A stretch of DNA of 64,000 nucleotides from Nitrosopumilus sp. (GCA_965214775.1 OZ243974.1:928001-992000), one strand, 5' to 3'; shown: positions 1-64,000, counted from the stretch's first letter. Made by a program: numbers and translations. Notes: generated by a model from the sequence alone, not told the origin.

Positions 1-2
1 TT

Positions 3-725
3 GGTTACGAGTCAGACAAGACCGACATATCGGAATTCGTTCTGAATGAATTTCTAAAACTGGGAGATTTCTCAAACAGGTTTTTTGATATCAGGCATGA
101 AATTACAATTCCGGTCGGCTATGGCTTGGGATCAAGCGGTGCTGTTGCCTTGTCACTTTCATTTGCCTTAGACGAGGCCTTGCAGACAAAATTAGACAGG
201 ACAGAGATTGGAAGGATTGCTCATAATGCCGAAGTTAGTTGCAAAACGGGCCTTGGAGACGTATTGGCCTCATACCACGGCGGGTTTGAGATCAGGGTCA
301 AGCCGGGAGCTCCGGGAGTAGGAAACGTTGAAAAAATTTCAACTGAGAAAATTTCGATCATAATGGTTTGCTTTTCCCCGATTTCTACAAACAGGTTCAT
401 CAAAGACCGGCTATCACAAATCAACGGGCTTGGCGGCGTAATGGTCAACAGGTTGTTAGAATCAAGGAATTATGAGCATTTTCAGGATATGTCGTTGGAA
501 TTTGCAGAATATGTTGACGTCATAACGCCAGAAATGCAGAAACTTGTCAGTGAGTTGTCTGAAATCGGCATCAAGTGCGGGATTGCCCTGTTTGGCGAGA
601 CGGTTTTCACGATGATTCCAAAAGACAAGGAAGACGCCGTCTTTGGGGTTTTGAAAAAACATTCTGGCGGAATAGTCATAAAGTCAGAACTAGACGACGT
701 TGGAGCAAGAGTTCTGAGCAATTGA
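3..725 (+). CDS. pok: Pantoate kinase (GHMP kinase family), 5' end outside the window
   Basis: Frame is open from position 3; GHMP motif IPVGYGLGSSGA and TGLGDV; directly upstream of PPS, panB and coaBC. Confidence 0.88.
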   Translation, partial: GYESDKTDISEFVLNEFLKLGDFSNRFFDIRHEITIPVGYGLGSSGAVALSLSFALDEALQTKLDRTEIGRIAHNAEVSCKTGLGDVLASYHGGFEIRVKPGAPGVGNVEKISTEKISIIMVCFSPISTNRFIKDRLSQINGLGGVMVNRLLESRNYEHFQDMSLEFAEYVDVITPEMQKLVSELSEIGIKCGIALFGETVFTMIPKDKEDAVFGVLKKHSGGIVIKSELDDVGARVLSN

Positions 726-1502
726 TTGAAAACCATGCCGCCGCTAATTCCAAAATCCCACCCAAGAGCAAAATCACTATCAATAAGAAAAAGACTGGTA
801 GACGGCTTTGATGGAGGATTGGTGGCAAAGGAGGGGCTTTTAGCTCAGGGCAGAGGCGAGGCGTTTGACTACCTGCTTGGAGAGAAGACCGGAAAGGCGG
901 CCAAAAAGGCCATCAGGGCAGCAGCGGCTCAGCTGATTCAGGCACAAAACCCGGTAATTTCGGTAAATGGAAACATTGCAGCCCTGTGCCCAAAACAGAT
1001 AGTCAGGCTGGCAGACCAGACCGGTGCAAAGCTTGAGGTAAACCTCTTTTATGCAGATGAAAACAGGAAAAAGGCCATAGTCAGGACCCTGAAGAAGAAC
1101 GGTGCAGGGGAGGTTCTTGGCATCAATCCAAGATCGTCGGCAAGACTAGACGGGACTGATTCGGAGAGAAGGATCGTGGACAGGAACGGGATTTTTGCTG
1201 CAGACATCGTGGTGGTTCCGTTAGAAGACGGAGACAGAACGATGGCACTGCAAAATGCAGGAAAGACCGTCATCACGTTTGATCTTAATCCACTTTCCAG
1301 AACCTCTCAGACTGCGGACATTACAATTGTAGACAATGTCACAAGGGCAGTTGATTTGCTGACAGCTGAATGCAGGAAACTGTCCAGATCAAGTCCAGAC
1401 AGAATAGAAAGAATCATTTCTGATTTCAATAACAGGGACAATCTTTCAGAGAATGTGATCCAGATAAGGAACAACCTGACAAGGAGGGCCAAGATTGCAT
1501 AA
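726..1502 (+). CDS. pps: 4-phosphopantoate--beta-alanine ligase (archaeal phosphopantothenate synthetase)
   Basis: IPKSHPR, GRGEAFDYLLGE, SVNGN, VPLEDGDR and DLNPLSRT motifs; CoA operon context. Confidence 0.93.
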   Translation: MKTMPPLIPKSHPRAKSLSIRKRLVDGFDGGLVAKEGLLAQGRGEAFDYLLGEKTGKAAKKAIRAAAAQLIQAQNPVISVNGNIAALCPKQIVRLADQTGAKLEVNLFYADENRKKAIVRTLKKNGAGEVLGINPRSSARLDGTDSERRIVDRNGIFAADIVVVPLEDGDRTMALQNAGKTVITFDLNPLSRTSQTADITIVDNVTRAVDLLTAECRKLSRSSPDRIERIISDFNNRDNLSENVIQIRNNLTRRAKIA

Positions 1503-2337
1503 ATCTGTTCAAGACATCCTGGACATGAAAAGGGAGGGAAGGAAGATTTCTGTAATTACCAGTTATGATTACACGCTAGCATCGTTGTGCGACAAAGCCG
1601 GAATTGACATTTTGCTGGTTGGCGACAGTGCAGGCATGGTAATGCTAGGGTATGAAGATACAATCGCAGTCACAATGGATCAGATGTGCATGTTTACCGA
1701 ATCCGTAAGCAATGCAAGAAGGTCCTCGTTGCTAGTAGCCGACCTGCCGTTTATGTCATATCAGGCAAGTGCAGAGGATGCGATAAGCAATTCAGGGAGA
1801 CTGATCAGGTCAGGGGCAGACGCGGTAAAACTGGAGGGGGGCTCGACAATGGCCAAGACAGTTGGCGCAATAGTCGGCGTTGGAATTCCAGTCATGGGAC
1901 ATATCGGATTGCAGCCCCAGACTACAACGCTATCGCAGGGATACAGGGTGCAAGGAAAGACAAAAGACGCCGCAATGAAGCTAATCCAGGATGCAAAAGA
2001 TCTTCAAGAAGCCGGGGTGTTCAGCATTGCAATAGAGATGGTCAGTCACGAGGTTGCACGGATTATCTCAGAAACAGTAGACGTTCCGATTATCGGAATC
2101 GGCTCGGGAGCAGGCTGCGACGGACAGGTGCTGGTTGTTCAGGACTTGCTGGGCATGTATGATAAGATCAGGCCCAAATTTGCCAAGAGATACATGAATC
2201 TGTCCGAAGACATTGTAAAATCGCTTGAAAATTACAGAAATGACGTCGTCTCAGGAGCGTTTCCTGCCGAAGAAAATTGGTTTTCGATGGACGAAGCAGA
2301 GTTGAAAAAATTACGTGATCATGTTGCCGGCAGCTAA
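1495..2337 (+). CDS. panB: 3-methyl-2-oxobutanoate hydroxymethyltransferase
   Basis: LLVGDSAGM, ADLPFMSY, AVKLEGG, MGHIGLQPQ and CDGQVLV motifs. Confidence 0.96.
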   Translation: MHKSVQDILDMKREGRKISVITSYDYTLASLCDKAGIDILLVGDSAGMVMLGYEDTIAVTMDQMCMFTESVSNARRSSLLVADLPFMSYQASAEDAISNSGRLIRSGADAVKLEGGSTMAKTVGAIVGVGIPVMGHIGLQPQTTTLSQGYRVQGKTKDAAMKLIQDAKDLQEAGVFSIAIEMVSHEVARIISETVDVPIIGIGSGAGCDGQVLVVQDLLGMYDKIRPKFAKRYMNLSEDIVKSLENYRNDVVSGAFPAEENWFSMDEAELKKLRDHVAGS

Positions 2338-3586
2338 GAAAAAACCTAAGAAAAATCATCGTCGTCATCATCCGTCACTAGACATTGTCTCATCCCACGG
2401 AACAGAGCTGTCAGGAAGGAAGATTGTTCTGTGTGTGGCAGGCAGTGTTGCAGCATACAAGGCAATAGAACTGTCCAGGTTGCTCATGAGACACGGTGCG
2501 GATGTGACTTGCGTAGCAAGCAGTGCCGTGACCAAGCTGATCCAGCCCGATTATTTCAAATGGGCTACGGGAAATGATGTGATTACAAAGCTTACCGGGA
2601 AACTGGAACACATAAGATTGGCCGATTACAGGCAATCAGACTTGTTGGTCGTCTATCCCGGAACGGCAAATACGCTTGGAAAATTAGCTAATGGTATTGA
2701 CGATACGCCTATTTCCACAGTGTTGACAGTCGGATTTGGCTCAAAAATTCCAATTTTGATGTGTCTGGCAATGCATGAGTCAATGTATGAAAATTCTGCA
2801 GTAAAAAGGAACGTTGATTTTTTGAAAAGCAAGATCCAGTTTGTGAATCCGCAGGTGATCGAGGGAAAGGCAAAAGCCCCGGAGCCGGAACGTGTCCTAG
2901 AAGAGGTGTTGGGCAGGTTTGGTTTTTCGCCTGTTCTGAAGGATAAGAGAGTTCTCATGACGGCGGGTCCTACGATTGAATACATTGATCCCGTAAGAGT
3001 AATTACAAATGTCAGTTCGGGAAAAACAGGGGTACTGCTTGCATCAGAACTGGTTTCTGCCGGCGCAAAAGTTTCCATGATATATGGGCCGGGAAACGAA
3101 ATGCCTCCAAAGGGCGCAAAAGTTACCAACGTTAAAACAGGCAAGGAGATGTACGATGCGGCAAAAAAGGAGCTGGAGAAAAAATTCGATGTCGTCATCA
3201 TGGCAGCTGCTGCATCTGATTATACGCCTTCAAGGTTCTCAAAATCAAAGATCAAAAGCACGAAAAGATCCCTTAGTATCAGCCTCAAAAAAGCCCCAAA
3301 AATCATCGATTTGGTCAGAAAGTCTCAAAAAGAGGCGTTTCTCGTCGGATTCAAAGCCGAGACAGATGTTTCTCAGGGCAGCCTGATAAAATCAGCCCAA
3401 AAAAAGATGGTTGATTCGGATGCCGACATGATAATTGCAAACGACATTGGAAAAAAATATCAGAAGAATCCACAGATGAACAATGTTTTGATAGTTGACA
3501 GAAACAATGTGAAATCCTCAGGATGGAGAAAAAAAGAAAGCATTGCCAAGCTTATCAGAAAAGAGATCGAAAACAGGCTGAAATGA
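2315..3586 (+). CDS. coaBC: Bifunctional phosphopantothenoylcysteine decarboxylase/ligase
   Basis: GSVAAYK, PGTANTLGKLANGIDD, TAGPTIEYIDPVRVITNVSSGKTG and GFKAET motifs. Confidence 0.95.
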   Translation: MIMLPAAKKKPKKNHRRHHPSLDIVSSHGTELSGRKIVLCVAGSVAAYKAIELSRLLMRHGADVTCVASSAVTKLIQPDYFKWATGNDVITKLTGKLEHIRLADYRQSDLLVVYPGTANTLGKLANGIDDTPISTVLTVGFGSKIPILMCLAMHESMYENSAVKRNVDFLKSKIQFVNPQVIEGKAKAPEPERVLEEVLGRFGFSPVLKDKRVLMTAGPTIEYIDPVRVITNVSSGKTGVLLASELVSAGAKVSMIYGPGNEMPPKGAKVTNVKTGKEMYDAAKKELEKKFDVVIMAAAASDYTPSRFSKSKIKSTKRSLSISLKKAPKIIDLVRKSQKEAFLVGFKAETDVSQGSLIKSAQKKMVDSDADMIIANDIGKKYQKNPQMNNVLIVDRNNVKSSGWRKKESIAKLIRKEIENRLK

Positions 3587-3772
3587 AGAAATCGGAGACA
3601 AAAAATGGTTTCAACGGATGTTAAAGCAAGACAAAAAATGAAAAAGAAAAATTTCGATACACTCAAACGTATGCGACACTTCTCCTTTGAGCATCATCCA
3701 TATCCAGTAACAAAAAGTTCTCAGTCAAACCAGATACAATGGATCTACACATCAAACTGGAACAAAATTATG

Positions 3773-3882
3773 GTAATAGTTCGGGCTCTAAGTTTAGGCA
3801 TGAAAATCATTACTAATGAATGCCGATCAAAATAGAATTTGTGCATAAAATCATAAACGGCTTCCAGAACCCGATCAGTTAT
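3773..3882. mobile_element. MITE family A, degenerate copy
   Basis: GTAATAGTTCGGGCTCT...CTTCCAGAACCCGATCAGTTAT; aligns by eye with the intact copy at 5001-5111. Confidence 0.7.
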
Positions 3883-4116
3883 CAAAAGGGAGTGCGTCTG
3901 GCCGCATGACTTTGCTAGGTTCCAGGATGCAAAAGCCGTCATGGCAGAGGCGTTTGAGGATTACAATTCCAACAGGATCCACTCTACACTGGGATACCTG
4001 ACGCCAGACAAGCTTGTCCGAAAAACCCGGAAAATAAGGGGGTATGGTAAAAATGAGCGATCAAAGTGTGCGTAAAAGATCGCCAAAAGCGTTCCTATTT
4101 TATGGGATCCACTCCA
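3881..4116 (+). pseudogene. IS3-family transposase 3' remnant with right end
   Basis: 3881-4075 translates to KRECVWPHDFARFQDAKAVMAEAFEDYNSNRIHSTLGYLTP (integrase-core C-terminal YNxxRxHSxLGYxTP); ends in ...GGGATCCACTCCA. Confidence 0.8.
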
Positions 4117-4303
4117 CGCCTGCCACGCCGTATCTCAGGTGAGGGGTAAACTCGTATCTGTATCTTGCGGACTGCAATGAGATGTAAAATGTTTTTATCT
4201 TTGTCAAGAAAAACTTGTAATTCTAACTTTTTGTTGCCTACCCCATCATCTAATATTCCAAACAGATACAAACCATCTCTGCATTCGTCACATTTGGTAT
4301 GAT

Positions 4304-4435
4304 GGGGGTTGTCGCCTAATTCCGTCTACTTGACTCAATCTGCATATCTTTCTGGATTTCCGCCTTTTGTACGCCTGATCCACGTGGCATCTCAATGGTT
4401 TTCAGGAATTCTGATGAATTAGGCGACAACCCCCC
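4304..4435. mobile_element. MITE family E
   Basis: Terminal inverted repeat GGGGGTTGTCGCCTAATTC / GAATTAGGCGACAACCCCC; other copies at 29390-29519, 62269-62541 (split), 17057-17074 and 54326-54394 (ends only). Confidence 0.85.
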
Positions 4436-4530
4436 CCCCATCGTACAATGACCAAGCGGATTCTGCATTGACGTGCCAGCTTTGGTGAAGTTTCAGCAAT
4501 CAGAATCTATAAAACAAACACCCACAAGCC

Positions 4531-5645
4531 ATGCTGCATAGTGTTACATCTATGACTACGTCGTATGAACTCTTTGTAGAAGTATTACGCTGTTCTTTTT
4601 TGGGTGGCAGGCACACCGTAAACGGCAAGGAATACGTGTTGGAACCGACGATACTCAGAAGGTATGACTTTATACAACAGGATCCGAGCTTCGGTCAAAA
4701 GTCGGAGATGAACCGGATGTTTTCTGACATGCCGGATTGCTTCAGGAACACGGCCAGGAGTGAGATGTACCGGAAGGACGGTGGATGGATTCGCATGGGC
4801 TACGACGAACTGAAGGTAAAGCAATACGACATGAACGGCGAAGCCTTTCTGATCCCCATCATGGATAAGAGAACCGTCGGCATAGACACCAGCAGCTACG
4901 ACGGTGACACGTACGTGTGCATGGGGTTCTTTGACAACCCCCATGCAGGCTATCACTATGTTGAGAGGTTCCTCGAGATTCCCAGATCAAGGGAACAGCC
5001 GTAACAGGTCGGGCTCTGGAAGCTGCTCCTGATTTTAGGCACAAATCTACACGGGAGGCCTCCCCGAGATAACAAAACTCGCGCCTGAACTTCCAGAGCC
5101 CGACCTGTTACGAACAGCCTTCTGAATTCAAATGGAACAAGACGAACGCAATGTACAGAAAACGCGTGACGGAGAATCTGGAGGAGCTGTTAAAGATATC
5201 GTGCGATGTGGTTCTGATGATCAAGACCAACGCGCTGATAAAACCGGCCGAAACAACGGTAGACATATTTGTCAAGCTTGTCGAGGGCTGGTTTACGAAC
5301 TATGATTACATTGGCCAGAAAAGAACCGCGCTGAGGGACAGGCTGTTTGCACTGGCAGATTCCACGCCGGTTCACAGCGATTCAGACTTTAGTCCGCTCA
5401 GCCCGAGCAAGGTGACACGGCAACTAGTCAGGATACTGTCTGCGGGTAGGCCATATGAACCGCTGTATGCCACCAAGGAGTCCCACGAGTCAGAGCCGAT
5501 CCAGCTTGCAGACGTCTTGTGTGGGGCGCTGGCACGACAAATCATGGACAAAAAGACCGACATCTTGACTCCGTGGGAATTTCATAATCGGTTGAGGAGT
5601 AAGAAAGATGAAAAGACAGCAAAGTATCACTACTGGAGATTTTGA
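4531..5645 (+). pseudogene. DUF3800-like (RNase H-fold) protein gene interrupted by MITE A; 331 aa when restored
   Basis: Removing 5001-5119 joins ...PRSREQP-SEFKWNKTNAMYRK in frame; motifs VGIDTSS, EFKW and SHESEPIQLADVLCGAL match the DUF3800 pattern. Confidence 0.75.
5001..5111. mobile_element. MITE family A (111 bp, IS66-like GTAA..TTAC ends), intact
   Basis: Perfect 22-bp TIR GTAACAGGTCGGGCTCTGGAAG; 8-bp target duplication GAACAGCC at 4993-5000 and 5112-5119. Confidence 0.95.
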
Positions 5646-5661
5646 TAGCCACTGCCCTTAT

Positions 5662-5724
5662 AACACAGATGATCCCGCCTCTGGCGAGCCCATAGCCTGC
5701 TCGGCAGCAACTTGATCATATGTT
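5662..5724 (+). ncRNA. Candidate structured RNA 3' of the DUF3800-like gene (three-way junction)
   Basis: ATGATC 5669-74 pairs with GATCAT 5714-19, extended by AACA/TGTT; it encloses CGCC/GGCG (5676-86) and CTGC/GCAG (5697-5707) hairpins. Confidence 0.45.
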
Positions 5725-5786
5725 GGACATACCTGGATATAAGTTGGTATCTGTGAGCTGTCCCAGAGTATAAAAACACGGCAGGA

Positions 5787-5965
5787 TTAGCGAGGCCTAT
5801 ATCGTGGATTTATTTGGTTTGATGCTTTGGCACGCATCTTTCTCCTGAACCTTTTGACACACTTGTCAGGATTGCCCATGATGTCATGCTCCCAAAAGCG
5901 CAGCACGGACCAGCCCTCGCGCCTCAGTCTAGCCAACACGCGACGATCCCTGTCCATGTTTCCCT
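5787..5965 (-). pseudogene. vsr: Vsr (very short patch repair) endonuclease C-terminal remnant
   Basis: NMDRDRRVLARLRREGWSVLRFWEHDI matches the Vsr C-terminal pattern (N..RD....L...GW.VLR.WE); N-terminus replaced by repeats. Confidence 0.8.
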
Positions 5966-6319
5966 GGGGCTCCGGCGACTCTGTCTGAGGTTTCTCAACA
6001 CCTAACCGACACGCGACGATCCCTGAGAGTTGATTCGAAATTAGCAAATTTTGATCAAATGGGCACATAATGTACGCCAACCCGATCCAAATGCAGGCAA
6101 GGCGTACGTAATCCATGAAATTACTTGCTAGATTGTCAGAGTCCCCGCGCATTCAGGATGTGTGCCGGCATGACCGTCCCTAGTCTTCCCAGTAGCCCAA
6201 AAAACGGCCCCGGATTTGAAACAAATCAAATTGTGATGCCTGCAGATTCGCCCGCTGCCATCTGCACAGTCATGAATCATGTACTTCTGTGAAGACTGGT
6301 CCCCGAGTTTGATTTATTG

Positions 6320-6678
6320 GTAAGAGTTTACCCCTCCCCCAAGATACGACGTGGCAGGCGTGACCATGAAGGCTCCGGCCAGCAGTACAGCCTGAGGGGT
6401 AAACTCTTACGGGCTCTGGAAGCTGTTCCTGTCTGTCGGCCGGAGCTCTTATGATCACGTCTGCCACGCCGGGGGTAAACTCTTACGGGCTCTGGAAGCT
6501 GTTCCTGTAGTGCGCACATCAAAAAATGGATCATAATTTTGACATATCGTGCCTATTTTAATAAAAAATGTCCAGATTTCAACTGTGCACACTGACTTCA
6601 GGCACGAATTTGCCCGGGAGGCCGCCGCTCCAAGGTGACAAAACTCACGCCTGAACTTCCAGAGCCCGACCTGTTACG
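6320..6678. mobile_element. Nested MITE stack: family B (6320-6410), B/A junction fragments, family D (6508-6594) inside a split family A copy
   Basis: B TIR GTAAGAGTTTACCCCTC/GAGGGGTAAACTCTTAC; A pieces GGGCTCTGGAAGCTGTTCCTG (twice) and ...CTTCCAGAGCCCGACCTGTTAC; D matches 60098-60185. Confidence 0.85.
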
Positions 6679-6717
6679 AAGAACATTAAAATCAGAACCA
6701 AGAGATCTGAAAGAAAA

Positions 6718-7563
6718 TTGAAAGTCGATTCGTTTGAATACAAAAAAAGAAATATGGAAATTTGGAACGAAATTGCGCCAAGATATCACAAGAGATGGGC
6801 TACTGCGACACACGGACCCTTTCAGAGTACGGAAAAACTAGTAGGGCATCTTGGTGTAAAGAAGGGCAACAGCGTATTGGATGTTGCATGTGGTACGGGG
6901 GCAGTAACCAAGAGGCTGAGTCAGAAAGTCGGCAAGTCAGGCAGTGTTGTTGCCGCAGACACATCGGTTGCGGCAATAAAGATTGCGCAAAAATGGAACT
7001 GGGAGAACACAAACGTATCATTCGTAAATTCCGATGCAGAGAACTTTTCATTCAATCAAAAATTCGACATCGTTACCTGCCAGTATGCCTTGTTTTTCTT
7101 TCCAGATGCAGGCAGGGCGCTGAAAAACATGAGGAGGAATCTCAAAAAATCCGGAAAGATAGGCATATCCGTGCACGGCCACAGAGACAAGGTACCGTTT
7201 TTTGGAGCAATACGTGATGCCGTAACACAGTTCATTCCCGACTATATGCAGCAGCCAGGAACCCCAGACCTGGAAAGATACGGAACAAAAAAGGCCCTCA
7301 GAAACGAGATAGCAAAATCCGGATTTTCAAACATTTCAGTTTACGACTATGTTTTCAGATATAGCCCAAGAAAATTTGACGACTATTGGACAGATTACAT
7401 CAGATATGTTGCAAGGCCCCTCAAAGAAAAATTGTCAGCCTTGGGCAGATTGGAGAGAGAAAAACTCGGAGAGATGGTAAAGGAAAACACCAAACCGTTT
7501 ACAGATAGAAACGGAACGATTCATTTCCCTTGGGAAGTTTTAATTCTAACTGCAAAAAACTAG
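6718..7563 (+). CDS. Class I SAM-dependent methyltransferase (UbiE-like)
   Basis: VLDVACGTG motif I and FDIVTC motif. Confidence 0.85.
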   Translation: MKVDSFEYKKRNMEIWNEIAPRYHKRWATATHGPFQSTEKLVGHLGVKKGNSVLDVACGTGAVTKRLSQKVGKSGSVVAADTSVAAIKIAQKWNWENTNVSFVNSDAENFSFNQKFDIVTCQYALFFFPDAGRALKNMRRNLKKSGKIGISVHGHRDKVPFFGAIRDAVTQFIPDYMQQPGTPDLERYGTKKALRNEIAKSGFSNISVYDYVFRYSPRKFDDYWTDYIRYVARPLKEKLSALGRLEREKLGEMVKENTKPFTDRNGTIHFPWEVLILTAKN

Positions 7564-7583
7564 ATGGGAGAGGTAGAAAAGAA

Positions 7584-8090
7584 ATGGGAAAAGACAGAAA
7601 GAGGAGAAAGGCCGGAGGCAGAGAAGACAGAGAAGAAAAGCCAAAAAACAGAGATTTTAAGGCATTTCTCAAAAAAAGAGCGCCAATTTATCTCGGATTA
7701 ATGGGACTGTTCCTAGTTTTTGCAGTGCCCGAACTAACCAAGGGGGACTTGGAGAGTTCATTTCCAGAACTTTCAACTGAAGATCAGCAGATAGTGGATG
7801 TTTTGATGGGATACAACGGGCCAGATGAAGCCGGTCTGACTGTAATGGAGGCATTATCAAGCAGGATAGCAGAGGAGTATCCCGATGAAAAAATTTACAA
7901 CAACAAGAAAACGAGTGTGGATCTGTCTGTTTTAAAAATTAATTCAGAGGAATACCAGGTAATGCTTGATTTCAAGTCACACAAGGGAGAAATGAATTAC
8001 GACTGGAATGTCAATGCAGATTCGAATGAAATAGATGCAAACAATCCAGATTCAAAACACATTCTAGACGTGGTGGATTATTACGACTAG
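7584..8090 (+). CDS. Hypothetical membrane-anchored protein
   Basis: Basic N-terminus, one hydrophobic segment (PIYLGLMGLFLVFAV), long ORF. Confidence 0.7.
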   Translation: MGKDRKRRKAGGREDREEKPKNRDFKAFLKKRAPIYLGLMGLFLVFAVPELTKGDLESSFPELSTEDQQIVDVLMGYNGPDEAGLTVMEALSSRIAEEYPDEKIYNNKKTSVDLSVLKINSEEYQVMLDFKSHKGEMNYDWNVNADSNEIDANNPDSKHILDVVDYYD

Positions 8091-8092
8091 TC

Positions 8093-9181
8093 TCAAATTG
8101 TAACCAAGTCTTTTGTAAATTTGTGCATTACAAGAGCGCGATCCCTTACAATCAAGGAATCCTCAATTCTTACTCCGAATTTGTTTTCGATGTAAATTCC
8201 GGGTTCGACAGTTATTGCCATGTTTTTTTCTAATTTTGTTTCACTTTTGTAGGATACGGTTGGCAGCTCATGAACTTCCAATCCAATTCCATGGCCTGTT
8301 GAATGGACAAAGTATTTGCCAAGATTTTTGCCATCTATGAATCTCCGACAGGCAGCATCAACGTCTTTACAGCCTGCATTTGGCCTTACAGATTGCAGCC
8401 CCAATTTCTGCGATTCTTTGACAGTTTCATAGGCTTCACTTGCCTCATTAGAAATTTTGCCAAAGGCAAAGGTTCGTGTTGCGTCTGAAACATATCCCCT
8501 GTATCTTAGTGTAAGATCAGTAACGACAAGATCGCCCTTTTTGAATTTTCTTTGGGTGACTTGTGCGTGAGGAAGTGCCCCGTTTGGGCCTCCGGCAATA
8601 ATTAACGGATTCAGAGTGGACTTGTATCCGGTGTCAAACATTCCTTGTTCCATTGCAAATTTCATCAGAATTGTCTGAAGCTCGGATTCCTTTTGCCCTT
8701 CCTTCATCTTTTTTGTGCACAGCTCGAACATTTCGTCGATGATTTTTGATGCCTTTTTGAGGATTTTGATCTCGCTTTCATCCTTGATCATTCTTGCGTT
8801 GTAAAATGGCTCGGCGGAAGGCTTGATTTTTGGAACTGACTCTTTTAGATTGGCCATTGTTTGGTAGTTCTGGCAGTCAGTACAGGCTCTGTTTTTCCTG
8901 ATTTTTTTTCTTAGAGACGTGACTAGTCCTGTTCCGCGCTCGGCAGCAACCACGTCACAGTCCTCAGATTCGCCTTTTGCCCTGCCTGCCTCAAGTTCAG
9001 GCGCAATGATGGTTGTTCTGCCGTTTTTTTCCAACAGTCCTATCGCCTCTCCCCAGAACCCTGTCATGTAAAACAGGTTTTCAGGCTCAAATGCGACCAG
9101 CGTGTCACAGCCGATCTTTTGTGCATGTTTTAGAAGGTTTTTTCGACGCCGGCTCACAACAAACCATCTGGCTTTTCTCAA
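8093..9181 (-). CDS. Xaa-Pro aminopeptidase (M24 family); true start possibly GTG near 9157
   Basis: ALPH, YVSDATRT, HSTGHGIGLEVHE, TVEPGIY and GVRIED motifs. Confidence 0.92.
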   Translation of the reverse strand: MRKARWFVVSRRRKNLLKHAQKIGCDTLVAFEPENLFYMTGFWGEAIGLLEKNGRTTIIAPELEAGRAKGESEDCDVVAAERGTGLVTSLRKKIRKNRACTDCQNYQTMANLKESVPKIKPSAEPFYNARMIKDESEIKILKKASKIIDEMFELCTKKMKEGQKESELQTILMKFAMEQGMFDTGYKSTLNPLIIAGGPNGALPHAQVTQRKFKKGDLVVTDLTLRYRGYVSDATRTFAFGKISNEASEAYETVKESQKLGLQSVRPNAGCKDVDAACRRFIDGKNLGKYFVHSTGHGIGLEVHELPTVSYKSETKLEKNMAITVEPGIYIENKFGVRIEDSLIVRDRALVMHKFTKDLVTI

Positions 9182-9184
9182 TTT

Positions 9185-10258
9185 ATGTATGATGCAAAGT
9201 TTGTATATGGAAATTCAGTGGGGTTTCTTGTGACAGAAGACAAGGAAAATAAAGAGAAGAAAAAGAAGAAGGTTGTTGCGTTGCTGTCAGGCGGATTAGA
9301 CAGCCAGCTAGCAGTCAGAATGATGCAAGAGCAGGGATTTGACGTGTCAGCAGTTGCAATAAAGACGCCCTTTTGTGACTTTGATTGCGGAAGGGGGTGT
9401 GGTTTTGAGATCAGGGAACGCGCAGATGATCTCAATGTTGATCTGAAAACAGTGTATCTTGGTGACGAGTACATTGAGATGCTAAAAAATCCCAAACACG
9501 GAATTGGCGCAGGGTTTAACCCATGTGTGGATTGCCGTTCAATGATGTTTGAGGCGGCAAAAAAACACATGGAGGAAATCGGTGCGGAGTTTATAATTTC
9601 CGGAGAGGTTTTGGGACAGAGGCCCATGAGTCAGCATGCGCCCTCGCTTAGAACGATTGAAAAAGAGTCAAACCTGGTTGGAAAAATTGTAAGACCGCTA
9701 TCTGCAGGATTGCTTCCTCCAACAGATCCGGAAAAAGACGGCTTGATCAAAAGGGAGAACATGGGAATGATCAAAGGCAGAACAAGAAGAACGCAGCTAC
9801 AAATGGCAAAGGAGTATGGAATAGAAAATCCGCCAAATGCCGGTGGCGGATGCCTGCTAACAGATCCCGTCTTTGGAGTCAAGGCCAGGGATCTGTTTGA
9901 GCATACTGATACCCCCACAATAAATGATGTCGATTTGCTAAAAATTGGAAGGCATTTCAGATTGGATGAGCAAACGAAACTTGTCGTTGGAAGAAACAAG
10001 GATGAAAACGAAATGATTAAAGCAATTGCAATGCCAGGAGACGTTTTGCTTGAGGCAAAGGATCATGTCGGGCCAATTTCAATTATCCGTGGCAAAAACG
10101 CAAAGGAGCACCTTGGTTTTGCGTCGTCGGTAACTCTGAGATACTCTGATGCGCCAAAAAACGAATCATGTACGGTTTTAATCAAATCAGAAAATAATTT
10201 CGAAGAAATTACAACCAGAGGAGCTTTGGAGGAAGACTATCTGAAGTTTAGAATCTAG
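9185..10258 (+). CDS. ThiI/MnmA-like PP-loop tRNA thiolation ATP pyrophosphatase with C-terminal DUF814-like region; start possibly GTG 9230
   Basis: LLSGGLDS PP-loop, NPCVDCR, SGEVLGQRPMSQ, GGCLLTDP and GRHFR motifs. Confidence 0.82.
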   Translation: MYDAKFVYGNSVGFLVTEDKENKEKKKKKVVALLSGGLDSQLAVRMMQEQGFDVSAVAIKTPFCDFDCGRGCGFEIRERADDLNVDLKTVYLGDEYIEMLKNPKHGIGAGFNPCVDCRSMMFEAAKKHMEEIGAEFIISGEVLGQRPMSQHAPSLRTIEKESNLVGKIVRPLSAGLLPPTDPEKDGLIKRENMGMIKGRTRRTQLQMAKEYGIENPPNAGGGCLLTDPVFGVKARDLFEHTDTPTINDVDLLKIGRHFRLDEQTKLVVGRNKDENEMIKAIAMPGDVLLEAKDHVGPISIIRGKNAKEHLGFASSVTLRYSDAPKNESCTVLIKSENNFEEITTRGALEEDYLKFRI

Positions 10259-10330
10259 GCGTGAAATTTTTAAAAAATTAGTTAAAACTAAGGAAGAGTT
10301 TTTGAAGAAGTAACCGCATTTTGAAATAGA

Positions 10331-10609
10331 ATGCAAAAGCAAGAAAATCCGACATATCTCAAAGCAGTTACAATTAGGGAGGTCAGTGATGTCTATTCAA
10401 TCAAGGAGGATATCAAAAAAGACATGATTTTGATTCTCAGGGTTACGCCGCTGGCACAAAAGGATGTTGAGCAGCTCAGAAAGGTGGTTGAAGAACTGTA
10501 TTCTATTGCAAAAACTGCTGGTGCAGACATAGCTAGATTGGGGGAGGAAAGAATCATCGTAGCCCCGTCCGGCATAAAGATATGGAAGCCAGAATACGAT
10601 CTAAAATAA
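10331..10609 (+). CDS. sepF: Cell division protein SepF (archaeal type)
   Basis: IKEDIKKDMILIL...GADIARLGEERIIVAPSGIKI pattern. Confidence 0.78.
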   Translation: MQKQENPTYLKAVTIREVSDVYSIKEDIKKDMILILRVTPLAQKDVEQLRKVVEELYSIAKTAGADIARLGEERIIVAPSGIKIWKPEYDLK

Positions 10610-12538
10610 TTTTATTGCCTCTTGAATCTGGGGATAATGTGCAGGAACTCTGTGCATGCGTCTAATGTTCATTGCAAGGTTTTCGGATTTCTTACGTTCG
10701 CCGTGATTGACTAGCACCCTTCTAAGTTTTGGTCTGAGACGCTGTACAAAGGACATCAGCTGGTTGTAGTCGCTGTGGCCGCTGAATCCGTCTAGTTTTT
10801 CAACTCCGCAGTTTATTGTGACAACTTCCACCTTTCCCTCTTTTCCAAGCATTGAGACTTGTTTTGAGCCATCTAAAACCCGTCTTCCAAGAGTCCCGTT
10901 TACCTGGTAGGATACAAACAGGGCCTTGTTCTTTTTGTCAGGCGCAATATTTTTGAAATATTCCAAGACGGGGCCGCCTTCCAGCATTCCGGATGTAGCC
11001 AAAATAATACATGGCGAATCCTCCCTCATCGGTTCTTCCCTTGCATCTGCATGCTCAATGTTTGTGAAATATTCAGAATCAAACGGATTGTCGTCAGTTT
11101 CAAGAATCTTTTGTTTTAATTCCCTTGCCAGATATTCAGGATATGATTCATGGATTGCAGATGCCTCGGAGATCATTCCTTCTGTAAATACGGGCGCTTC
11201 AATCATTTGGCCAGATTTCATATAATGGTCAATTACCATCATCAGTTCTTGGGCACGTCCCACTGCAGGAATTGGAATCAGGACTTTGCCCCCATCTGCC
11301 AGTGTGTTGTTTACAGCATTGATGAAGGCAGATTCGACTTCCTGCCGACTGGGTTGGATGTCTTCCTTTAGGCCATAAGTGCTTTCAATAAGCAGCGTTT
11401 CGGCCCTTGGGAAGTTCCAACTGGCTGCCTCAAACAAAATGCTTTTTCCAAACTTGATATCGCCAGAATAAACAAAATTATGATCGCCATTTCCAATATG
11501 GAAGTGACATAAAGCAGAACCTAAGATGTGTCCGGCATTTGCAAGAACCAGCTTGATGTCAGGTGAGATGTCCGTTACAGTTCCATAAGGCAACGTAATG
11601 GTCTGTCTCATGATTTGTTTTACGTCGCGCTCAGAGTAAATCGGGGTTCTTCCTTGTGCGGCTGCGACTTTGATTGCGTCTAACTGAATCAAGTTCATCA
11701 TTGGCAGGGTGGGCTCGGTGCAATAGATTGGTCCCTTGTATCCGTATTTGCAAAGTGTTGGTAAAAAGCCGGTATGATCCAAGTGGGCATGCCCAATTAC
11801 AACTGCGTCAATTTCATCCAGAGTCATATTCAGGGAATCCAGTCTGGGAAATGCGTCCATGGGAGAGCGGGCGCCGGGATTGATTCCGCAGTCTATCAAA
11901 ATTTTGCTTTCCGGGGTCGAGAGAAGCAGCGAAGAGCGTCCAACCTGGCCAAATCCTCCCAGGGTGTACAATGAAACTTCAGTCCTTTGGGACAGTCTAG
12001 GTCGGAAGATTTCATCCCCGACTTGCTTGAGTTGCTTACTACGCTCAGATGAGGCCTGCTTGAGAGTGGCATTTATTGTTTGAATTGTACGGGAAGGGAC
12101 CGTGGTAGCCTTTCTGACTCGTAGCCTCCATCCTATTTTTGCAGTCACCTCTGTATGATTGAATTCTTTTGCATTCCGCTGCAACAGCCAAGGCCGCTTG
12201 GCTTCAATTGAGACCTCGCCTGTGGCAGTATCAAATATCGTTCCCTGCAGATTTGCATTTTTTGGAACGCATTCTGCTAGAATTTTTCTGGCCTGGTCTT
12301 CTGGTTTACGAATTGATTCGTCTGTTCTAACTACAATTCTTTTTTTAATTACATTTACAAGATTGGAGATTGTTTCATTGTTTTCCATCAGGTATCGCGG
12401 GGAACTTGTATACAGTGCAATTCTTGGCCCTTCATATTCAATTTTTGTAACGCTTGCTTCCTTGGGAATACTTTGCAGTATGGTGGCCATTATGTTTTGG
12501 CTTGAAGGTAATTCTTTGGATGGTTGTTTTCTTTGCAT
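10601..12538 (-). CDS. fttA: aCPSF1/FttA KH-domain beta-CASP ribonuclease (transcription termination factor)
   Basis: N-terminal KH region (IEYEGP), LGGFGQVGRS, HAHLDH, AGHILGS, ESTYG and FSGHSD; adjacent to proteasome beta. Confidence 0.95.
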   Translation of the reverse strand: MQRKQPSKELPSSQNIMATILQSIPKEASVTKIEYEGPRIALYTSSPRYLMENNETISNLVNVIKKRIVVRTDESIRKPEDQARKILAECVPKNANLQGTIFDTATGEVSIEAKRPWLLQRNAKEFNHTEVTAKIGWRLRVRKATTVPSRTIQTINATLKQASSERSKQLKQVGDEIFRPRLSQRTEVSLYTLGGFGQVGRSSLLLSTPESKILIDCGINPGARSPMDAFPRLDSLNMTLDEIDAVVIGHAHLDHTGFLPTLCKYGYKGPIYCTEPTLPMMNLIQLDAIKVAAAQGRTPIYSERDVKQIMRQTITLPYGTVTDISPDIKLVLANAGHILGSALCHFHIGNGDHNFVYSGDIKFGKSILFEAASWNFPRAETLLIESTYGLKEDIQPSRQEVESAFINAVNNTLADGGKVLIPIPAVGRAQELMMVIDHYMKSGQMIEAPVFTEGMISEASAIHESYPEYLARELKQKILETDDNPFDSEYFTNIEHADAREEPMREDSPCIILATSGMLEGGPVLEYFKNIAPDKKNKALFVSYQVNGTLGRRVLDGSKQVSMLGKEGKVEVVTINCGVEKLDGFSGHSDYNQLMSFVQRLRPKLRRVLVNHGERKKSENLAMNIRRMHRVPAHYPQIQEAIKLF

Positions 12539-12545
12539 TAAATCA

Positions 12546-13187
12546 CTAAAGTTCGATGACAGCTTTCTTTTGCTCATCGGTCAGAAGACGGAAGCCGTCT
12601 TTATCCATGATGGCGACGTTGATTCCGTCGCCCGTGCCAATATTTCTAACGATGGCAGCTTTTACTGCACGTAAAGCAATTTTCTTTGCCTCTTCTACGG
12701 TGAGGTCTTCTCTGTATTCGTCTTCAAGCAGGCCATAAGCAACAGGAGAGCCACTTCCCGTAGTAACGTATGATTTGCCTTCGACTGAGCCAAACATGTC
12801 AATGTTAAACAATGCAGGCCCTTGTGCGTCATAACCGCCAACCAAGATATCGGCCATGAATGGATAGCCCCTGTTTTGATGAAATATCAATGAACAAAGC
12901 CTTGCCAAAGAATGGATTGAGATGGGTCCTTGTTTTTCCACTCTGTGCAAGTTAGAATGATAGCGCAGGATATCGACGATGTTTTGTGCATCAGCCACTC
13001 CGCCGGCCAAGGTCAGACCGGCATGATGATCAATTTTTTGGATTTTCATGGTATTGTTATTTGCAATAAAATAACCCGCACTGGCTCGCATATCTGCACA
13101 TAGTACAACGCCATCTTTGGCCTTGATGCCTACTGTTGTAGTCCCGTGCAGAATTTTTTCTTCGACATTATTTGACAAAAAATACAC
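12546..13187 (-). CDS. psmB: Proteasome beta subunit
   Basis: HG|TTTVG propeptide cleavage site and TGSGS motif. Confidence 0.95.
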   Translation of the reverse strand: MYFLSNNVEEKILHGTTTVGIKAKDGVVLCADMRASAGYFIANNNTMKIQKIDHHAGLTLAGGVADAQNIVDILRYHSNLHRVEKQGPISIHSLARLCSLIFHQNRGYPFMADILVGGYDAQGPALFNIDMFGSVEGKSYVTTGSGSPVAYGLLEDEYREDLTVEEAKKIALRAVKAAIVRNIGTGDGINVAIMDKDGFRLLTDEQKKAVIEL

Positions 13188-13255
13188 CTATTAAGATAAA
13201 GTAGGTGGCATTCCACCCTTTTAAATAACTTTTTGATCCGTTGAAATCATAAATA

Positions 13256-14329
13256 ATGACAAAAAATCAAGATCGCATGCAATCATCACATACGATGGAA
13301 CTGCCTAGGCTCATAGAAATAGGCGAAAAAAACATTGCGGATTTTGGAAAGTTCTTAAAAAGGCTAGACAGGCCAAAAAAAGTTTCGTTGATTTCCGGAA
13401 CAAATGTTCAGAAAGTTTTAAGGAAAAAAATAGAAAAATCTCTCAATTCAAATAGGATTAAATTTATTTGGCATACCTCAGCTGACAATCAGATAGAATC
13501 GCTAAATCGGATTCAAAAAAACGTGAAAAAAGACAGGGCATGCCTGATAGCAGGGATTGGTGGCGGGAGATCTGTTGACGCTGCAAAGTTAATTGCCCAT
13601 AATTTGGAAACATCGTTTGTTAGTTTGCCGACTGCAGCATCCCATGATGGGATGGCAAGCCCGTTTGTTTCTGTCAAGAGTGACAAGCCTCATTCAATCG
13701 TAGCAACGGCCCCGATGGGGGTTTTTGTAGATATAGACATCATCAAAAAAGCACCAAAAAAATTGCTTGCAAGCGGATGCGGGGATTTGATTGCAAACAT
13801 TATTGCAGTTAAAGATTGGCAACTTGGCCACGAAAAGAAAAAAGAGTACTATGGAAGATATGCAGCAGACTTGGCTTTGATGAGTGCCAAGATAGTAATG
13901 GAAAACTCGCCAGAATTTGCAAAAAAAGGCTGTTGTCCGGATGCCAGAGTAATCGTCGAGGGATTAATCAGTGCAGGCGTTGCCTCGTGTATTGCAGGAA
14001 GTAGCAGGCCATGTTCTGGTGCAGAACACCTGTTCTCACACGCACTTGATAAAATCGCGCCAGGAATTGGATTACATGGTGAAAAGTGCGGGGTTGGTTC
14101 CATTTTGATTGGAAAACTACAGGGGCAGGATTGGAAAAAAATTGTCAAGACGTTAAAAAATGTCGGAGCACCGACAAACGCAAAGGAGATCGGATTGACT
14201 GAAGAAATGGTAATAAAGGCACTAACTATCGCACAAGACCTCAGGCCTGAGAGATATACGGTTTTAAAAGAGATCAAAATGACTGACAGGAAGGCACGAG
14301 ATCTTGCAAAGAGTACCAGAGTAATCTGA
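13256..14329 (+). CDS. egsA: sn-glycerol-1-phosphate dehydrogenase
   Basis: GIGGGRSVDAAK, PTAASHDG, SSRPCSGAEH and LHGEKCG motifs. Confidence 0.95.
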   Translation: MTKNQDRMQSSHTMELPRLIEIGEKNIADFGKFLKRLDRPKKVSLISGTNVQKVLRKKIEKSLNSNRIKFIWHTSADNQIESLNRIQKNVKKDRACLIAGIGGGRSVDAAKLIAHNLETSFVSLPTAASHDGMASPFVSVKSDKPHSIVATAPMGVFVDIDIIKKAPKKLLASGCGDLIANIIAVKDWQLGHEKKKEYYGRYAADLALMSAKIVMENSPEFAKKGCCPDARVIVEGLISAGVASCIAGSSRPCSGAEHLFSHALDKIAPGIGLHGEKCGVGSILIGKLQGQDWKKIVKTLKNVGAPTNAKEIGLTEEMVIKALTIAQDLRPERYTVLKEIKMTDRKARDLAKSTRVI

Positions 14330-14331
14330 GT

Positions 14332-15480
14332 TTAAGCGGTCTTTTCTTCTTCTGCTGTTGGGTTTTCAGCGGTCTTTTCTTCTTCTGCTGTTGGGTTTTC
14401 AGCGGTCTTTTCTTCTTCTGCTGTTGGGTTTTCAGCGGTCTTTTCTTCTTCTGCTGTTGGGTTTTCAGCGGTCTTTTCTTCTTCTGCTGTTGGGTTTTCA
14501 GCGGTCTTTTCTTCTTCTGCTGTTGGGTTTTCAGCGGTCTTTTCTTCTTCTGCTGTTGGGTTTTCAGCGGTCTTTTCTTCTTCTGCTGTTGGGTTTTCAG
14601 CGGTCTTTTCTTCTTCTGCTGTTGGGTTTTCAGCGGTCTTTTCTTCTTCTGCTGTTGGGTTTTCAGCGGTCTTTTCTTCTTCTGCTGTTGGGTTTTCAGC
14701 GGTCTTTTCTTCTTCTGCTGTTGGGTTTTCAGCGGTCTTTTCTTCTTCTGCTGTTGGGTTTTCAGCGGTCTTGTATTTCGTTTCTTGAGCTTGCTTGCTG
14801 ATATATGTCTCAACAAAACTTACTTTTTCAATTGTTGGAACAAATTTGAAAATATCAAGTTGGATAAAGTGTTTCATGGTTTGTAAATTAGGAGCACGCA
14901 AAATCTCTTCATGCACTAAAATGCTTACCTCTTTGTCTTTCAAATCAAATGAAATTTTAGAATCTTCCACTGGGAATCTGTTTTTTAGAATTCCATCAAC
15001 TTTGTCATTGGGCGAATCAAGTGATTTAATGACATTTACATCAAAGAGGATGGTTTTTCCTGCATGTTTGTGATTGTAATCTACTTGAACTCTGCCTGAA
15101 CCAATAAATCGGATAATTCCCTTTTTGTTATCTACTTCGATTGTATCTCCAACTGAAACTTTCTCTGCATCTTCGCCTAATTTTCTTATAGAAATCATTC
15201 TAATTTTACGAGAATCACGTGTGCCAAATCCTTTGTCAGGAGTTACTTCAACTGTAAGTTTATCGCCTACTGCAGTTTTTGCTAATGCCTCATCAAGACC
15301 TTGTAGGACAGGGTAAGAGATTTCGCCAATTGAAACTAGTTTTGGTTGATACTTTACATTTTCTTCATAAATTAAATTTTTTATTGCATCCTCCTCAATT
15401 GTTGTGTCAAACACTTTCTCACTATCTTTCACTTTTGCAGTGTAATCTACAAGGACAAGTGAACCTTTATCGAAAGTCAA
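14332..15480 (-). CDS. slyD: FKBP-type peptidyl-prolyl isomerase (long archaeal SlyD type) with acidic repeat tail
   Basis: VFDTT, GLDEAL, VTPDKGFG and VDYNHKHAGKT motifs; tail of (TAENPTAEEEK)x13. Confidence 0.9.
   Translation of the reverse strand: MTFDKGSLVLVDYTAKVKDSEKVFDTTIEEDAIKNLIYEENVKYQPKLVSIGEISYPVLQGLDEALAKTAVGDKLTVEVTPDKGFGTRDSRKIRMISIRKLGEDAEKVSVGDTIEVDNKKGIIRFIGSGRVQVDYNHKHAGKTILFDVNVIKSLDSPNDKVDGILKNRFPVEDSKISFDLKDKEVSILVHEEILRAPNLQTMKHFIQLDIFKFVPTIEKVSFVETYISKQAQETKYKTAENPTAEEEKTAENPTAEEEKTAENPTAEEEKTAENPTAEEEKTAENPTAEEEKTAENPTAEEEKTAENPTAEEEKTAENPTAEEEKTAENPTAEEEKTAENPTAEEEKTAENPTAEEEKTAENPTAEEEKTAENPTAEEEKTA
14335..14772. repeat. Perfect 33-bp tandem repeat, 13 units plus a partial unit, in coding sequence
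   Basis: Unit AGCGGTCTTTTCTTCTTCTGCTGTTGGGTTTTC with no spacers. Confidence 0.97.
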
Positions 15481-15609
15481 TGTGATCGGTCTCGAATTTC
15501 CTTATATTAAGTTAAACCTAGAAGCTCTACAATTGAGCCCGTAAAACCCGTAAAATTAGAAGGGACTGTTTTATCAAAATCTTGCATCGGAGATGAAGAA
15601 AATGGCAGT

Positions 15610-15689
15610 AGACTTTATGCGTAATCGACCTGAGTGAGATGAATTTGTTCGTAATAATCCCAGATCTGAACCGATTACGCATGAGGTCT
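15610..15689. mobile_element. MITE family G (80 bp), non-autonomous partner of the IS5/ISL2-type element
   Basis: Ends AGACTTTATGCGTAATCG / CGATTACGCATGAGGTCT match the IS ends at 46296, 47780, 48551 and 50085. Confidence 0.88.
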
Positions 15690-15803
15690 ATCGTGTCCAG
15701 AATGCCATCGTTTCAATCAGGAGAAGATCCATATTTCAGGTGTCGAAGATTGGACAGAACCGACGTAAGCAATACCTAAATAATCAATTGTTACATATAC
15801 AAC

Positions 15804-16227
15804 ATGAAGCAAGTCGATTGTGATTGGACAGAACAAGACACTGAAATTTGTGTTAGGGCAGAAAACAGTGGCATGGCCCTTAATGCAAAAACAAATGAAC
15901 CCTTAACATTACAGGAACTAGGGGTGCTGGCCTCATCATATGACAAGGTACGAGAAAACACTACAATAGATGTGTTTTTAAAAGACAAGATAAACTCAAT
16001 ACCGTTTGAGTTCTAGACGTTTCATCAAATTCTCGGTAGATTTTGCACGACAGTATCAGCTAGCTTGGTACAACCAACGTCCATTAATCGTCAGGTGTAT
16101 TGATGAGTTAGAGAGTGGAAATGTACGAATTGTAAATTGTCCAGGCGAAGATAGATCTTATTCCGAATATGCAAAATGCAGAGTGTATTTTAGAGATGAA
16201 ACTCTTCTCAGTATTGAGTTTGTATAA
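15804..16227 (+). CDS. Two overlapping small hypothetical ORFs (70 and 73 aa), possibly one frameshifted gene
   Basis: AT-rich ORFs 15804-16016 and 16006-16227; no recognised motif. Confidence 0.35.
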
Positions 16228-16243
16228 CAGAAGGAACTGGGCC

Positions 16244-16390
16244 CCTAGGCAGAGTTGAAGCCACGACCGCCTGCCGGACAGGCATGAAAACCACAGCTGC
16301 AGGCAGAATCGGCCCTGATAAGCGTGGACGGTACGAACAAGTGGAAGACGATAATCCAGAACGCCGGCCTGGGCAAGTACTCTGTCTAGG
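16244..16390. mobile_element. MITE family L carrying the 3' tip of a DDE (IS6-like) transposase
   Basis: Ends CCTAGGCAGAGT / ACTCTGTCTAGG; internal AESALISVDGTNKWKTIIQNAGL resembles archaeal DDE C-termini (TPAE.AGI..EG.NKW.T.IQNA). Confidence 0.6.
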
Positions 16391-16479
16391 CTAAATTTTC
16401 AATCAGGAGAAGATCCATATTTCAGGTGTCGAAGATTGCACAGAACCCGGTTGAGAAAAAGATAATTAAGATAAAATAA

Positions 16480-16758
16480 TTATGCGAGTAGTTTTGTTTG
16501 TAAATTACTTATTTTCATTGCGGGATAATATTGCATGAAATTAAATAGTCTAGATCTAATATCAGATTCAGATGTCGGTCTGTTACCAAATTCCATTGTG
16601 AAAGTTAGTGTTTGACCGGATTTACTTTCAGATGTTATATTAAGATCTGGATATTGTTGTGCCAATCTCATTTTCATAAGCCTGCCCCAATCACATGGTT
16701 TAACATCATTTCCAGTTTGGACATTGGACTCAACATCAAAGCTTACTGACACGTTCAT
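16480..16758 (-). CDS. Hypothetical protein (92 aa)
   Basis: ATG-started AT-rich ORF; no recognised motif. Confidence 0.5.
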   Translation of the reverse strand: MNVSVSFDVESNVQTGNDVKPCDWGRLMKMRLAQQYPDLNITSESKSGQTLTFTMEFGNRPTSESDIRSRLFNFMQYYPAMKISNLQTKLLA

Positions 16759-17056
16759 TTCAGATTAATAACCTCCTCCTCATCATCATCTGAATCAATT
16801 TATTACTTTTTCGTAGGAAAGGCATGACTAAAAAGACGATGGTGCTTTCAGATGACAAAGATTTTCTATATTCTTTCATGATGTTTCTAGACTTTATAAC
16901 AAAGGGCAATTTTCCAGATTTAAAGCACATGAGGTTTTTATGAACATCATTAATTATCGTAGGCAAAATATCATATGGTCTGGCTTGTGTGAACCAAGCT
17001 ACCAAAAAGTGAGAAATAATTTCCTAGGGAAAAATTGGGATTTGTCATAATGACTA

Positions 17057-17184
17057 GAGGTTGTCGCCTAATTCATAACAGCTCGGGCTCTGGAAGTTCA
17101 GGCATGAGTTTTTCTACTGGAATTTCGATCAAAATAGAATTCGTGCCTGAAATCAGAAACGGTTTTCAGAACCCGATCAGTCAT
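17057..17184. mobile_element. MITE E left end abutting a MITE A copy (17075-17184)
   Basis: GAGGTTGTCGCCTAATTC followed by ATAACAGCTCGGGCTCTGGAAG...CAGAACCCGATCAGTCAT. Confidence 0.78.
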
Positions 17185-17208
17185 AAAATATTGAGAATTA
17201 AGCTGACA

Positions 17209-18009
17209 CTAGTTCAACCCTTCTTCAACAGCCTTTAGCAGGTTAACAAACTGCGGGTGTTTTGTACTTGCACTGCCAACAAGAATGCCATCAACATTAT
17301 CTTGTCTGAGATAACCACGGACATTGTCTTCATTTACACTGCCCCCGTATAGTATACGGACGGTATCAGTTGTAGGTTCGCCAAGAATGTTATTCAAAAC
17401 ATGTCTTATAGATCCATGTATTTCATTAACAGAACTGGCATCCGGAGGAGATACCGGATTCTCTGAGCTTATAGCCCAGACGGGTTCATAAGCAATGCCT
17501 AGTCTGTCTTTTACCAAATCAGAAGGCAGGTCTTCCAAGGTTTCTGCCAATTGACTTTCTAGAATCTTGATTGTCTTGTTTTGATTCTTTTCTTCAAGAC
17601 TTTCTCCAATACACAGAATTATCTTCAATTTAGACTGAGTTAATGCAGCTTTTGCTTTTTCATGAATTAATTTGTCGGATTCACCTTTGTATTTGCGCAA
17701 CTCAGAGTGACCAAGAATTACATATGTACAACCAACATCATCTAACATTTCAGGTGTGATGTGACCCGTATATGCGCCATAACTACCAAGATCAACGTCT
17801 TGCCCGCTTAATTCAATATTAGTTCCGTTGACTGCATTGATTACAGGTATTAAGTGAAGAAATGATGGAGACAGTACTAGTTCACAATCATCTTTTTTTG
17901 TACTTTGTAGATTACGCCAATCGGCAATTTGTTTTGCAAGCTTTTGGGCACTTGCAGCATTCAGGTATGCCTTCCATGCGCCTACTACAATTTTTTTACG
18001 TTCTGCCAT
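17209..18009 (-). CDS. tpiA: Triosephosphate isomerase, bacterial/eukaryotic length type, divergent
   Basis: GAYTG, ILGHSELR, LCIGESLEE, IAYEPVWAI, ILYGGSV and DGILVGSAS motifs; 266 aa. Confidence 0.88.
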   Translation of the reverse strand: MAERKKIVVGAWKAYLNAASAQKLAKQIADWRNLQSTKKDDCELVLSPSFLHLIPVINAVNGTNIELSGQDVDLGSYGAYTGHITPEMLDDVGCTYVILGHSELRKYKGESDKLIHEKAKAALTQSKLKIILCIGESLEEKNQNKTIKILESQLAETLEDLPSDLVKDRLGIAYEPVWAISSENPVSPPDASSVNEIHGSIRHVLNNILGEPTTDTVRILYGGSVNEDNVRGYLRQDNVDGILVGSASTKHPQFVNLLKAVEEGLN

Positions 18010-18311
18010 TCAAATTACCTTGCTTACTTGATGTGAATCGAATGCCGAATTGAAGATATATAATTTACGAGAAAAACCACGGGATGGACTAGTAGTAGTG
18101 CCACCATATGATGGCATCTGCCCATATCAACAAGAGGGATTTGCTGTTTTGAATTGAGTCTAATTTGAGCTGTTTCAAATTAAGAACCGTTTTATGCGGC
18201 ATTTCTGGGAAGGTTGATTCTGGAACAAAATTTTCGTGTAAAAAATGCATGCTTTGCATTCTCCTGTTGCAGATTCGCACGTTCCCGTCTGCACTGCCAT
18301 CATAAGTCAAG

Positions 18312-18436
18312 TATAGCAACGGGTATAAGTCTTTGAGTCAAAGTAGGTCATAACTACACGTAAAAAACATCAATTATTTCTGCTCGTTGCTATAACTACA
18401 CGTAAAAAACATCAATTATTTCTGCTCGTTGCTATA
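18312..18436. mobile_element. MITE family C (79 bp, TA-flanked) with a tandem duplication of its last ~42 bp
   Basis: TA-TAGCAACG...CGTTGCTA-TA, then ACTACACGTAAAAAACATCAATTATTTCTGCTCGTTGCTATA repeated. Confidence 0.9.
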
Positions 18437-18445
18437 CATCTGCAA

Positions 18446-18536
18446 GTAAGAGTTTACCCCTCCCCCAAGATACGGCGTGGCAGGCGTGACCATGAAGGCT
18501 CCGGCCAGCAGTGCCGCCTGAGGGGTAAACTCTTAC
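18446..18536. mobile_element. MITE family B (91 bp, IS66-like GTAA..TTAC ends), intact
   Basis: 17-bp TIR GTAAGAGTTTACCCCTC; 9-bp duplication CATCTGCAA at 18437-45 and 18537-45. Confidence 0.95.
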
Positions 18537-18717
18537 CATCTGCAAAGACAGAGTATGAATATCTGTAGTTCCAAAATGCTGAAACGTTTGGATAGACTGC
18601 AGTCTGTCAAATATGTCACACTGCAAAACAACCAGTAACCACATAGGAATTGCCGGACTGGCTGTGACTTGCAGATCCTAACAGGAAGGAATCACTTGGG
18701 TATAAAATCAGCAGGAT

Positions 18718-19863
18718 CTAGAGGGCTTTGAGTTTTTCTTCGGCAGTTTTGAGTCCCGCTTGGGCATCTATATCATATCCCATCATTGCCAAGGTTGACG
18801 AGATTGCAGAGACGGTCCTCATTACATGGTACGGACTGACTTCACCCATACAGCCAACCCGGAAAACCTTGCCCTTAAGGTTCCCAAACCCGCCTGCAAC
18901 CAAAACTTTGAATTTGTCTGCAAGAGTATTTCTAAATGTCTTGTCTTCAAGACCGTCCAGGTAGTTTAACGCAACGATTGAAATTGAGCGATCTTCCTCT
19001 TTTGCAAACGGGGAAAGGCCCATTGCGCTTAGGCCCGAATACAAAGCGTCAGAACATACCTTGTGTCTGTTAAAGACATTTGGCAGTCCCTCCTCTAACA
19101 GGATGGACAGCGCTTCCCTGTATGCATAAAGCAACGGCAGTGCCGGTGTGAAAGGGGTATGCCTTTCTTCGTCATAATACTTGAAGTATCTTGCCAGGTT
19201 AAAGTACATCGTATTTGGGGGATTTTCAATCATGTATTTCTTGGCTTTGGCGCTGACAGAAATCGGCGAAATTCCCGGGGGTGCTGCAATGGCTTTCTGA
19301 GCGCCGGTCATGCATACGTCAACATTCCACTTGTCAACCGGAAGTGGCGCGCCGCCCAAAAGGGATACAGAATCAACCACATAAAATGCGTCATTTCTTG
19401 ATGTCAAATCAGACACCTTATCAAGATAGTTTACCATAGTGCCAGTCGATGTCTCGTTGTGAACAACGTAGAACGCCTTGACGTCCTTGTTATTGTCAAA
19501 TGCTTCCTTAACTTGATCAAATGTTGCGTTTTCACCCGGCGGAGTTTCAAGTTTTACGACGTTTGCGCCTTGTCCCTGGATTAACTGGGACAGCCTGTTA
19601 CTAAATTCGCCGTTTACAGGAATGATGACTTTGTCGCCTTTCTTGACAAGATTTACAACGCCGGCCTCAACTGCTCCGGTTCCCGATGCCGATAGCGCAA
19701 CAATATCATTTTTGGTTTCAAAGACTTGCCGGGTTTTGTCAACCACGTCGGTGTACAGTTCTACAAAATCATCACTACGGTGGTTAATGATCGGTGCAAG
19801 CATCGCCCTCATTACTCTATTAGGCACGTTTGTTGGGCCTGGAAGCATTGAAAGATATTCCAT
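18718..19863 (-). CDS. Class V PLP aminotransferase (serine-pyruvate/alanine-glyoxylate type)
   Basis: MLPGPT, VHNETSTG, VDSVS, TGAQKAIAAPPG and FRVGCMG motifs. Confidence 0.92.
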   Translation of the reverse strand: MEYLSMLPGPTNVPNRVMRAMLAPIINHRSDDFVELYTDVVDKTRQVFETKNDIVALSASGTGAVEAGVVNLVKKGDKVIIPVNGEFSNRLSQLIQGQGANVVKLETPPGENATFDQVKEAFDNNKDVKAFYVVHNETSTGTMVNYLDKVSDLTSRNDAFYVVDSVSLLGGAPLPVDKWNVDVCMTGAQKAIAAPPGISPISVSAKAKKYMIENPPNTMYFNLARYFKYYDEERHTPFTPALPLLYAYREALSILLEEGLPNVFNRHKVCSDALYSGLSAMGLSPFAKEEDRSISIVALNYLDGLEDKTFRNTLADKFKVLVAGGFGNLKGKVFRVGCMGEVSPYHVMRTVSAISSTLAMMGYDIDAQAGLKTAEEKLKAL

Positions 19864-19902
19864 GATTGTCTAGAGTAGCTAGCATGCGGGGTTTATTTAT
19901 AA

Positions 19903-20403
19903 TTAGAGATTTTTCAAACGATCTTTGGCACTAGTTTGAATCAAAAAATTTTTTGTTCCTTCGGGAACCAAATGCTCCCATTTTTGATCACTGACAATCA
20001 AATTCCGGATATTGGTTCCAGACAGAACGTATCGGTCCAAAAATGGAATGGAAACAACCTGAACAGATCTTTTTGAATAAAGGTGATCTGTCAGCGGATC
20101 ATTTGAGAAGACGATCTGGAATTGAGGAACGATGCCGTCTATCATCTCAATCCATTTTACATGATCGTCCAGATCAGGAATCATGTAGATTGAAATTTTT
20201 TCTTTCATGAAATCGCCAATTGAAGATAAAATCATCTGTTTTCTTTCTTCGGCTGAAAATGGATCGTTTTTCTCCAGGGGTTTGTTTGAGCTTCCCAGTC
20301 CCAGCCACAGATTCTCAACTTTTGTCAGTGCGAATCTTAGTGCATCCAGATGCCCAAGGTGAAACGGCTGGAATCTTCCAATCAGCAAGCCATCCATAGC
20401 CAT
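19903..20403 (-). CDS. nadM: Nicotinamide-nucleotide adenylyltransferase
   Basis: IGRFQPFHLGH, DPFSAEER, LSGTNIR and WEHLVP motifs. Confidence 0.92.
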   Translation of the reverse strand: MAMDGLLIGRFQPFHLGHLDALRFALTKVENLWLGLGSSNKPLEKNDPFSAEERKQMILSSIGDFMKEKISIYMIPDLDDHVKWIEMIDGIVPQFQIVFSNDPLTDHLYSKRSVQVVSIPFLDRYVLSGTNIRNLIVSDQKWEHLVPEGTKNFLIQTSAKDRLKNL

Positions 20404-20458
20404 CTTTAGAAAACTGTTTTTAAAAAACTATCATAAACGGCAGTCTCACAAAAAAATT

Positions 20459-21493
20459 ATGGGCTTTGTGGAGATTAATGGCGGGCACGGGGATGGCGGA
20501 GGACAGATAGTCCGTTCAGCAATTACGCTGTCCTGTATTACAAAAAAGCCCGTGCATGTTGTAAATATTAGAAAAAACAGAAAGGTTGCAGGGCTCAGAC
20601 CGCAGCACGTTGCCGCCATCAGAATTTTGCAAAAAATTTCAAGCGCAAAAGTCACAGGGAACAAAACAGGATCAACTGAGCTGAGATTCATTCCAAAAGA
20701 GATCAATATCCGGACTCTAAACGAGGACGTTGGGACTGCCGGCAGCGTTTCATTAGTCATGCAGACAATTATTCCTCTTGCAATAGTTCTAAAAGAAAAA
20801 TTAAAAGTCAGGATCAGAGGCGGAACAGACGTCTTGTGGAGCCCAACGTCAAGCTATTCGGAGATAATTTTAAGAGAAGCCTTTGGAAGAATGGGATTGA
20901 AATTCTCACTAGAGACAGTCAAAAGAGGGTATTTTCCCAGGGGCGGCGGGGAGACAAGGTTGGAGGTTTTTCCTTCCAAGGTAGGCCCCGTCTTGTTTTC
21001 TGGACGGACATCAGGCGAGGTTACAATTTTGTGTACATTTTCAAAGATTGCAGCCGAGCAAATCTCAAGGGAGGTAAAAAAAATCGAGAGGAAAATCCGT
21101 GAAAATTTTTCAGTAAACGTAAAGATCAAGGAAGAAAAAGCAGCTGACTCGGGTTCTTCAATACTGGTGTACAGCATCGATGAAAAAACGGTTTTTGGCA
21201 TGGATTGCCTGTTTGATAAAAGAGATAATAGTTTTGATTTTGATGTGGAGGAATTCTTGGGAAATCCATATGCAATAGACGAAAACCTGGCAGACATGCT
21301 GGTATTGCCTGCTAGTTTGGCCTCGGGGAAGACGACTTTTGAGGTAAAAGAGATCACCCCGCATCTGGAAACAAACCTGTTTGTTACATCAAAAATCACA
21401 GGTTGCAGGTACGGGATTGGCAGATTGCCCACAGGATACCGGGTAATTGTCGAAGGGACGTCGTCATCGTCATCATACTCCGGCATCAAGTAA
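20459..21493 (+). CDS. rtcA: RNA 3'-terminal phosphate cyclase
   Basis: GDGGGQIVRS, GLRPQH, GTAGS, GGTDV, RGYFPRGGG and TPHLETN motifs. Confidence 0.92.
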   Translation: MGFVEINGGHGDGGGQIVRSAITLSCITKKPVHVVNIRKNRKVAGLRPQHVAAIRILQKISSAKVTGNKTGSTELRFIPKEINIRTLNEDVGTAGSVSLVMQTIIPLAIVLKEKLKVRIRGGTDVLWSPTSSYSEIILREAFGRMGLKFSLETVKRGYFPRGGGETRLEVFPSKVGPVLFSGRTSGEVTILCTFSKIAAEQISREVKKIERKIRENFSVNVKIKEEKAADSGSSILVYSIDEKTVFGMDCLFDKRDNSFDFDVEEFLGNPYAIDENLADMLVLPASLASGKTTFEVKEITPHLETNLFVTSKITGCRYGIGRLPTGYRVIVEGTSSSSSYSGIK

Positions 21494-21970
21494 TGCTGCA
21501 AAGAACAAAATTGCCACAGACAAGACAACGGTTACTTCACCAAGAATGATAATTTTTTTTCTTAGTCTTTGAATCTGTTCCTCAGGCATCTTATTTGACA
21601 TGATCCTGTCTTCCACGTCTTTTCGAATGACCCTGACATGCACTGCATAAGTAATGATTAGCAAGACAACAAGGATAATTTTTACAATCAGAAAGTGTCC
21701 GTAGCTTGTCTGAACAAGAATGTCAGGCTTGCCCAACAGCTGATGAGACGTGTAAAGTCCCGTGGCCATCAGAATTATCAGTGAGGGAACAGCTATTTTG
21801 TTAAATCGTCTTCCAACACGAATCATGATTTGCATTCTTTCTTCAATGGAATTTGACATGGTTTTGAGAATCGGAGAAAATACGATTCCAATAAACAATG
21901 AACCCCCAACCCAAATAGCTGCCGATACCAGATGAATCCACGTGATAATTGCCTGTTCCATGACAGCCAT
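21473..21970 (-). CDS. CopD-family membrane protein
   Basis: WIHLVSAAIWVGG and SYGHFLIVK; four hydrophobic segments. Confidence 0.75.
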   Translation of the reverse strand: MAVMEQAIITWIHLVSAAIWVGGSLFIGIVFSPILKTMSNSIEERMQIMIRVGRRFNKIAVPSLIILMATGLYTSHQLLGKPDILVQTSYGHFLIVKIILVVLLIITYAVHVRVIRKDVEDRIMSNKMPEEQIQRLRKKIIILGEVTVVLSVAILFFAALLDAGV

Positions 21971-22052
21971 GAAATGAGATGCTTCAAATCAAATATTATG
22001 TATTTGGATCTTGACAACCTTTTTTAGTTGTACGCAGTCTGATACCATTGAA

Positions 22053-22550
22053 ATGGCATTACAAAGTAAAATGACAGTTTATGCTGCAATAGCAGGAGTT
22101 TTAGCATTAATGGGGGGAATTGTCTACTATGCCAGTTTAGATAATGCCGATCTTGAACAGGCAGCCATTGAATTAGACGACGTTGAATTAAGGGATGTCA
22201 ATATGCTCAAAAATCAAGCAAAGTTTGACGTCACTTTTCTGATAACCAATCCAAGTGAAAAGACATTCACGGTCTCACAGATAGGATATCAGTTGTATGG
22301 TGACGGTGTTTTGCTAGGATCAGGACAATACTCGACTGCAGACATTGCGTTGCCAGGACGGGCAGTGTTTTATCCAGGAGCCCAAGTCCCATTGAAGAGC
22401 ACGTTTGTTCTCAGCTTGTCAGAGGAAAACTCTGAGATCTACAATTCCATGATAAATGATCAGGTCACTGATTTCTCAGCAGACGGCAGTCTTACTACTG
22501 AAAGTTCTTGGAGCATAGTTGAGAAGGAATTTGAGACCAGACTAAGGTAG
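22053..22550 (+). CDS. Membrane-anchored LEA_2/WHy-like hypothetical protein
   Basis: N-terminal TM segment; F.ITNPS..., IGYQLYGDG..LGSG pattern. Confidence 0.65.
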   Translation: MALQSKMTVYAAIAGVLALMGGIVYYASLDNADLEQAAIELDDVELRDVNMLKNQAKFDVTFLITNPSEKTFTVSQIGYQLYGDGVLLGSGQYSTADIALPGRAVFYPGAQVPLKSTFVLSLSEENSEIYNSMINDQVTDFSADGSLTTESSWSIVEKEFETRLR

Positions 22551-22554
22551 GGAG

Positions 22555-22628
22555 TGGGCCGAGAGAGATTCGAACTCACGATCACCGCCGTGTCGAGGCG
22601 GTATCCTAACCAGCTAGACTACCGGCCC
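22555..22628 (-). tRNA. tRNA-Val(GAC)
   Basis: Minus strand GGGCCGG acceptor, anticodon arm CCGCC-TC GAC AC-GGCGG, T loop TTCGAAT. Confidence 0.95.
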
Positions 22629-22706
22629 ATTGAAGTACAAGACCAGATACAGGCATTATTAACGTTTAACAAAAGAAAGAAAGGTCGAATAAAAAGAGAA
22701 AAAGGC

Positions 22707-23426
22707 GTGAAACAGTTGACTGGAGATTTTACCGAAAGCGAGAAAAACGGATTCTACAAGGCAATCTATTCCAGAAGAGACGTCAGATCTCATTTTATCT
22801 CTAAAACGATTGAAGATGAAAAGCTGTCAAAAATCCTGCATGCAGCTCATCATGCCCCGTCTGTAGGATTTTCTCAACCATGGAATTTTATTTTAATTAA
22901 AAATTCCGAAACTAAAAAGAGAATCAAAGAGTCGTTTGAAAGAGAAAAGGACCGTTCGTCCCAATTGGTTGAAGAGCCAAAAAGATCAAGATATCTTTCA
23001 TTCAAACTAGAGGGAATACTGGAATCCCCGGTAAATCTCTGTGTTACTTATGATCCATCAAAATTTGGTCCTTTTGTCATAGGGCGCTCAAGCATTCCAG
23101 AGGCGGGCCTATACAGCGTCTGCTGTGCAATTCAGAATTTATGGCTGGCATCCAGAACAGAAGGAATAGGACTGGGATGGGTAAGCATTTTGTCAAATGA
23201 TACATTGAAGGAGGTTTTGGACTTGCCTGAGCATGTTGTTCCTGTAGCATACTTGTGTCTGGGATATGTTAACGAGTTTGCAGACAAGCCGGATCTTGAA
23301 ACCTCAGGATGGCTGCCAAGATTGGAACTAAAGGATGTCGTATATTTTGAAAAATGGAACAAGCAGGAAGATTCCGGTTGGGAAGGCATTTCAGAGTTAA
23401 TTAAAGAAAATCTTGATTACGCTTAA
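22707..23426 (+). CDS. bluB: 5,6-dimethylbenzimidazole synthase (nitroreductase fold)
   Basis: RRDVRSHF, HAPSVGFSQPWNF, KLEGILESP, CAIQNLWLA and GLGWVS motifs. Confidence 0.92.
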   Translation: MKQLTGDFTESEKNGFYKAIYSRRDVRSHFISKTIEDEKLSKILHAAHHAPSVGFSQPWNFILIKNSETKKRIKESFEREKDRSSQLVEEPKRSRYLSFKLEGILESPVNLCVTYDPSKFGPFVIGRSSIPEAGLYSVCCAIQNLWLASRTEGIGLGWVSILSNDTLKEVLDLPEHVVPVAYLCLGYVNEFADKPDLETSGWLPRLELKDVVYFEKWNKQEDSGWEGISELIKENLDYA

Positions 23427-23451
23427 ATAATTAAGAATGTCTTTTTGTGCT

Positions 23452-23544
23452 GGGCTTGTGGCGCAGAGTCGATTTGACGCGAAACATGGATAGCGCAGTA
23501 GCCTCCTAAGTTACAGATCGAGGGATCGAAGCCCTCCAAGCCCG
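23452..23544 (+). tRNA. tRNA-Arg(CCT) with an 18-nt intron at position 15/16 (23467-23484)
   Basis: GGGCTTG/CAAGCCC acceptor; GTAGC-CT CCT AA-GTTAC anticodon arm; removing the intron gives the D arm GCGCAGCATGGATAGCGC. Confidence 0.88.
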
Positions 23545-23589
23545 TTAAAAAATTTGGAAATTTAAATACAAAGACAGGTTGTTCATTGT

Positions 23590-24117
23590 ATGAAAGTAGT
23601 CGTGATTTCAGGAAGTCCAAGAAAAACAGCCAATACCCAATCTGTCATGAAATATGTTTACGAGTATGCAAGGACAAAAAATCAGGATACAAAGCTGATC
23701 AATCTGTCTGACGGTCAGGTTGAATGCTATAAAGGACCTGATGAAGACTACAACCAGGCAACAGTCGAGGCTGCAGATGATCTGATGAACGCAGATGTCT
23801 GGCTAATTGGCACCCCGATCTATAATTCATTTTTTAGCTCGGCCCTGAAAAATCTCTTCGAGTATGTGAATTACAAAAAAACAGAGGGCAAGGTTGCAGG
23901 AATGACAATTCTTGCATCAGGACAGATAGGGTTTACCGACGTCCAAACCTTGCTTACCCAGTTGCTTTCATATTTCAGAGTCATTACAAATCCCAAAGCT
24001 GTCTTCCTAACGACAGAATCAATTTCTGAAAATTCTGTTTCTGATGCCGATGCCCAAAACAGACTAGAGCAGATGGTCGATGAAACGTTGGAAATTGCAT
24101 CTAAATTAGGAAGGTGA
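23590..24117 (+). CDS. NADPH-dependent FMN reductase
   Basis: ISGSPRK and GTPIYNS..SSALKN motifs. Confidence 0.88.
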   Translation: MKVVVISGSPRKTANTQSVMKYVYEYARTKNQDTKLINLSDGQVECYKGPDEDYNQATVEAADDLMNADVWLIGTPIYNSFFSSALKNLFEYVNYKKTEGKVAGMTILASGQIGFTDVQTLLTQLLSYFRVITNPKAVFLTTESISENSVSDADAQNRLEQMVDETLEIASKLGR

Positions 24118-24330
24118 TTTTTGACAGATTGCCAGTCAGAAAGACGTCTTGAAGCCAGGAAAATTCTTTTGACAGATTTTTAATGAGGTCTTGATTTTCA
24201 TTGGGACGAGAGCCCGTATTCCAAAAAGAAGATCATCTGCAAGACAACGGATTTGGACAAACTCGGTGTTTCTGATATGATGAAAATCAAAATGAAAAAG
24301 CCAAATATAATGAATCGTTAAAAGGTTTCA

Positions 24331-24465
24331 ATGGATCTGGTGGAGGAGGAGGAGGAGCCAACGCAAGCCTGCTCATGTAAATGCCATTTTGGCGGGGCCG
24401 TCAGTTGTCCTGGCTGTAAAAGCAATCACAGAACAGTGACTACATGCTCCCACTGTAACAAATAG
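24331..24465 (+). CDS. 44-aa Cys/His-rich microprotein (absent from the ORF track)
   Basis: MDLVEEEEEPTQACSCKCHFGGAVSCPGCKSNHRTVTTCSHCNK; AT-rich TATA-like element upstream. Confidence 0.65.
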   Translation: MDLVEEEEEPTQACSCKCHFGGAVSCPGCKSNHRTVTTCSHCNK

Positions 24466-24467
24466 TT

Positions 24468-24953
24468 CTATTTTCCTCTGGCTTTTCGTTCGGATGCAGC
24501 AAGCGTTTTGAGATTTGCAAGTTCCGTTTTCAATGATTCAATTTGCACAAGCGTCTGCAAATTAGATATCTCTTGGTTTAGTCTTTCGATCTCACTGTCT
24601 TTAATCTTGACAGATTCTTTAAGATCGTTTAGTTCCGCAGACAGCTCGTTTTGGGATTGTCTGATTTCCGTCAGGCTGACTTGTGAGCCAGAAGTTGCGG
24701 TTTGAACAGTCTCTGTGCTACTCGAGCTTTTTTTTTCGCCGTCAGTATGAGACGGAGCATGACTGTGCATGTAATCGGCGCTTTTTTGTGAAATCCAACA
24801 TGTGAAGACCAGAAACCACGTGATGGGAACTGCCATAATGAAAACAAAGTTCAATATGGGCGCAAAGTCCACAAAGTATGGCCACAATCCGGTAAGAACT
24901 GCGGCAAAAACTCCCGTGGTAATTGTTGCCAGATGATTTCCCAGATACCCCAC
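24468..24953 (-). CDS. Hypothetical membrane protein with C-terminal coiled coil
   Basis: Two TM segments followed by a heptad-rich tail. Confidence 0.7.
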   Translation of the reverse strand: MGYLGNHLATITTGVFAAVLTGLWPYFVDFAPILNFVFIMAVPITWFLVFTCWISQKSADYMHSHAPSHTDGEKKSSSSTETVQTATSGSQVSLTEIRQSQNELSAELNDLKESVKIKDSEIERLNQEISNLQTLVQIESLKTELANLKTLAASERKARGK

Positions 24954-25043
24954 AAAATAGTTGGAAAAATCATTGTTTATAACAGTAATGCCGGCATCGT
25001 CCGCCTGCGCCGAGAATATAAGTAAAAAGAAAAAGGAAACCGT

Positions 25044-25268
25044 TTATTGGTCTTCCTCAGCAGCTGCCTTGGGCAGATCTGATTGTAGAATTTGGATTTT
25101 CTCTAGTAGTTCGGTTCTCAGATCCCTTGCAACTCGTCTGACTGTCGGCCTTGGAACGCCGAGTTCGTCAACAACCCTGCTGTAGATATCTTGCTTGTCG
25201 GTCACCCCTTTGTCAAGATGAGAATTAATTGCTTCTTTAATGATTGTACTTTGGTTTGTACGATTCAA
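25044..25268 (-). CDS. Small HTH-like hypothetical protein
   Basis: KQDIYSRVVDELGVPRPTVRRVARDL helix-turn-helix pattern. Confidence 0.7.
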   Translation of the reverse strand: MNRTNQSTIIKEAINSHLDKGVTDKQDIYSRVVDELGVPRPTVRRVARDLRTELLEKIQILQSDLPKAAAEEDQ

Positions 25269-25511
25269 CGAATTCTAAATTCTAGTTGTTCTATATAAGA
25301 CTATAACTTTTGAAAATATCAGAATGTCATTTCTGAAAATTGCAGATTTCTATTTTAAAAAAATAAATAATTGTCAAAGTCCCAACTCTAAAAATCGATC
25401 AGCGAAAAACGTACTGGGAACTATGAATTTTTCACCGTACTCTGTGTATCTATGAAAAATTCCAAGTGTGATTTCACAAGACTCTTATGATAAGAGACCG
25501 GATCGTTCCTA

Positions 25512-25988
25512 ATGGCAACAGCTAATATTGAAACAAGTTTTGGAAAGATTTCATTTGACCTATTACCCGAATTAGCGCCTGAAACTGTGAGAAACTTTGA
25601 GAAACTAGCAAGGGAGGGATTCTATGACGGAACCCTCTTTCACAGAGTCATTCCCGGATTCATGATTCAGGGAGGAGATCCCAATACAAAGACAGACAAC
25701 AAGGGCTCATGGGGCACGGGAGGGCCGGGATATACTATTAAAGCAGAATTCAGCTCACGTTCACATCTGAGAGGCATAGTTTCTATGGCCAGAGCGCAAG
25801 ATCCGGACAGTGCAGGCTCGCAATTTTTCATTGTGACATCAGACAGTACCTTTCTAGACAGGCAATACACCGTGTTTGGCAGAGTCACAGAAGGAATGGA
25901 TGTTGCAGACAAAATCGTCAGTCTTGACAGGGATGGCAGTGACTGCCCTCTAGAGAAGGCACAGATAGTTCATGTAACTGTGAAATAA
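25512..25988 (+). CDS. Cyclophilin-type peptidyl-prolyl isomerase
   Basis: FYDGTLFHRVIPGFMIQGGDP, SAGSQFFI and YTVFGRV motifs. Confidence 0.96.
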   Translation: MATANIETSFGKISFDLLPELAPETVRNFEKLAREGFYDGTLFHRVIPGFMIQGGDPNTKTDNKGSWGTGGPGYTIKAEFSSRSHLRGIVSMARAQDPDSAGSQFFIVTSDSTFLDRQYTVFGRVTEGMDVADKIVSLDRDGSDCPLEKAQIVHVTVK

Positions 25989-26930
25989 ATGGAAAGGAAA
26001 ATTTTTTCGCTTTTATTCATCGTATCTTTGATTCTCATAATTCCGCCCATTTCAGCCCAAGAATTCACAATCAGTGAAAAGGCAGATCAGAGATCAGTCC
26101 AGGTAGAAATTAATGAAGACGGGGAAATTCAGGTAAAGCATGTTGTAAGATCTTCAAGTTCTGCCAAACAGTTAGGCTTGCTGGATGGCACCATCAAAAA
26201 TTTATCAATTTCAGATGAAGACGGAAATGAGAGAACGCTTGCAACAATTGGCGACACCAATACAGTATTAATTCTGCCCTCAAACAGAGATTCAGTTATC
26301 AAATATCAGCTGGAAGGTGCTTTAGAATTTAAAAATGACTACTGGACATTGGATTTCCTGTATCTGGAATCAACGACATTCATAATGCCAGAAAATTTGG
26401 AATCAATCTATGTAAACGACAGGATAATAAACCTTGGAGAAAAAAGGGGGTTTGTCTGTCATGGATGCCAAATGGTACTAGAATACTCGTATGATGAGCC
26501 AAGCATTATCAAGAATGTAAAATGGGAGGACAGGGAGTTTGACGTGGAAATTATTTCATTTACAAAAATTAACGAGCTGGTTTTTGATCAGCCTTCAAAA
26601 AGCATGACTATAGATGTTGACGGGGAGGATAAATTTTTGACGGTTGTTATTCCGTTGGAACTGTTGTGGGAGCCGTACACCGTAATTTCTGACAATGAGA
26701 AGATTGTTGTAAGAACGGTAAACAATAACGGGACTCATGTTTGGCTGAACATGAGACCGGACACTTCTGGAGAAATCAGCATAATCGGGACCACCGTTGT
26801 TCCTGAATTTCCAATAATTGCCCCTCTTCTTGTAGCAGGGTTTTTGCTGATTCTAGCATTGCCACTTGTAAAAAAGCTCAGTCTCCACCACCAGAACCAC
26901 AAGAACAAAATCCATATTCGTCTATCCTAG
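25989..26930 (+). CDS. Exported surface protein with PEF-CTERM-type sorting signal
   Basis: Signal peptide; C-terminal IIGTTVVPEFP + TM + KK. Confidence 0.8.
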   Translation: MERKIFSLLFIVSLILIIPPISAQEFTISEKADQRSVQVEINEDGEIQVKHVVRSSSSAKQLGLLDGTIKNLSISDEDGNERTLATIGDTNTVLILPSNRDSVIKYQLEGALEFKNDYWTLDFLYLESTTFIMPENLESIYVNDRIINLGEKRGFVCHGCQMVLEYSYDEPSIIKNVKWEDREFDVEIISFTKINELVFDQPSKSMTIDVDGEDKFLTVVIPLELLWEPYTVISDNEKIVVRTVNNNGTHVWLNMRPDTSGEISIIGTTVVPEFPIIAPLLVAGFLLILALPLVKKLSLHHQNHKNKIHIRLS

Positions 26931-27036
26931 TATCACAAACCGGGCACTTTTCCCCATAATCTACTTCCCACGGCTCTTTTCCAAACAATCTAAAGTGATC
27001 GTCAATTTCTACGGGAATCTCTCGCTTTTTTTCCAA
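26878..27036 (-). CDS. 52-aa zinc-finger-like microprotein (absent from the ORF track)
   Basis: TTG start; (M)EKKREIPVEIDDHFRLFGKEPWEVDYGEKCPVCDTRIDEYGFCSCGSGGGD. Confidence 0.65.
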   Translation of the reverse strand: MEKKREIPVEIDDHFRLFGKEPWEVDYGEKCPVCDTRIDEYGFCSCGSGGGD

Positions 27037-27116
27037 TAAACTGTACAAGTATGCCAAGCATAGATATAAGTTCTCAGAGAGGGGTTAAAGTGGCAGGCAA
27101 CAGAATGTGTCCGTCA

Positions 27117-27308
27117 TCATTGCAGTGCAAGAGTGCCAGTCGAGTCCCGGCTAACAGGAAACATGGGAAAGTCGGATATTTTGACGTGCATCACACGTGT
27201 AATCAACACAATGCACGTTTTGACCGCCTGGACTGCCAGGTCTTTGAAAAATGTGAAAAGCGTGATTGTTATTGTTGTTGTTCTATGCAATAATTTGTTC
27301 TTCAACAA
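27117..27308 (-). CDS. Small hypothetical protein
   Basis: 63-aa ORF co-oriented with and overlapping the upstream gene. Confidence 0.4.
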   Translation of the reverse strand: MLKNKLLHRTTTITITLFTFFKDLAVQAVKTCIVLITRVMHVKISDFPMFPVSRDSTGTLALQ

Positions 27309-27759
27309 AATAATGCGTTCTATTGCCGCTAGAATTTTTCATTATTTCTTTGTTTGAGGCCATTTTTGCCAGGGCCTTTGAAACATCTAACGGGCTTGCA
27401 GACCACCCGTATTCCCTTAATTGTTCTACAGTTTCAGTCACTGTCCTTGGAGAGTCAAAGAACCTGCCTGTTTCCAAAATTCTCAGCTTGGACTTGATTT
27501 CTCTCTGATTGATGAATCTAGGCTTGTTGAACTCAGGCTCGAACGCTTCGGCATCATCAAGATGTTCCAAGCCAAACTGTGCAGGTTCGGATTCCCGGGT
27601 TTCTTGTGCGGCAGTTTCATAAACAATTTGGGCCTTGTTTTCAGGCAAGTGGCTGGAAAGACTTTCAATCACCTTACCAACTGTTTGGTTGTCAACATAG
27701 AAATCTCTGGAATCGACCTCAATCTCGTTCTCCCCACGCCTTAGTTTTATCCTAGCCAA
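27283..27759 (-). CDS. Hypothetical protein with C-terminal winged-helix-like region
   Basis: FFDSPRTVTETVEQLREYGW...DVSKAL pattern. Confidence 0.68.
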   Translation of the reverse strand: MARIKLRRGENEIEVDSRDFYVDNQTVGKVIESLSSHLPENKAQIVYETAAQETRESEPAQFGLEHLDDAEAFEPEFNKPRFINQREIKSKLRILETGRFFDSPRTVTETVEQLREYGWSASPLDVSKALAKMASNKEIMKNSSGNRTHYFVEEQIIA

Positions 27760-27890
27760 TGAAAAATATTCGGTTAGTTTTGATTTATTTTGCTAGCTCT
27801 AAGTAGATTTAAGATTAGATCAAAACTTTTACACAAGTAATTTGGTTTTTTTTCCATTTGAGTTAAAATGCAATTTTGTAATAATTAGGC

Positions 27891-28343
27891 ATGAAATCAT
27901 CCAAAAAGGGCGGTTTGATCGTATTGCTTGCTCTTGCCATGGGCATTTTTGGATATTCCCAATACGCCTCAGCATCGCAGATCGAGGTAAATATCACTCA
28001 AAGCCAGTTACTAGCCCAGACAGACTCGGGCTCAACCTATAATGTTGAATTAGAGTTTCAGAATCCGTCACTTTTAGTTTTAACGGCAGGTGAGACGGAA
28101 TTCTTTGTATTATCAAATGACGAGATGGCCGGAAAAGGCAAACTAGAGCCGTTCACTCTCCAGCCATTATCTAACAGCTATGTTTCAGGGGAATTTCATA
28201 CCAGTTCCCATGCAAGTGATCAGGTCAGATCGGTGAAGATTACCGGGGTTACAAAGTATGACATGGTACTGACATCTATCGATGTGCCATTTGTCTATCA
28301 TCCAACAGAAGAGCAGGCAAGAGAATTTATACATCAAGAATAG
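27891..28343 (+). CDS. Exported LEA_2-like hypothetical protein
   Basis: Signal/TM segment; LEFQNPS motif. Confidence 0.65.
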   Translation: MKSSKKGGLIVLLALAMGIFGYSQYASASQIEVNITQSQLLAQTDSGSTYNVELEFQNPSLLVLTAGETEFFVLSNDEMAGKGKLEPFTLQPLSNSYVSGEFHTSSHASDQVRSVKITGVTKYDMVLTSIDVPFVYHPTEEQAREFIHQE

Positions 28344-28354
28344 ATTCATCTCAA

Positions 28355-29248
28355 ATGCTAACGGTTTTTGGTTCTGTAGCATTAGACACAATCCGAACCC
28401 CAAAAAAAACTCTCAAAAACGTATTGGGCGGAGCTGCAACGTTTGCAGCAGTTTCTGCTAGCAATTTCGTAGACACCGGATTGATTGCAGTTGTAGGAAA
28501 AGATTTTCCTAAAAGGCACCATGACCTGCTAGCAAAACGTCTTGATCTGAAAGGCCTTACGATAAAAAACGGAAGGACGTTTCGATATGACGGAAGATAT
28601 GACGATACCCTGAGCACAAGAACTACCTTAAAAACGGAACTAAACGTACTGGGGGATTTTAAGCCGACGGTTCCAGAGGAATATAAGAAATCCCAGTTCG
28701 TATATCTTGCAAACAATGATCCAGGACAAAATACCAGACTGATTAGCGAGTTTGACAACGTAAAATTTTCAATGTGTGACACGATAGATTTTTGGATTTC
28801 AACAAAACGTCAGAAAGTAATCAAGATGATAAAATCCGTAGATGCAGTAGTAATCAATGATGAGGAGGCAAAGTTGCTCACAAAGGAATTCAACCTGATA
28901 AAGTGTGCTAAAAAAATGATGCAGTGGGGCGCAAAATATGTAATAATCAAAAAGGGGGAACACGGTTCTCTCATGTTCTATGACGACGTAATTTTCCCAA
29001 CTGCAGGTTTCTCACTAGAGGATGTCGTCGATCCCACAGGCGCAGGCGATTCATTTGCAGGCGCAATGATTGGCTATCTGGCTAGTAAAAAATCCACCAG
29101 CCTTTCGGAAATTAAAAAGGCAGTAGTATATGGAAACGTAATGGGATCGTTTGCAGTAGAACGGTACGGGCTTGATGGCTTGCTAAGAATCAAGAAGGGA
29201 GACATCGGAAAACGAGTCAAAATGTATGAAAGGATGATTCGTTTCTAA
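28355..29248 (+). CDS. PfkB-family carbohydrate/nucleoside kinase
   Basis: LGGAATF, INDEEA, KKGEHGS and DPTGAGDSFAG motifs. Confidence 0.92.
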   Translation: MLTVFGSVALDTIRTPKKTLKNVLGGAATFAAVSASNFVDTGLIAVVGKDFPKRHHDLLAKRLDLKGLTIKNGRTFRYDGRYDDTLSTRTTLKTELNVLGDFKPTVPEEYKKSQFVYLANNDPGQNTRLISEFDNVKFSMCDTIDFWISTKRQKVIKMIKSVDAVVINDEEAKLLTKEFNLIKCAKKMMQWGAKYVIIKKGEHGSLMFYDDVIFPTAGFSLEDVVDPTGAGDSFAGAMIGYLASKKSTSLSEIKKAVVYGNVMGSFAVERYGLDGLLRIKKGDIGKRVKMYERMIRF

Positions 29249-29548
29249 GGTTCTGTGCAATCTTGGTGATATAGACATGGAATCACGGTCTTCTCCATAT
29301 TGGGATTTATGCCTATACAGAATCCTTGCTCCGTTCCATGATCCTGAATCCCTCGTGTCCGAACACGTTCCTTCTGATATACTCCAGAGGGGGTTGTCGC
29401 CTAATTCGCCAGAATTCCTGAAAACCGCTGAGATGTCAGTGGATCAGGCGTGCAAAAATGGCGGAAATTCAGAAAAACGTGCAGGTTGAGCCAGGTAGGT
29501 GGAATTAGGCGACAGCCCCATTTCAGCTGTAGAAGATTGCACAGAACC
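29249..29548. mobile_element. MITE family I with a MITE E copy nested at 29390-29519
   Basis: 16-bp TIR GGTTCTGTGCAATCTT / AAGATTGCACAGAACC; begins immediately after the pfkB stop; a further degenerate I piece at ~29593-29652. Confidence 0.85.
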
Positions 29549-29792
29549 AAGGAGGACAATCTTGAAAAATCTGGAAGATAGGAAAATACATCCGTGTCCT
29601 GAACGCCACCGTTTCAATCCGTAGAAGATCCATGCCTCAGACGTCCAAGATTATGTATATTTCCAGACATCTCCGACCTAGAGATCTGGCCACCAAACCA
29701 AGGAAAATCCGAATCCGGTGAAGTTCCATATCCCCAATTTTAGAACCGTTTCTAAAAAGACTTAAGTCCAATCATCATCCAAGTTGCTTTAA

Positions 29793-30146
29793 TTGACGCA
29801 GGAAATTTCTGAAGATGTAGATCGTTTGGAAGCTATTTTCAAGCTTCAAAAGGGATTATCAGAAATGATGAAACTGGACAGGTATCCAAAGGACTCCGAG
29901 GGGAGGGTTTCAGCATTGGCTACTGCGATTGTGCACGAGGCAGTTGAACTACAAAGAACAACAAATTGGAAGTGGTGGAAAACCCCTACAAAATTTAACG
30001 AGGCAGAGGCCAGAGAAGAGCTTGTAGATATCTGGCATTTCGTGGTCCAGGCATCACTGGAACTTAACCTGTCGCCGGACGATATTCTCAGGGAGTACAG
30101 AAGAAAAAATGAAATCAACAGAGAGAGACAGAGAAACGGCTATTGA
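29793..30146 (+). CDS. Dimeric all-alpha dUTPase/MazG-like NTP pyrophosphatase
   Basis: HEAVEL...WKWWK, REELVDIWHF and Y..KNEIN.ERQ..GY motifs. Confidence 0.85.
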   Translation: MTQEISEDVDRLEAIFKLQKGLSEMMKLDRYPKDSEGRVSALATAIVHEAVELQRTTNWKWWKTPTKFNEAEAREELVDIWHFVVQASLELNLSPDDILREYRRKNEINRERQRNGY

Positions 30147-30622
30147 AGCGACTTTATCTTTTTTTCAATGACACAAAGATCAGTTTCATTGATCATGTCT
30201 TCTAAACGAATGTTGTCTTGAAAGTGTTTTATCTTGTTTTCAGACGATGTGAGAAACGGATCCGGGCTTGATGAATTTATTATTCTAAAGTTTGAATCAA
30301 TCCCATTTTTATGCAATTCAAAAAGCGAATGGCCAGCTTTGTGTCCCCAGACTTCCTTTCCACAGACAATTATGGTCTTTACATTACTGTTCATAAAGAC
30401 GTAATCAATGATTGAATCAATCCCCTTGTTCTCAGACAACAGTCTGCCGGCAACGCAAATCTGGTTCAAAATTTCAGAATTCTGGAGTTTTTTTAACAGA
30501 TCGATGCTTGAAAGTGTACATACGGCTATAGACGAGTCGGGATTGCCCAGAAATCTTTCCTCAGGAATGGGCAGAATTACCTTGCAAAGTTCACCAATTG
30601 CTTGGCCTAGCGCATTACTCAT
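30140..30622 (-). CDS. MtrA-like (corrinoid-binding) domain protein
   Basis: GNPDSSIAVCTLSS, G.L.SENKGI and CGKEVWGHKAGHSL..LH.NG motifs. Confidence 0.8.
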   Translation of the reverse strand: MSNALGQAIGELCKVILPIPEERFLGNPDSSIAVCTLSSIDLLKKLQNSEILNQICVAGRLLSENKGIDSIIDYVFMNSNVKTIIVCGKEVWGHKAGHSLFELHKNGIDSNFRIINSSSPDPFLTSSENKIKHFQDNIRLEDMINETDLCVIEKKIKSLQ

Positions 30623-31704
30623 AAGGCTTTACGCATTATTTTTGCAATTTCGTCAAGATTCCTTTTTGTCACTCCTGGATGAATCGGGATTGAGAGAACG
30701 CTTGATGCTGCCCAATCAGTTACGGGCAATCTTGTTTTTAGCCTGTAAAACGGGGTTTTATGGACCGGTGTCGCATAGTAGGCTGCCGCGCCAACACCTT
30801 TTTTGTTTAATGCTTTGAGCAGTCTGTCCCGCTTGTTTGAGGCAATTGTGTACAGATACCAGTTTACGTTTTCATGTTTTTTTGACTTTGGCAGATCGAC
30901 TTGCAGATCAGAGATCAGTTTTGACAGGTAATTCGCATTGCTTTTTCTTGCCTTCAGGAACCCAGGCAGTTTTTTCATTTGTATGGTTGCAATAGCTGCG
31001 CTTATCTCTGGCAGCCTAAGGTTTAGTCCAAAGATCCGGGTATCGCATCCTTTTGCCATGCCGTGATTTCTTATCATCAACAACTTATCATGCAGTTTTT
31101 TGTCGTCTGTTACAACAAATCCCCCCTCGCCTGCAGTCATGACTTTTGCAGGATACATGCTATAGCAGCCCACTTCAAAGAATGTTCCGGCGTGCCTTCC
31201 TTTGTATACAGAACCCAAGGATTGAGCGGCGTCTTCAACAATTGGAATGCCGTGTTTTCTTGAGATTTCCGATAATTGTGATATGTCTGCAACGTTTCCA
31301 TAGAGATGGACGGGAATTACGGCTCTAGTTTTCTTTGAAATTTTACGCTTGCAGTCCAGAGGATCAATCGTATAATCTTCTTTTTTGATATCTACAAAAA
31401 CCGGCTTTGCGCCGACAGACAAAACAGCGTTGGCAGTTGCAACAAACGTAAAGGAAGGCAACAGCACCTCGTCGCCTTTTTTGATATCCAATGCCAAAAG
31501 AGCAGCCTGAAGGGCCGCAGTTCCGGAATTTACAGCAACGGCAAATTTAGATTTGGTAAATGACGAGGCCTGCTTTTCAAACTGTTGGACGTGCTTTCCG
31601 CCATGGCTGGCAGCAGACGTCAGTAGTGCTCCGTTTTGTAAAATTGATCTCACGGCTGAAACTTCCTCCTTGCCCACAATAGGAATATTGATTGCGATTT
31701 TCAA
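30619..31704 (-). CDS. DegT/DnrJ/EryC1/StrS aminotransferase
   Basis: NSGTAAL, FTFVAT, PVHLYG, EDAAQSLG and SMYPAKVMTAGEGG motifs. Confidence 0.93.
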   Translation of the reverse strand: MKIAINIPIVGKEEVSAVRSILQNGALLTSAASHGGKHVQQFEKQASSFTKSKFAVAVNSGTAALQAALLALDIKKGDEVLLPSFTFVATANAVLSVGAKPVFVDIKKEDYTIDPLDCKRKISKKTRAVIPVHLYGNVADISQLSEISRKHGIPIVEDAAQSLGSVYKGRHAGTFFEVGCYSMYPAKVMTAGEGGFVVTDDKKLHDKLLMIRNHGMAKGCDTRIFGLNLRLPEISAAIATIQMKKLPGFLKARKSNANYLSKLISDLQVDLPKSKKHENVNWYLYTIASNKRDRLLKALNKKGVGAAAYYATPVHKTPFYRLKTRLPVTDWAASSVLSIPIHPGVTKRNLDEIAKIMRKAL

Positions 31705-31771
31705 CAGTAGTTCTGTTTATAACTAGTCTATAAATCTCCTCAGGAACACATGAATTTTTATATTTCAAAAT

Positions 31772-32359
31772 TTGGCAAACGGCATTGTGAAATCGCGTAA
31801 TCTAGAAAGAACAGATCCCGGATACAGGGTCTACCTGTACGTTTTCTATGTTTGTGGCTTCATCATGGGATCATCCCTTGTCTTTGGGGTCTATGTTACA
31901 ATGCAAGAGTGGCTGGCAAATGGGACTTATGTCATGGGAGAGGCAATACACAATACGGCAATCCCCTTTGAGAATTTTGCCAGGGTTTCAACGTGGATCT
32001 TCTTTTCGACAATCATTGGGTGGTATTGTGTTTCAAGAATTGGGTGGAAAAGGACTGCAGGAAACAAAATTGTCGGAGTCAAAATGGCTCTATTGCAAGT
32101 AATGCTGCTGGGTTTTTCAATAATTGCGTTATACGAAGTGTTGTACAATTTCACTGTTCTAAACGCACAAATTGCAGCCAAGATAGTTGATGGAATGGTC
32201 CCCGACATTGACAGGTTATCAGTAGCGTATCCTGATCCTGATCGTCCGTGGAATTTGGTTTTTGCAACCAAGGTATTCCTTGCCGCATTCATTATCAGCA
32301 CCCATGCATTCTATCTTAGCATAAAGCCAAGAAAAAGTTTGGACGACTATAAAGAATAA
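31772..32359 (+). CDS. Hypothetical integral membrane protein
   Basis: Four hydrophobic segments. Confidence 0.7.
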   Translation: MANGIVKSRNLERTDPGYRVYLYVFYVCGFIMGSSLVFGVYVTMQEWLANGTYVMGEAIHNTAIPFENFARVSTWIFFSTIIGWYCVSRIGWKRTAGNKIVGVKMALLQVMLLGFSIIALYEVLYNFTVLNAQIAAKIVDGMVPDIDRLSVAYPDPDRPWNLVFATKVFLAAFIISTHAFYLSIKPRKSLDDYKE

Positions 32360-32402
32360 AGACACGTAAAAACTATTTTTTTCTGGCTTGGTGTAATTAA
32401 AC

Positions 32403-32594
32403 ATGGGACTTTGGCTCAAACGCAAATGATCTAAAATACAAAAGATGCAGGACCGCTCTTTCAGATTATGATCGCCTGAAAAGAGGACACGCCGGGACAG
32501 GCTCATAACAGGAAGGGAGAGATGCGGGGTTTGCGGAACCGGATTTGACGCGACTGACGAATTAGGAAGAAGGCACAAGAAAGATTGCAAATAA
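32403..32594 (+). pseudogene. Frameshifted small C2H2 zinc-finger gene
   Basis: Across frames it reads MGL-GSNANDLKYKRCRTALSDYDRLKR-H...AHNRK-ERCGVCGTGFDATDELGRRHKKDCK*. Confidence 0.6.
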
Positions 32595-32899
32595 ACCAAA
32601 AAAGGCAAGAGGGAAGAAAGATGTCTTGTTTTGCAGTGGTTTTGGCGCCCTTCCAATGGCCTCAAGATTGGCAGTCCAATTGAGTTCAAGGTTGATGTTT
32701 GGGACGTTTCTGGGCCTAGCAGGACTGACTGCCCGGACAGGGCTTCCAGAAAATTCTCTCCGGCCCTTTCTTGTAATTTTCAATCGGCAGCCCCGACCCC
32801 CTCCCCCAACGGTATACGCCCCATTGAATTTCCACCATGCAAAATCTCAAAATTGTTTTGAATAGCTTTATAGGCATACTTTGTAAGAGCTGTTTTGGT

Positions 32900-33940
32900 T
32901 TGGATGTATTAGAAAAAGTTGACTTGATTGAAAAGCCTCCAACCGAAGAAGTGGTTACCAGAGATGAACTCACCGAACTATTCAAGACAAATTCGTCACC
33001 AAACCATTACATCGGATTAGAGATATCGGGATTTTTACATCTAGGAAGTTTAATCAGTACCGGGTTCAAAATTAACGATTTTGCAAAAGCCGGCGTCAGA
33101 TGTAAGATCTTTCTTGCAGATTGGCACACTATGATTAATGACAAACTCGGCGGGGATTGGGAAACAATTTCCAGGGTTTCAAGGTATTACCAGGATGCCT
33201 TCAAACTGGTCTGTCCTGATGCAGAGATAGTTCTAGGATCAGGGCTGTATGAGGAAAAAACGGGGTATTGGTCTGAGCTTGTACGGTTTGCAAAGCATAT
33301 GTCAATAGCAAGAACAATGAGGACCCTTACAGTTATGGGGCGCTCAGAAGACGATGACAAGATTGATGTTGCGAAATTACTGTATCCGGCAATGCAAGCA
33401 GTGGACATCCACTCGTTGGATGTGGATATCGCTCATGCAGGAATGGATCAGAGAAAAATCCACATGCTGGTTCGCGAGGTTTTTCCAAAAATGAGATGGA
33501 AGGTTCCGGTAGCCGTTCACCACAGACTGCTTCCGGGGCTATCAAAGCCGGCTGACCCGGCTGAAACCGTAGGCAAGATGAGCAAGTCGGATCCAAATTC
33601 AGGCTTGTTTGTCCACAATTCTGACGAGGAAATCAAGAAGAAGATCAGCATGGCATGGTGTGAGGAAGCAAACGTTGGGAACAATCCCCTCCTAGAAATT
33701 GCAAGGACGGTGATTTTCCATGAGTTTTCTGAGATGAATGTGGAAAGGCCAGAAAAATTTGGCGGAAATGTCTCATATGCAACCTATGAGGAGCTAGAGT
33801 CTGATTTTGCAAACAAAAAACTGCATCCCAGTGATTTGAAGCAGGCAGCGGGCAGCTATCTTGTAAGGATCGTATCGCCAATCAGGGACAAGCTGAATCC
33901 TAGCGACGAAATTTTTGAGGCAATCAAGAGGAGCTACTAA
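32900..33940 (+). CDS. tyrS: Tyrosine--tRNA ligase (archaeal type)
   Basis: YIGLEISGFLHLGS, LADWH, LYPAMQAVDI, AGMDQRKIH and KMSKS motifs. Confidence 0.95.
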   Translation: MDVLEKVDLIEKPPTEEVVTRDELTELFKTNSSPNHYIGLEISGFLHLGSLISTGFKINDFAKAGVRCKIFLADWHTMINDKLGGDWETISRVSRYYQDAFKLVCPDAEIVLGSGLYEEKTGYWSELVRFAKHMSIARTMRTLTVMGRSEDDDKIDVAKLLYPAMQAVDIHSLDVDIAHAGMDQRKIHMLVREVFPKMRWKVPVAVHHRLLPGLSKPADPAETVGKMSKSDPNSGLFVHNSDEEIKKKISMAWCEEANVGNNPLLEIARTVIFHEFSEMNVERPEKFGGNVSYATYEELESDFANKKLHPSDLKQAAGSYLVRIVSPIRDKLNPSDEIFEAIKRSY

Positions 33941-33948
33941 CCTTAAGA

Positions 33949-34740
33949 TCAGGGCTTGCCTGCCTGTTCTTCTAGGTTGTATTTTGATTTGTATCCTCGG
34001 GGGTTGATCAGCAGGTCTTTGTAGGTATAAGTTGAGGAATTTCCAACAATTACGGTGCTGAGCATTCCAAGCTCGCCTGAGTGATTTGGCAGGTTTTCCA
34101 AATCAGTCAGCACCACGGTTTCAGACTCCCTGAACGCGCCCTTGATGATTGCCACAGGTGTCGCCGGTTTTCTATACTTTAGAAGAATTTTTCTCGTATC
34201 CTGAAGTTGACGGACCCTTTTTTTGCTTGCAGGGTTGTAAACTACAATTACAAAGTCGCCTTTAGCTGCTGCCTCCACTCTGCTTTCAATAACCTCCCAC
34301 GGGACAAGCAGGTCACTCATGCTGACTACGGCAAAATCAGTCATCAGCGGAGAGCCGACTATTGAAGCGCAAGAGTTCAGGGCCGAGACGCCCGGAACGA
34401 CTTCCACCTGCAATCCGTCTTTTGGATTCCATCCGGCTTCTGCAAGGGTTTCATAAATCAAACCGGCCATTCCGTAAATTCCGGGATCCCCGCTGGAAAC
34501 CAGGGAGACGACTTTGCCGGATTTTGCAAGATCAATGCACTGGCGTGCACGCTCAACCTCCTGTGTCATCGCATAGCGATAGACGGTTTTGCCTTCAATG
34601 AGGTCCTGAACCAAATTTACGTATGTCTCATACCCGACAATAGTATCGCTCTCGGAGATTGCCTCTTTTGCTCTAAATGTCATGTGATCATGGTGTCCCG
34701 GACCAACGCCTACAATGTTTAGTTTCCCAGTCAGCAACAA
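33949..34740 (-). CDS. cobJ: Precorrin-3B C17-methyltransferase (CobJ/CbiH)
   Basis: VGVGPG, VSSGDPGIYGMAG, SDLLVPW, VYNP and NPRGY motifs. Confidence 0.93.
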   Translation of the reverse strand: MLLTGKLNIVGVGPGHHDHMTFRAKEAISESDTIVGYETYVNLVQDLIEGKTVYRYAMTQEVERARQCIDLAKSGKVVSLVSSGDPGIYGMAGLIYETLAEAGWNPKDGLQVEVVPGVSALNSCASIVGSPLMTDFAVVSMSDLLVPWEVIESRVEAAAKGDFVIVVYNPASKKRVRQLQDTRKILLKYRKPATPVAIIKGAFRESETVVLTDLENLPNHSGELGMLSTVIVGNSSTYTYKDLLINPRGYKSKYNLEEQAGKP

Positions 34741-34785
34741 ATGAAATTCCTTTTTGAATAATTTATCCGTTTAGAGGTGTGTTTT

Positions 34786-36249
34786 CTATTGGAAGGGATC
34801 AACAAACGGACAGTTAACAACATGATCGCTGTTTGTTGGTCTTGCCATGCTTACTGAGATCAGATTATCATCCATAAAAGAATCAATGTCCGACTTTGTT
34901 TCAAGTAATTTTGCAGAGTCGTCGTCGTTCCATTCCACAAGATAAATTCTCCACATCGGGCTGTAGTCTTCATCGTCTGGCCCGGCCGAGGCGATTCCGG
35001 GCTGGAAACCCAATGGGCCGGTTCCTGCAATTCCGTTTCTGAATTGGAACAGATCGGCTGCTGCAGGACTGGCAATTAAATTGGCTGATGATGGTGATGA
35101 GACAACGCCCATTGTTTGGGCTGGGCCGGAGGGAGTCGCATCAGTGGCGATACAGTAAACGGTTCTTCCATCAGGTCCCCACCCCCTATGAGCAACAAAG
35201 GTTACGGTCATCTCTTCGGAGTCAATTTCAGTAATTTGACTGCCTCCGTACGGCATGTCATCAGAAATGGTGCTGTTAGAACGGACTGGCATCTGTCCTT
35301 CAGGCCAAACTATTTGAGGAGTGTTCAAAACAATCCCGGTCTCATGATATTGTATTCTTTCGCTTTCTTTGGCCTCTAGAATTTCTTCCTCGTTTTCAAA
35401 AACCGTTTCTTTTTGACCGGGCTTCCATGTAACTTCGACTAGGGAGCCAAGTGCGCTGTATTTTGACTCTTGTGCAGGAGTGGATGAAAATACCTCGTGC
35501 TGGTATCCAAGAATTCCTTCCCCCTTGACGCCGTTCTTGAAGAGGTATATTTTCTGTAGCGCGTTTTGAGGAGCCTCAGCAAGAGGAGGCGCAGTCCGGA
35601 CTTTCCAGCCTTGCTTTTCAGTAAGGAAGTCAGAGTACTCTTCATCGCTTCCATCAGTAATGACATACAGGACATCGCTTCCTTCAAAAATTCCCTTGTG
35701 CATCGGAATCGTGACAGGAACGTTTGCTTTTGCAAGAAGCAGCGACGGCTTTTCTTTTTCAAACTCAATTTTTTGCATTATTACTTCAGTCGATTGCCCG
35801 CGAATCCAGCCGTCCACACTTACTGTAGAGGTAAACTGTTTTGAATTCAAAGAGCGCAATCCGACTGCAGCTCCTGTAAATTCAAAACTCCCGGACTCTT
35901 TTTCTGAGTCAATCAACGACAAGCCATACACTGTCTTTCCATCAACGCTCCACACAGGCTGGCCTTTGGCCTCTTGAGAACTTATCTCATGAAGAACTGC
36001 CAGCTGTACAGGCTCGCTTGAGGTGTATGTGATAGAGCCGTCATAAAGGGTTCCCCGGTTAGGCGACAAGACTAGTGCCAGCTGGTGATTCTCGTTTCCC
36101 TGGCCCGGATCTTGGGATGACTGGATCGTCTGAGTAAAATGAATCTTTTTTCTAGAGCCGGCATCTACAAATTGATCAGAGAATGTAGATATTGAAACTA
36201 TTCCCAAAACCAAAACCCCAACTGCGGCAATTGCTATTGCTTTTTTCAC
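34786..36249 (-). CDS. Exported hypothetical protein with an internally duplicated domain
   Basis: Signal peptide; repeated Y.I.TD, F.NG..G.G.LG.Q, YS..W and N.P motifs. Confidence 0.72.
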   Translation of the reverse strand: MKKAIAIAAVGVLVLGIVSISTFSDQFVDAGSRKKIHFTQTIQSSQDPGQGNENHQLALVLSPNRGTLYDGSITYTSSEPVQLAVLHEISSQEAKGQPVWSVDGKTVYGLSLIDSEKESGSFEFTGAAVGLRSLNSKQFTSTVSVDGWIRGQSTEVIMQKIEFEKEKPSLLLAKANVPVTIPMHKGIFEGSDVLYVITDGSDEEYSDFLTEKQGWKVRTAPPLAEAPQNALQKIYLFKNGVKGEGILGYQHEVFSSTPAQESKYSALGSLVEVTWKPGQKETVFENEEEILEAKESERIQYHETGIVLNTPQIVWPEGQMPVRSNSTISDDMPYGGSQITEIDSEEMTVTFVAHRGWGPDGRTVYCIATDATPSGPAQTMGVVSSPSSANLIASPAAADLFQFRNGIAGTGPLGFQPGIASAGPDDEDYSPMWRIYLVEWNDDDSAKLLETKSDIDSFMDDNLISVSMARPTNSDHVVNCPFVDPFQ

Positions 36250-36288
36250 TATAACGTCAAGCCCTGTTTTCCCTTAAATGACTTTGTC

Positions 36289-37692
36289 TTAGTTGATTCT
36301 GTCAAGTTCAAACTCATTGTGCAGTGCGCGGACAGCTGCGCCGGTATCAGAATTTTTTACAACAAATGCAAGATTCATCTCTGATGAGCCTTGTGTAATC
36401 ATTGAGACGTTTACCTTGTTTTTCTGTATTGAGCCAAAGACTTTGGAGGCTACGCCCACAGTGCCACGCATTCCGGAGCCTATCAAGGCAATTATTGCAA
36501 CGTCAGTTGTCACTTCAAGCTTTTTGATTATTTTTCCCAACAGTTCCATCTCAAGTGCGCTGACTGCCCTGTCAAGATCTGTATTTTTTACCACAATAGT
36601 AATGCTTGATTCGGAAGGATTCTGAGAGATCATCATGACATTAATGCCGGCCTTGGCCAGCGTTGCAAAGATCTTGGCAGCTGTTCCCGGATTCCCGACC
36701 ATGCTGCCCCCTCTAATGTCAATTAGGCCGTTATTCTTCACGTTGCTGACACACTTTACAGTATTTCTTGCCGATGCAGAAGGCGATGCAGTTACAAGGG
36801 TTCCCTCGTTTTTTACATTAAAGGAACTTCTTATCTTCATTGGAATTTTCTTTGAGATCAGCGGCTCAAAGGTACGTGGATGGATTTGTTTTGCTCCAAA
36901 CAGCGCCATTTCAATTGCTTCAACATAGGAAACTTCCTTGAGAAGTTTTGCGTTTTTGACAATCTTGGGATCAGCCGTCATTAACCCGTCCACATCGCTC
37001 ATCAGCCATATCTCGTCTGCCTTCAAACAAGAACCGATGGTCGTTGCAGAATAGTCAGAGCCGCCCCTTCCAAAGGTTGTCACATGTCCGTGCTGATCGG
37101 CACCTGCAAAGCCGCCTACAACCGGAATCGTTCTCTTTGAGAACAGTCCGTCAACGGTCTTTGAGACGCGGAGTCTGGTAGTATCCATTAACGGTTTTGA
37201 CTCGCCAAAGTTTGAATCAGTCACAATCCCTACCTCTTTTCCGGTAAGCGGGACTGACTTTTTTCCCGTATCACGAATGGCGGCAGATACCAGCTTTACG
37301 GACAGCCTTTCTCCAAATGAAATCAGATAGTCCATCGAACGGGCAGTTACTTCGCCCAACAAAACCATTCCGTCAATCAGGGCCAGCAGTTCTGCAAAAT
37401 CCTCATCAAGCTGCGAGGCCAGCTTTTTTCTAACGTCATTTTTTTTGATTGTCTGTGTTGCAAGATGTTTGTGGCGACTCGTAATTTTTGATGCAAGCTT
37501 TTCTGCCTTGGGCTTGTTTTCTCTTTTAATTGATTCAGAGATTTCGATTAGGTCGTCCGTGGTCCCGCTAGTGGCAGAGCAGACAAGTACGAGTTCGTTT
37601 TTCCTTGACAGTGTACTGACATGCTTTGCCACGTTCTGGATGTCTTTTGCAGATGAAATGGATGTTCCTCCGTATTTTATTACAAGTCTCAT
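36289..37692 (-). CDS. lysC: Aspartate kinase
   Basis: KYGGTS, SFGERLS, FGRGGSDYSA and DVDGLMTADP motifs; two ACT domains. Confidence 0.95.
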   Translation of the reverse strand: MRLVIKYGGTSISSAKDIQNVAKHVSTLSRKNELVLVCSATSGTTDDLIEISESIKRENKPKAEKLASKITSRHKHLATQTIKKNDVRKKLASQLDEDFAELLALIDGMVLLGEVTARSMDYLISFGERLSVKLVSAAIRDTGKKSVPLTGKEVGIVTDSNFGESKPLMDTTRLRVSKTVDGLFSKRTIPVVGGFAGADQHGHVTTFGRGGSDYSATTIGSCLKADEIWLMSDVDGLMTADPKIVKNAKLLKEVSYVEAIEMALFGAKQIHPRTFEPLISKKIPMKIRSSFNVKNEGTLVTASPSASARNTVKCVSNVKNNGLIDIRGGSMVGNPGTAAKIFATLAKAGINVMMISQNPSESSITIVVKNTDLDRAVSALEMELLGKIIKKLEVTTDVAIIALIGSGMRGTVGVASKVFGSIQKNKVNVSMITQGSSEMNLAFVVKNSDTGAAVRALHNEFELDRIN

Positions 37693-37728
37693 TTCAAGAT
37701 TACCTGAACTAGTTAATCTTTAAATGCT

Positions 37729-38475
37729 TTAACTTTCCACGCGTGGGGCCAGGTAAAAGTGGATTCTTCCTATATTGGCAACCTTGAATTCAATTCTGAG
37801 GGGTTTTGCGCTTGAGAATTCACATGTGATAAATCCCGCATTGGTTCCCACCGCCTTGACAACCGGGTTAAGGTATTCGAGGCTGTATGTTCCTACACCG
37901 TCTTCCTTGGATGAAATTTCTTCAATATCCTCCTCTGATTTGTCAATGTCTATTGTCACTTCGCCAGAATCGCCCTTTCCAGAAAAGTCTGCCTGGGAGT
38001 CCGAGGTCTGTATAGTAAGATAGTCAGAGACCACCTGGACGTCTCCTAAAATTTTATCAAACTTGGAAGAAGACAGGATGATCTTCGAATCGTACGGAAT
38101 TTTTGGTAGCGGGGTATCAGTTGCCGAGCTTTCAATTAGTCGCATTTTGTATTTTTTATTTTTTCCGACAGTTACAAGCAACATGTTTTGGTCTGAAATG
38201 CTTATTTCTATGCTGTCTTTCTTGTCAGCCCGTTTGATTAGTTTTGAAAATTCGTCGATTCTGACGCCGAATTTTATTTCGTTGTCGCATTCGTATTTTT
38301 CAAATGCGGAATTAGGCCACGAGATGTCTATTAGTGCGACATGAGAAGGATCCATTCCCCTAAAGGAGATTCCTTCTGCAGTGGCAGTAAAAGTGGCTTC
38401 CTCAACCAGAGTGGAGATTGCAGATATGATTGCCTTGAGATCATCAGATCCGCTGGTTTTTGCGCCAAAAGTCAA
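37729..38475 (-). CDS. pcn: PCNA sliding clamp
   Basis: GMDPSHVAL, YSLEYL and FYLAPRVE motifs. Confidence 0.95.
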   Translation of the reverse strand: MTFGAKTSGSDDLKAIISAISTLVEEATFTATAEGISFRGMDPSHVALIDISWPNSAFEKYECDNEIKFGVRIDEFSKLIKRADKKDSIEISISDQNMLLVTVGKNKKYKMRLIESSATDTPLPKIPYDSKIILSSSKFDKILGDVQVVSDYLTIQTSDSQADFSGKGDSGEVTIDIDKSEEDIEEISSKEDGVGTYSLEYLNPVVKAVGTNAGFITCEFSSAKPLRIEFKVANIGRIHFYLAPRVES

Positions 38476-38508
38476 ATCAACTTTCCTGACGAATGTTCCA
38501 GTTAAAAG

Positions 38509-38820
38509 TTATGCGTAGTTGCGCCAGGTATGCTTGCATTTTGTACAGCGGTAAAATTGGGTTGTAGGTTCATCGGCACTTCTTGTTTGAAGCATCCACC
38601 AGACTGCCTCATCATTTCCGCATTTTTCGCATTCAATTTTGATTGTAGGATGAGACTCTTCCCCCTCGTTTGATTCAAAGGCCAGAATGGATTCCTCTAC
38701 GGGTTCGTCTGCCTTTTTGGTTTGTTTTTCTTCCTGTCCTTCAGAATAGTCACACTTGGGGCATTGAAGGCCAGAATCGCCCTTTTTTAATTTGGCCTCA
38801 CATTTGGGGCAAAACCTCAA
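38509..38820 (-). CDS. tfs: Transcription factor S (RpoM-like)
   Basis: FCPKC and QTRSADEPTTQFYRCTKC motifs. Confidence 0.95.
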   Translation of the reverse strand: MRFCPKCEAKLKKGDSGLQCPKCDYSEGQEEKQTKKADEPVEESILAFESNEGEESHPTIKIECEKCGNDEAVWWMLQTRSADEPTTQFYRCTKCKHTWRNYA

Positions 38821-38822
38821 TT

Positions 38823-39101
38823 CTAGCTTACCTGAATTTTTGAGTTAAATAATTTCTTGAACTCATCGGCCTTTTTGATTGCCGAATCAGCTGCTTTTTG
38901 AATCCCTCCAAGCGGTTTTGATTTTGAATTGATTCTCATCCAGCACTCGTTTGTGAGCGGATGCTTGACTATAACGCCTGCAAAATCAATGTTTGAATCC
39001 TGTAGGAGCTCATGTTGAATAATATACAAAATTCCAATATCGGTTTCTGTCACTGAAAGGCTGATTTCTTTGGGTTCGGAACTGATCACTTGTGCGTTCA
39101 T
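38823..39101 (-). CDS. rpoL: RNA polymerase subunit Rpo11/RpoL
   Basis: FAGVIVKHPL motif; upstream of tfs and pcn. Confidence 0.82.
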   Translation of the reverse strand: MNAQVISSEPKEISLSVTETDIGILYIIQHELLQDSNIDFAGVIVKHPLTNECWMRINSKSKPLGGIQKAADSAIKKADEFKKLFNSKIQVS

Positions 39102-39171
39102 GTATTCAGAAAAAGCACTTATTGCGGATATAAACCAATGCCTCCAAATTCGAACAATTCAGATTAGGTCG

Positions 39172-39570
39172 GCCTGAGAAGCGATGTGTGGTTAGCAGAC
39201 TCTGATCATACATAAACGAATTTACGCTGCATTAGGCCAAGCAACCCTTCCTGCCTGTTCTTCCATTATTCCGTGCCCGAGTCTAGGCTAATGCGCAGAC
39301 AAAAGTGGTTCGAAGTTAGCAGACTCTGATCAGGTGGACACAATGCCATACCAGACCGACCGTACAACACAAGGTTCTCCGTAAAATCAGGCGTGAACGG
39401 GAAGTGTAGATGAATGTTTTACGCCTAGAAAGTTGAGTGCCCGGTGTTGTACGTTTTACTCTGGTAATTTTAGACAGATAATTTGCCATTTGCAAGCATC
39501 TTAATCGATTGGCTTGATGCAAATTAGTTTGTGCGTTATCCGAATCTGCTAATTTCGAGTCAACTCAGGC
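39172..39570. repeat. Cluster of degenerate MITE family J ends
   Basis: GTTAGCAGACTCTGATCA at ~39191 and ~39316; inverted end TCTGCTAATTTCGAGTCAACTCAGG at ~39545-39569. Confidence 0.65.
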
Positions 39571-39988
39571 GTTCTGACAGCGCGTGCCTCATCTCCTCCT
39601 GATCCTGTTCGTATCTCTTGTGTCGTCCTGCCTGCTCTTCTTCCCCAGCAGTCGTCGTATCATCAGTTCGTCCTTGCGCGTCGACGTCATTTTTGTGTAA
39701 GGATGGATCCCGGATCTAGATCAATCGTCTGAAAATATTTGCGGGTTTGATCAAATATGTTGGACATTGCGCGGTGCCGCAAGATGCCGCCTGCCGGCTT
39801 GGCATGTATGACCAGCTTACAACCGCGATATTTTGATCCAGGCGATTACGCATAAGGTCTGGCATACTACGTCCCGGTTATGACTATCAGAAAATGTTTA
39901 CAGGTTCACCAGAAGGATTACAGCAGAGCAAACCCCCATCAGAGCGTACATGAACTTTCTATACCTTGGATGGAGTGTTCTCAGCAAG

Positions 39989-40426
39989 CTACTTTGCCAC
40001 CAATACGGAAACCCTGCATTTGTGCATTACAAAGTTCGAGACGCTGCCCAAAAGCATCTCCCTTATGCCCCCAAGATCCCGGGAGCCGATGACCACCAGA
40101 TCAATCCCGTTTTTCTTCTGGTTGGCATAGTTTGAGATGAGCGAGCCCGGGTGCCCCTTGAGAATTTTCGTCTGAACTCGTATGTCACGCCTTGCTGCGC
40201 CGTCCTTGATTTTTTCCAAGGCGTCTTTGGCATCCGAATACATTACCTCCTGTGCGGCCCTTACGTTGCGGTACGACAGCGGCGAGAAGGGCAGTACATA
40301 AAGCGCGACCAGGGAGGCCCCGTACTGCTTTGCAATTCCCATTGCCTCATTGACTGCGTTTTTTGATTTGTTGGAGGCGTCTACCGGCACCAGGATTTTT
40401 TTATAGCCTGTCATTTGCCCTGTCAC
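39989..40426 (-). CDS. Universal stress protein (USP)
   Basis: KKILVPVDAS and DLVVIGSR...LLGSVSNFV...VSVLVAK motifs. Confidence 0.93.
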   Translation of the reverse strand: MTGQMTGYKKILVPVDASNKSKNAVNEAMGIAKQYGASLVALYVLPFSPLSYRNVRAAQEVMYSDAKDALEKIKDGAARRDIRVQTKILKGHPGSLISNYANQKKNGIDLVVIGSRDLGGIREMLLGSVSNFVMHKCRVSVLVAK

Positions 40427-40938
40427 CTAGCCTGCAGCCTCGGCTCCCTTCCAAGTACAAGGTTGCGAACCCTGACCATTTTTCTGGCAAGCATAAACCC
40501 CGCGCCGGACATTGAGCTTCCAAGTATGATGTGCAGTATGTTAGAATCCTGCTGTGGCGCGACAAGCATGACATACGCAAATCCCGCAATCATCAGTACC
40601 ACGCCGAATGCCGCAAACAGGGCCATCATGGTAGGTACCCGCGCAGGAACAGGCGGCAGTGCCTTTTCGTCAGATGAGATCTCTGAGAAGTCAAGATCCT
40701 TGCAGACATGGCAGCAGCGGTGCCGCTTTTTGTTTTGCCAGCTGGTCGTTAAAAAGAAGAACTCTTGGTGGCACGAGTCACATTTTCTTTTGGGCAGTGT
40801 GATGTGTCCGTTGTCATCAAAGTCCTGGCCGACCTTTTTCATGCATTCCCTGCAAAAGTATCCGGGAACCCTCCACTGCTTTTGAAAGTTGTACTTCTTC
40901 CAGCCAAGCGTGACATTGCAGCCGGTGCACGAGGTCAT
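40423..40938 (-). CDS. Cys-rich (zinc-ribbon) protein with two C-terminal TM helices
   Basis: Four CxxC-type pairs; overlaps the dur3 stop and the USP start. Confidence 0.7.
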   Translation of the reverse strand: MTSCTGCNVTLGWKKYNFQKQWRVPGYFCRECMKKVGQDFDDNGHITLPKRKCDSCHQEFFFLTTSWQNKKRHRCCHVCKDLDFSEISSDEKALPPVPARVPTMMALFAAFGVVLMIAGFAYVMLVAPQQDSNILHIILGSSMSGAGFMLARKMVRVRNLVLGREPRLQAR

Positions 40939-42941
40939 GCGCCCCCTCCTCCCGAGGATTCGGGTGCCTGGTTCTTGCCAAGCACCTGCGCAATTCCCTT
41001 TCTTGCTTCGATTATTGGCAGGAAGATTATGAAGAAGGACGCTACGCTGACCCAGACGACTGATATTCCGACCCAGGCGCTGTATGCCAGTATGTCAAAT
41101 ACCATGCCGGATGCAATAAGCGGCATCGGCCACGCAATGATCAGTACCAGGGTCATGATGCCCCCGCCCTTGAGGCTGAACTTGAACGCCTTTTTGAGGG
41201 TCTCCTCGTTCTCGGTTACCTGGGCAGACTCGGCCTCGGTCAGCTCGACAAGGGTGATCTTCTCCTTGAGATCCTTCCAGTCAAAGGTCGACTTTGTTGC
41301 AAGGCTTCCGATTACAGTTATCGCACCGCCTGTCAGAATTCCGGCAATATTTCCAAACAGCATCGAGTAGTTGTGGCCTAGGCTGTCAAGGTTGATCTGG
41401 CCTCCGTACTCGGGCAGTGATGCTGCGACCGCCAGCCAGGTGGTCAGCGCAACGCCCAGGCCGATTATCGCGCCCGAGGTGGCAGCGACCCTGTTTGTCC
41501 GCCTCCAGAGAATCGTCAGTGCGATCGGGATTACCGCCGCGCCGATTATGATGCCCATTGCAAGGTACACAAAGCCCAAGCTCAGTCCCATGTATAGCAA
41601 CATTACTGCAAGGCCCCCCATCCCTAGGCCGAACCCAACAATCGTCGCCCTGGAAACCTTGACGAGCTTTCTGCCGGAGGCATTTGGGTTCTTGTACGTC
41701 CGGTATATGTCATATGTAATCAGCGAGGAGACGGCAATCAGCTCCGCGGATCCCGCGGACGTCACTGCCATGAACAGCATCGTAAGCACCATGATTGCGC
41801 CGACCTCGCCCATGAGCGCAGTTGCGGCCGCAGGAACCACCAGTCCCAGCTGGACCTGTGCGGGCGTCAGGTCAACGTCCAGCGCGACTGCCGTGAGCCC
41901 CATCGTAGTGGCCAGGGTAAACGGAATTGCAAACCAGCATGCGCCGCCAAGCAAAAAGCCCTTTACGGTGGAGGACGGTTTTGCGGCAATCGCCCTCTGC
42001 CAGTATGCCTGATCAACGAAGACGGTTCCAAAGTTTCCCACTATGTTGATGATGCCAAACATCAGGCCTCCGATTGAGGCCATCGTCAGGAACGCGCCTG
42101 CCGCGTTTCCTTCAATGGGCCTCAGCTCGGCGGCCTCGACAAGCTTGTGGTACATTCCCTCGACGCCGCCGGTGATGTCGCTGTTGACGTATACGGCCGC
42201 AACGAATGTCAGGATTACGACGAATATGATTATTGTATGCATATAGTCGGCAACAAAGGTTGCCTTGAGGCCGCCGACCAGGGTGTAAATCATCACGCCA
42301 ACGGGGATCAAAAAGGCGGCAAGGGATATGTCCATCCCAGTCAGGCCGTTGACCACTGCGGAGCCGCCAAGAAGAAGCATTGCAGTCACGATCATATTGG
42401 TAGTCAGCGCAAAGACGAGGAACACCTTGTGCGAGCCGTTGCCATACCGCGCACGAATGATTTCTAGGAACGTGTGCGCGTTTGGCGCCTTGCGCTTTAG
42501 CTCAATGGCCAGGATTCCAAACAGGAGGACCTGGATTGACGCGCCTGCCGCATACCAGAACGGGCCGCTGATCCCGTACTGGTACGCCACCGTGGATGAC
42601 TGGAGCAGGGTTGCCGCCCAGGTCCAGGCCGAAACGATTGCGGCCGCAGTCAGCCCGGTCTTTATAGTACGGCCCGCAGTATTGAACATCTCGGAGGTCT
42701 GGTTGACGCCGAGGTATCTCTCCTCGATCTTCACCTCGACTGTAATGATGACGGCAAACACCGCACCAAGGCCGACGACGACTGCCCAGCCTATCCATTC
42801 AGGCAGGGCCTCGCCGATTGCAAACCCCTCTGAGATCTCGCCTGCCCCAAAGGCTGCATGTGGGGAGCACGCGGCAATTACGGCAGCTATGGCAAAAAAC
42901 GGAAGAACTCCCACGAGATTTCCATGCCTCATGAAACCCAA
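40935..42941 (-). CDS. dur3: Dur3-type urea active transporter (SSS family)
   Basis: SAWTWAATLLQSS, FWYAAGA, GGLKATF and GNFGTVFVDQAYWQR motifs; adjacent to urease genes. Confidence 0.92.
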   Translation of the reverse strand: MGFMRHGNLVGVLPFFAIAAVIAACSPHAAFGAGEISEGFAIGEALPEWIGWAVVVGLGAVFAVIITVEVKIEERYLGVNQTSEMFNTAGRTIKTGLTAAAIVSAWTWAATLLQSSTVAYQYGISGPFWYAAGASIQVLLFGILAIELKRKAPNAHTFLEIIRARYGNGSHKVFLVFALTTNMIVTAMLLLGGSAVVNGLTGMDISLAAFLIPVGVMIYTLVGGLKATFVADYMHTIIIFVVILTFVAAVYVNSDITGGVEGMYHKLVEAAELRPIEGNAAGAFLTMASIGGLMFGIINIVGNFGTVFVDQAYWQRAIAAKPSSTVKGFLLGGACWFAIPFTLATTMGLTAVALDVDLTPAQVQLGLVVPAAATALMGEVGAIMVLTMLFMAVTSAGSAELIAVSSLITYDIYRTYKNPNASGRKLVKVSRATIVGFGLGMGGLAVMLLYMGLSLGFVYLAMGIIIGAAVIPIALTILWRRTNRVAATSGAIIGLGVALTTWLAVAASLPEYGGQINLDSLGHNYSMLFGNIAGILTGGAITVIGSLATKSTFDWKDLKEKITLVELTEAESAQVTENEETLKKAFKFSLKGGGIMTLVLIIAWPMPLIASGMVFDILAYSAWVGISVVWVSVASFFIIFLPIIEARKGIAQVLGKNQAPESSGGGGA

Positions 42942-43035
42942 TGAGGCGGGATTTACTTAGCAGTTCAAGAGGTTGGTTTCTTTAAATATGAAACGCCTGA
43001 TCGGGTACCGGGTTTCAGTCGATGTCGGCAAAAAA

Positions 43036-44748
43036 TCAGTACAGGCTGTACAGCCGGGACAGCGACAGCCGGTCTGACGGATTGACGGTCGCAACCTTTC
43101 CGTCCACCCTTACCTCGTATGTCTCAGGATTAACCTCGATCTTCGGGGTAAGGCTGTTGTGAACCATGTCCTTTTTTCCGATATCGCGGCAGTCTTTTAC
43201 GGGGACAAGCCTCTTTTTGACGCTGATCTTGGATTCCAGCCCCTTCTCCAGCGCCAGCCCTGACGTAAACGTAAGCGATGTGGAGTGCCTTGCCTCCCCT
43301 AGGGCGCCAAACATGGGCCGGTAGTAGACCGGCTCCGTGGTGGGAATCGATGCGTTTGGATCCCCCATCAGCGAATATGCCACGAGCCCCCCCTTGATTA
43401 TAAGCTTGGGCTTTATTCCAAAAAACTGCGGCGTCCAGACTATGATGTCTGCCAGCCTTCCAGGCTCAAGGGAGCCGACATGCCCGGAGATTCCGTGGGT
43501 GATTGCGGGATTGACTGTAATCTTTGCAAGGTACCGCTTTACCCGGAGGTTGTCGTTGTCCCCGGTCTCGCCGGCAAGCGGCCCGGTCATCCTCTTCATC
43601 TTGTCTGCAGTCTGCCAGTTTCTTGTCGTAACCTCGCCGACCCTTCCCATGGCCTGGCTGTCCGAGGACATCATGCTTATTGCCCCGATGTCGTGCAGTA
43701 CGTCCTCGGCGGCAATTGTCTCCCCCCTGATTCTTGACTCGGCAAAGGAGACGTCCTCGGGAACCGAGGGGTTGAGGTGGTGGCAGACCATCATCATGTC
43801 AAGGTGCTCTGCCAGCGTGTTGACGGTAAACGGCCTCGTGGGGTTTGTAGACGACGGAAGGACGTTAGCCTCGCCTGCCATCTTCATGATGTCAGGCGCA
43901 TGGCCGCCGCCTGCCCCCTCGGTGTGATAGGTGTGGATCGTTCGGCCGCCGATTGCCTCAATCGTGTCATCCACAAAGCCGCACTCGTTTAGCGTGTCGG
44001 TATGGATGGCAACCTGGGTGTCGGTCTTGTCGGCCACGCGCAGCGCGGAGTCTATTGCAGCAGGAGTTGAGCCCCAGTCCTCGTGCAGCTTCAGGCCGCA
44101 GGCTCCCGCCTCGATCTGCTCGATCAGGGCAGGCTCCTGCGAGTCGTTTCCCTTGCACAGGAACCCAAAGTTGAGGGGAAGCTCTTCTGCTGCCTCGATC
44201 ATCCTGTGGATGTTCCAGGCCCCCGGGGTGCACGTGGTCGCTTTTGTCCCGTCGGCCGGACCCGTGCCGCCGCCGATCATCGTAGTCGTTCCGTTGCAGA
44301 TTGCATCAATGGCCTGCTGCGGCGAGATAAAGTGGACGTGTGAGTCTACTGTCCCCGGGGTGCAGATCGTGTGCTCGCCGGCAATGACCTCGGTGTTTGA
44401 GGAGATTACCATGTCGATTCCGTCCATGACGTTTGGATTTCCCGCGTTTCCAACGCCGGCTATCCTGCCGTCCTTGATTCCAATGTCGCCCTTTACTATT
44501 CCCAGGATTGGATCCAGTACAATCGCGTTGGTGACTACCAGGTCCAGTGAGTTCTCCCTTGTGACGCCGCTTGCCTGGGCCATTCCGTCCCTTGCGCTTT
44601 TTCCGCCGCCAAAGACTGCCTCGTCGCCGTACCTGAGGAGATCCCTTTCGATCTCTATGATTAAATCGGTGTCCCCGAGTCTTATCCTGTCCCCCGTTGT
44701 CGGGCCGAAGAGCTCGACGTATCTCCGCCTTGGAATTGCCAGCGTCAC
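43036..44748 (-). CDS. ureC: Urease alpha subunit
   Basis: [34 protein letters not shown] and SSDSQAMGR motifs. Confidence 0.98.
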
Positions 44749-45122
44749 AAAGAGACCTCCCTGAATCCCCTCTCCCTTGCCCTTTGAAGCGCCTCCGTCC
44801 TTTTCTCGTCAAGATTCCCGTTGACCAGCCCGCTGAATCCAAAGACGATCCTTTTTCCGCCGTACTCGACAAGATCCACCTCCCTGGAGTCACCCGGCTC
44901 GAATCTTACAGACGTTCCCGCAGGGATGTTGAGATGAAACCCATAGGCCCTTTCCCTTGCAAAGGAGAGCGCCTTGTTTGCCTCAAAAAAGTGCGTGTGC
45001 GAGCCGACCTGGACCGGCCTGTCGCCCGTGTTGGATACACGCAGGGTGACGGTGTTTCTTCCCACGTTGGCAAGGATCTCGCCGTCAGATATCATGTACT
45101 CGCCGGGCCTCATGCATATCAC
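44745..45122 (-). CDS. ureB: Urease beta subunit
   Basis: [17 protein letters not shown] and [12 protein letters not shown] motifs. Confidence 0.97.
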
Positions 45123-45421
45123 ACTATGGGGTCGTGGACCGTGACCAGCTTTGTCCCGTCCTCAAAGGTGGCCTCCACCTGAATTGAATGAATCAGCTCC
45201 GGAACCCCGGGCAGCACGTCATCCTTTGAGAGGACCCTCCTTCCGGAGCTCATAAGGTCGGAGACGGATCTTCCGTCACGCGCCCCCTCCAGGATGTGAT
45301 CCGTGATTAGTGCCACGGCCTCCGGATGGTTTAACTTTAGGCCCCTGTCCTTTCTGCGCCCGGCAAGCTGTGCTGCCAGAAAGACATGCAGCTTGTCCAT
45401 CTCCCGGGGGGTAAGCATCAT
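45119..45421 (-). CDS. ureA: Urease gamma subunit
   Basis: LTPRE.DKL, LNHPEA and [18 protein letters not shown] motifs. Confidence 0.97.
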
Positions 45422-46295
45422 TGAAGCGACTAGCCGGTCAATGTATTTAATAGTTAAAGGCGGTCTTCACATATGTAACCCGACTCGTGGCGGCGCAGAC
45501 GGTGACGTGCGGATCTGCAGGCAGCCCTGCTTGAACTGTTTCGGGTTTGAGGTCGTTTTGTGGGGAAATTTTGGGAAGGCTGTACGGCATCTCTTCAAAC
45601 GATTCTCAGCTTGAAGACAATCGCGCGCCTGTTCTGTCCCTCGGAGTTTGGTCGCGTATCCATGTAATGAGAGACATATTCCAGCGTGTACCGGTAAACG
45701 AGACGATTGGGCTCTCGCTTTTCGAAATACAGCAGCTTAAAATCTCCGTCTCTTGCATATCTGATGATACTTTTGTTGCCTCTAGCCATCTCTTGGTCTC
45801 CATCCCCCTCTCCATCATACTCCACAACCCCATTCTTTACATCTACGCGATCGTTGTATTTCCGCCCCCAACTCTGATCAGATGGGGAGCTGATCAGGAT
45901 AACAACCTTGTTCTTTATAGACGGGCGTATTCCGCCGGAGTTTTTGACCTTAAATCGCTCGTACAACTGTTTTTCCGTAAACGCCTCTCCGATGCGTGGA
46001 ATGATTGGGTTTCCGGTCATGTCTGGTGCGGCGTTTGATGGTTGTTTGGACTGACCGAACTCACGGAAATGCTGGTCAACCTGATGATCCCTGTCTGGTG
46101 CGGCGTTTGATGGTTGTTTGGACCGGATGTTGACTCTGTCGTCTTTAGATGCAACGACATCTTCCCTCATCTTCTTTGGAGGCCTAGCTTTACCATGTTT
46201 ATCCAAAACCCAGTATGCCTCTAACCGATCCTTCGCTGGCATGTTGATTATGGCAGATGCTGGATCATCGCGGTATTCTTTTTGTTTAACATACC

Positions 46296-47780
46296 AGACT
46301 TTATGCGTAATTGGAAAATCTGATCTAAAAATACAACACAACAGATCATGGTTTGCATACCTACAACCATAAAGATCAGTAATGGTTCTCTAACGGTATG
46401 GGTTCAGATGTCGAGCTTGTCCAAACACTGCAAGAGCAAAACAAGAGTTTGGTAGAGCAAAACGAGCATCTGAAGAGCAGGCTTGCGTTTGAGGACTCGT
46501 TGTGGCAGTCCGAAGAAAACAAGACAAAAAGAGTCGTGCGCGGCGGGACGCCTCTGCGGATGCACGCAATCGAGGTTGCAGACGGCATAATCGGCGATCC
46601 GGTGCGCCTTCGCAACGTCACGGGATGCACAAAGGAGTCATTTACGATCATACTGGAGCGCTTTACGGAAGAAGTCATGGACGACGAGGACAGACCCCTG
46701 TTCTGGGAGGACGACGTAAGAGGCGGCGATGCCGGAAACCGGTGCAAGCTGTACATCAGGCACGCGCTGCTTGCAGTACTCATGAGCATAAGGACCAAGG
46801 CAACGCAGCATCATCTGGCCGCAACGTTTGACGTCGACCAGTCCACAATGTCCAGGTACCTCCGGTACGGTGCCGTGTTACTGCGCCAGCTCCTGCCTGC
46901 CTCCGAAAAGCTAACAAGCATCATCTGCAAGACCCCGGCAGGCAAGCTGGAGGAGGTGCTGATCCCAAAAAAGACGCTCCTGATTGACGGTACCCTGACT
47001 CCGGTAGACAGGCCCGGGGACAGGACCGCAAGAAAGACCAGATATTCGGGAAGAAAAAAGCGGCACATGTTCAACACGATAATTACCTCGAACCTGGACG
47101 GCCTCATACTGCACTGCGGCAAGACTGTGGACGGAAGCGTCAACGACAAGGGCGTGATGAACGCAGGGGGCGGCCCGGACTTTGGAAGGCACACCGGATC
47201 AATGAGGAATGCAAAAAACGCAGACGATCCGGAAGAGGCGTTTGTCGTTTTCAGCGACCTGGGATTTGAGGGCATTCAAAAGATGCTTCCGGGCGCCATA
47301 CACAGGCAGCCCCCAAAGAAGCCCAGGGACGGGGATCTTACTGCAACGCAAAAGAGGCGCCGCAAGCAGATAAGCAGGGTCCGCGTCAGGGTGGAGCACC
47401 ACATAGGGCGGCTCAAAAGATATGGCATTCTTACCATGCCGTTTGGCGGAACTGCCAAGGATCTAAACTATTTCATGCAGATAATCACGGGTCTTGAGAA
47501 CCTCAAGACGATGTTGAAAAGGAAAAAACACTATGGCCAGCTGCTGCAGCAGCTGCATCTGCTGCCAGACACATGACATACGGCGGTACGGACCGCCATT
47601 CTTTCTGACTTGTCAACGGGGCACATTGCCGTGCTGCATGGTTGCGCACGTTCTTTTGGCGCAACTGGCTTTTATGTGCGTCATGACACGAGATGCATGC
47701 GGTAATTTGATCCGATCAGCGCATTTGCGTTTGGAAAAGCCTACGGAATTTTTAATCACGGTCGATTACGCATAAAGTCT
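46296..47780 (+). mobile_element. IS5-family (ISL2-like, DDE_Tnp_4 type) element, copy 1, 1485 bp
   Basis: TIR AGACTTTATGCGTAAT; 3-bp duplication ACC at 46293-95 and 47781-83. Confidence 0.93.
46398..47576 (+). CDS. IS5/ISL2-type transposase
   Basis: HTH (LAATFDVDQSTMSR), IDGT, YSGRKKRH, SDLGFEG and RVRVEHHIGRLK motifs. Confidence 0.92.
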   Translation: MGSDVELVQTLQEQNKSLVEQNEHLKSRLAFEDSLWQSEENKTKRVVRGGTPLRMHAIEVADGIIGDPVRLRNVTGCTKESFTIILERFTEEVMDDEDRPLFWEDDVRGGDAGNRCKLYIRHALLAVLMSIRTKATQHHLAATFDVDQSTMSRYLRYGAVLLRQLLPASEKLTSIICKTPAGKLEEVLIPKKTLLIDGTLTPVDRPGDRTARKTRYSGRKKRHMFNTIITSNLDGLILHCGKTVDGSVNDKGVMNAGGGPDFGRHTGSMRNAKNADDPEEAFVVFSDLGFEGIQKMLPGAIHRQPPKKPRDGDLTATQKRRRKQISRVRVRVEHHIGRLKRYGILTMPFGGTAKDLNYFMQIITGLENLKTMLKRKKHYGQLLQQLHLLPDT

Positions 47781-48437
47781 ACCAGTCTCCATTGAGTATG
47801 TGTACGTTAAACCTCTTCCGTATCTCACCTGAGAAAGCGATAAAATCTATGTCGAACGTAAACAACACGACATCGTAATTCTTTGCTCGCTCTGCAAGAT
47901 ATATGGCTCTGGCCAGTATTTGGATGTCACGTGTGGCATCCTCTTTTGATATGCTAATGGAATGTGGATACTCGGGGTCTCTCCTATGCTTTATCATGTT
48001 CCATCTCCTTCTTTGTTGGGCAAATTTGTCATCACCATTTATGAAATCATACATTTCTACTACCCGATCTTCCAGCGCATTCTGTTCCTCTTCTGGGATC
48101 GTGGATTCATTTGATTCGGTGTTGGACACATTATCGGTGCACTGCTTGTGCTTGGAATCCAACACGGGGTTCAAGTGTTTTTTTTTTGGCAACACTCTCG
48201 TACTCTTTCATGACGTTTCTCATTATGAAAAATCTTGGATCGTTGTTAAAAAACGAGGCCACTGCACGATGACGATCATCATTTACATCACGATATATCT
48301 TACAAACGTTGGTTTCTGGCAGCAGAACAATGTCGTGGTTTAAGGTCGGGCCACGAGTATTTTTACTGCTCATCGTCATTGTAACAAAACACCTCTCAAA
48401 TATAACACGTTGTATCATCCTGGTTCTGGGATCTGTT

Positions 48438-48522
48438 GTAACTGATCGGGTTCTGGAAGCCGTTTCTGGTTTTGGGCGCGAATCTACCAAGAGGGCCTCC
48501 GAGATGGCAAAGCTCACTCCTT
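48438..48522. mobile_element. MITE family A, partial copy
   Basis: GTAACTGATCGGGTTCTGGAAGCCGTTTCTG... Confidence 0.7.
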
Positions 48523-48550
48523 GAGATCACGGTTCTGGACAACGCCGACT

Positions 48551-50085
48551 AGACTTTATGCGTAATCGACCGTGATTAAAAATTCCGTAGGCTTTTCCAA
48601 ACGCAAATGCGCTGATCGGATCAAATTACCGCATGCATCTCGTGTCATGACGCACATAAAAGCCAGTTGCGCCAAAAGAACGTGCGCAACCATGCAGCAC
48701 GGCAATGTGCCCCGTTGACAAGTCAGAAAGAATGGCGGTCCGTACCGCCGTATGTCATGTGTCTGGCAGCAGATGCAGCTGCTGCAGCAGCTGGCCATAG
48801 TGTTTTTTCCTTTTCAACATCGTCTTGAGGTTCTCAAGACCCGTGATTATCTGCATGAAATAGTTTAGATCCTTGGCAGTTCCGCCAAACGGCATGGTAA
48901 GAATGCCATATCTTTTGAGCCGCCCTATGTGGTGCTCCACCCTGACGCGGACCCTGCTTATCTGCTTGCGGCGCCTCTTTTGCGTTGCAGTAAGATCCCC
49001 GTCCCTGGGCTTCTTTGGGGGCTGCCTGTGTATGGCGCCCGGAAGCATCTTTTGAATGCCCTCAAATCCCAGGTCGCTGAAAACGACAAACGCCTCTTCC
49101 GGATCGTCTGCGTTTTTTGCATTCCTCATTGATCCGGTGTGCCTTCCAAAGTCCGGGCCGCCCCCTGCGTTCATCACGCCCTTGTCGTTGACGCTTCCGT
49201 CCACAGTCTTGCCGCAGTGCAGTATGAGGCCGTCCAGGTTCGAGGTAATTATCGTGTTGAACATGTGCCGCTTTTTTCTTCCCGAATATCTGGTCTTTCT
49301 TGCGGTCCTGTCCCCGGGCCTGTCTACCGGAGTCAGGGTGCCGTCAATCAGGAGCGTCTTTTTTGGGATCAGCACCTCCTCCAGCTTGCCTGCCGGGGTC
49401 TTGCAGATGATGCTTGTTAGCTTTTCGGAGGCAGGCAGGAGCTGGCGCAGTAACACGGCACCGTACCGGAGGTACCTGGACATTGTGGACTGGTCGACGT
49501 CAAACGTTGCGGCCAGATGATGCTGCGTTGCCTTGGTCCTTATGCTCATGAGTACTGCAAGCAGCGCGTGCCTGATGTACAGCTTGCACCGGTTTCCGGC
49601 ATCGCCGCCTCTTACGTCGTCCTCCCAGAACAGGGGTCTGTCCTCGTCGTCCATGACTTCTTCCGTAAAGCGCTCCAGTATGATCGTAAATGACTCCTTT
49701 GTGCATCCCGTGACGTTGCGAAGGCGCACCGGATCGCCGATTATGCCGTCTGCAACCTCGATTGCGTGCATCCGCAGAGGCGTCCCGCCGCGCACGACTC
49801 TTTTTGTCTTGTTTTCTTCGGACTGCCACAACGAGTCCTCAAACGCAAGCTGCTTCCTCATACGCTCGTTTTGCTTGGACATCTGTTTGTTTTGCTTGGA
49901 TACCTGCTCGTGTTGCTCGACTAGCATCTCGTGTTGCGCTTGTAACGCTTGAAATGCTTGGAGAGTCTTGTCATTTGAGCCCATACAGTTAGGGAATCAT
50001 ACAGATCTTTAGGGTTGTTGGTGTGCAAATAATGATCTATTGTGTCGTATTTTTAGATCAGATGGGCCGATTACGCATAAAGTCT
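48551..50085 (-). mobile_element. IS5-family element, copy 2, 1535 bp, inverted relative to copy 1
   Basis: Same TIR; 3-bp duplication ACT at 48548-50 and 50086-88. Confidence 0.93.
48755..49984 (-). CDS. IS5/ISL2-type transposase with a longer N-terminus
   Basis: Protein identical to copy 1 from LAFEDSLW onward. Confidence 0.92.
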   Translation of the reverse strand: MGSNDKTLQAFQALQAQHEMLVEQHEQVSKQNKQMSKQNERMRKQLAFEDSLWQSEENKTKRVVRGGTPLRMHAIEVADGIIGDPVRLRNVTGCTKESFTIILERFTEEVMDDEDRPLFWEDDVRGGDAGNRCKLYIRHALLAVLMSIRTKATQHHLAATFDVDQSTMSRYLRYGAVLLRQLLPASEKLTSIICKTPAGKLEEVLIPKKTLLIDGTLTPVDRPGDRTARKTRYSGRKKRHMFNTIITSNLDGLILHCGKTVDGSVNDKGVMNAGGGPDFGRHTGSMRNAKNADDPEEAFVVFSDLGFEGIQKMLPGAIHRQPPKKPRDGDLTATQKRRRKQISRVRVRVEHHIGRLKRYGILTMPFGGTAKDLNYFMQIITGLENLKTMLKRKKHYGQLLQQLHLLPDT

Positions 50086-50089
50086 ACTA

Positions 50090-50257
50090 TAGTGACGATT
50101 AAAAGTTTTTGAGCACACATGGGTGTAAACTACACAGGAAGACACTTTTTGGTGATCAAAGACTTTCAGTCGCCACTATAGCAACGAGCAGAAATAATTG
50201 AGGTTTTTTACGCGTAGTTATGACCTGCTTTGACTCAAAGACTTCTGCCCGTTGCCA
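50090..50257. mobile_element. MITE family H (50090-50178) with MITE C (50179-50257) inserted at its terminal TA
   Basis: H TIR TAGTGACGATTAAAAGT / ACTTTCAGTCGCCACTA; C TAGCAACG...CGTTGCCA followed by TATA. Confidence 0.82.
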
Positions 50258-50607
50258 TATAGAGTCAAAAATTCCTGAAATTTTAGATGCTGTTTGATTA
50301 TCCTAGTTCTAATATTTGATCATACAGATATGCCTGGACGGGAAACATGTTTTTAATAATTTTTCCTTGCTCGGATTTTTCCCATGTTTTCCAACAATTT
50401 TATGTAACTCCTTAGTTTCTTCTGATCCTTCCAATTTCGATATCCTGTTTCTTTCAGTTATTATCTCGTTAGTTTTGCTGTTGATATCTTCTATGTTTTT
50501 CTCTTTTTTGAAATATTTTTGTATCAGGACACTCATGATCTTCAAAAATAAAATATCAGACACATGCGTATATTCCTTGTACGTTGTACCCCTCTGACAT
50601 GCTGACG

Positions 50608-51741
50608 TAGTATCTACGTCAGCCATTTGTTCATCTTTACCACCTTTATCTCGCCCCTGCGCGTCATACTGCGCAGTGATCTCTGCATCTCCTTGACGGT
50701 CTTGTAAAGGCAGTTTGAAGTCGCCTTTTTGAACCCGCGCCACTGCCCCTCCGAGTTGTTAAGCTCCGGCGCGTACGGCGGCAGGTACTTTAGCACCACG
50801 TCCCCGTTCCACTTGGCCATCTTTCTATTGAGTTCTGCTGACTTGTGGTACGATGCGTTGTCGACAAACAACAACACCTTGCCGTACTTGCGGCGCAGTG
50901 TCCTGAGAAACTTGTAGAACGTTCCCGTGTTGGCCTTTTCGTAAAAGCGATAGTCAAACCTGTTTCTTGAGAGGGCCCCTATGACATAGAACCGCTTCCT
51001 AGACAGGCTGACGGGCGTATAGACCGGCTCTCCTACGGGGTACCAGCTGTTCTTGACGTTCCATCCCAGTATGAACATGGACTCGTCGCCTATCATTACC
51101 GTGTACCCCTTTTTTGAATAGTACTTTGCGCTCTGCCTAGCTTTTTTTTGAACTCCTTTTTCTCGGATTCTGAGGCTGATTTTGGGTGTTTTGGCCTGGG
51201 CTTTCTGCATGAGAAGCCGATTCTGTGCAGCAGGTCGTACATGCTCGTTTCTGCATACGTGATGCCGAACTTCTTTTTGACGTGGGCAATGACCAGCGGC
51301 CCTGTCCATGTTGTGGCCTTAAAGCCGCAGTTGTCCGGGCCCTTGATCAGGTCTGCGCGCAGCCGTTCAAGCTGTTTCTTGTCGAGCCTGCACGGGGCGC
51401 CATGCTTTATGTCAAACCTGCCCTCCAGGCCATGCTTGTGCGCACGCACCAGCCAGTATCGTACGGTTCCATACGGCCTGCTCAGCTTCTCGGCAATATC
51501 ATATATGCTCGCGCCGCACTTTCTCATGTGGTATGCAAGGAGCCGGATTGCCGCCTTGGCGTCCTTCTCGGACTTGTGCATCCTAAAAAGCTCGTCCTTG
51601 CTTGCTATCCCGTACAGGAACGCTGTTCCCGTCGGTAATTCCTTCTTTCCTTTCATGTGTATATATGGGACTAATAGCTCTTAGATCCTTTGGTTGAAAA
51701 AAATTGTCCTTTTTGTGATCAATTGGTAGCCGAGGATACTA
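50608..51741 (-). mobile_element. IS630-family element; transposase split into ORF A (51096-51656) and ORF B (50614-51309) by an A8 slippery site at 51142-51149
   Basis: HTH ORF (TWTGP, GFSCRKPRP); DDE motifs GDES, VDNASYH, LPPYAPELN.SE; imperfect ~26-bp TIR starting TAGTATC; TA at both ends. Confidence 0.92.
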
Positions 51742-52052
51742 CGCACGAGGAGAGCATGTTTCTTCCGCCATCTGCAACATGTTCATATGTGTGCGGGTTG
51801 TTCTCAAGATCGCGGCACTGTCTGGATTTTTGTTTTGTCAACGAAAACCACGGGGCCGCACAGTAATTGATCTGTTTGCAACTGCCGGTTTTGTCAGGAT
51901 GGTCTGATTCCTTGGTCTTCTGCCTGACCGGGGTACTTTTCACTTGGCTGTATTCTTCAAAAAATTTTTACGAGTAAAAATTGATCAAATGTGAACAAAA
52001 AGGCCAAACCGAGATCTGAGGAGCTGTTAAATAGCAGATTTTTCTGATAATT

Positions 52053-52613
52053 TTGAGGAATTTGCGATCGTTGGATGTATATGACACTATTTACTTAACT
52101 TTGGCCGCCAATGGCAATACAATAAGAGGACGAACCACTATTCACAAACTAATCTATTTTGAATTGCAAAAAATTCCTGAGCTAGACATAGAGCCACACA
52201 TTGCGTATTTTTATGGCCCGTTTAACATCCAGGTTGCACAGGGGTTGGAGACATTAGTTCATTTAGGCGCCCTAGATGAACGAAGATCACGTAAAGACAG
52301 CTCTTATGAATACACAATATTGGATGAAAGAACTCCCACATACAAACGATTAATCAAAGATAACAAAGAAATTTATGAAAAAATCAAAGATATTGTCCAA
52401 ACGTGTTCTGATTACTGTAACTTGAATGTAAATTCACTTTCTTTTGCTGCCAAGGTGCATTACATGCTGTCTAAACAAGAGCGCAAAAAGGGAATGACAG
52501 AAAAAGAAGCCAGTGACATGGCAAGCAAATTCGGTTGGGATATTACAGAAAAAGATGTTAAATCTGGTGCTGAATTATTACGAGAGCTCAACCTTGTCAA
52601 AATTAAACGATAA
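52053..52613 (+). CDS. YwgA/SocA(Panacea)-like winged-helix protein, putative antitoxin/regulator
   Basis: IRGRTTIHKLIYF and YFYGPFN.QV...LE.L...G motifs; overlaps the HD gene start by 20 nt. Confidence 0.7.
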   Translation: MRNLRSLDVYDTIYLTLAANGNTIRGRTTIHKLIYFELQKIPELDIEPHIAYFYGPFNIQVAQGLETLVHLGALDERRSRKDSSYEYTILDERTPTYKRLIKDNKEIYEKIKDIVQTCSDYCNLNVNSLSFAAKVHYMLSKQERKKGMTEKEASDMASKFGWDITEKDVKSGAELLRELNLVKIKR

Positions 52614-53979
52614 AAACTATTTTCGACATAAATCAATCAGAGATCCCCTCTATGGATTTATCAATTTATCTAAAAAGGAAATTGAATTAGTTGATTCTCC
52701 TAGTTTTCGACGATTATAGCAACGAGCAGAAATAATTGAGGTTTTTTACGCGTAGTTATGACCTACTTTGACTCAAAGACTTATGCCCGTTGCTATACAA
52801 AACATCAAACAGCTTTCACATGCATATGTAGTATATCCCTCTGCCACTCATACTAGATTTGAACATTCTTTGGGATCCGTTCATATTGCCAATAGAATGT
52901 GCGAACAGTTGGACTTTGACAGTGAGAGGAAAGAACTTGTCAGACAATCCATGTTGCTGCACGATATTGGTCACGGTCCTTTTTCCCACTTGTTTGAACA
53001 CGTTCTTTCTCACATTAACGGAAGCAAATTTGATCATGAGGATATTACCTCATGGATTATTGGCGAGGATCCAGATATCAAATCAATAGTAGGTTCCAAC
53101 AGAGAAAAAATCATTAAAATTTTAAAAAAAGATGATCGTACAAAAGACTGGGAAGATAAAGGCTATTCATTAAACTCAGATATTGTTTCAAGTGGTTTAG
53201 ATGCGGACAAGCTGGACTATCTGCGAAGAGACTCTTATCATATTGGAGCAACATATGGACAGTTTGATTTAGAACGAATCATTCTTACATTGAGACAGAC
53301 TCCAACAGGAAATCGTATTTGTGTAGATCAGAAGGGTAAGGATGCCATTGAAAATTATAGATTGGGAAGATATTTGATGCATGCTCAAGTATACGAACAT
53401 CATGCACGTGTAGCAGCCGATCAAATGTTTCTCAAAGCACTAAAGTTTGCCACAGATGATGAAATTATTGATAAAAAGACACTAACCACTTCCAAATCTT
53501 GCTCTCATAAAAAATTCTTGGACTATTATTTGAAATTAGACGATCGTGGAATTTACCAAATGATTCTTGAGAAAGGAAAATCCAGATCTGCAAAAATTCT
53601 TAACGCGATAAAGTGTAGAAAGTTGCTTAAACGGGCATGTGACTATACATTAGGATCAAAGGAAGACTATGAAGCAAGTGAAAAAATTTTAAGATTGGAT
53701 GGTGAAAAATTTGCAAATGAGCTTGCTGCTGCAACCAAAATAAACCCTGCAGACGTTATTGTTAAAGTATCCAAAATCACGATTAAATTATATGATAAGG
53801 GGGATATTTTGGTTTTACAGAAACGCATTCCATTAGATTTGAATGGCTTGTCCCCAATCTCCTCTGAGAACTCTATCACAAAGCTAATCATATTTGGTCC
53901 TAGAGATGACAAACAGCGAAAAAAACTAACAAAGGAAGTTTCAAATTACCTAAAAATCCCCATGAAAAACATCATATGA
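52594..53979 (+). pseudogene. HD-domain dNTP triphosphohydrolase-like gene (SAMHD1/YwfO type; 434 aa restored) interrupted by MITE C
   Basis: IRDPLYG, FRRL|QNIKQL, HTRFEHSLG, LLHDIGHGPFSH and DADKLDYLRRD motifs. Confidence 0.88.
52717..52795. mobile_element. MITE family C (79 bp) inside the HD gene
   Basis: TAGCAACG...CGTTGCTA with TA duplicated at 52715-16 and 52796-97. Confidence 0.95.
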
Positions 53980-54021
53980 ATGCCTGCCCCACTCGCAATT
54001 TCTGCAAATTTGGCAAAAATA

Positions 54022-54394
54022 GTAACAGGTTGAGCTCTAGAAGCTCAGACGTGAATCTTGCCACTGCTAGTTCTCTTGGGTAGCATCTCCGGCCAGCAGA
54101 ATGATTTGGAAAAAATACAACACATAAAGATCGCAGGATCTGTTTTCTAGGTATTGGTAGTGGATCCTGGCATTGCGGACGCGGACTGGAACAATCCCGA
54201 CCCGGTGCCACTGCGGTCCGTATCCCGAAAAACACAGCAGATTGTGCCAAAATCCAGCTTCCAGAGACCCATCAGACAGATTCGTGCCTGAAATCAGGAA
54301 CAGCTTCCAGAGCCCGGCCTGTTACCATGCAAGGGGTGGAAATTCAGAAAAGCGTGCAGATTGAGTCAAACAGCCGGAATTGCGCGACAACCTC
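54022..54394. mobile_element. Expanded MITE A (54022-54325) followed by the right half of MITE E
   Basis: GTAACAGGTTGAGCTCTAGAAG ... CTTCCAGAGCCCGGCCTGTTAC, then GGAAATTCAGAAAAGCGTGCAG...GCGACAACCTC. Confidence 0.75.
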
Positions 54395-54438
54395 CATACG
54401 ATCTAAGAAAATATAACTCATCAGAGCTATCAGATACC

Positions 54439-54936
54439 ATGCTGAGTATAACATCCGTTTCCGGAAATATTTTTCATGACAGGGGATACGAGTCGCTAAA
54501 GGACAGGGGGTTTGAGCGGTTCAGGGTCTCACGTGCAGAGCTTGAAAAAAGCCGCATCAGAAGGCAGACGGACATGGGAACGGATATCGGCCTGGCCCTC
54601 GCCCCGGGCAGGATCCTGCGCCATGGCGACGTACTGCTGTCAGGTGGCGGGAAGGTCATAGTTGTAGAACAGCTGCCAGAAAAGGTGATCTCCGTCAGGC
54701 TCAAAAACAGCAAGGCGTCCCGGGTCGATCTTCTGGTGCTTGTCGGACACATTATAGGAAACAGGCACAGGCCAATCTCAATAAAAAACGACGTTATCTA
54801 CTTTCCAATCCAGGCAGACTCTGAGCTTGAGGTGTTTCAAAGACTGTTTGCAGGCGTGATCGACGATATCGAGCTGTCGGTTGACGAGATGGTCTTTAGC
54901 CCGCATACGGAGGCAGGTGTACACGACCATGGATGA
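54439..54936 (+). CDS. ureE: Urease accessory protein UreE
   Basis: LRHGDVL, GHIIGNRHRP and His-rich tail HTEAGVHDHG. Confidence 0.9.
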   Translation: MLSITSVSGNIFHDRGYESLKDRGFERFRVSRAELEKSRIRRQTDMGTDIGLALAPGRILRHGDVLLSGGGKVIVVEQLPEKVISVRLKNSKASRVDLLVLVGHIIGNRHRPISIKNDVIYFPIQADSELEVFQRLFAGVIDDIELSVDEMVFSPHTEAGVHDHG

Positions 54937-55624
54937 TCCTGCAGTGGAGCTTGGCATGATGCAGCTGTCCGACTCGTTTTTTCCCACGGGGCTGTTTGCG
55001 ACCTCAAACGGCCTGGAAAGCCTGTTTATGGACGGGAGGGTCACCTCCGCGCACGATCTGGCCGAGTTCAGCAGGGTATGCCTTGAGCAGCAGGTGGGGC
55101 CGTCTGACTGCATAGCCCTCTCAAACGCATATGGTTTTGCAGAGTCCTCAGACCGCGAGGGCATAATGGAGCTGGACGCAATATGCGCCTCCATGCGGAC
55201 GGTAAAGGAGGCCAGGGACGCGTCCCTGAGATCCGGGGCCCAGCTGGCAAGGTGTGTCAGGGGGTTTCAGGGCGGCGACGGGCTCCTAGGCTGGTACTAT
55301 AATGAGATTCAGAACGGGGGCGTCGCCGGCTCCTATCCGGTCTCGCTTGCAGTATGCTGCAACGCGCTTGGAATAAAAAAGGAAAAGGCGCTGCTGATGC
55401 TGCTTTACGGCTTTGTTGCAAGCAACGTGGGCGCCGCACTGCGTCTGGGAATGATCCAGCACCTTGAGGGCCAAAGGGTCATACATGAGTTGAAACCGGT
55501 GATGGCAAGGGTCGCACGGATGTATTCGGGCAGGACGGTCGCGGACATGTGGCAGTTCGCACCGCAGATCGAAATCAACCAGATGTCACATGAGGGGATG
55601 GACTCCAAGATGTTCATCACATGA
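54929..55624 (+). CDS. ureF: Urease accessory protein UreF
   Basis: QLSDSFFPTG.F.TSNGLE, AALRL and H....SKMFIT motifs. Confidence 0.93.
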   Translation: MDDPAVELGMMQLSDSFFPTGLFATSNGLESLFMDGRVTSAHDLAEFSRVCLEQQVGPSDCIALSNAYGFAESSDREGIMELDAICASMRTVKEARDASLRSGAQLARCVRGFQGGDGLLGWYYNEIQNGGVAGSYPVSLAVCCNALGIKKEKALLMLLYGFVASNVGAALRLGMIQHLEGQRVIHELKPVMARVARMYSGRTVADMWQFAPQIEINQMSHEGMDSKMFIT

Positions 55625-56283
55625 GGCGCATCAGGATGACAAGAATCCCGAGGATAGGCATCGGCGGCCCCGTCGGCTCTGGAAAAAGCATGCTTATCGA
55701 GAGGGTCGTTCCGGTACTGGCGGGGAAGGGCTACAGCGTCAGCGTGATCTCCAATGATGTCATCTCAAAGGAGGATGCAGACAGGATGAGGGAGAACCTG
55801 GCCACAAACCGCGGACTGCTGCCCGAGAACCTCGTGATCGGCCTTGCCACGGGGGGATGCCCGCACACGGCAATCAGGGAGGATCCATCGATGAACATCG
55901 CGGTAATAGAGGAGCTAGAGGAGAGCCACCCCGAGCTGGATCTCATCATAATAGAGAGCGGGGGGGACAACATAACGACGACGTTCAGTCCGATTCTTGC
56001 GGATTACTTTATCTACATTATCGACGTTGCAGGGGGCGACAAGTATCCCAGAAAGGGGGGGCTGGGAATCGAGAGTTGCGACCTCTTGGCAATCAACAAG
56101 ACTGACCTGGCGCCGCTCGTGGGCGCGGACTTGGACGTCATGAAAAACGACGCCCGGAAGCTGAGAAAGGACAAGCCGTTTTTGCTCATAAACTGTAAAA
56201 CCGACGAGGGAATAGGGGAGGTGGCTCAGCACATCATCCACGACGTGCTGTTTGACGCGCAGCCAAAGGCCGGCGCCTCCTGA
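55621..56283 (+). CDS. ureG: Urease accessory GTPase UreG
   Basis: GGPVGSGKS, TGGCPH, ESGGDN and NKTD motifs. Confidence 0.96.
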   Translation: MRRIRMTRIPRIGIGGPVGSGKSMLIERVVPVLAGKGYSVSVISNDVISKEDADRMRENLATNRGLLPENLVIGLATGGCPHTAIREDPSMNIAVIEELEESHPELDLIIIESGGDNITTTFSPILADYFIYIIDVAGGDKYPRKGGLGIESCDLLAINKTDLAPLVGADLDVMKNDARKLRKDKPFLLINCKTDEGIGEVAQHIIHDVLFDAQPKAGAS

Positions 56284-56292
56284 CGCAGGAAA

Positions 56293-57219
56293 ATGGACGG
56301 TTCGGATTTTTACACGCCATCGGACGTTCCTGAAAGCATCAGGGCCTTTGACTCCGAGGTAAGGCAGCTGGCAGTCGGAAAGGCCGGAAAAAACGGCTCC
56401 CTGAGGCTGGTCTTTCAAAGTGATCAGAACGGGAGGACCGTCGTGGGGGATCTGTTCTCCGAGGCGCCCCTTCACGTACAAAGGGCGCTGCACTATGACG
56501 ACTCGTGCCCGGACCTAGCATACCTGTACATGGTCTCATCGTCCGGCGGGGTGCTGCAGGGAGACCGATACAGGATTGACATCACGATGAAAAAAAACTC
56601 TAGGGCCCACGTTACAACACAGGGTGCAACCAGGATTTACGGCATGGATTCAAACAGCGCGACGCAGATGATCAACATTACGCTAGACGAGGACTCGTAT
56701 CTGGAGTTTGTCCCGGACCAGATAATCCCGTATCGCAACTCAAGATTCTACCAGAAAACGAGCCTGAGGGTACACGACTCGGCCACCGCGGTCTGCTCAG
56801 AGATTGTTACTCCCGGACGGACTGCAATGAACGAGTCATTTGAGTATGACGTGTGCTATCTCAAGACCAGTGCAAGCAATCATGAAAACGTCACTAGATT
56901 CACGGATGCCGCAAGCCTTGAGCCAAAAAAGCAGGGGCTTTCATCCCCCGGGATCCTTGGGGGCCATGCGGTTGTAGGTTCCGTATACATTCTGACCGGA
57001 AGGCAGAACGCCTCAGGGCTGCACGGGCAAGTCAACGCGGCAATTTCCGAAAGTGCGGGGGTCTTGGGCGGGGCAAGCCTCATGAGAAACGATGCCGGGC
57101 TGCTGGTCAGAATTCTAGGAGACGAGACCGAGCCTGTCAGGGATGCGATTCTGGGCATAGTCGGCTCTGTCAGGAGGGCGGCAATCGGCGCATCGTTTTC
57201 AGGCATTAGAAAGAACTAG
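56293..57219 (+). CDS. ureD: Urease accessory protein UreD/UreH
   Basis: SSGGVLQGD, TTQGATRIY, PDQIIPY and PGRTAMNE.F motifs. Confidence 0.93.
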   Translation: MDGSDFYTPSDVPESIRAFDSEVRQLAVGKAGKNGSLRLVFQSDQNGRTVVGDLFSEAPLHVQRALHYDDSCPDLAYLYMVSSSGGVLQGDRYRIDITMKKNSRAHVTTQGATRIYGMDSNSATQMINITLDEDSYLEFVPDQIIPYRNSRFYQKTSLRVHDSATAVCSEIVTPGRTAMNESFEYDVCYLKTSASNHENVTRFTDAASLEPKKQGLSSPGILGGHAVVGSVYILTGRQNASGLHGQVNAAISESAGVLGGASLMRNDAGLLVRILGDETEPVRDAILGIVGSVRRAAIGASFSGIRKN

Positions 57220-57290
57220 ACGGATGTCTCTGAGGGTGATACGGGAGTTGCTTCCTAGCTCGGCAATCAGTCTGATTTTCTAAATTCTCT

Positions 57291-57436
57291 CCGGAGAGGT
57301 GATCCGAAATTAGAAACCGTGCGAATTTTTCAAGCAATTTCACAGATATCTTGTATTTTGTTGATATTTTGAGTTGTTTTATGCAAATTCGTTCACAAAT
57401 AATCAGAGTCTGCTAATTTTGAATCAACTCTCAGGG
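57291..57436. mobile_element. MITE family J (~145 bp)
   Basis: Imperfect TIR CCGGAGAGGTGATCCGAAATTAG / CTAATTTTGAATCAACTCTCAGGG; inverted copy at 60293-60438. Confidence 0.8.
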
Positions 57437-57647
57437 GCCATCCTGCTACTTCTTTTTCAACATCTGTCGGTATTTACCTAACTCACTCATCTTGTATCCG
57501 TTGACGTTTCCTATTGATGGATTTGATATCTTTACGAGGCTGCAAAGTGGGATCATGTTTGCAATCGCTGAAAAATTTTTGTTTGTTTCAAACGAGTGTG
57601 CGGTTATGAAAATACAACGATGGCAGATCGGTCTTCCTGCAGTGCGG

Positions 57648-59960
57648 CTAGCCGAGCAGGACTACCGGCTTTGAGGTAAGCTTTAGGACCTTCCTGGTCA
57701 CGTGCCCAAGATCATCCCCGGTGCCTCCAAGCCCCCGGCATCCCATTGCAATCAGATCCACGCCCAGCTTGTCTGCCAGCTCGGCAATCTTAACCGGGGG
57801 ATTGCCCAGCTTTACGATTCTCTTGTAGTCATTGATCTGTTTTGGAACCACGATGCTTCTGAGCACCAGGTGTCCCTCCTCCTGCATCTGGGAGCTGAGT
57901 TCCTCATCCATGTTCTCCTCCTGCTCGTCAGGCCAGTCTATGACATGCAGTAGGTAGATCTGCACTCTTGCAGCGCCCCTGAAGAGATAGTTTGCATTGT
58001 CAAGTGCCTTGAGGGATTTTACAGAGCCGTCAACGGGCACTAGGATCTTCATCACGGGGGTAATATCGCCTGAGTCGTCCTCAAATTCCGGCCTGTCGCG
58101 ATACTCATCATCGCCGGTGCTGGCCCTTGAGATGATCTCCCTGATGCTGCTTCTGGCCTCAAGAAACGGCAGGATTATGACGGATCCCGCCGCGCCAAAC
58201 GCCCAGACCACCGCAAGGGCAATCCAGGCCGTAAAGGACTCGATGGAAAAGACGTACTCGGTAAGGTAAAACGACATAGGCCAGACGATTACAAGGAATA
58301 TCGTTATTCCAAACCCGACCCTCTTGCAGAACCTGGATGCATTCTCCAACAGCCTCTCATCGGTGTCGCGCTTTAGCATCGAACGGACCCTGTCGTCGAC
58401 TACGAGGATTTTTTGCTTCAGGGCGCGAAAGTCAAAGTTTTCTGGAACAAGCAGGCTTCCGCCAACGGTGAGTGCAAGGCTGGTCAGTATAGACGTTACG
58501 TTTCCCACAAGCAGCGGAATCGTATTCCCGGTAGATGAGATCGTAACCTCCCCAAACATCAGGCTTGCTGAAAAAATCCATGCGATCACTCCGCAAAGCA
58601 GACCAACCAGCGCCCCGGCCGTTGCCGCGTACCTGTTCGTCTTTTTCCACAGGATTGAAAACGAGATCGGTGCTACTGCAGAGCCGATCAGGATCCCCAT
58701 CATCAGGTATACATACTGCAGGCTGACACCGAACTGAAACAGTATTGACGCCAGTACCCCCATCCCCATGCCAAAGCACAAAATGGCGAATCTGGAAACT
58801 CGGATAAGCTCCCTTCCCGTCGCAGAGGGTTTCAGGTACGTCCTAAAGACGTCATATGTCATCAGGGAGGAGACGCTGACCAGCTGCGAGGAGCCTGCGG
58901 CCGTGACTGCCGTAAAGACGATTGTAAGGATCAGGATCGCCCCCAGATCGCCCATCAGCTGCGCGGCCGCAGTCGGGGCGACGAGTCCAAGGCCTATCTG
59001 ATCCTCGGTCAGCGTGACGCCCGTCGCGACTGCGGCCAGGCCAAGCGTCGTGGCCAGGGCAAACGGGATTGCAAACCACGCAAGCCCCCCCACGATAAAG
59101 CCGCCCGTCGCGGCCCTCGGCCTTGCGGCAATGGATCTCTGCCAGTATGACTGGTCAACGAAGACGGTTCCAAAGTTTCCCACGATGTTGATTATGCCAA
59201 AGATCAAGGCGCCGACTGAGGCAAGGGTCAGGAAGCTTCCCAGCGCGTTTCCCTCGACGGGTGTCAGTGCGGAAGCCTGGCCAAGCTTGTCATACATCCC
59301 GGAGATCCCCCCGATATCCGGACTCACAAAGTAGATTACCGTGACAAAGATCAGTACCACTACAAAGATAAACGCGGTGTTGATGTATTCTGCAAAAAAC
59401 GTCGCCTTTAGCCCCCCAAAGACGGTATAGAGTATTATTCCTAGGGGCAGCAGGAATGCGGCAAGCGTTATGTCCACGCCAGTAAGGGAGTTGACGACTG
59501 CGGCGCCGCCGAGGACAAGCATTGCTGTAACTATGGTATTTGTCATCAGTGCAAAGAACAAAAAGACCTTGTGGGAGTGCCTCCCATACCGGACGTATAT
59601 CATTTCCGGAAACGTGTGGGTCATCGGCGCCTTGCGCTTGAGCTCTATTGCAAGGATCGAGAACAGAATCACCTGGATGCTGGCGCCTGCGGCATACCAA
59701 AACGATCCGGCGATTCCAAACTCAAAGGTCACGGTGGATGACTGCAGCAGGGTTGCTGCCCACGTCCATGCCGAGACTATGGATGAGGCAATCAGCCCCA
59801 TCTTGATGGTTCTTCCCGCCGTGTAGAACCACTCGGATGTTTTTCTCGTGCCAAGCCATTTCGTCTCGGCCTTTACCATCAGGGTGACTGCAAGCGCCAT
59901 GATCAGGCCGACTCCGATCAGCACGAGAAACCCGACATTTTCCGGTAGGATGGATGTCAT
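57648..59960 (-). CDS. dur3: Second Dur3-type urea transporter fused to a C-terminal USP domain
   Basis: SAWTWAATLLQSS and GNFGTVFVDQSYWQR motifs; C-terminal KILVPVDGS...DLIAMGCRG...LGHVT..V...PVVL. Confidence 0.9.
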   Translation of the reverse strand: MTSILPENVGFLVLIGVGLIMALAVTLMVKAETKWLGTRKTSEWFYTAGRTIKMGLIASSIVSAWTWAATLLQSSTVTFEFGIAGSFWYAAGASIQVILFSILAIELKRKAPMTHTFPEMIYVRYGRHSHKVFLFFALMTNTIVTAMLVLGGAAVVNSLTGVDITLAAFLLPLGIILYTVFGGLKATFFAEYINTAFIFVVVLIFVTVIYFVSPDIGGISGMYDKLGQASALTPVEGNALGSFLTLASVGALIFGIINIVGNFGTVFVDQSYWQRSIAARPRAATGGFIVGGLAWFAIPFALATTLGLAAVATGVTLTEDQIGLGLVAPTAAAQLMGDLGAILILTIVFTAVTAAGSSQLVSVSSLMTYDVFRTYLKPSATGRELIRVSRFAILCFGMGMGVLASILFQFGVSLQYVYLMMGILIGSAVAPISFSILWKKTNRYAATAGALVGLLCGVIAWIFSASLMFGEVTISSTGNTIPLLVGNVTSILTSLALTVGGSLLVPENFDFRALKQKILVVDDRVRSMLKRDTDERLLENASRFCKRVGFGITIFLVIVWPMSFYLTEYVFSIESFTAWIALAVVWAFGAAGSVIILPFLEARSSIREIISRASTGDDEYRDRPEFEDDSGDITPVMKILVPVDGSVKSLKALDNANYLFRGAARVQIYLLHVIDWPDEQEENMDEELSSQMQEEGHLVLRSIVVPKQINDYKRIVKLGNPPVKIAELADKLGVDLIAMGCRGLGGTGDDLGHVTRKVLKLTSKPVVLLG

Positions 59961-60097
59961 GGACAGGATCAGTAGTCATGACTCCGGTATTAAAGTGGTG
60001 GTCAAGGCTCCGGCCGGGCGCGGCCTGTCCTTTGAATTCCAGCACTCCCAAAAGTGTCCCACAAGGCCGCGGCTCCATGCTCTTTTTAGCACAGCTG

Positions 60098-60185
60098 TAG
60101 TATCAACATCAAAAAATGGAATATAATTTTGGCACGTCGTGCCTATTTCGCCAAAAAAATATTCGATTTTCAACTGCACGCACTA
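60098..60185. mobile_element. MITE family D
   Basis: Shares ACATCAAAAAATGGA.ATAATTTTG..TCGTGCCTATTT..TTTCAACTG with 6508-6594. Confidence 0.72.
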
Positions 60186-60292
60186 TGGCCCCAAGCGGTT
60201 TTGGCGTGTGTGAAATACGGCAAGAAGAACTCGTCGTCGTGAGGAGCCATATCTGTCAAAATCCTACTTGGGCAGTCCTCCTCATTAGACTG

Positions 60293-60438
60293 CCCTGAGA
60301 GTCGACTCGAAATTGGCAGATCTGATTATTTGTTAACGGATTTGCATAAAGCATCTTAAAATATCAACAAAATACAAACTATCTGTGAAATCACTTGAGA
60401 AAAATTCGTACGGCTTCTAGTTTCGGATCATCTCTCTG
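60293..60438. mobile_element. MITE family J, inverted relative to 57291-57436
   Basis: Its reverse complement aligns over the full length with the 57.3 kb copy. Confidence 0.8.
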
Positions 60439-60546
60439 CCAGCTTGGTCTTCATAGTCATGTCCCACACGCCGCATCCATGGGAGAGGCAAGTCCTTGCC
60501 TAGGCCTTGAAAACATGTTAAATACGAGTCTGCAGTTGTGGAATAA

Positions 60547-61086
60547 ATGGTAGACAGGATAGACGAGCTGATAATCTCTGCTCTCAGCCAGAACTCGCGA
60601 CAGAGTGTCTTTGAGATTTGGGATTTCCTGAAGGGTTTCGGTCACAACGTTGCCGAGGAGGAGATCGAGTCGCGCAAAAAAGCCCTAGAGGAGGAGGGGA
60701 TCATCAAGAGGTATACGATTTCGATTGACTCGAAAAAGCTTCCCGGCAGGGTCATACGTGTTGATCTGGTGACGTTTAGGACATCGCAGGCCCTGCAAAA
60801 AAGGCTGGAGGGATTAAAAAAATACCTCAATGACGCCCCGTTCGTCATCTTTACGGGAAAGACCAGGGGCGGGTACGACTGGATTACGATAAAGTCGTTT
60901 CTGTCATCGGAGATGGCAGACGAGGAAAACGACATGTACAGGAACTTGTTCGGGGATATAATTCAGACCTACGAGGTGTACGACTTTGTTCCACAGACTG
61001 ATGCCTCGCTTTATGCTCTGACATATACGGAGGCAGAATACAAGAGATTCCTCAGGGAATGGGCTCCCCCGTTCATCGGCAAATAA
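60547..61086 (+). CDS. Lrp/AsnC-family transcriptional regulator
   Basis: DRIDELIISALSQNSR...R...LEEEGIIKRYTI HTH region and TRGGYD motif. Confidence 0.85.
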   Translation: MVDRIDELIISALSQNSRQSVFEIWDFLKGFGHNVAEEEIESRKKALEEEGIIKRYTISIDSKKLPGRVIRVDLVTFRTSQALQKRLEGLKKYLNDAPFVIFTGKTRGGYDWITIKSFLSSEMADEENDMYRNLFGDIIQTYEVYDFVPQTDASLYALTYTEAEYKRFLREWAPPFIGK

Positions 61087-61110
61087 GCCGGCGTCGACTA
61101 GATGCTGTCT

Positions 61111-61989
61111 TTAGCTCCGGAGGCCGGTGCTTTTTGAGCGGCCCTTTTTGTATTTCAGCGCATCGTCGATCATCGCATGTGTCTGCCTTCTCATGTTCAT
61201 CAGAAACTTGATCAGATCCACCCGCTCCCTTGGACTGGCCTTGTGGGCATCCTCAATCAGATCATCTATTCTTGAAAGCGTGATCTTCAGGGCCAACGTG
61301 CTTTTCCTGATGATCTGCGCCTCCTTGGATCTTGCCTCCCTTTTGTATCCGCATTGGTCTGACTCTGCCTTTAGCCGGCTTTTTATTTTTCTGATCTGCC
61401 TTACCGTAAGCTTGTTGTCGACTATCTCGTCGACAAGCTCCGTCTTTAGCGCGGGGCCGACGCCGGTAAGCTCCAGCGCCTGGCTGATGCTCAGGTCGCT
61501 GCTAGTCACCCTGCCTTTTACCTCCTCGGGGAGTTTGAGCAGCTGCATCCTGTGTGATACATACTCCTCGCTCTTGCCAATCCTCCTTCCAAGATCGCTT
61601 ACGCCGCCCCAGCCAAAGTCAACTACGTATCTTTGGTAGGCCTCTGCCTCCTCGATGGGATCCATTGACTTTCGCTGCAGGTTTTCTGCCAGCTGGATCT
61701 CGTATGCCTGCTTGTCAGAGAACTCGCGTATTTTGCACGGGATGAGCCTCCACCTGAGGGATCTGCATGCGGCAAACCTCCTATGGCCGGCTACAATCTC
61801 AAAGCCGTGCTCCAGTGGACGGACGACTATGGGTTGAAGCAGGCCGTGATCCTTTATGCTTGATTTGAGGTTGGCCATCTCCGGGGAGTTCTTTGGATCA
61901 GGATACCGGATCGGAAACTTTGAGGGCCTAATCATCCGTAGTTCAATTGGTTCAACCAACGAGTTATCATAGACCTCTGTGCCAGCCAT
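61111..61989 (-). CDS. ParB/RepB/Spo0J-family protein
   Basis: SIKDHGLLQPIVVR, IVAGHRR, ENLQR, PIEEAEAY and HTH (LGRRIGKSEEYVS) motifs. Confidence 0.92.
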   Translation of the reverse strand: MAGTEVYDNSLVEPIELRMIRPSKFPIRYPDPKNSPEMANLKSSIKDHGLLQPIVVRPLEHGFEIVAGHRRFAACRSLRWRLIPCKIREFSDKQAYEIQLAENLQRKSMDPIEEAEAYQRYVVDFGWGGVSDLGRRIGKSEEYVSHRMQLLKLPEEVKGRVTSSDLSISQALELTGVGPALKTELVDEIVDNKLTVRQIRKIKSRLKAESDQCGYKREARSKEAQIIRKSTLALKITLSRIDDLIEDAHKASPRERVDLIKFLMNMRRQTHAMIDDALKYKKGRSKSTGLRS

Positions 61990-62182
61990 GCCCGAGATAT
62001 TCTACTCGCGTATAATATTTATCGATTTATAGGGATCCTAGATACGTGTCTTATACAGAGATTAGATCCGCCCAAGATAAGGCGTACGATCGCCTAATAT
62101 TTCAGGCTGTGCCGATCAAGCAAAGACATGACAAGAAAGATGCCGGACAAGGAGATCAGGTATGTCATCGGGGGCCGTAATG

Positions 62183-62590
62183 ATAACCACATCCTGGACT
62201 CTGGAAGTTCAGGCATGGATTTTGCCACTAGTGAATGCCGATCAAAGAGGGTTTGCGTCTGAAACCGTGGGTGTTGCCTAATTCATCAGAATTCCTGAAA
62301 ACCATATGATGTTATCGTCTGATAGTTTGTTGCATAACTCGATTTTTTTCTTGCTTGAATTTGTCAAAAATAGCAAATCTGTATAAAAATCACCGTCTAC
62401 CCCGGATCTGCCTATGATCGAGATCAGAAGTTTTTTGACGAAAAAGGACGTTATGCAACAGACTATTATCCCGACTAGAAAGGGCGGAAATTCAGAAAAA
62501 TGTGCAGGTTGAACCAAACAGGCGTAATTACGTGACAACCCATCTGCCATCCCTAAAACCAGAAACGACTTCAAGAGCCCGATCAGTTAC
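62183..62590. mobile_element. Triple nest: MITE A containing MITE E (62269-62541) containing MITE F (62322-62466)
   Basis: A ends ..GACTCTGGAAGTTCAGGC / AGAGCCCGATCAGTTAC; E ends GGGTGTTGCCTAATTC / GTGACAACCC; F TIR ATAGTTTGTTGCATAAC / GTTATGCAACAGACTAT. Confidence 0.8.
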
Positions 62591-62787
62591 TGCCAACCTG
62601 GCTTTTACGCCTAGAATACCAACCGTAGGCTTGACAAAATCCTCTGATTTGAGATTTTTAGTTTTCAGAGTTTAGAAGCATAAAATCAATTTTCTTGTCT
62701 GTCATAAATTCAAATTTAAGACATGCTACAATTTCTCTTTATATACATAGAATATTAAGGGAGGAGAAATCATTGTGAGCAGTCAGA

Positions 62788-63324
62788 ATGAGAGAAAGTA
62801 GGATTTCGGCAATCGAATTAGTTAGATCGGAGGATGAGTACTCGTCTGATGACAAAATAGAGATTAACGTGCAATTTTCAGTCCAGGGAGGCCTCAGAGA
62901 TGCGTTTAACGAGGCAAGCTGGACAAAGGCCTACAACGACAATGATGTTTCATTTAAGATGAAATACGGAGTCAAACTGACTTCAGGGGGATTCAGAAAA
63001 AAGGAGCTTGGAAGGACTGTTGACACATATAGAAAGGCATCAATATTTTGGACCAGAAATCCCAAACTCGTCAATCCGATGAAAGACAGAAGGATTTGGG
63101 TTCAGGTGGCAAAGAATTTTGAGCCGTTTATCAGACTCACAGAGGAAGAGGTAAGGGAGGAGTTGTTTGATTTTGATGAGAAATTTGTATTCAATGCTTC
63201 GGACTTGGGCAAAGGAAAACACGTGTTGAGTGCAGAGGCGTTTGCGTCATGGCAAAAGCACGATTATACGGAACCAGGAAGTGTCAAAAACAATTCCGGT
63301 GAAATTGAGATTACAATCAATTAG
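62788..63324 (+). CDS. Hypothetical protein with core-like composition
   Basis: 178-aa ORF with TTTATATA TATA box upstream (~62738). Confidence 0.75.
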   Translation: MRESRISAIELVRSEDEYSSDDKIEINVQFSVQGGLRDAFNEASWTKAYNDNDVSFKMKYGVKLTSGGFRKKELGRTVDTYRKASIFWTRNPKLVNPMKDRRIWVQVAKNFEPFIRLTEEEVREELFDFDEKFVFNASDLGKGKHVLSAEAFASWQKHDYTEPGSVKNNSGEIEITIN

Positions 63325-63372
63325 GGCAGGCTCAAGGACTTCTTGATATAAAGACCGGGGGTTGTTTTTATC

Positions 63373-63736
63373 GCAAGAGTTTACCCCTCAGGCGGCACTG
63401 CTGACTAGAGTGCAAGAGTTTACCCCTCAGGCGGCACTGCTGGCCGGAGCCTTCATGGTCACGCCTGCCACGTCGTATCTTGGGGGAGGGGTAAGCTCTT
63501 ACGACTAGAGTCTTCATAATCACTCCTGCCACGCCGTATCTCAGGTGGGGGTAAACTCGTATAGCAACGGGCAGGAGTCTTTGAGTCAAAGTAGGCCATA
63601 ACTACACGTAAAAAACCTCAATTATTTCTGCTCGTTGCTATAGCTGTACTGATCTGTATTAGACCTTAGCGTATTTGTCAAAAATGACGTAAAAGCCGCC
63701 TAGTTTTTTGATCTGTACCGATTACGCACAAGGTCT
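63373..63736. mobile_element. MITE stack: B inside B (inner 63412-63502), C (63562-63640) and G (63661-63736)
   Basis: Inner B flanked by 9-bp GACTAGAGT at 63403-11 and 63503-11; C is TA-flanked; G ends AGACCTTAGCGTA / TTACGCACAAGGTCT. Confidence 0.9.
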
Positions 63737-64000
63737 GTTATTTCTAATTGAGCCGTTCTGTGGAGAACTTCTGGGAAAATTGGTATTACAGTAAAGCCTA
63801 AAACATGGCAGTATTGGATGAAGAGGGCAAAAAAAGAGGGTAAGACGACGCGAGATTGGGTTCTCAAAAGAATCTGGACTTCAATGGCAGTGCCGGCCAG
63901 TTGATGAGATCCGACGAAAGCTTCGTATACTATGCTTAATGATGAGATAGGTGATATGGGCACATACATCAACATGCAGGGATTCATTAGTGACGTTGAT

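Follow-up and report, generated by a model that had tools for sequence, protein, structure and literature searches.

The minus strand of the 64,000-nucleotide stretch of Nitrosopumilus sp. DNA analysed here (the window) carries three coding pieces that are set apart by a frameshift and an insertion sequence (IS). Are these the remains of a single gene and, if they are, what might its product have done? An earlier note on this DNA had read them as one gene encoding a PIN nuclease fused to an SRA domain, a reader of modified cytosines, and had proposed a toxin or defence effector.

One gene in three pieces

The pieces N, M and C (Table 1) translate without stops, and after both repairs they sum to the 431 residues (67 + 132 + 232 aa) given in the earlier note. 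Their belonging to one gene is confirmed by these translations, by an uninterrupted relative called P0152, in which a single ORF encodes a PIN–SRA protein of 380 aa, and by contigs of X6, a sequencing run from another study in which the PIN–SRA fusion is also present. P0152 begins MTMSSKNT... and shares the Met of the window gene at ATG 48379, upstream of which there is an in-frame stop at ~48527. It shares 82%, 66% and 70% identity with the three pieces of the window gene and supplies the single-ORF homologue that the note had suggested looking for. P0152 ends (...YVSQ) about 24 residues before the C-terminus of the window gene and may itself be partial or truncated. As these last SRA residues are missing from it, none of the copies seen is both complete and intact as a protein.

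Strand 1 of the PIN domain (with LLPETNVC) and the invariant Glu (KEY) lie in piece N, and the remainder of this domain, including RDIQILA and TFDIDF, lies in piece M. Piece C starts with a conserved tail of ~45 aa (DPASAIINM...LDKHGKA...KDDR), which is followed by a low-complexity linker and then by the SRA domain. All motifs that had been quoted for the gene were found in the translated pieces.

Table 1. Features of the broken gene and of the island around it, in window coordinates
Feature	Position	Strand	Remarks
Broken PIN–SRA gene	45595-48379	-	three pieces, lesions between
Piece N	48179-48379	-	codons 1-67, 67 aa, MTMSSKNT...ESVAKKK
Piece M	47782-48177	-	codons 68-199, 132 aa, HLNPVLDSKHKQ...HILNGDW
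Piece C	45595-46293	-	codons 200-431 + stop; coding 45598-46293, 232 aa
SRA (PUA-like) domain	45598-46026	-	143 aa; AF2 + Foldseek
A10 homopolymer, one extra A (frameshift)	48178-48187	-	P0152 reading, DNA alignment, X6 contigs
Two exact 32-nt copies	46020-46051 + 46092-46123	-	72 nt apart
IS copy 1, 1485 bp	46296-47780	+	16-bp perfect terminal inverted repeats AGACTTTATGCGTAAT
IS copy 2, 1535 bp	48551-50085	-	409-aa transposase on minus strand; inverted orientation
IS630-like element, split transposase	50614-51680	-	DDE_3 4.1e-27; HTH_33, HTH_32
186-aa ORF + HD / HD_assoc_2 protein	52053-53979	+	other island cargo

An extra A in what would be an A9 run breaks the PIN half. Over this site P0152 reads ...AKQKHLNPVLD..., and the X6 contigs have one base fewer at 48178 (66.3/66.3 depth, 2 contigs), both in line with the proposed joining of the N-terminus by a one-A deletion. 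The A10 tract is kept in the runs X1 (0/83 depth with the deletion) and X3 (0/14.7), which may represent the source culture and not be independent. We also considered a frameshift in the CCCC run just downstream, which would read KKKTLEPVLD and fit the DLEP of the paralogue described below. It was rejected because P0152 has KQKHLNPVLD, the DNA alignment favours the A run and X6 drops the base at 48178.

The second lesion is IS copy 1. Its removal together with one copy of the ACC target duplication (46293-46295 and 47781-47783) joins ...HILNGDW to YVKQKEYR... in frame, just as had been claimed. Over this joint P0152 reads ...HILSAFWYFDHK..., and one X6 contig joins 46210 to 47793 with the IS absent. 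The paralogue of the gene at L002:1510-2712:-, also in this genome, runs through both the frameshift and the IS sites without a break. The element cut the gene exactly at the boundary between the PIN domain and the tail, and the TAG stop at 47781-47779, a product of the IS junction, stands directly after the PIN domain. In addition, the linker contains a 72-bp in-frame insertion that doubles SKQPSNAAPD. This duplication, pointed out before at the protein level, is real, as the 32-nt copies are exact in the DNA. Neither P0152 nor the cassette relative L011 discussed below has the insertion, and in an X6 contig 38 other letters stand in place of 46054-46162. The locus is a dead gene in this genome and has no present function.

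The transposase of IS copy 1 (ORF 46398-47576, 392 aa) matches DDE_Tnp_4 (4.9e-21) and HTH_Tnp_4 (1.9e-08), and that of copy 2 matches DDE_Tnp_4 at 2.8e-21. Copy 2 lies ~170 bp upstream of the PIN–SRA start codon between its own ACT duplications (48548-48550 and 50086-50088), and the two copies are 99% complementary over 1326 nt. With its transposase, inverted repeats, 3-bp duplications and multiple copies, the element has all the hallmarks of an IS, which we take to be IS5/Harbinger-like. The genome contains 24 full-length copies among 42 matches, and six copies belong to the 1485-bp class. Two further rearrangements were considered and rejected. IS copy 2 does not interrupt the coding region as well, because an in-frame stop precedes the gene and its start Met is shared with P0152. 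The segment between the two inverted copies was not inverted, because the target duplications on either side of each copy match one another. Upstream of the gene, IS copy 2 is followed by a 144-aa ORF without a family match. Together, IS elements and defence-like cargo span ~9 kb here, with ureCBA on one side and ureEFGD on the other, and are best read as a mobile island inside the urease cluster. The HD / HD_assoc_2 protein of the island has weak dGTPase-like matches (PADLOC dGTPase 1.3e-08; PDC-S05 and PDC-M19A weak).

The two domains

The AF2 model of the SRA domain (45598-46026:-) had a pLDDT of 91.5 and a pTM of 0.86. Its best Foldseek match in the PDB was 5zmn_A, the SBD-SRA part of ScoMcrA (E 5.8e-9, TMq 0.74), and all listed entries among the 65 matches at E<=0.001 contain an SRA domain, SUVH5, AspBHI, MspJI, LpnPI, TagI and UHRF1/2 being among them. 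A profile of the family searched against the PDB found ScoMcrA at 6e-9 and the SUVH5 SRA at 0.0028. The domain has 308 relatives at E<=1e-3, and in family members RE_AspBHI_N was matched in 15 of 31 and SAD_SRA in 9 of 31 (best 3.9e-9). By itself the 143-aa domain matched only RE_AspBHI_N in Pfam (E 0.0021; 18.1 bits, the cut-off being 27), with no match to SAD_SRA, and piece C gave no direct match in Pfam (E<=1), PADLOC (E<=1) or NCBIfam (E<=0.1). The motifs GGI, Y.D, Y.G.G..GDQ....N and R.V..F.L are present in the window and, like the catalytic set of the PIN half, are conserved in both the window gene and P0152. Judging by model and profile, the C-terminal ~140 aa have an SRA fold of the prokaryotic type (ScoMcrA, AspBHI, MspJI, LpnPI, TagI), and the SRA-like pattern described in the earlier note is borne out.

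According to its published description, the ScoMcrA SRA domain does not conserve the 5mC-contacting residues of UHRF1/SUVH5 and mediates dimerisation in the crystal (PMC6224610). A search of the host genome for a C5-methyltransferase (PF00145) returned 0 matches, while the control rang in 9 of 14 genomes. A 5mC-directed enzyme would therefore have spared the DNA of its own host. We also rejected cytosine methylation by the host itself as the cause of the inactivation, on the absence of a PF00145 gene, a search whose scope is this one family.

The assignment of the N-terminal ~200 aa to a divergent VapC-like PIN domain with a conserved acidic set is of moderate strength and draws on sequence and model. 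In Pfam, PIN_4 on piece M remained below threshold (E 0.0037; 18 bits vs a cut-off of 21.9), PIN on the paralogue reached E 0.19, and those standalone relatives that were scanned had no PIN family match. A PIN_halo cluster match in the Atlas features (0.90) is taken as a lead only. In the canonical PIN fold the first acidic residue follows strand 1, the second lies in a helix, the third opens a helix and the fourth follows strand 4. The acidic positions here match the predicted strands and helices in this four-residue order, with a helical insertion of ~90 residues between the second and the third. Alignment A6 underlies the AF2 model of P0152 and the following counts (P0152 numbering). Twelve of its rows have a residue at position 22, ten of them D and two E, while E59 occurs in 18/18 rows and each of D151, D175 and D177 in 24/24. 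The two proteins with E at the first acidic position are the SRA-fused ones, the window gene and P0152, and this residue may point to an active site that is attenuated or altered.

The AF2 model of P0152 had a mean pLDDT of 60.9, with 63-93 in the PIN core blocks. In VIA-align the PIN part was closest to 1y82_A (Z 9.3, rmsd 4.0, 143/147 aligned) and VapC11 scored Z 8.8, seven rows reaching Z>=8, on a scale where, as the tool warns, a best Z of 7-8 is common without a clear match. Thirteen of the 20 top rows have VapBC, VapC, FitAB, toxin-antitoxin or addiction module in their titles. The structural neighbours are RNase toxins and not DNases. The rows also include Nob1 and pre-40S entries (Z 6.1-6.4). 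Foldseek gave 0 matches at E<=0.001 with the P0152 model, and a profile of the PIN family found no PIN chain among PDB sequences. The PIN-type motifs named in the earlier note are thus supported by the conserved acidic set and by VIA, though moderately, with Pfam below threshold and Foldseek not significant. The Foldseek check that it had proposed gave significant matches for the SRA half and none at E<=0.001 for the PIN half.

The PIN piece was found in 5 of 60 related genomes, in every case as a standalone ORF. At four of the five such loci searched (L005-L008, not L009) a conserved partner with weak DarG and PDC-M19A matches lies upstream, and the layout is toxin-antitoxin-like. In the window this partner (L005:342-959) had no tblastn match at E<=1e-3, and no adjacent small antitoxin gene was found beside the PIN–SRA gene. 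The tail in piece C and the end of the paralogue share 51% identity. As a separate observation, the only S17e ribosomal protein gene of the genome has a PIN domain paralogous to this one as its fusion partner, and an IS fragment lies ~430 bp upstream of the S17e–PIN gene.

Relatives and comparable systems

The PIN–SRA architecture is rare. Among 19 family matches it occurs only in the window and in P0152, and this PIN family was absent from the 150 best of the 308 SRA relatives (hmmsearch E<=10, positive control 5.6e-56). The SRA domain was absent from all 60 related genomes. Metagenome contigs scanned with P0152 gave 71 pattern matches, 0 of which were confirmed, and a scan of genome contigs gave a single locus, L011. 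P0152 carries a precomputed Pfam label, PF26348.1, that was not reproduced in our Pfam scan of the protein, and in PADLOC it has a weak match to mREase_IV (7.3e-4).

Among 108 multi-domain relatives of the SRA domain (those longer than 190 aa, drawn from the best 150 of the 308), HNH is the commonest partner with 31 cases, followed by HNH_2 (9), HNH_5 (8), Helicase_C (6), ResIII (5), NOV_C (5) and Mrr_N (2). No match to HNH or Mrr_cat was found in the window pieces or in P0152. The nearest cassette relative, a 529-aa protein from another archaeal genome (L011:7008-8594:+), consists of Mrr_cat (2.3e-30), tail, linker and SRA, and its cassette is 62% identical to piece C over 225 aa. Its gene adjoins an AbiEii gene and IS630-like elements and thus shares an IS-rich setting with defence genes with the window gene. 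The effector is different, however, a hydrophobic N-terminus precedes it and a long poly-Glu linker follows it, and the gene is intact.

The SRA-containing type IV enzymes ScoMcrA (ScoA3IV), TagI and MspJI/AspBHI/LpnPI, which are the best matches of the C-terminal domain in both sequence and fold, likewise combine an SRA reader and a nuclease in one chain. Reader and nuclease also share a chain in P0152 and in the reconstructed window gene. The window gene differs in that its nuclease is PIN-like rather than HNH or PD-(D/E)XK, so that it has no recognised DNase domain (HNH, PD-(D/E)XK/Mrr or GmrSD-type), and in that a long low-complexity linker joins its domains.

A second group for comparison is made up of the PIN-GNAT-EVE/PUA proteins, which also place a PIN nuclease and a PUA-superfamily reader in one protein (PMC7641849, PMC5499597). 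They correspond to families PIN_15 and PIN_17 (Matelska et al. 2017; Bell et al. 2020) and are predicted toxin or defence components, as yet uncharacterised. They have a GNAT-like domain in between, an EVE or ASCH reader and an ASCH/HTH partner gene, none of which occurs in the window. Lutz et al. (2019; PMC6765204) also mention 'Pin nuclease (RNase)' among the fusion partners of PUA-superfamily domains. The suggestion that the architecture is undescribed therefore has to be toned down. In the literature searched no paper was found to name a direct PIN–SRA fusion, but the fusion tables of PMC6765204 may list some, and fusions of PIN with the PUA superfamily at large are in print (PMC6765204, PMC7641849, PMC5499597).

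What the intact protein may have done

In its intact form, as in P0152, the protein would comprise a PIN domain (residues ~15-200), a tail of ~45 residues, a flexible linker and an SRA domain of ~140 residues. The reading that we prefer, and to which we give about an even chance, is that the locus is the wreck of a single-chain, modification-dependent nuclease gene, a defence effector similar to type IV restriction. The SRA module would dock on modified cytosine-type bases, its putative ligand, in incoming DNA, and the tethered PIN domain would make the cut, doing the same job as Mrr_cat or HNH in the nearest relatives. A direct restriction-like role appears at least as likely as an abortive one because the nearest cassette relative has a Mrr_cat DNase and the commonest partner is HNH. 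On this analysis we find action at the marked DNA, or close to it, slightly more likely than that of a cell-killing RNase.

The strongest competitor, possible but distinctly less probable, is an abortive or toxin form, in which the SRA domain would sense modified viral DNA and in this way switch on the PIN domain, an RNase that would degrade host or viral RNA (tRNA, rRNA, mRNA) until the infected cell stops growing. The VapC/FitB RNase toxins among the structural neighbours in VIA fit this form better than the preferred reading, as far as the model goes. The two-gene, toxin-antitoxin-like modules of the standalone kin with their DarG/PDC-M19A-like partner speak for it too, and the long flexible linker does not point to fixed-distance cleavage. 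Moreover, the IS cut would have left a stand-alone PIN ORF that was then frameshifted, which would fit selection against an unregulated toxin. However, the window gene lacks an antitoxin-like neighbour, its upstream neighbour being IS copy 2, and DNases account for most of the family's partners and for the effector of the nearest SRA-cassette relative. The RNase activity and its activation are likewise putative, and the caveats about PIN fold and ligand apply here just as they do to the preferred reading. We regard it as a tentative proposal, rather unlikely as it stands, that this would be a new class of effector in which the SRA domain parks on hypermodified or methylated viral DNA while the leashed PIN RNase destroys nascent viral RNA or, once activated, cellular RNA. 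If it were true, marked DNA would be restricted via cleavage of RNA and not of DNA, by a member of a PIN family that has also been recruited to the ribosome via the S17e fusion.

It is improbable that the protein served RNA housekeeping or quality control instead of defence, with the SRA/PUA domain reading a modified RNA base (e.g. m5C in tRNA or rRNA) and the PIN domain cutting. PUA-superfamily domains are described as RNA-binding for PIN-GNAT-PUA proteins (PMC5499597), through the S17e fusion at least one member of the PIN family is placed at the small ribosomal subunit, and Nob1 and pre-40S entries are among the VIA rows. Yet the SRA domain clusters with the DNA-modification readers ScoMcrA, AspBHI, MspJI, LpnPI and TagI, its cassette is common to a Mrr_cat restriction nuclease, and a gene that is missing from all 60 related genomes, sits in an IS-rich island and is dispensable here would be atypical for such a function. 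Least probable of all, and very unlikely in our view, is a chance non-functional chimera that arose by IS-mediated rearrangement and was never selected: the many full-length IS copies in the genome, the fragment of one upstream of the S17e–PIN gene, the recurrence of the gene's parts in other chimeras (S17e-PIN-tail in the same genome, Mrr_cat-tail-SRA in L011) and the extreme rarity of the architecture would fit it, but the open frame is kept in a second, diverged lineage (P0152), the fusion is also present in contigs from another study, and the catalytic set and SRA motifs are conserved in both copies.

The value of the case is tempered by the facts that the gene is dead here, that its architecture is very rare and that fusions of PIN with the PUA superfamily already appear in the literature. 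To our knowledge, type IV restriction has been described almost only with DNases of the HNH, PD-(D/E)XK/Mrr or GmrSD type. With a VapC-like PIN domain as its nuclease, such a fusion would be evidence that a toxin-type nuclease, too, can be fitted with the SRA targeting cassette. The swap of the cassette is visible, as two archaea carry the same tail, linker and SRA domain, one of them behind PIN and the other behind Mrr_cat. RNA cleavage by the PIN domain, if it occurs, would link the sensing of marked DNA to the destruction of RNA. Also, the case documents defence genes in archaea of the ammonia-oxidiser type and their rapid decay via IS activity.

Lesions and reconstruction of the PIN-SRA gene

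The three ORF fragments that the earlier note had spliced into a single gene of 431 aa do belong together (67 + 132 + 232 aa for pieces N, M and C; 48379 to 45595 on the minus strand). Pieces N and M make up the PIN half, and piece C carries a tail, a linker and the SRA domain. As had been proposed, removal of the IS with one ACC copy brings ...HILNGDW and YVKQKEYR... into one frame. The break between N and M is a one-base frameshift in an A10 run (48178-48187), placed there by a database relative (P0152) and by a sequencing run (X6). The doubled SKQPSNAAPD is a 72-bp in-frame insertion with two exact 32-nt copies, which is missing from P0152 and from a restriction-nuclease relative in another archaeal genome (locus L011).

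P0152, a protein of 380 aa from a metagenome contig, is the kind of single-ORF PIN+SRA relative that the earlier note had wanted sought. It runs uninterrupted over both lesions from the same start Met as the window gene, with identities of 82% to N, 66% to M and 70% to C, and reads ...NVAKQKHLNPVLD... at the extra-A site and ...HILSAFWYFDHKSEYD... at the IS site. A two-domain PIN-linker-SRA protein existed, and its uninterrupted form persists in this relative. A paralogue in the same genome (the S17e-PIN gene) is likewise unbroken across both lesion sites and is 63% identical to piece M.

Features of the window and of related loci
Feature	Position	Strand	Remarks
ureCBA	43036-45421	-	
Piece C, 232 aa	46293-45598	-	stop-free translation; stop codon 45597-45595
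IS within the gene, 1485 bp	46296-47780		between M and C; perfect 16-bp terminal inverted repeats; 3-bp ACC target duplication
Piece M, 132 aa	48177-47782	-	stop-free translation
Piece N, 67 aa	48379-48179	-	stop-free translation
IS copy 2	48551-50085		inverted orientation; ACT duplication of its own; 99% identity across 1326 nt
144-aa ORF	50309-50743	-	same strand as PIN-SRA gene
ureEFGD	54361-57216	+	
S17e-PIN gene, 401 aa	L002:1510-2712 = G000:C1:~473898-475100	-	Ribosomal_S17e (PF00833) 4e-18
PIN gene pairs, related genomes	L005:342-1773; L006:1486-2918; L007:362-1779; L008:365-1782		

Run X6 bears a different study and organism label than the window. Two of its contigs miss one base at 48178 (depth 66.3/66.3), and in one X6 contig 46210 is followed directly by 47793, so that this contig is free of the IS. 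Contigs of two further runs, X1 and X3, reproduced the A10 run exactly; as these may derive from the source culture, all that they rule out is an assembly slip as the origin of the extra A. A slip in the CCCC run just downstream was considered because the paralogue reads DLEP, and was ruled out by P0152 and X6.

A 727-nt contig present in X1 (depth 14.4) and X6 (depth 45.1) matches three SRA-coding blocks within 45594-46266 (45594-45741, 45920-46053 and 46165-46266) with ~12-17% differences and other sequence between the blocks. It is a second, diverged gene with the cassette, in co-occurring organisms.

In this genome the PIN-SRA gene is a pseudogene. The IS, whose DDE_Tnp_4/HTH_Tnp_4 transposase of 392 aa is apparently intact, inserted at the exact end of the PIN domain, where standalone family members also stop, and created a TAG directly after ...GDW, leaving a complete PIN ORF without the SRA domain. 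We speculate that selection may have favoured the extra frameshift in the PIN half as a means of silencing an unleashed nuclease; either event may have come first. RNA-polymerase slippage on the A10 run could restore the frame in some transcripts, which would not undo the IS.

The second IS copy lies ~170 bp upstream of the start codon and leaves the reading frame uncut because of an in-frame stop at about 48527. This IS has 42 matches in the genome, of which 24 are full-length copies, besides fragments. There are size classes of 1535, 1556 and 1577 bp (97-100% identity) and a 1485-bp class of six copies (93-94% identity). The copy that interrupts the PIN-SRA gene is one of the latter and has a shorter transposase N-terminus (392 vs 409 aa). 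Copy number and fragments point to a recent and probably ongoing expansion.

Identity of the two domains

Both domains keep their family-defining motifs. The PIN family is small, with 19 members in a profile search of 5.8 billion proteins, mostly standalone and 130-210 aa long. Among the 60 related genomes searched, five had a match, and these all belong to the genus of the window. In the family alignment (P0152 numbering) the canonical acidic set is conserved: E59 in 18/18 rows, and D151, D175 and D177 each in 24/24. Position 22 is D in ten and E in two of the 12 rows with a residue there. The unusual E that the earlier note had read as the first acidic residue is this E22; since E stands there only in the window gene and in P0152, the D-to-E change is confined to the SRA-fused lineage.

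Piece M matched Pfam PIN_4 below threshold (E 0.0037). The AlphaFold2 model of P0152 was moderate (mean pLDDT 60.9; 63-93 in the PIN core blocks) and gave no significant Foldseek match. All-against-all structural alignment placed PIN proteins on top (1y82_A, Z 9.3, 143/147 residues aligned; VapC11, Z 8.8), and 13 of the top 20 rows were titled VapBC, VapC, FitAB or toxin-antitoxin. A language-model look-alike search returned a PIN_halo cluster at 0.90, which we take as a lead only. The PIN call appears essentially right, and we accept the N-terminal domain as a predicted PIN of divergent, VapC-like type that carries a helical insertion of ~90 residues, although the fold evidence is not strong.

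Piece C as a whole had no Pfam, PADLOC or NCBIfam match. An exhaustive HMMER search found 308 relatives at E<=1e-3 (31 at E<=1e-10), all aligning to its last ~135 residues. A profile of the window domain and 30 mostly standalone members matched the SRA domains of ScoMcrA (5zmn, E 6e-9) and SUVH5 (0.0028) in the PDB, and Pfam recognized RE_AspBHI_N in 15 and SAD_SRA in nine of these 31. The AlphaFold2 model of the domain (pLDDT 91.5) gave 65 Foldseek matches at E<=0.001, which were SRA throughout: ScoMcrA (E 5.8e-9, TMq 0.74), SUVH5/6/9, KRYPTONITE, AspBHI, MspJI, LpnPI, TagI and UHRF1/2. On the model confidence, the uniform matches and the profile, the predicted SRA identity, first read from short motifs, is sound. 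For the ScoMcrA domain, the relevant passages of PMC6224610 describe the 5mC contacts of UHRF1/SUVH5 as not conserved, and a role in dimerisation in the crystal.

Relatives and possible recombination of the domains

The SRA domain was not found in any of the 60 related genomes searched. Among its multi-domain relatives (108 members >190 aa within the best 150 of the 308 matches) the partners are mainly DNases and helicases: HNH (31), HNH_2 (9), HNH_5 (8), Helicase_C (6), ResIII (5), NOV_C (5) and Mrr_N (2). PIN families are absent from the 25 partner families listed for the 108, and this PIN family occurs in none of the best 150.

In the intact 529-aa protein of L011 (7008-8594, plus strand) a hydrophobic N-terminus precedes Mrr_cat (2.3e-30) and a poly-Glu linker of ~70 residues, after which come the same tail, linker and SRA as in piece C (62% identity over 225 aa). 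The SRA cassette is common to the PIN-SRA gene and a restriction nuclease. One genome has it on a classical restriction nuclease and another on the PIN domain; it is therefore a portable targeting module. The L011 protein may be a membrane-anchored modification-dependent restriction enzyme; its gene adjoins an AbiEii-like gene, an HTH gene and IS630-like transposases. Just upstream, 21-nt tandem repeats form a long array (L011:6162-6888) that is open in several frames.

The S17e-PIN paralogue contains the only Ribosomal_S17e match in the genome, at its N-terminus, followed by at least six 12-aa PEGLTEQPETPK repeats and the PIN paralogue with its tail, the acidic set being intact. In a database variant, P0151 (389 aa), the repeat region is different. 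An IS fragment lies ~430 bp upstream of the gene, and a search of 60 related genomes with piece M showed no such fusion. A PIN nuclease apparently tethered to a ribosomal protein is an unusual arrangement. In L011 the conserved tail of ~45 aa accompanies the SRA, and in this paralogue, which stops right after the tail, it accompanies the PIN; both proteins could stem from recombination within one ancestral PIN-tail-SRA gene.

In four of the five related-genome loci searched (L005-L008, not L009), a standalone PIN-like gene of ~200 aa lies directly 3' of a conserved ~200-aa gene. This partner is 54-84% identical between the loci and weakly matches PADLOC PDC-M19A (1.5e-10) and the C-terminal part of DarG (1.4e-8). 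The two form a candidate toxin-antitoxin-like pair. In L005-L008 none of the codons ATG, GTG and TTG precedes the PDTNAC motif in its frame, so that the start codon is possibly non-canonical or the gene calls are short.

The urease island and possible function

Within 45500-57300 the PIN-SRA gene sits in a ~9-kb island between the urease structural genes ureCBA and the accessory genes ureEFGD. The island carries this dead gene, two copies of the DDE_Tnp_4 IS and an IS630-like element with a split transposase (two IS families), a 186-aa ORF that weakly matches PDC-S05 and PDC-M19A, and an HD/HD_assoc_2 protein whose dGTPase-type matches are weak (PADLOC dGTPase 1.3e-8). The 144-aa ORF had no family match, and its 5' portion runs into the end of the IS630-like element. 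Prior to the insertion of IS copy 2 it would have been the upstream neighbour of the PIN-SRA gene; it is putative as a gene or former partner. The host genome has no PF00145 cytosine-5 methyltransferase (the control was positive in 9/14 genomes).

A defence mechanism is plausible: the SRA domain would bind foreign DNA at modified cytosine-type bases, and the nuclease doing the damage would be the tethered PIN domain. We give the PIN-SRA protein about an even chance of having been such a type IV-restriction-like effector. The abortive-infection RNase envisaged in the earlier note is possible but distinctly less probable; the predicted VapC-like fold and the toxin-antitoxin-like setting of the standalone relatives speak for it. 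An RNA-modification role or a never-functional chimera jointly take the small remainder.

The earlier note had not recognized the architecture in described systems. In full-text searches we found no description of a direct PIN-SRA protein, of which supplementary tables may list some, and SRA occurs zero times in the main text of a classification of PIN domains (PMC5499597). However, related fusions are in print: PIN-GNAT-EVE/PUA proteins are described in passages of PMC7641849 and PMC5499597, and a passage of Lutz et al. 2019 (PMC6765204) has PUA-superfamily domains also fused to 'Pin nuclease (RNase)', calling a restriction role untested. The PIN-SRA protein is best seen as a rare variant of the modification-dependent nuclease architecture and not as a separate type of system.
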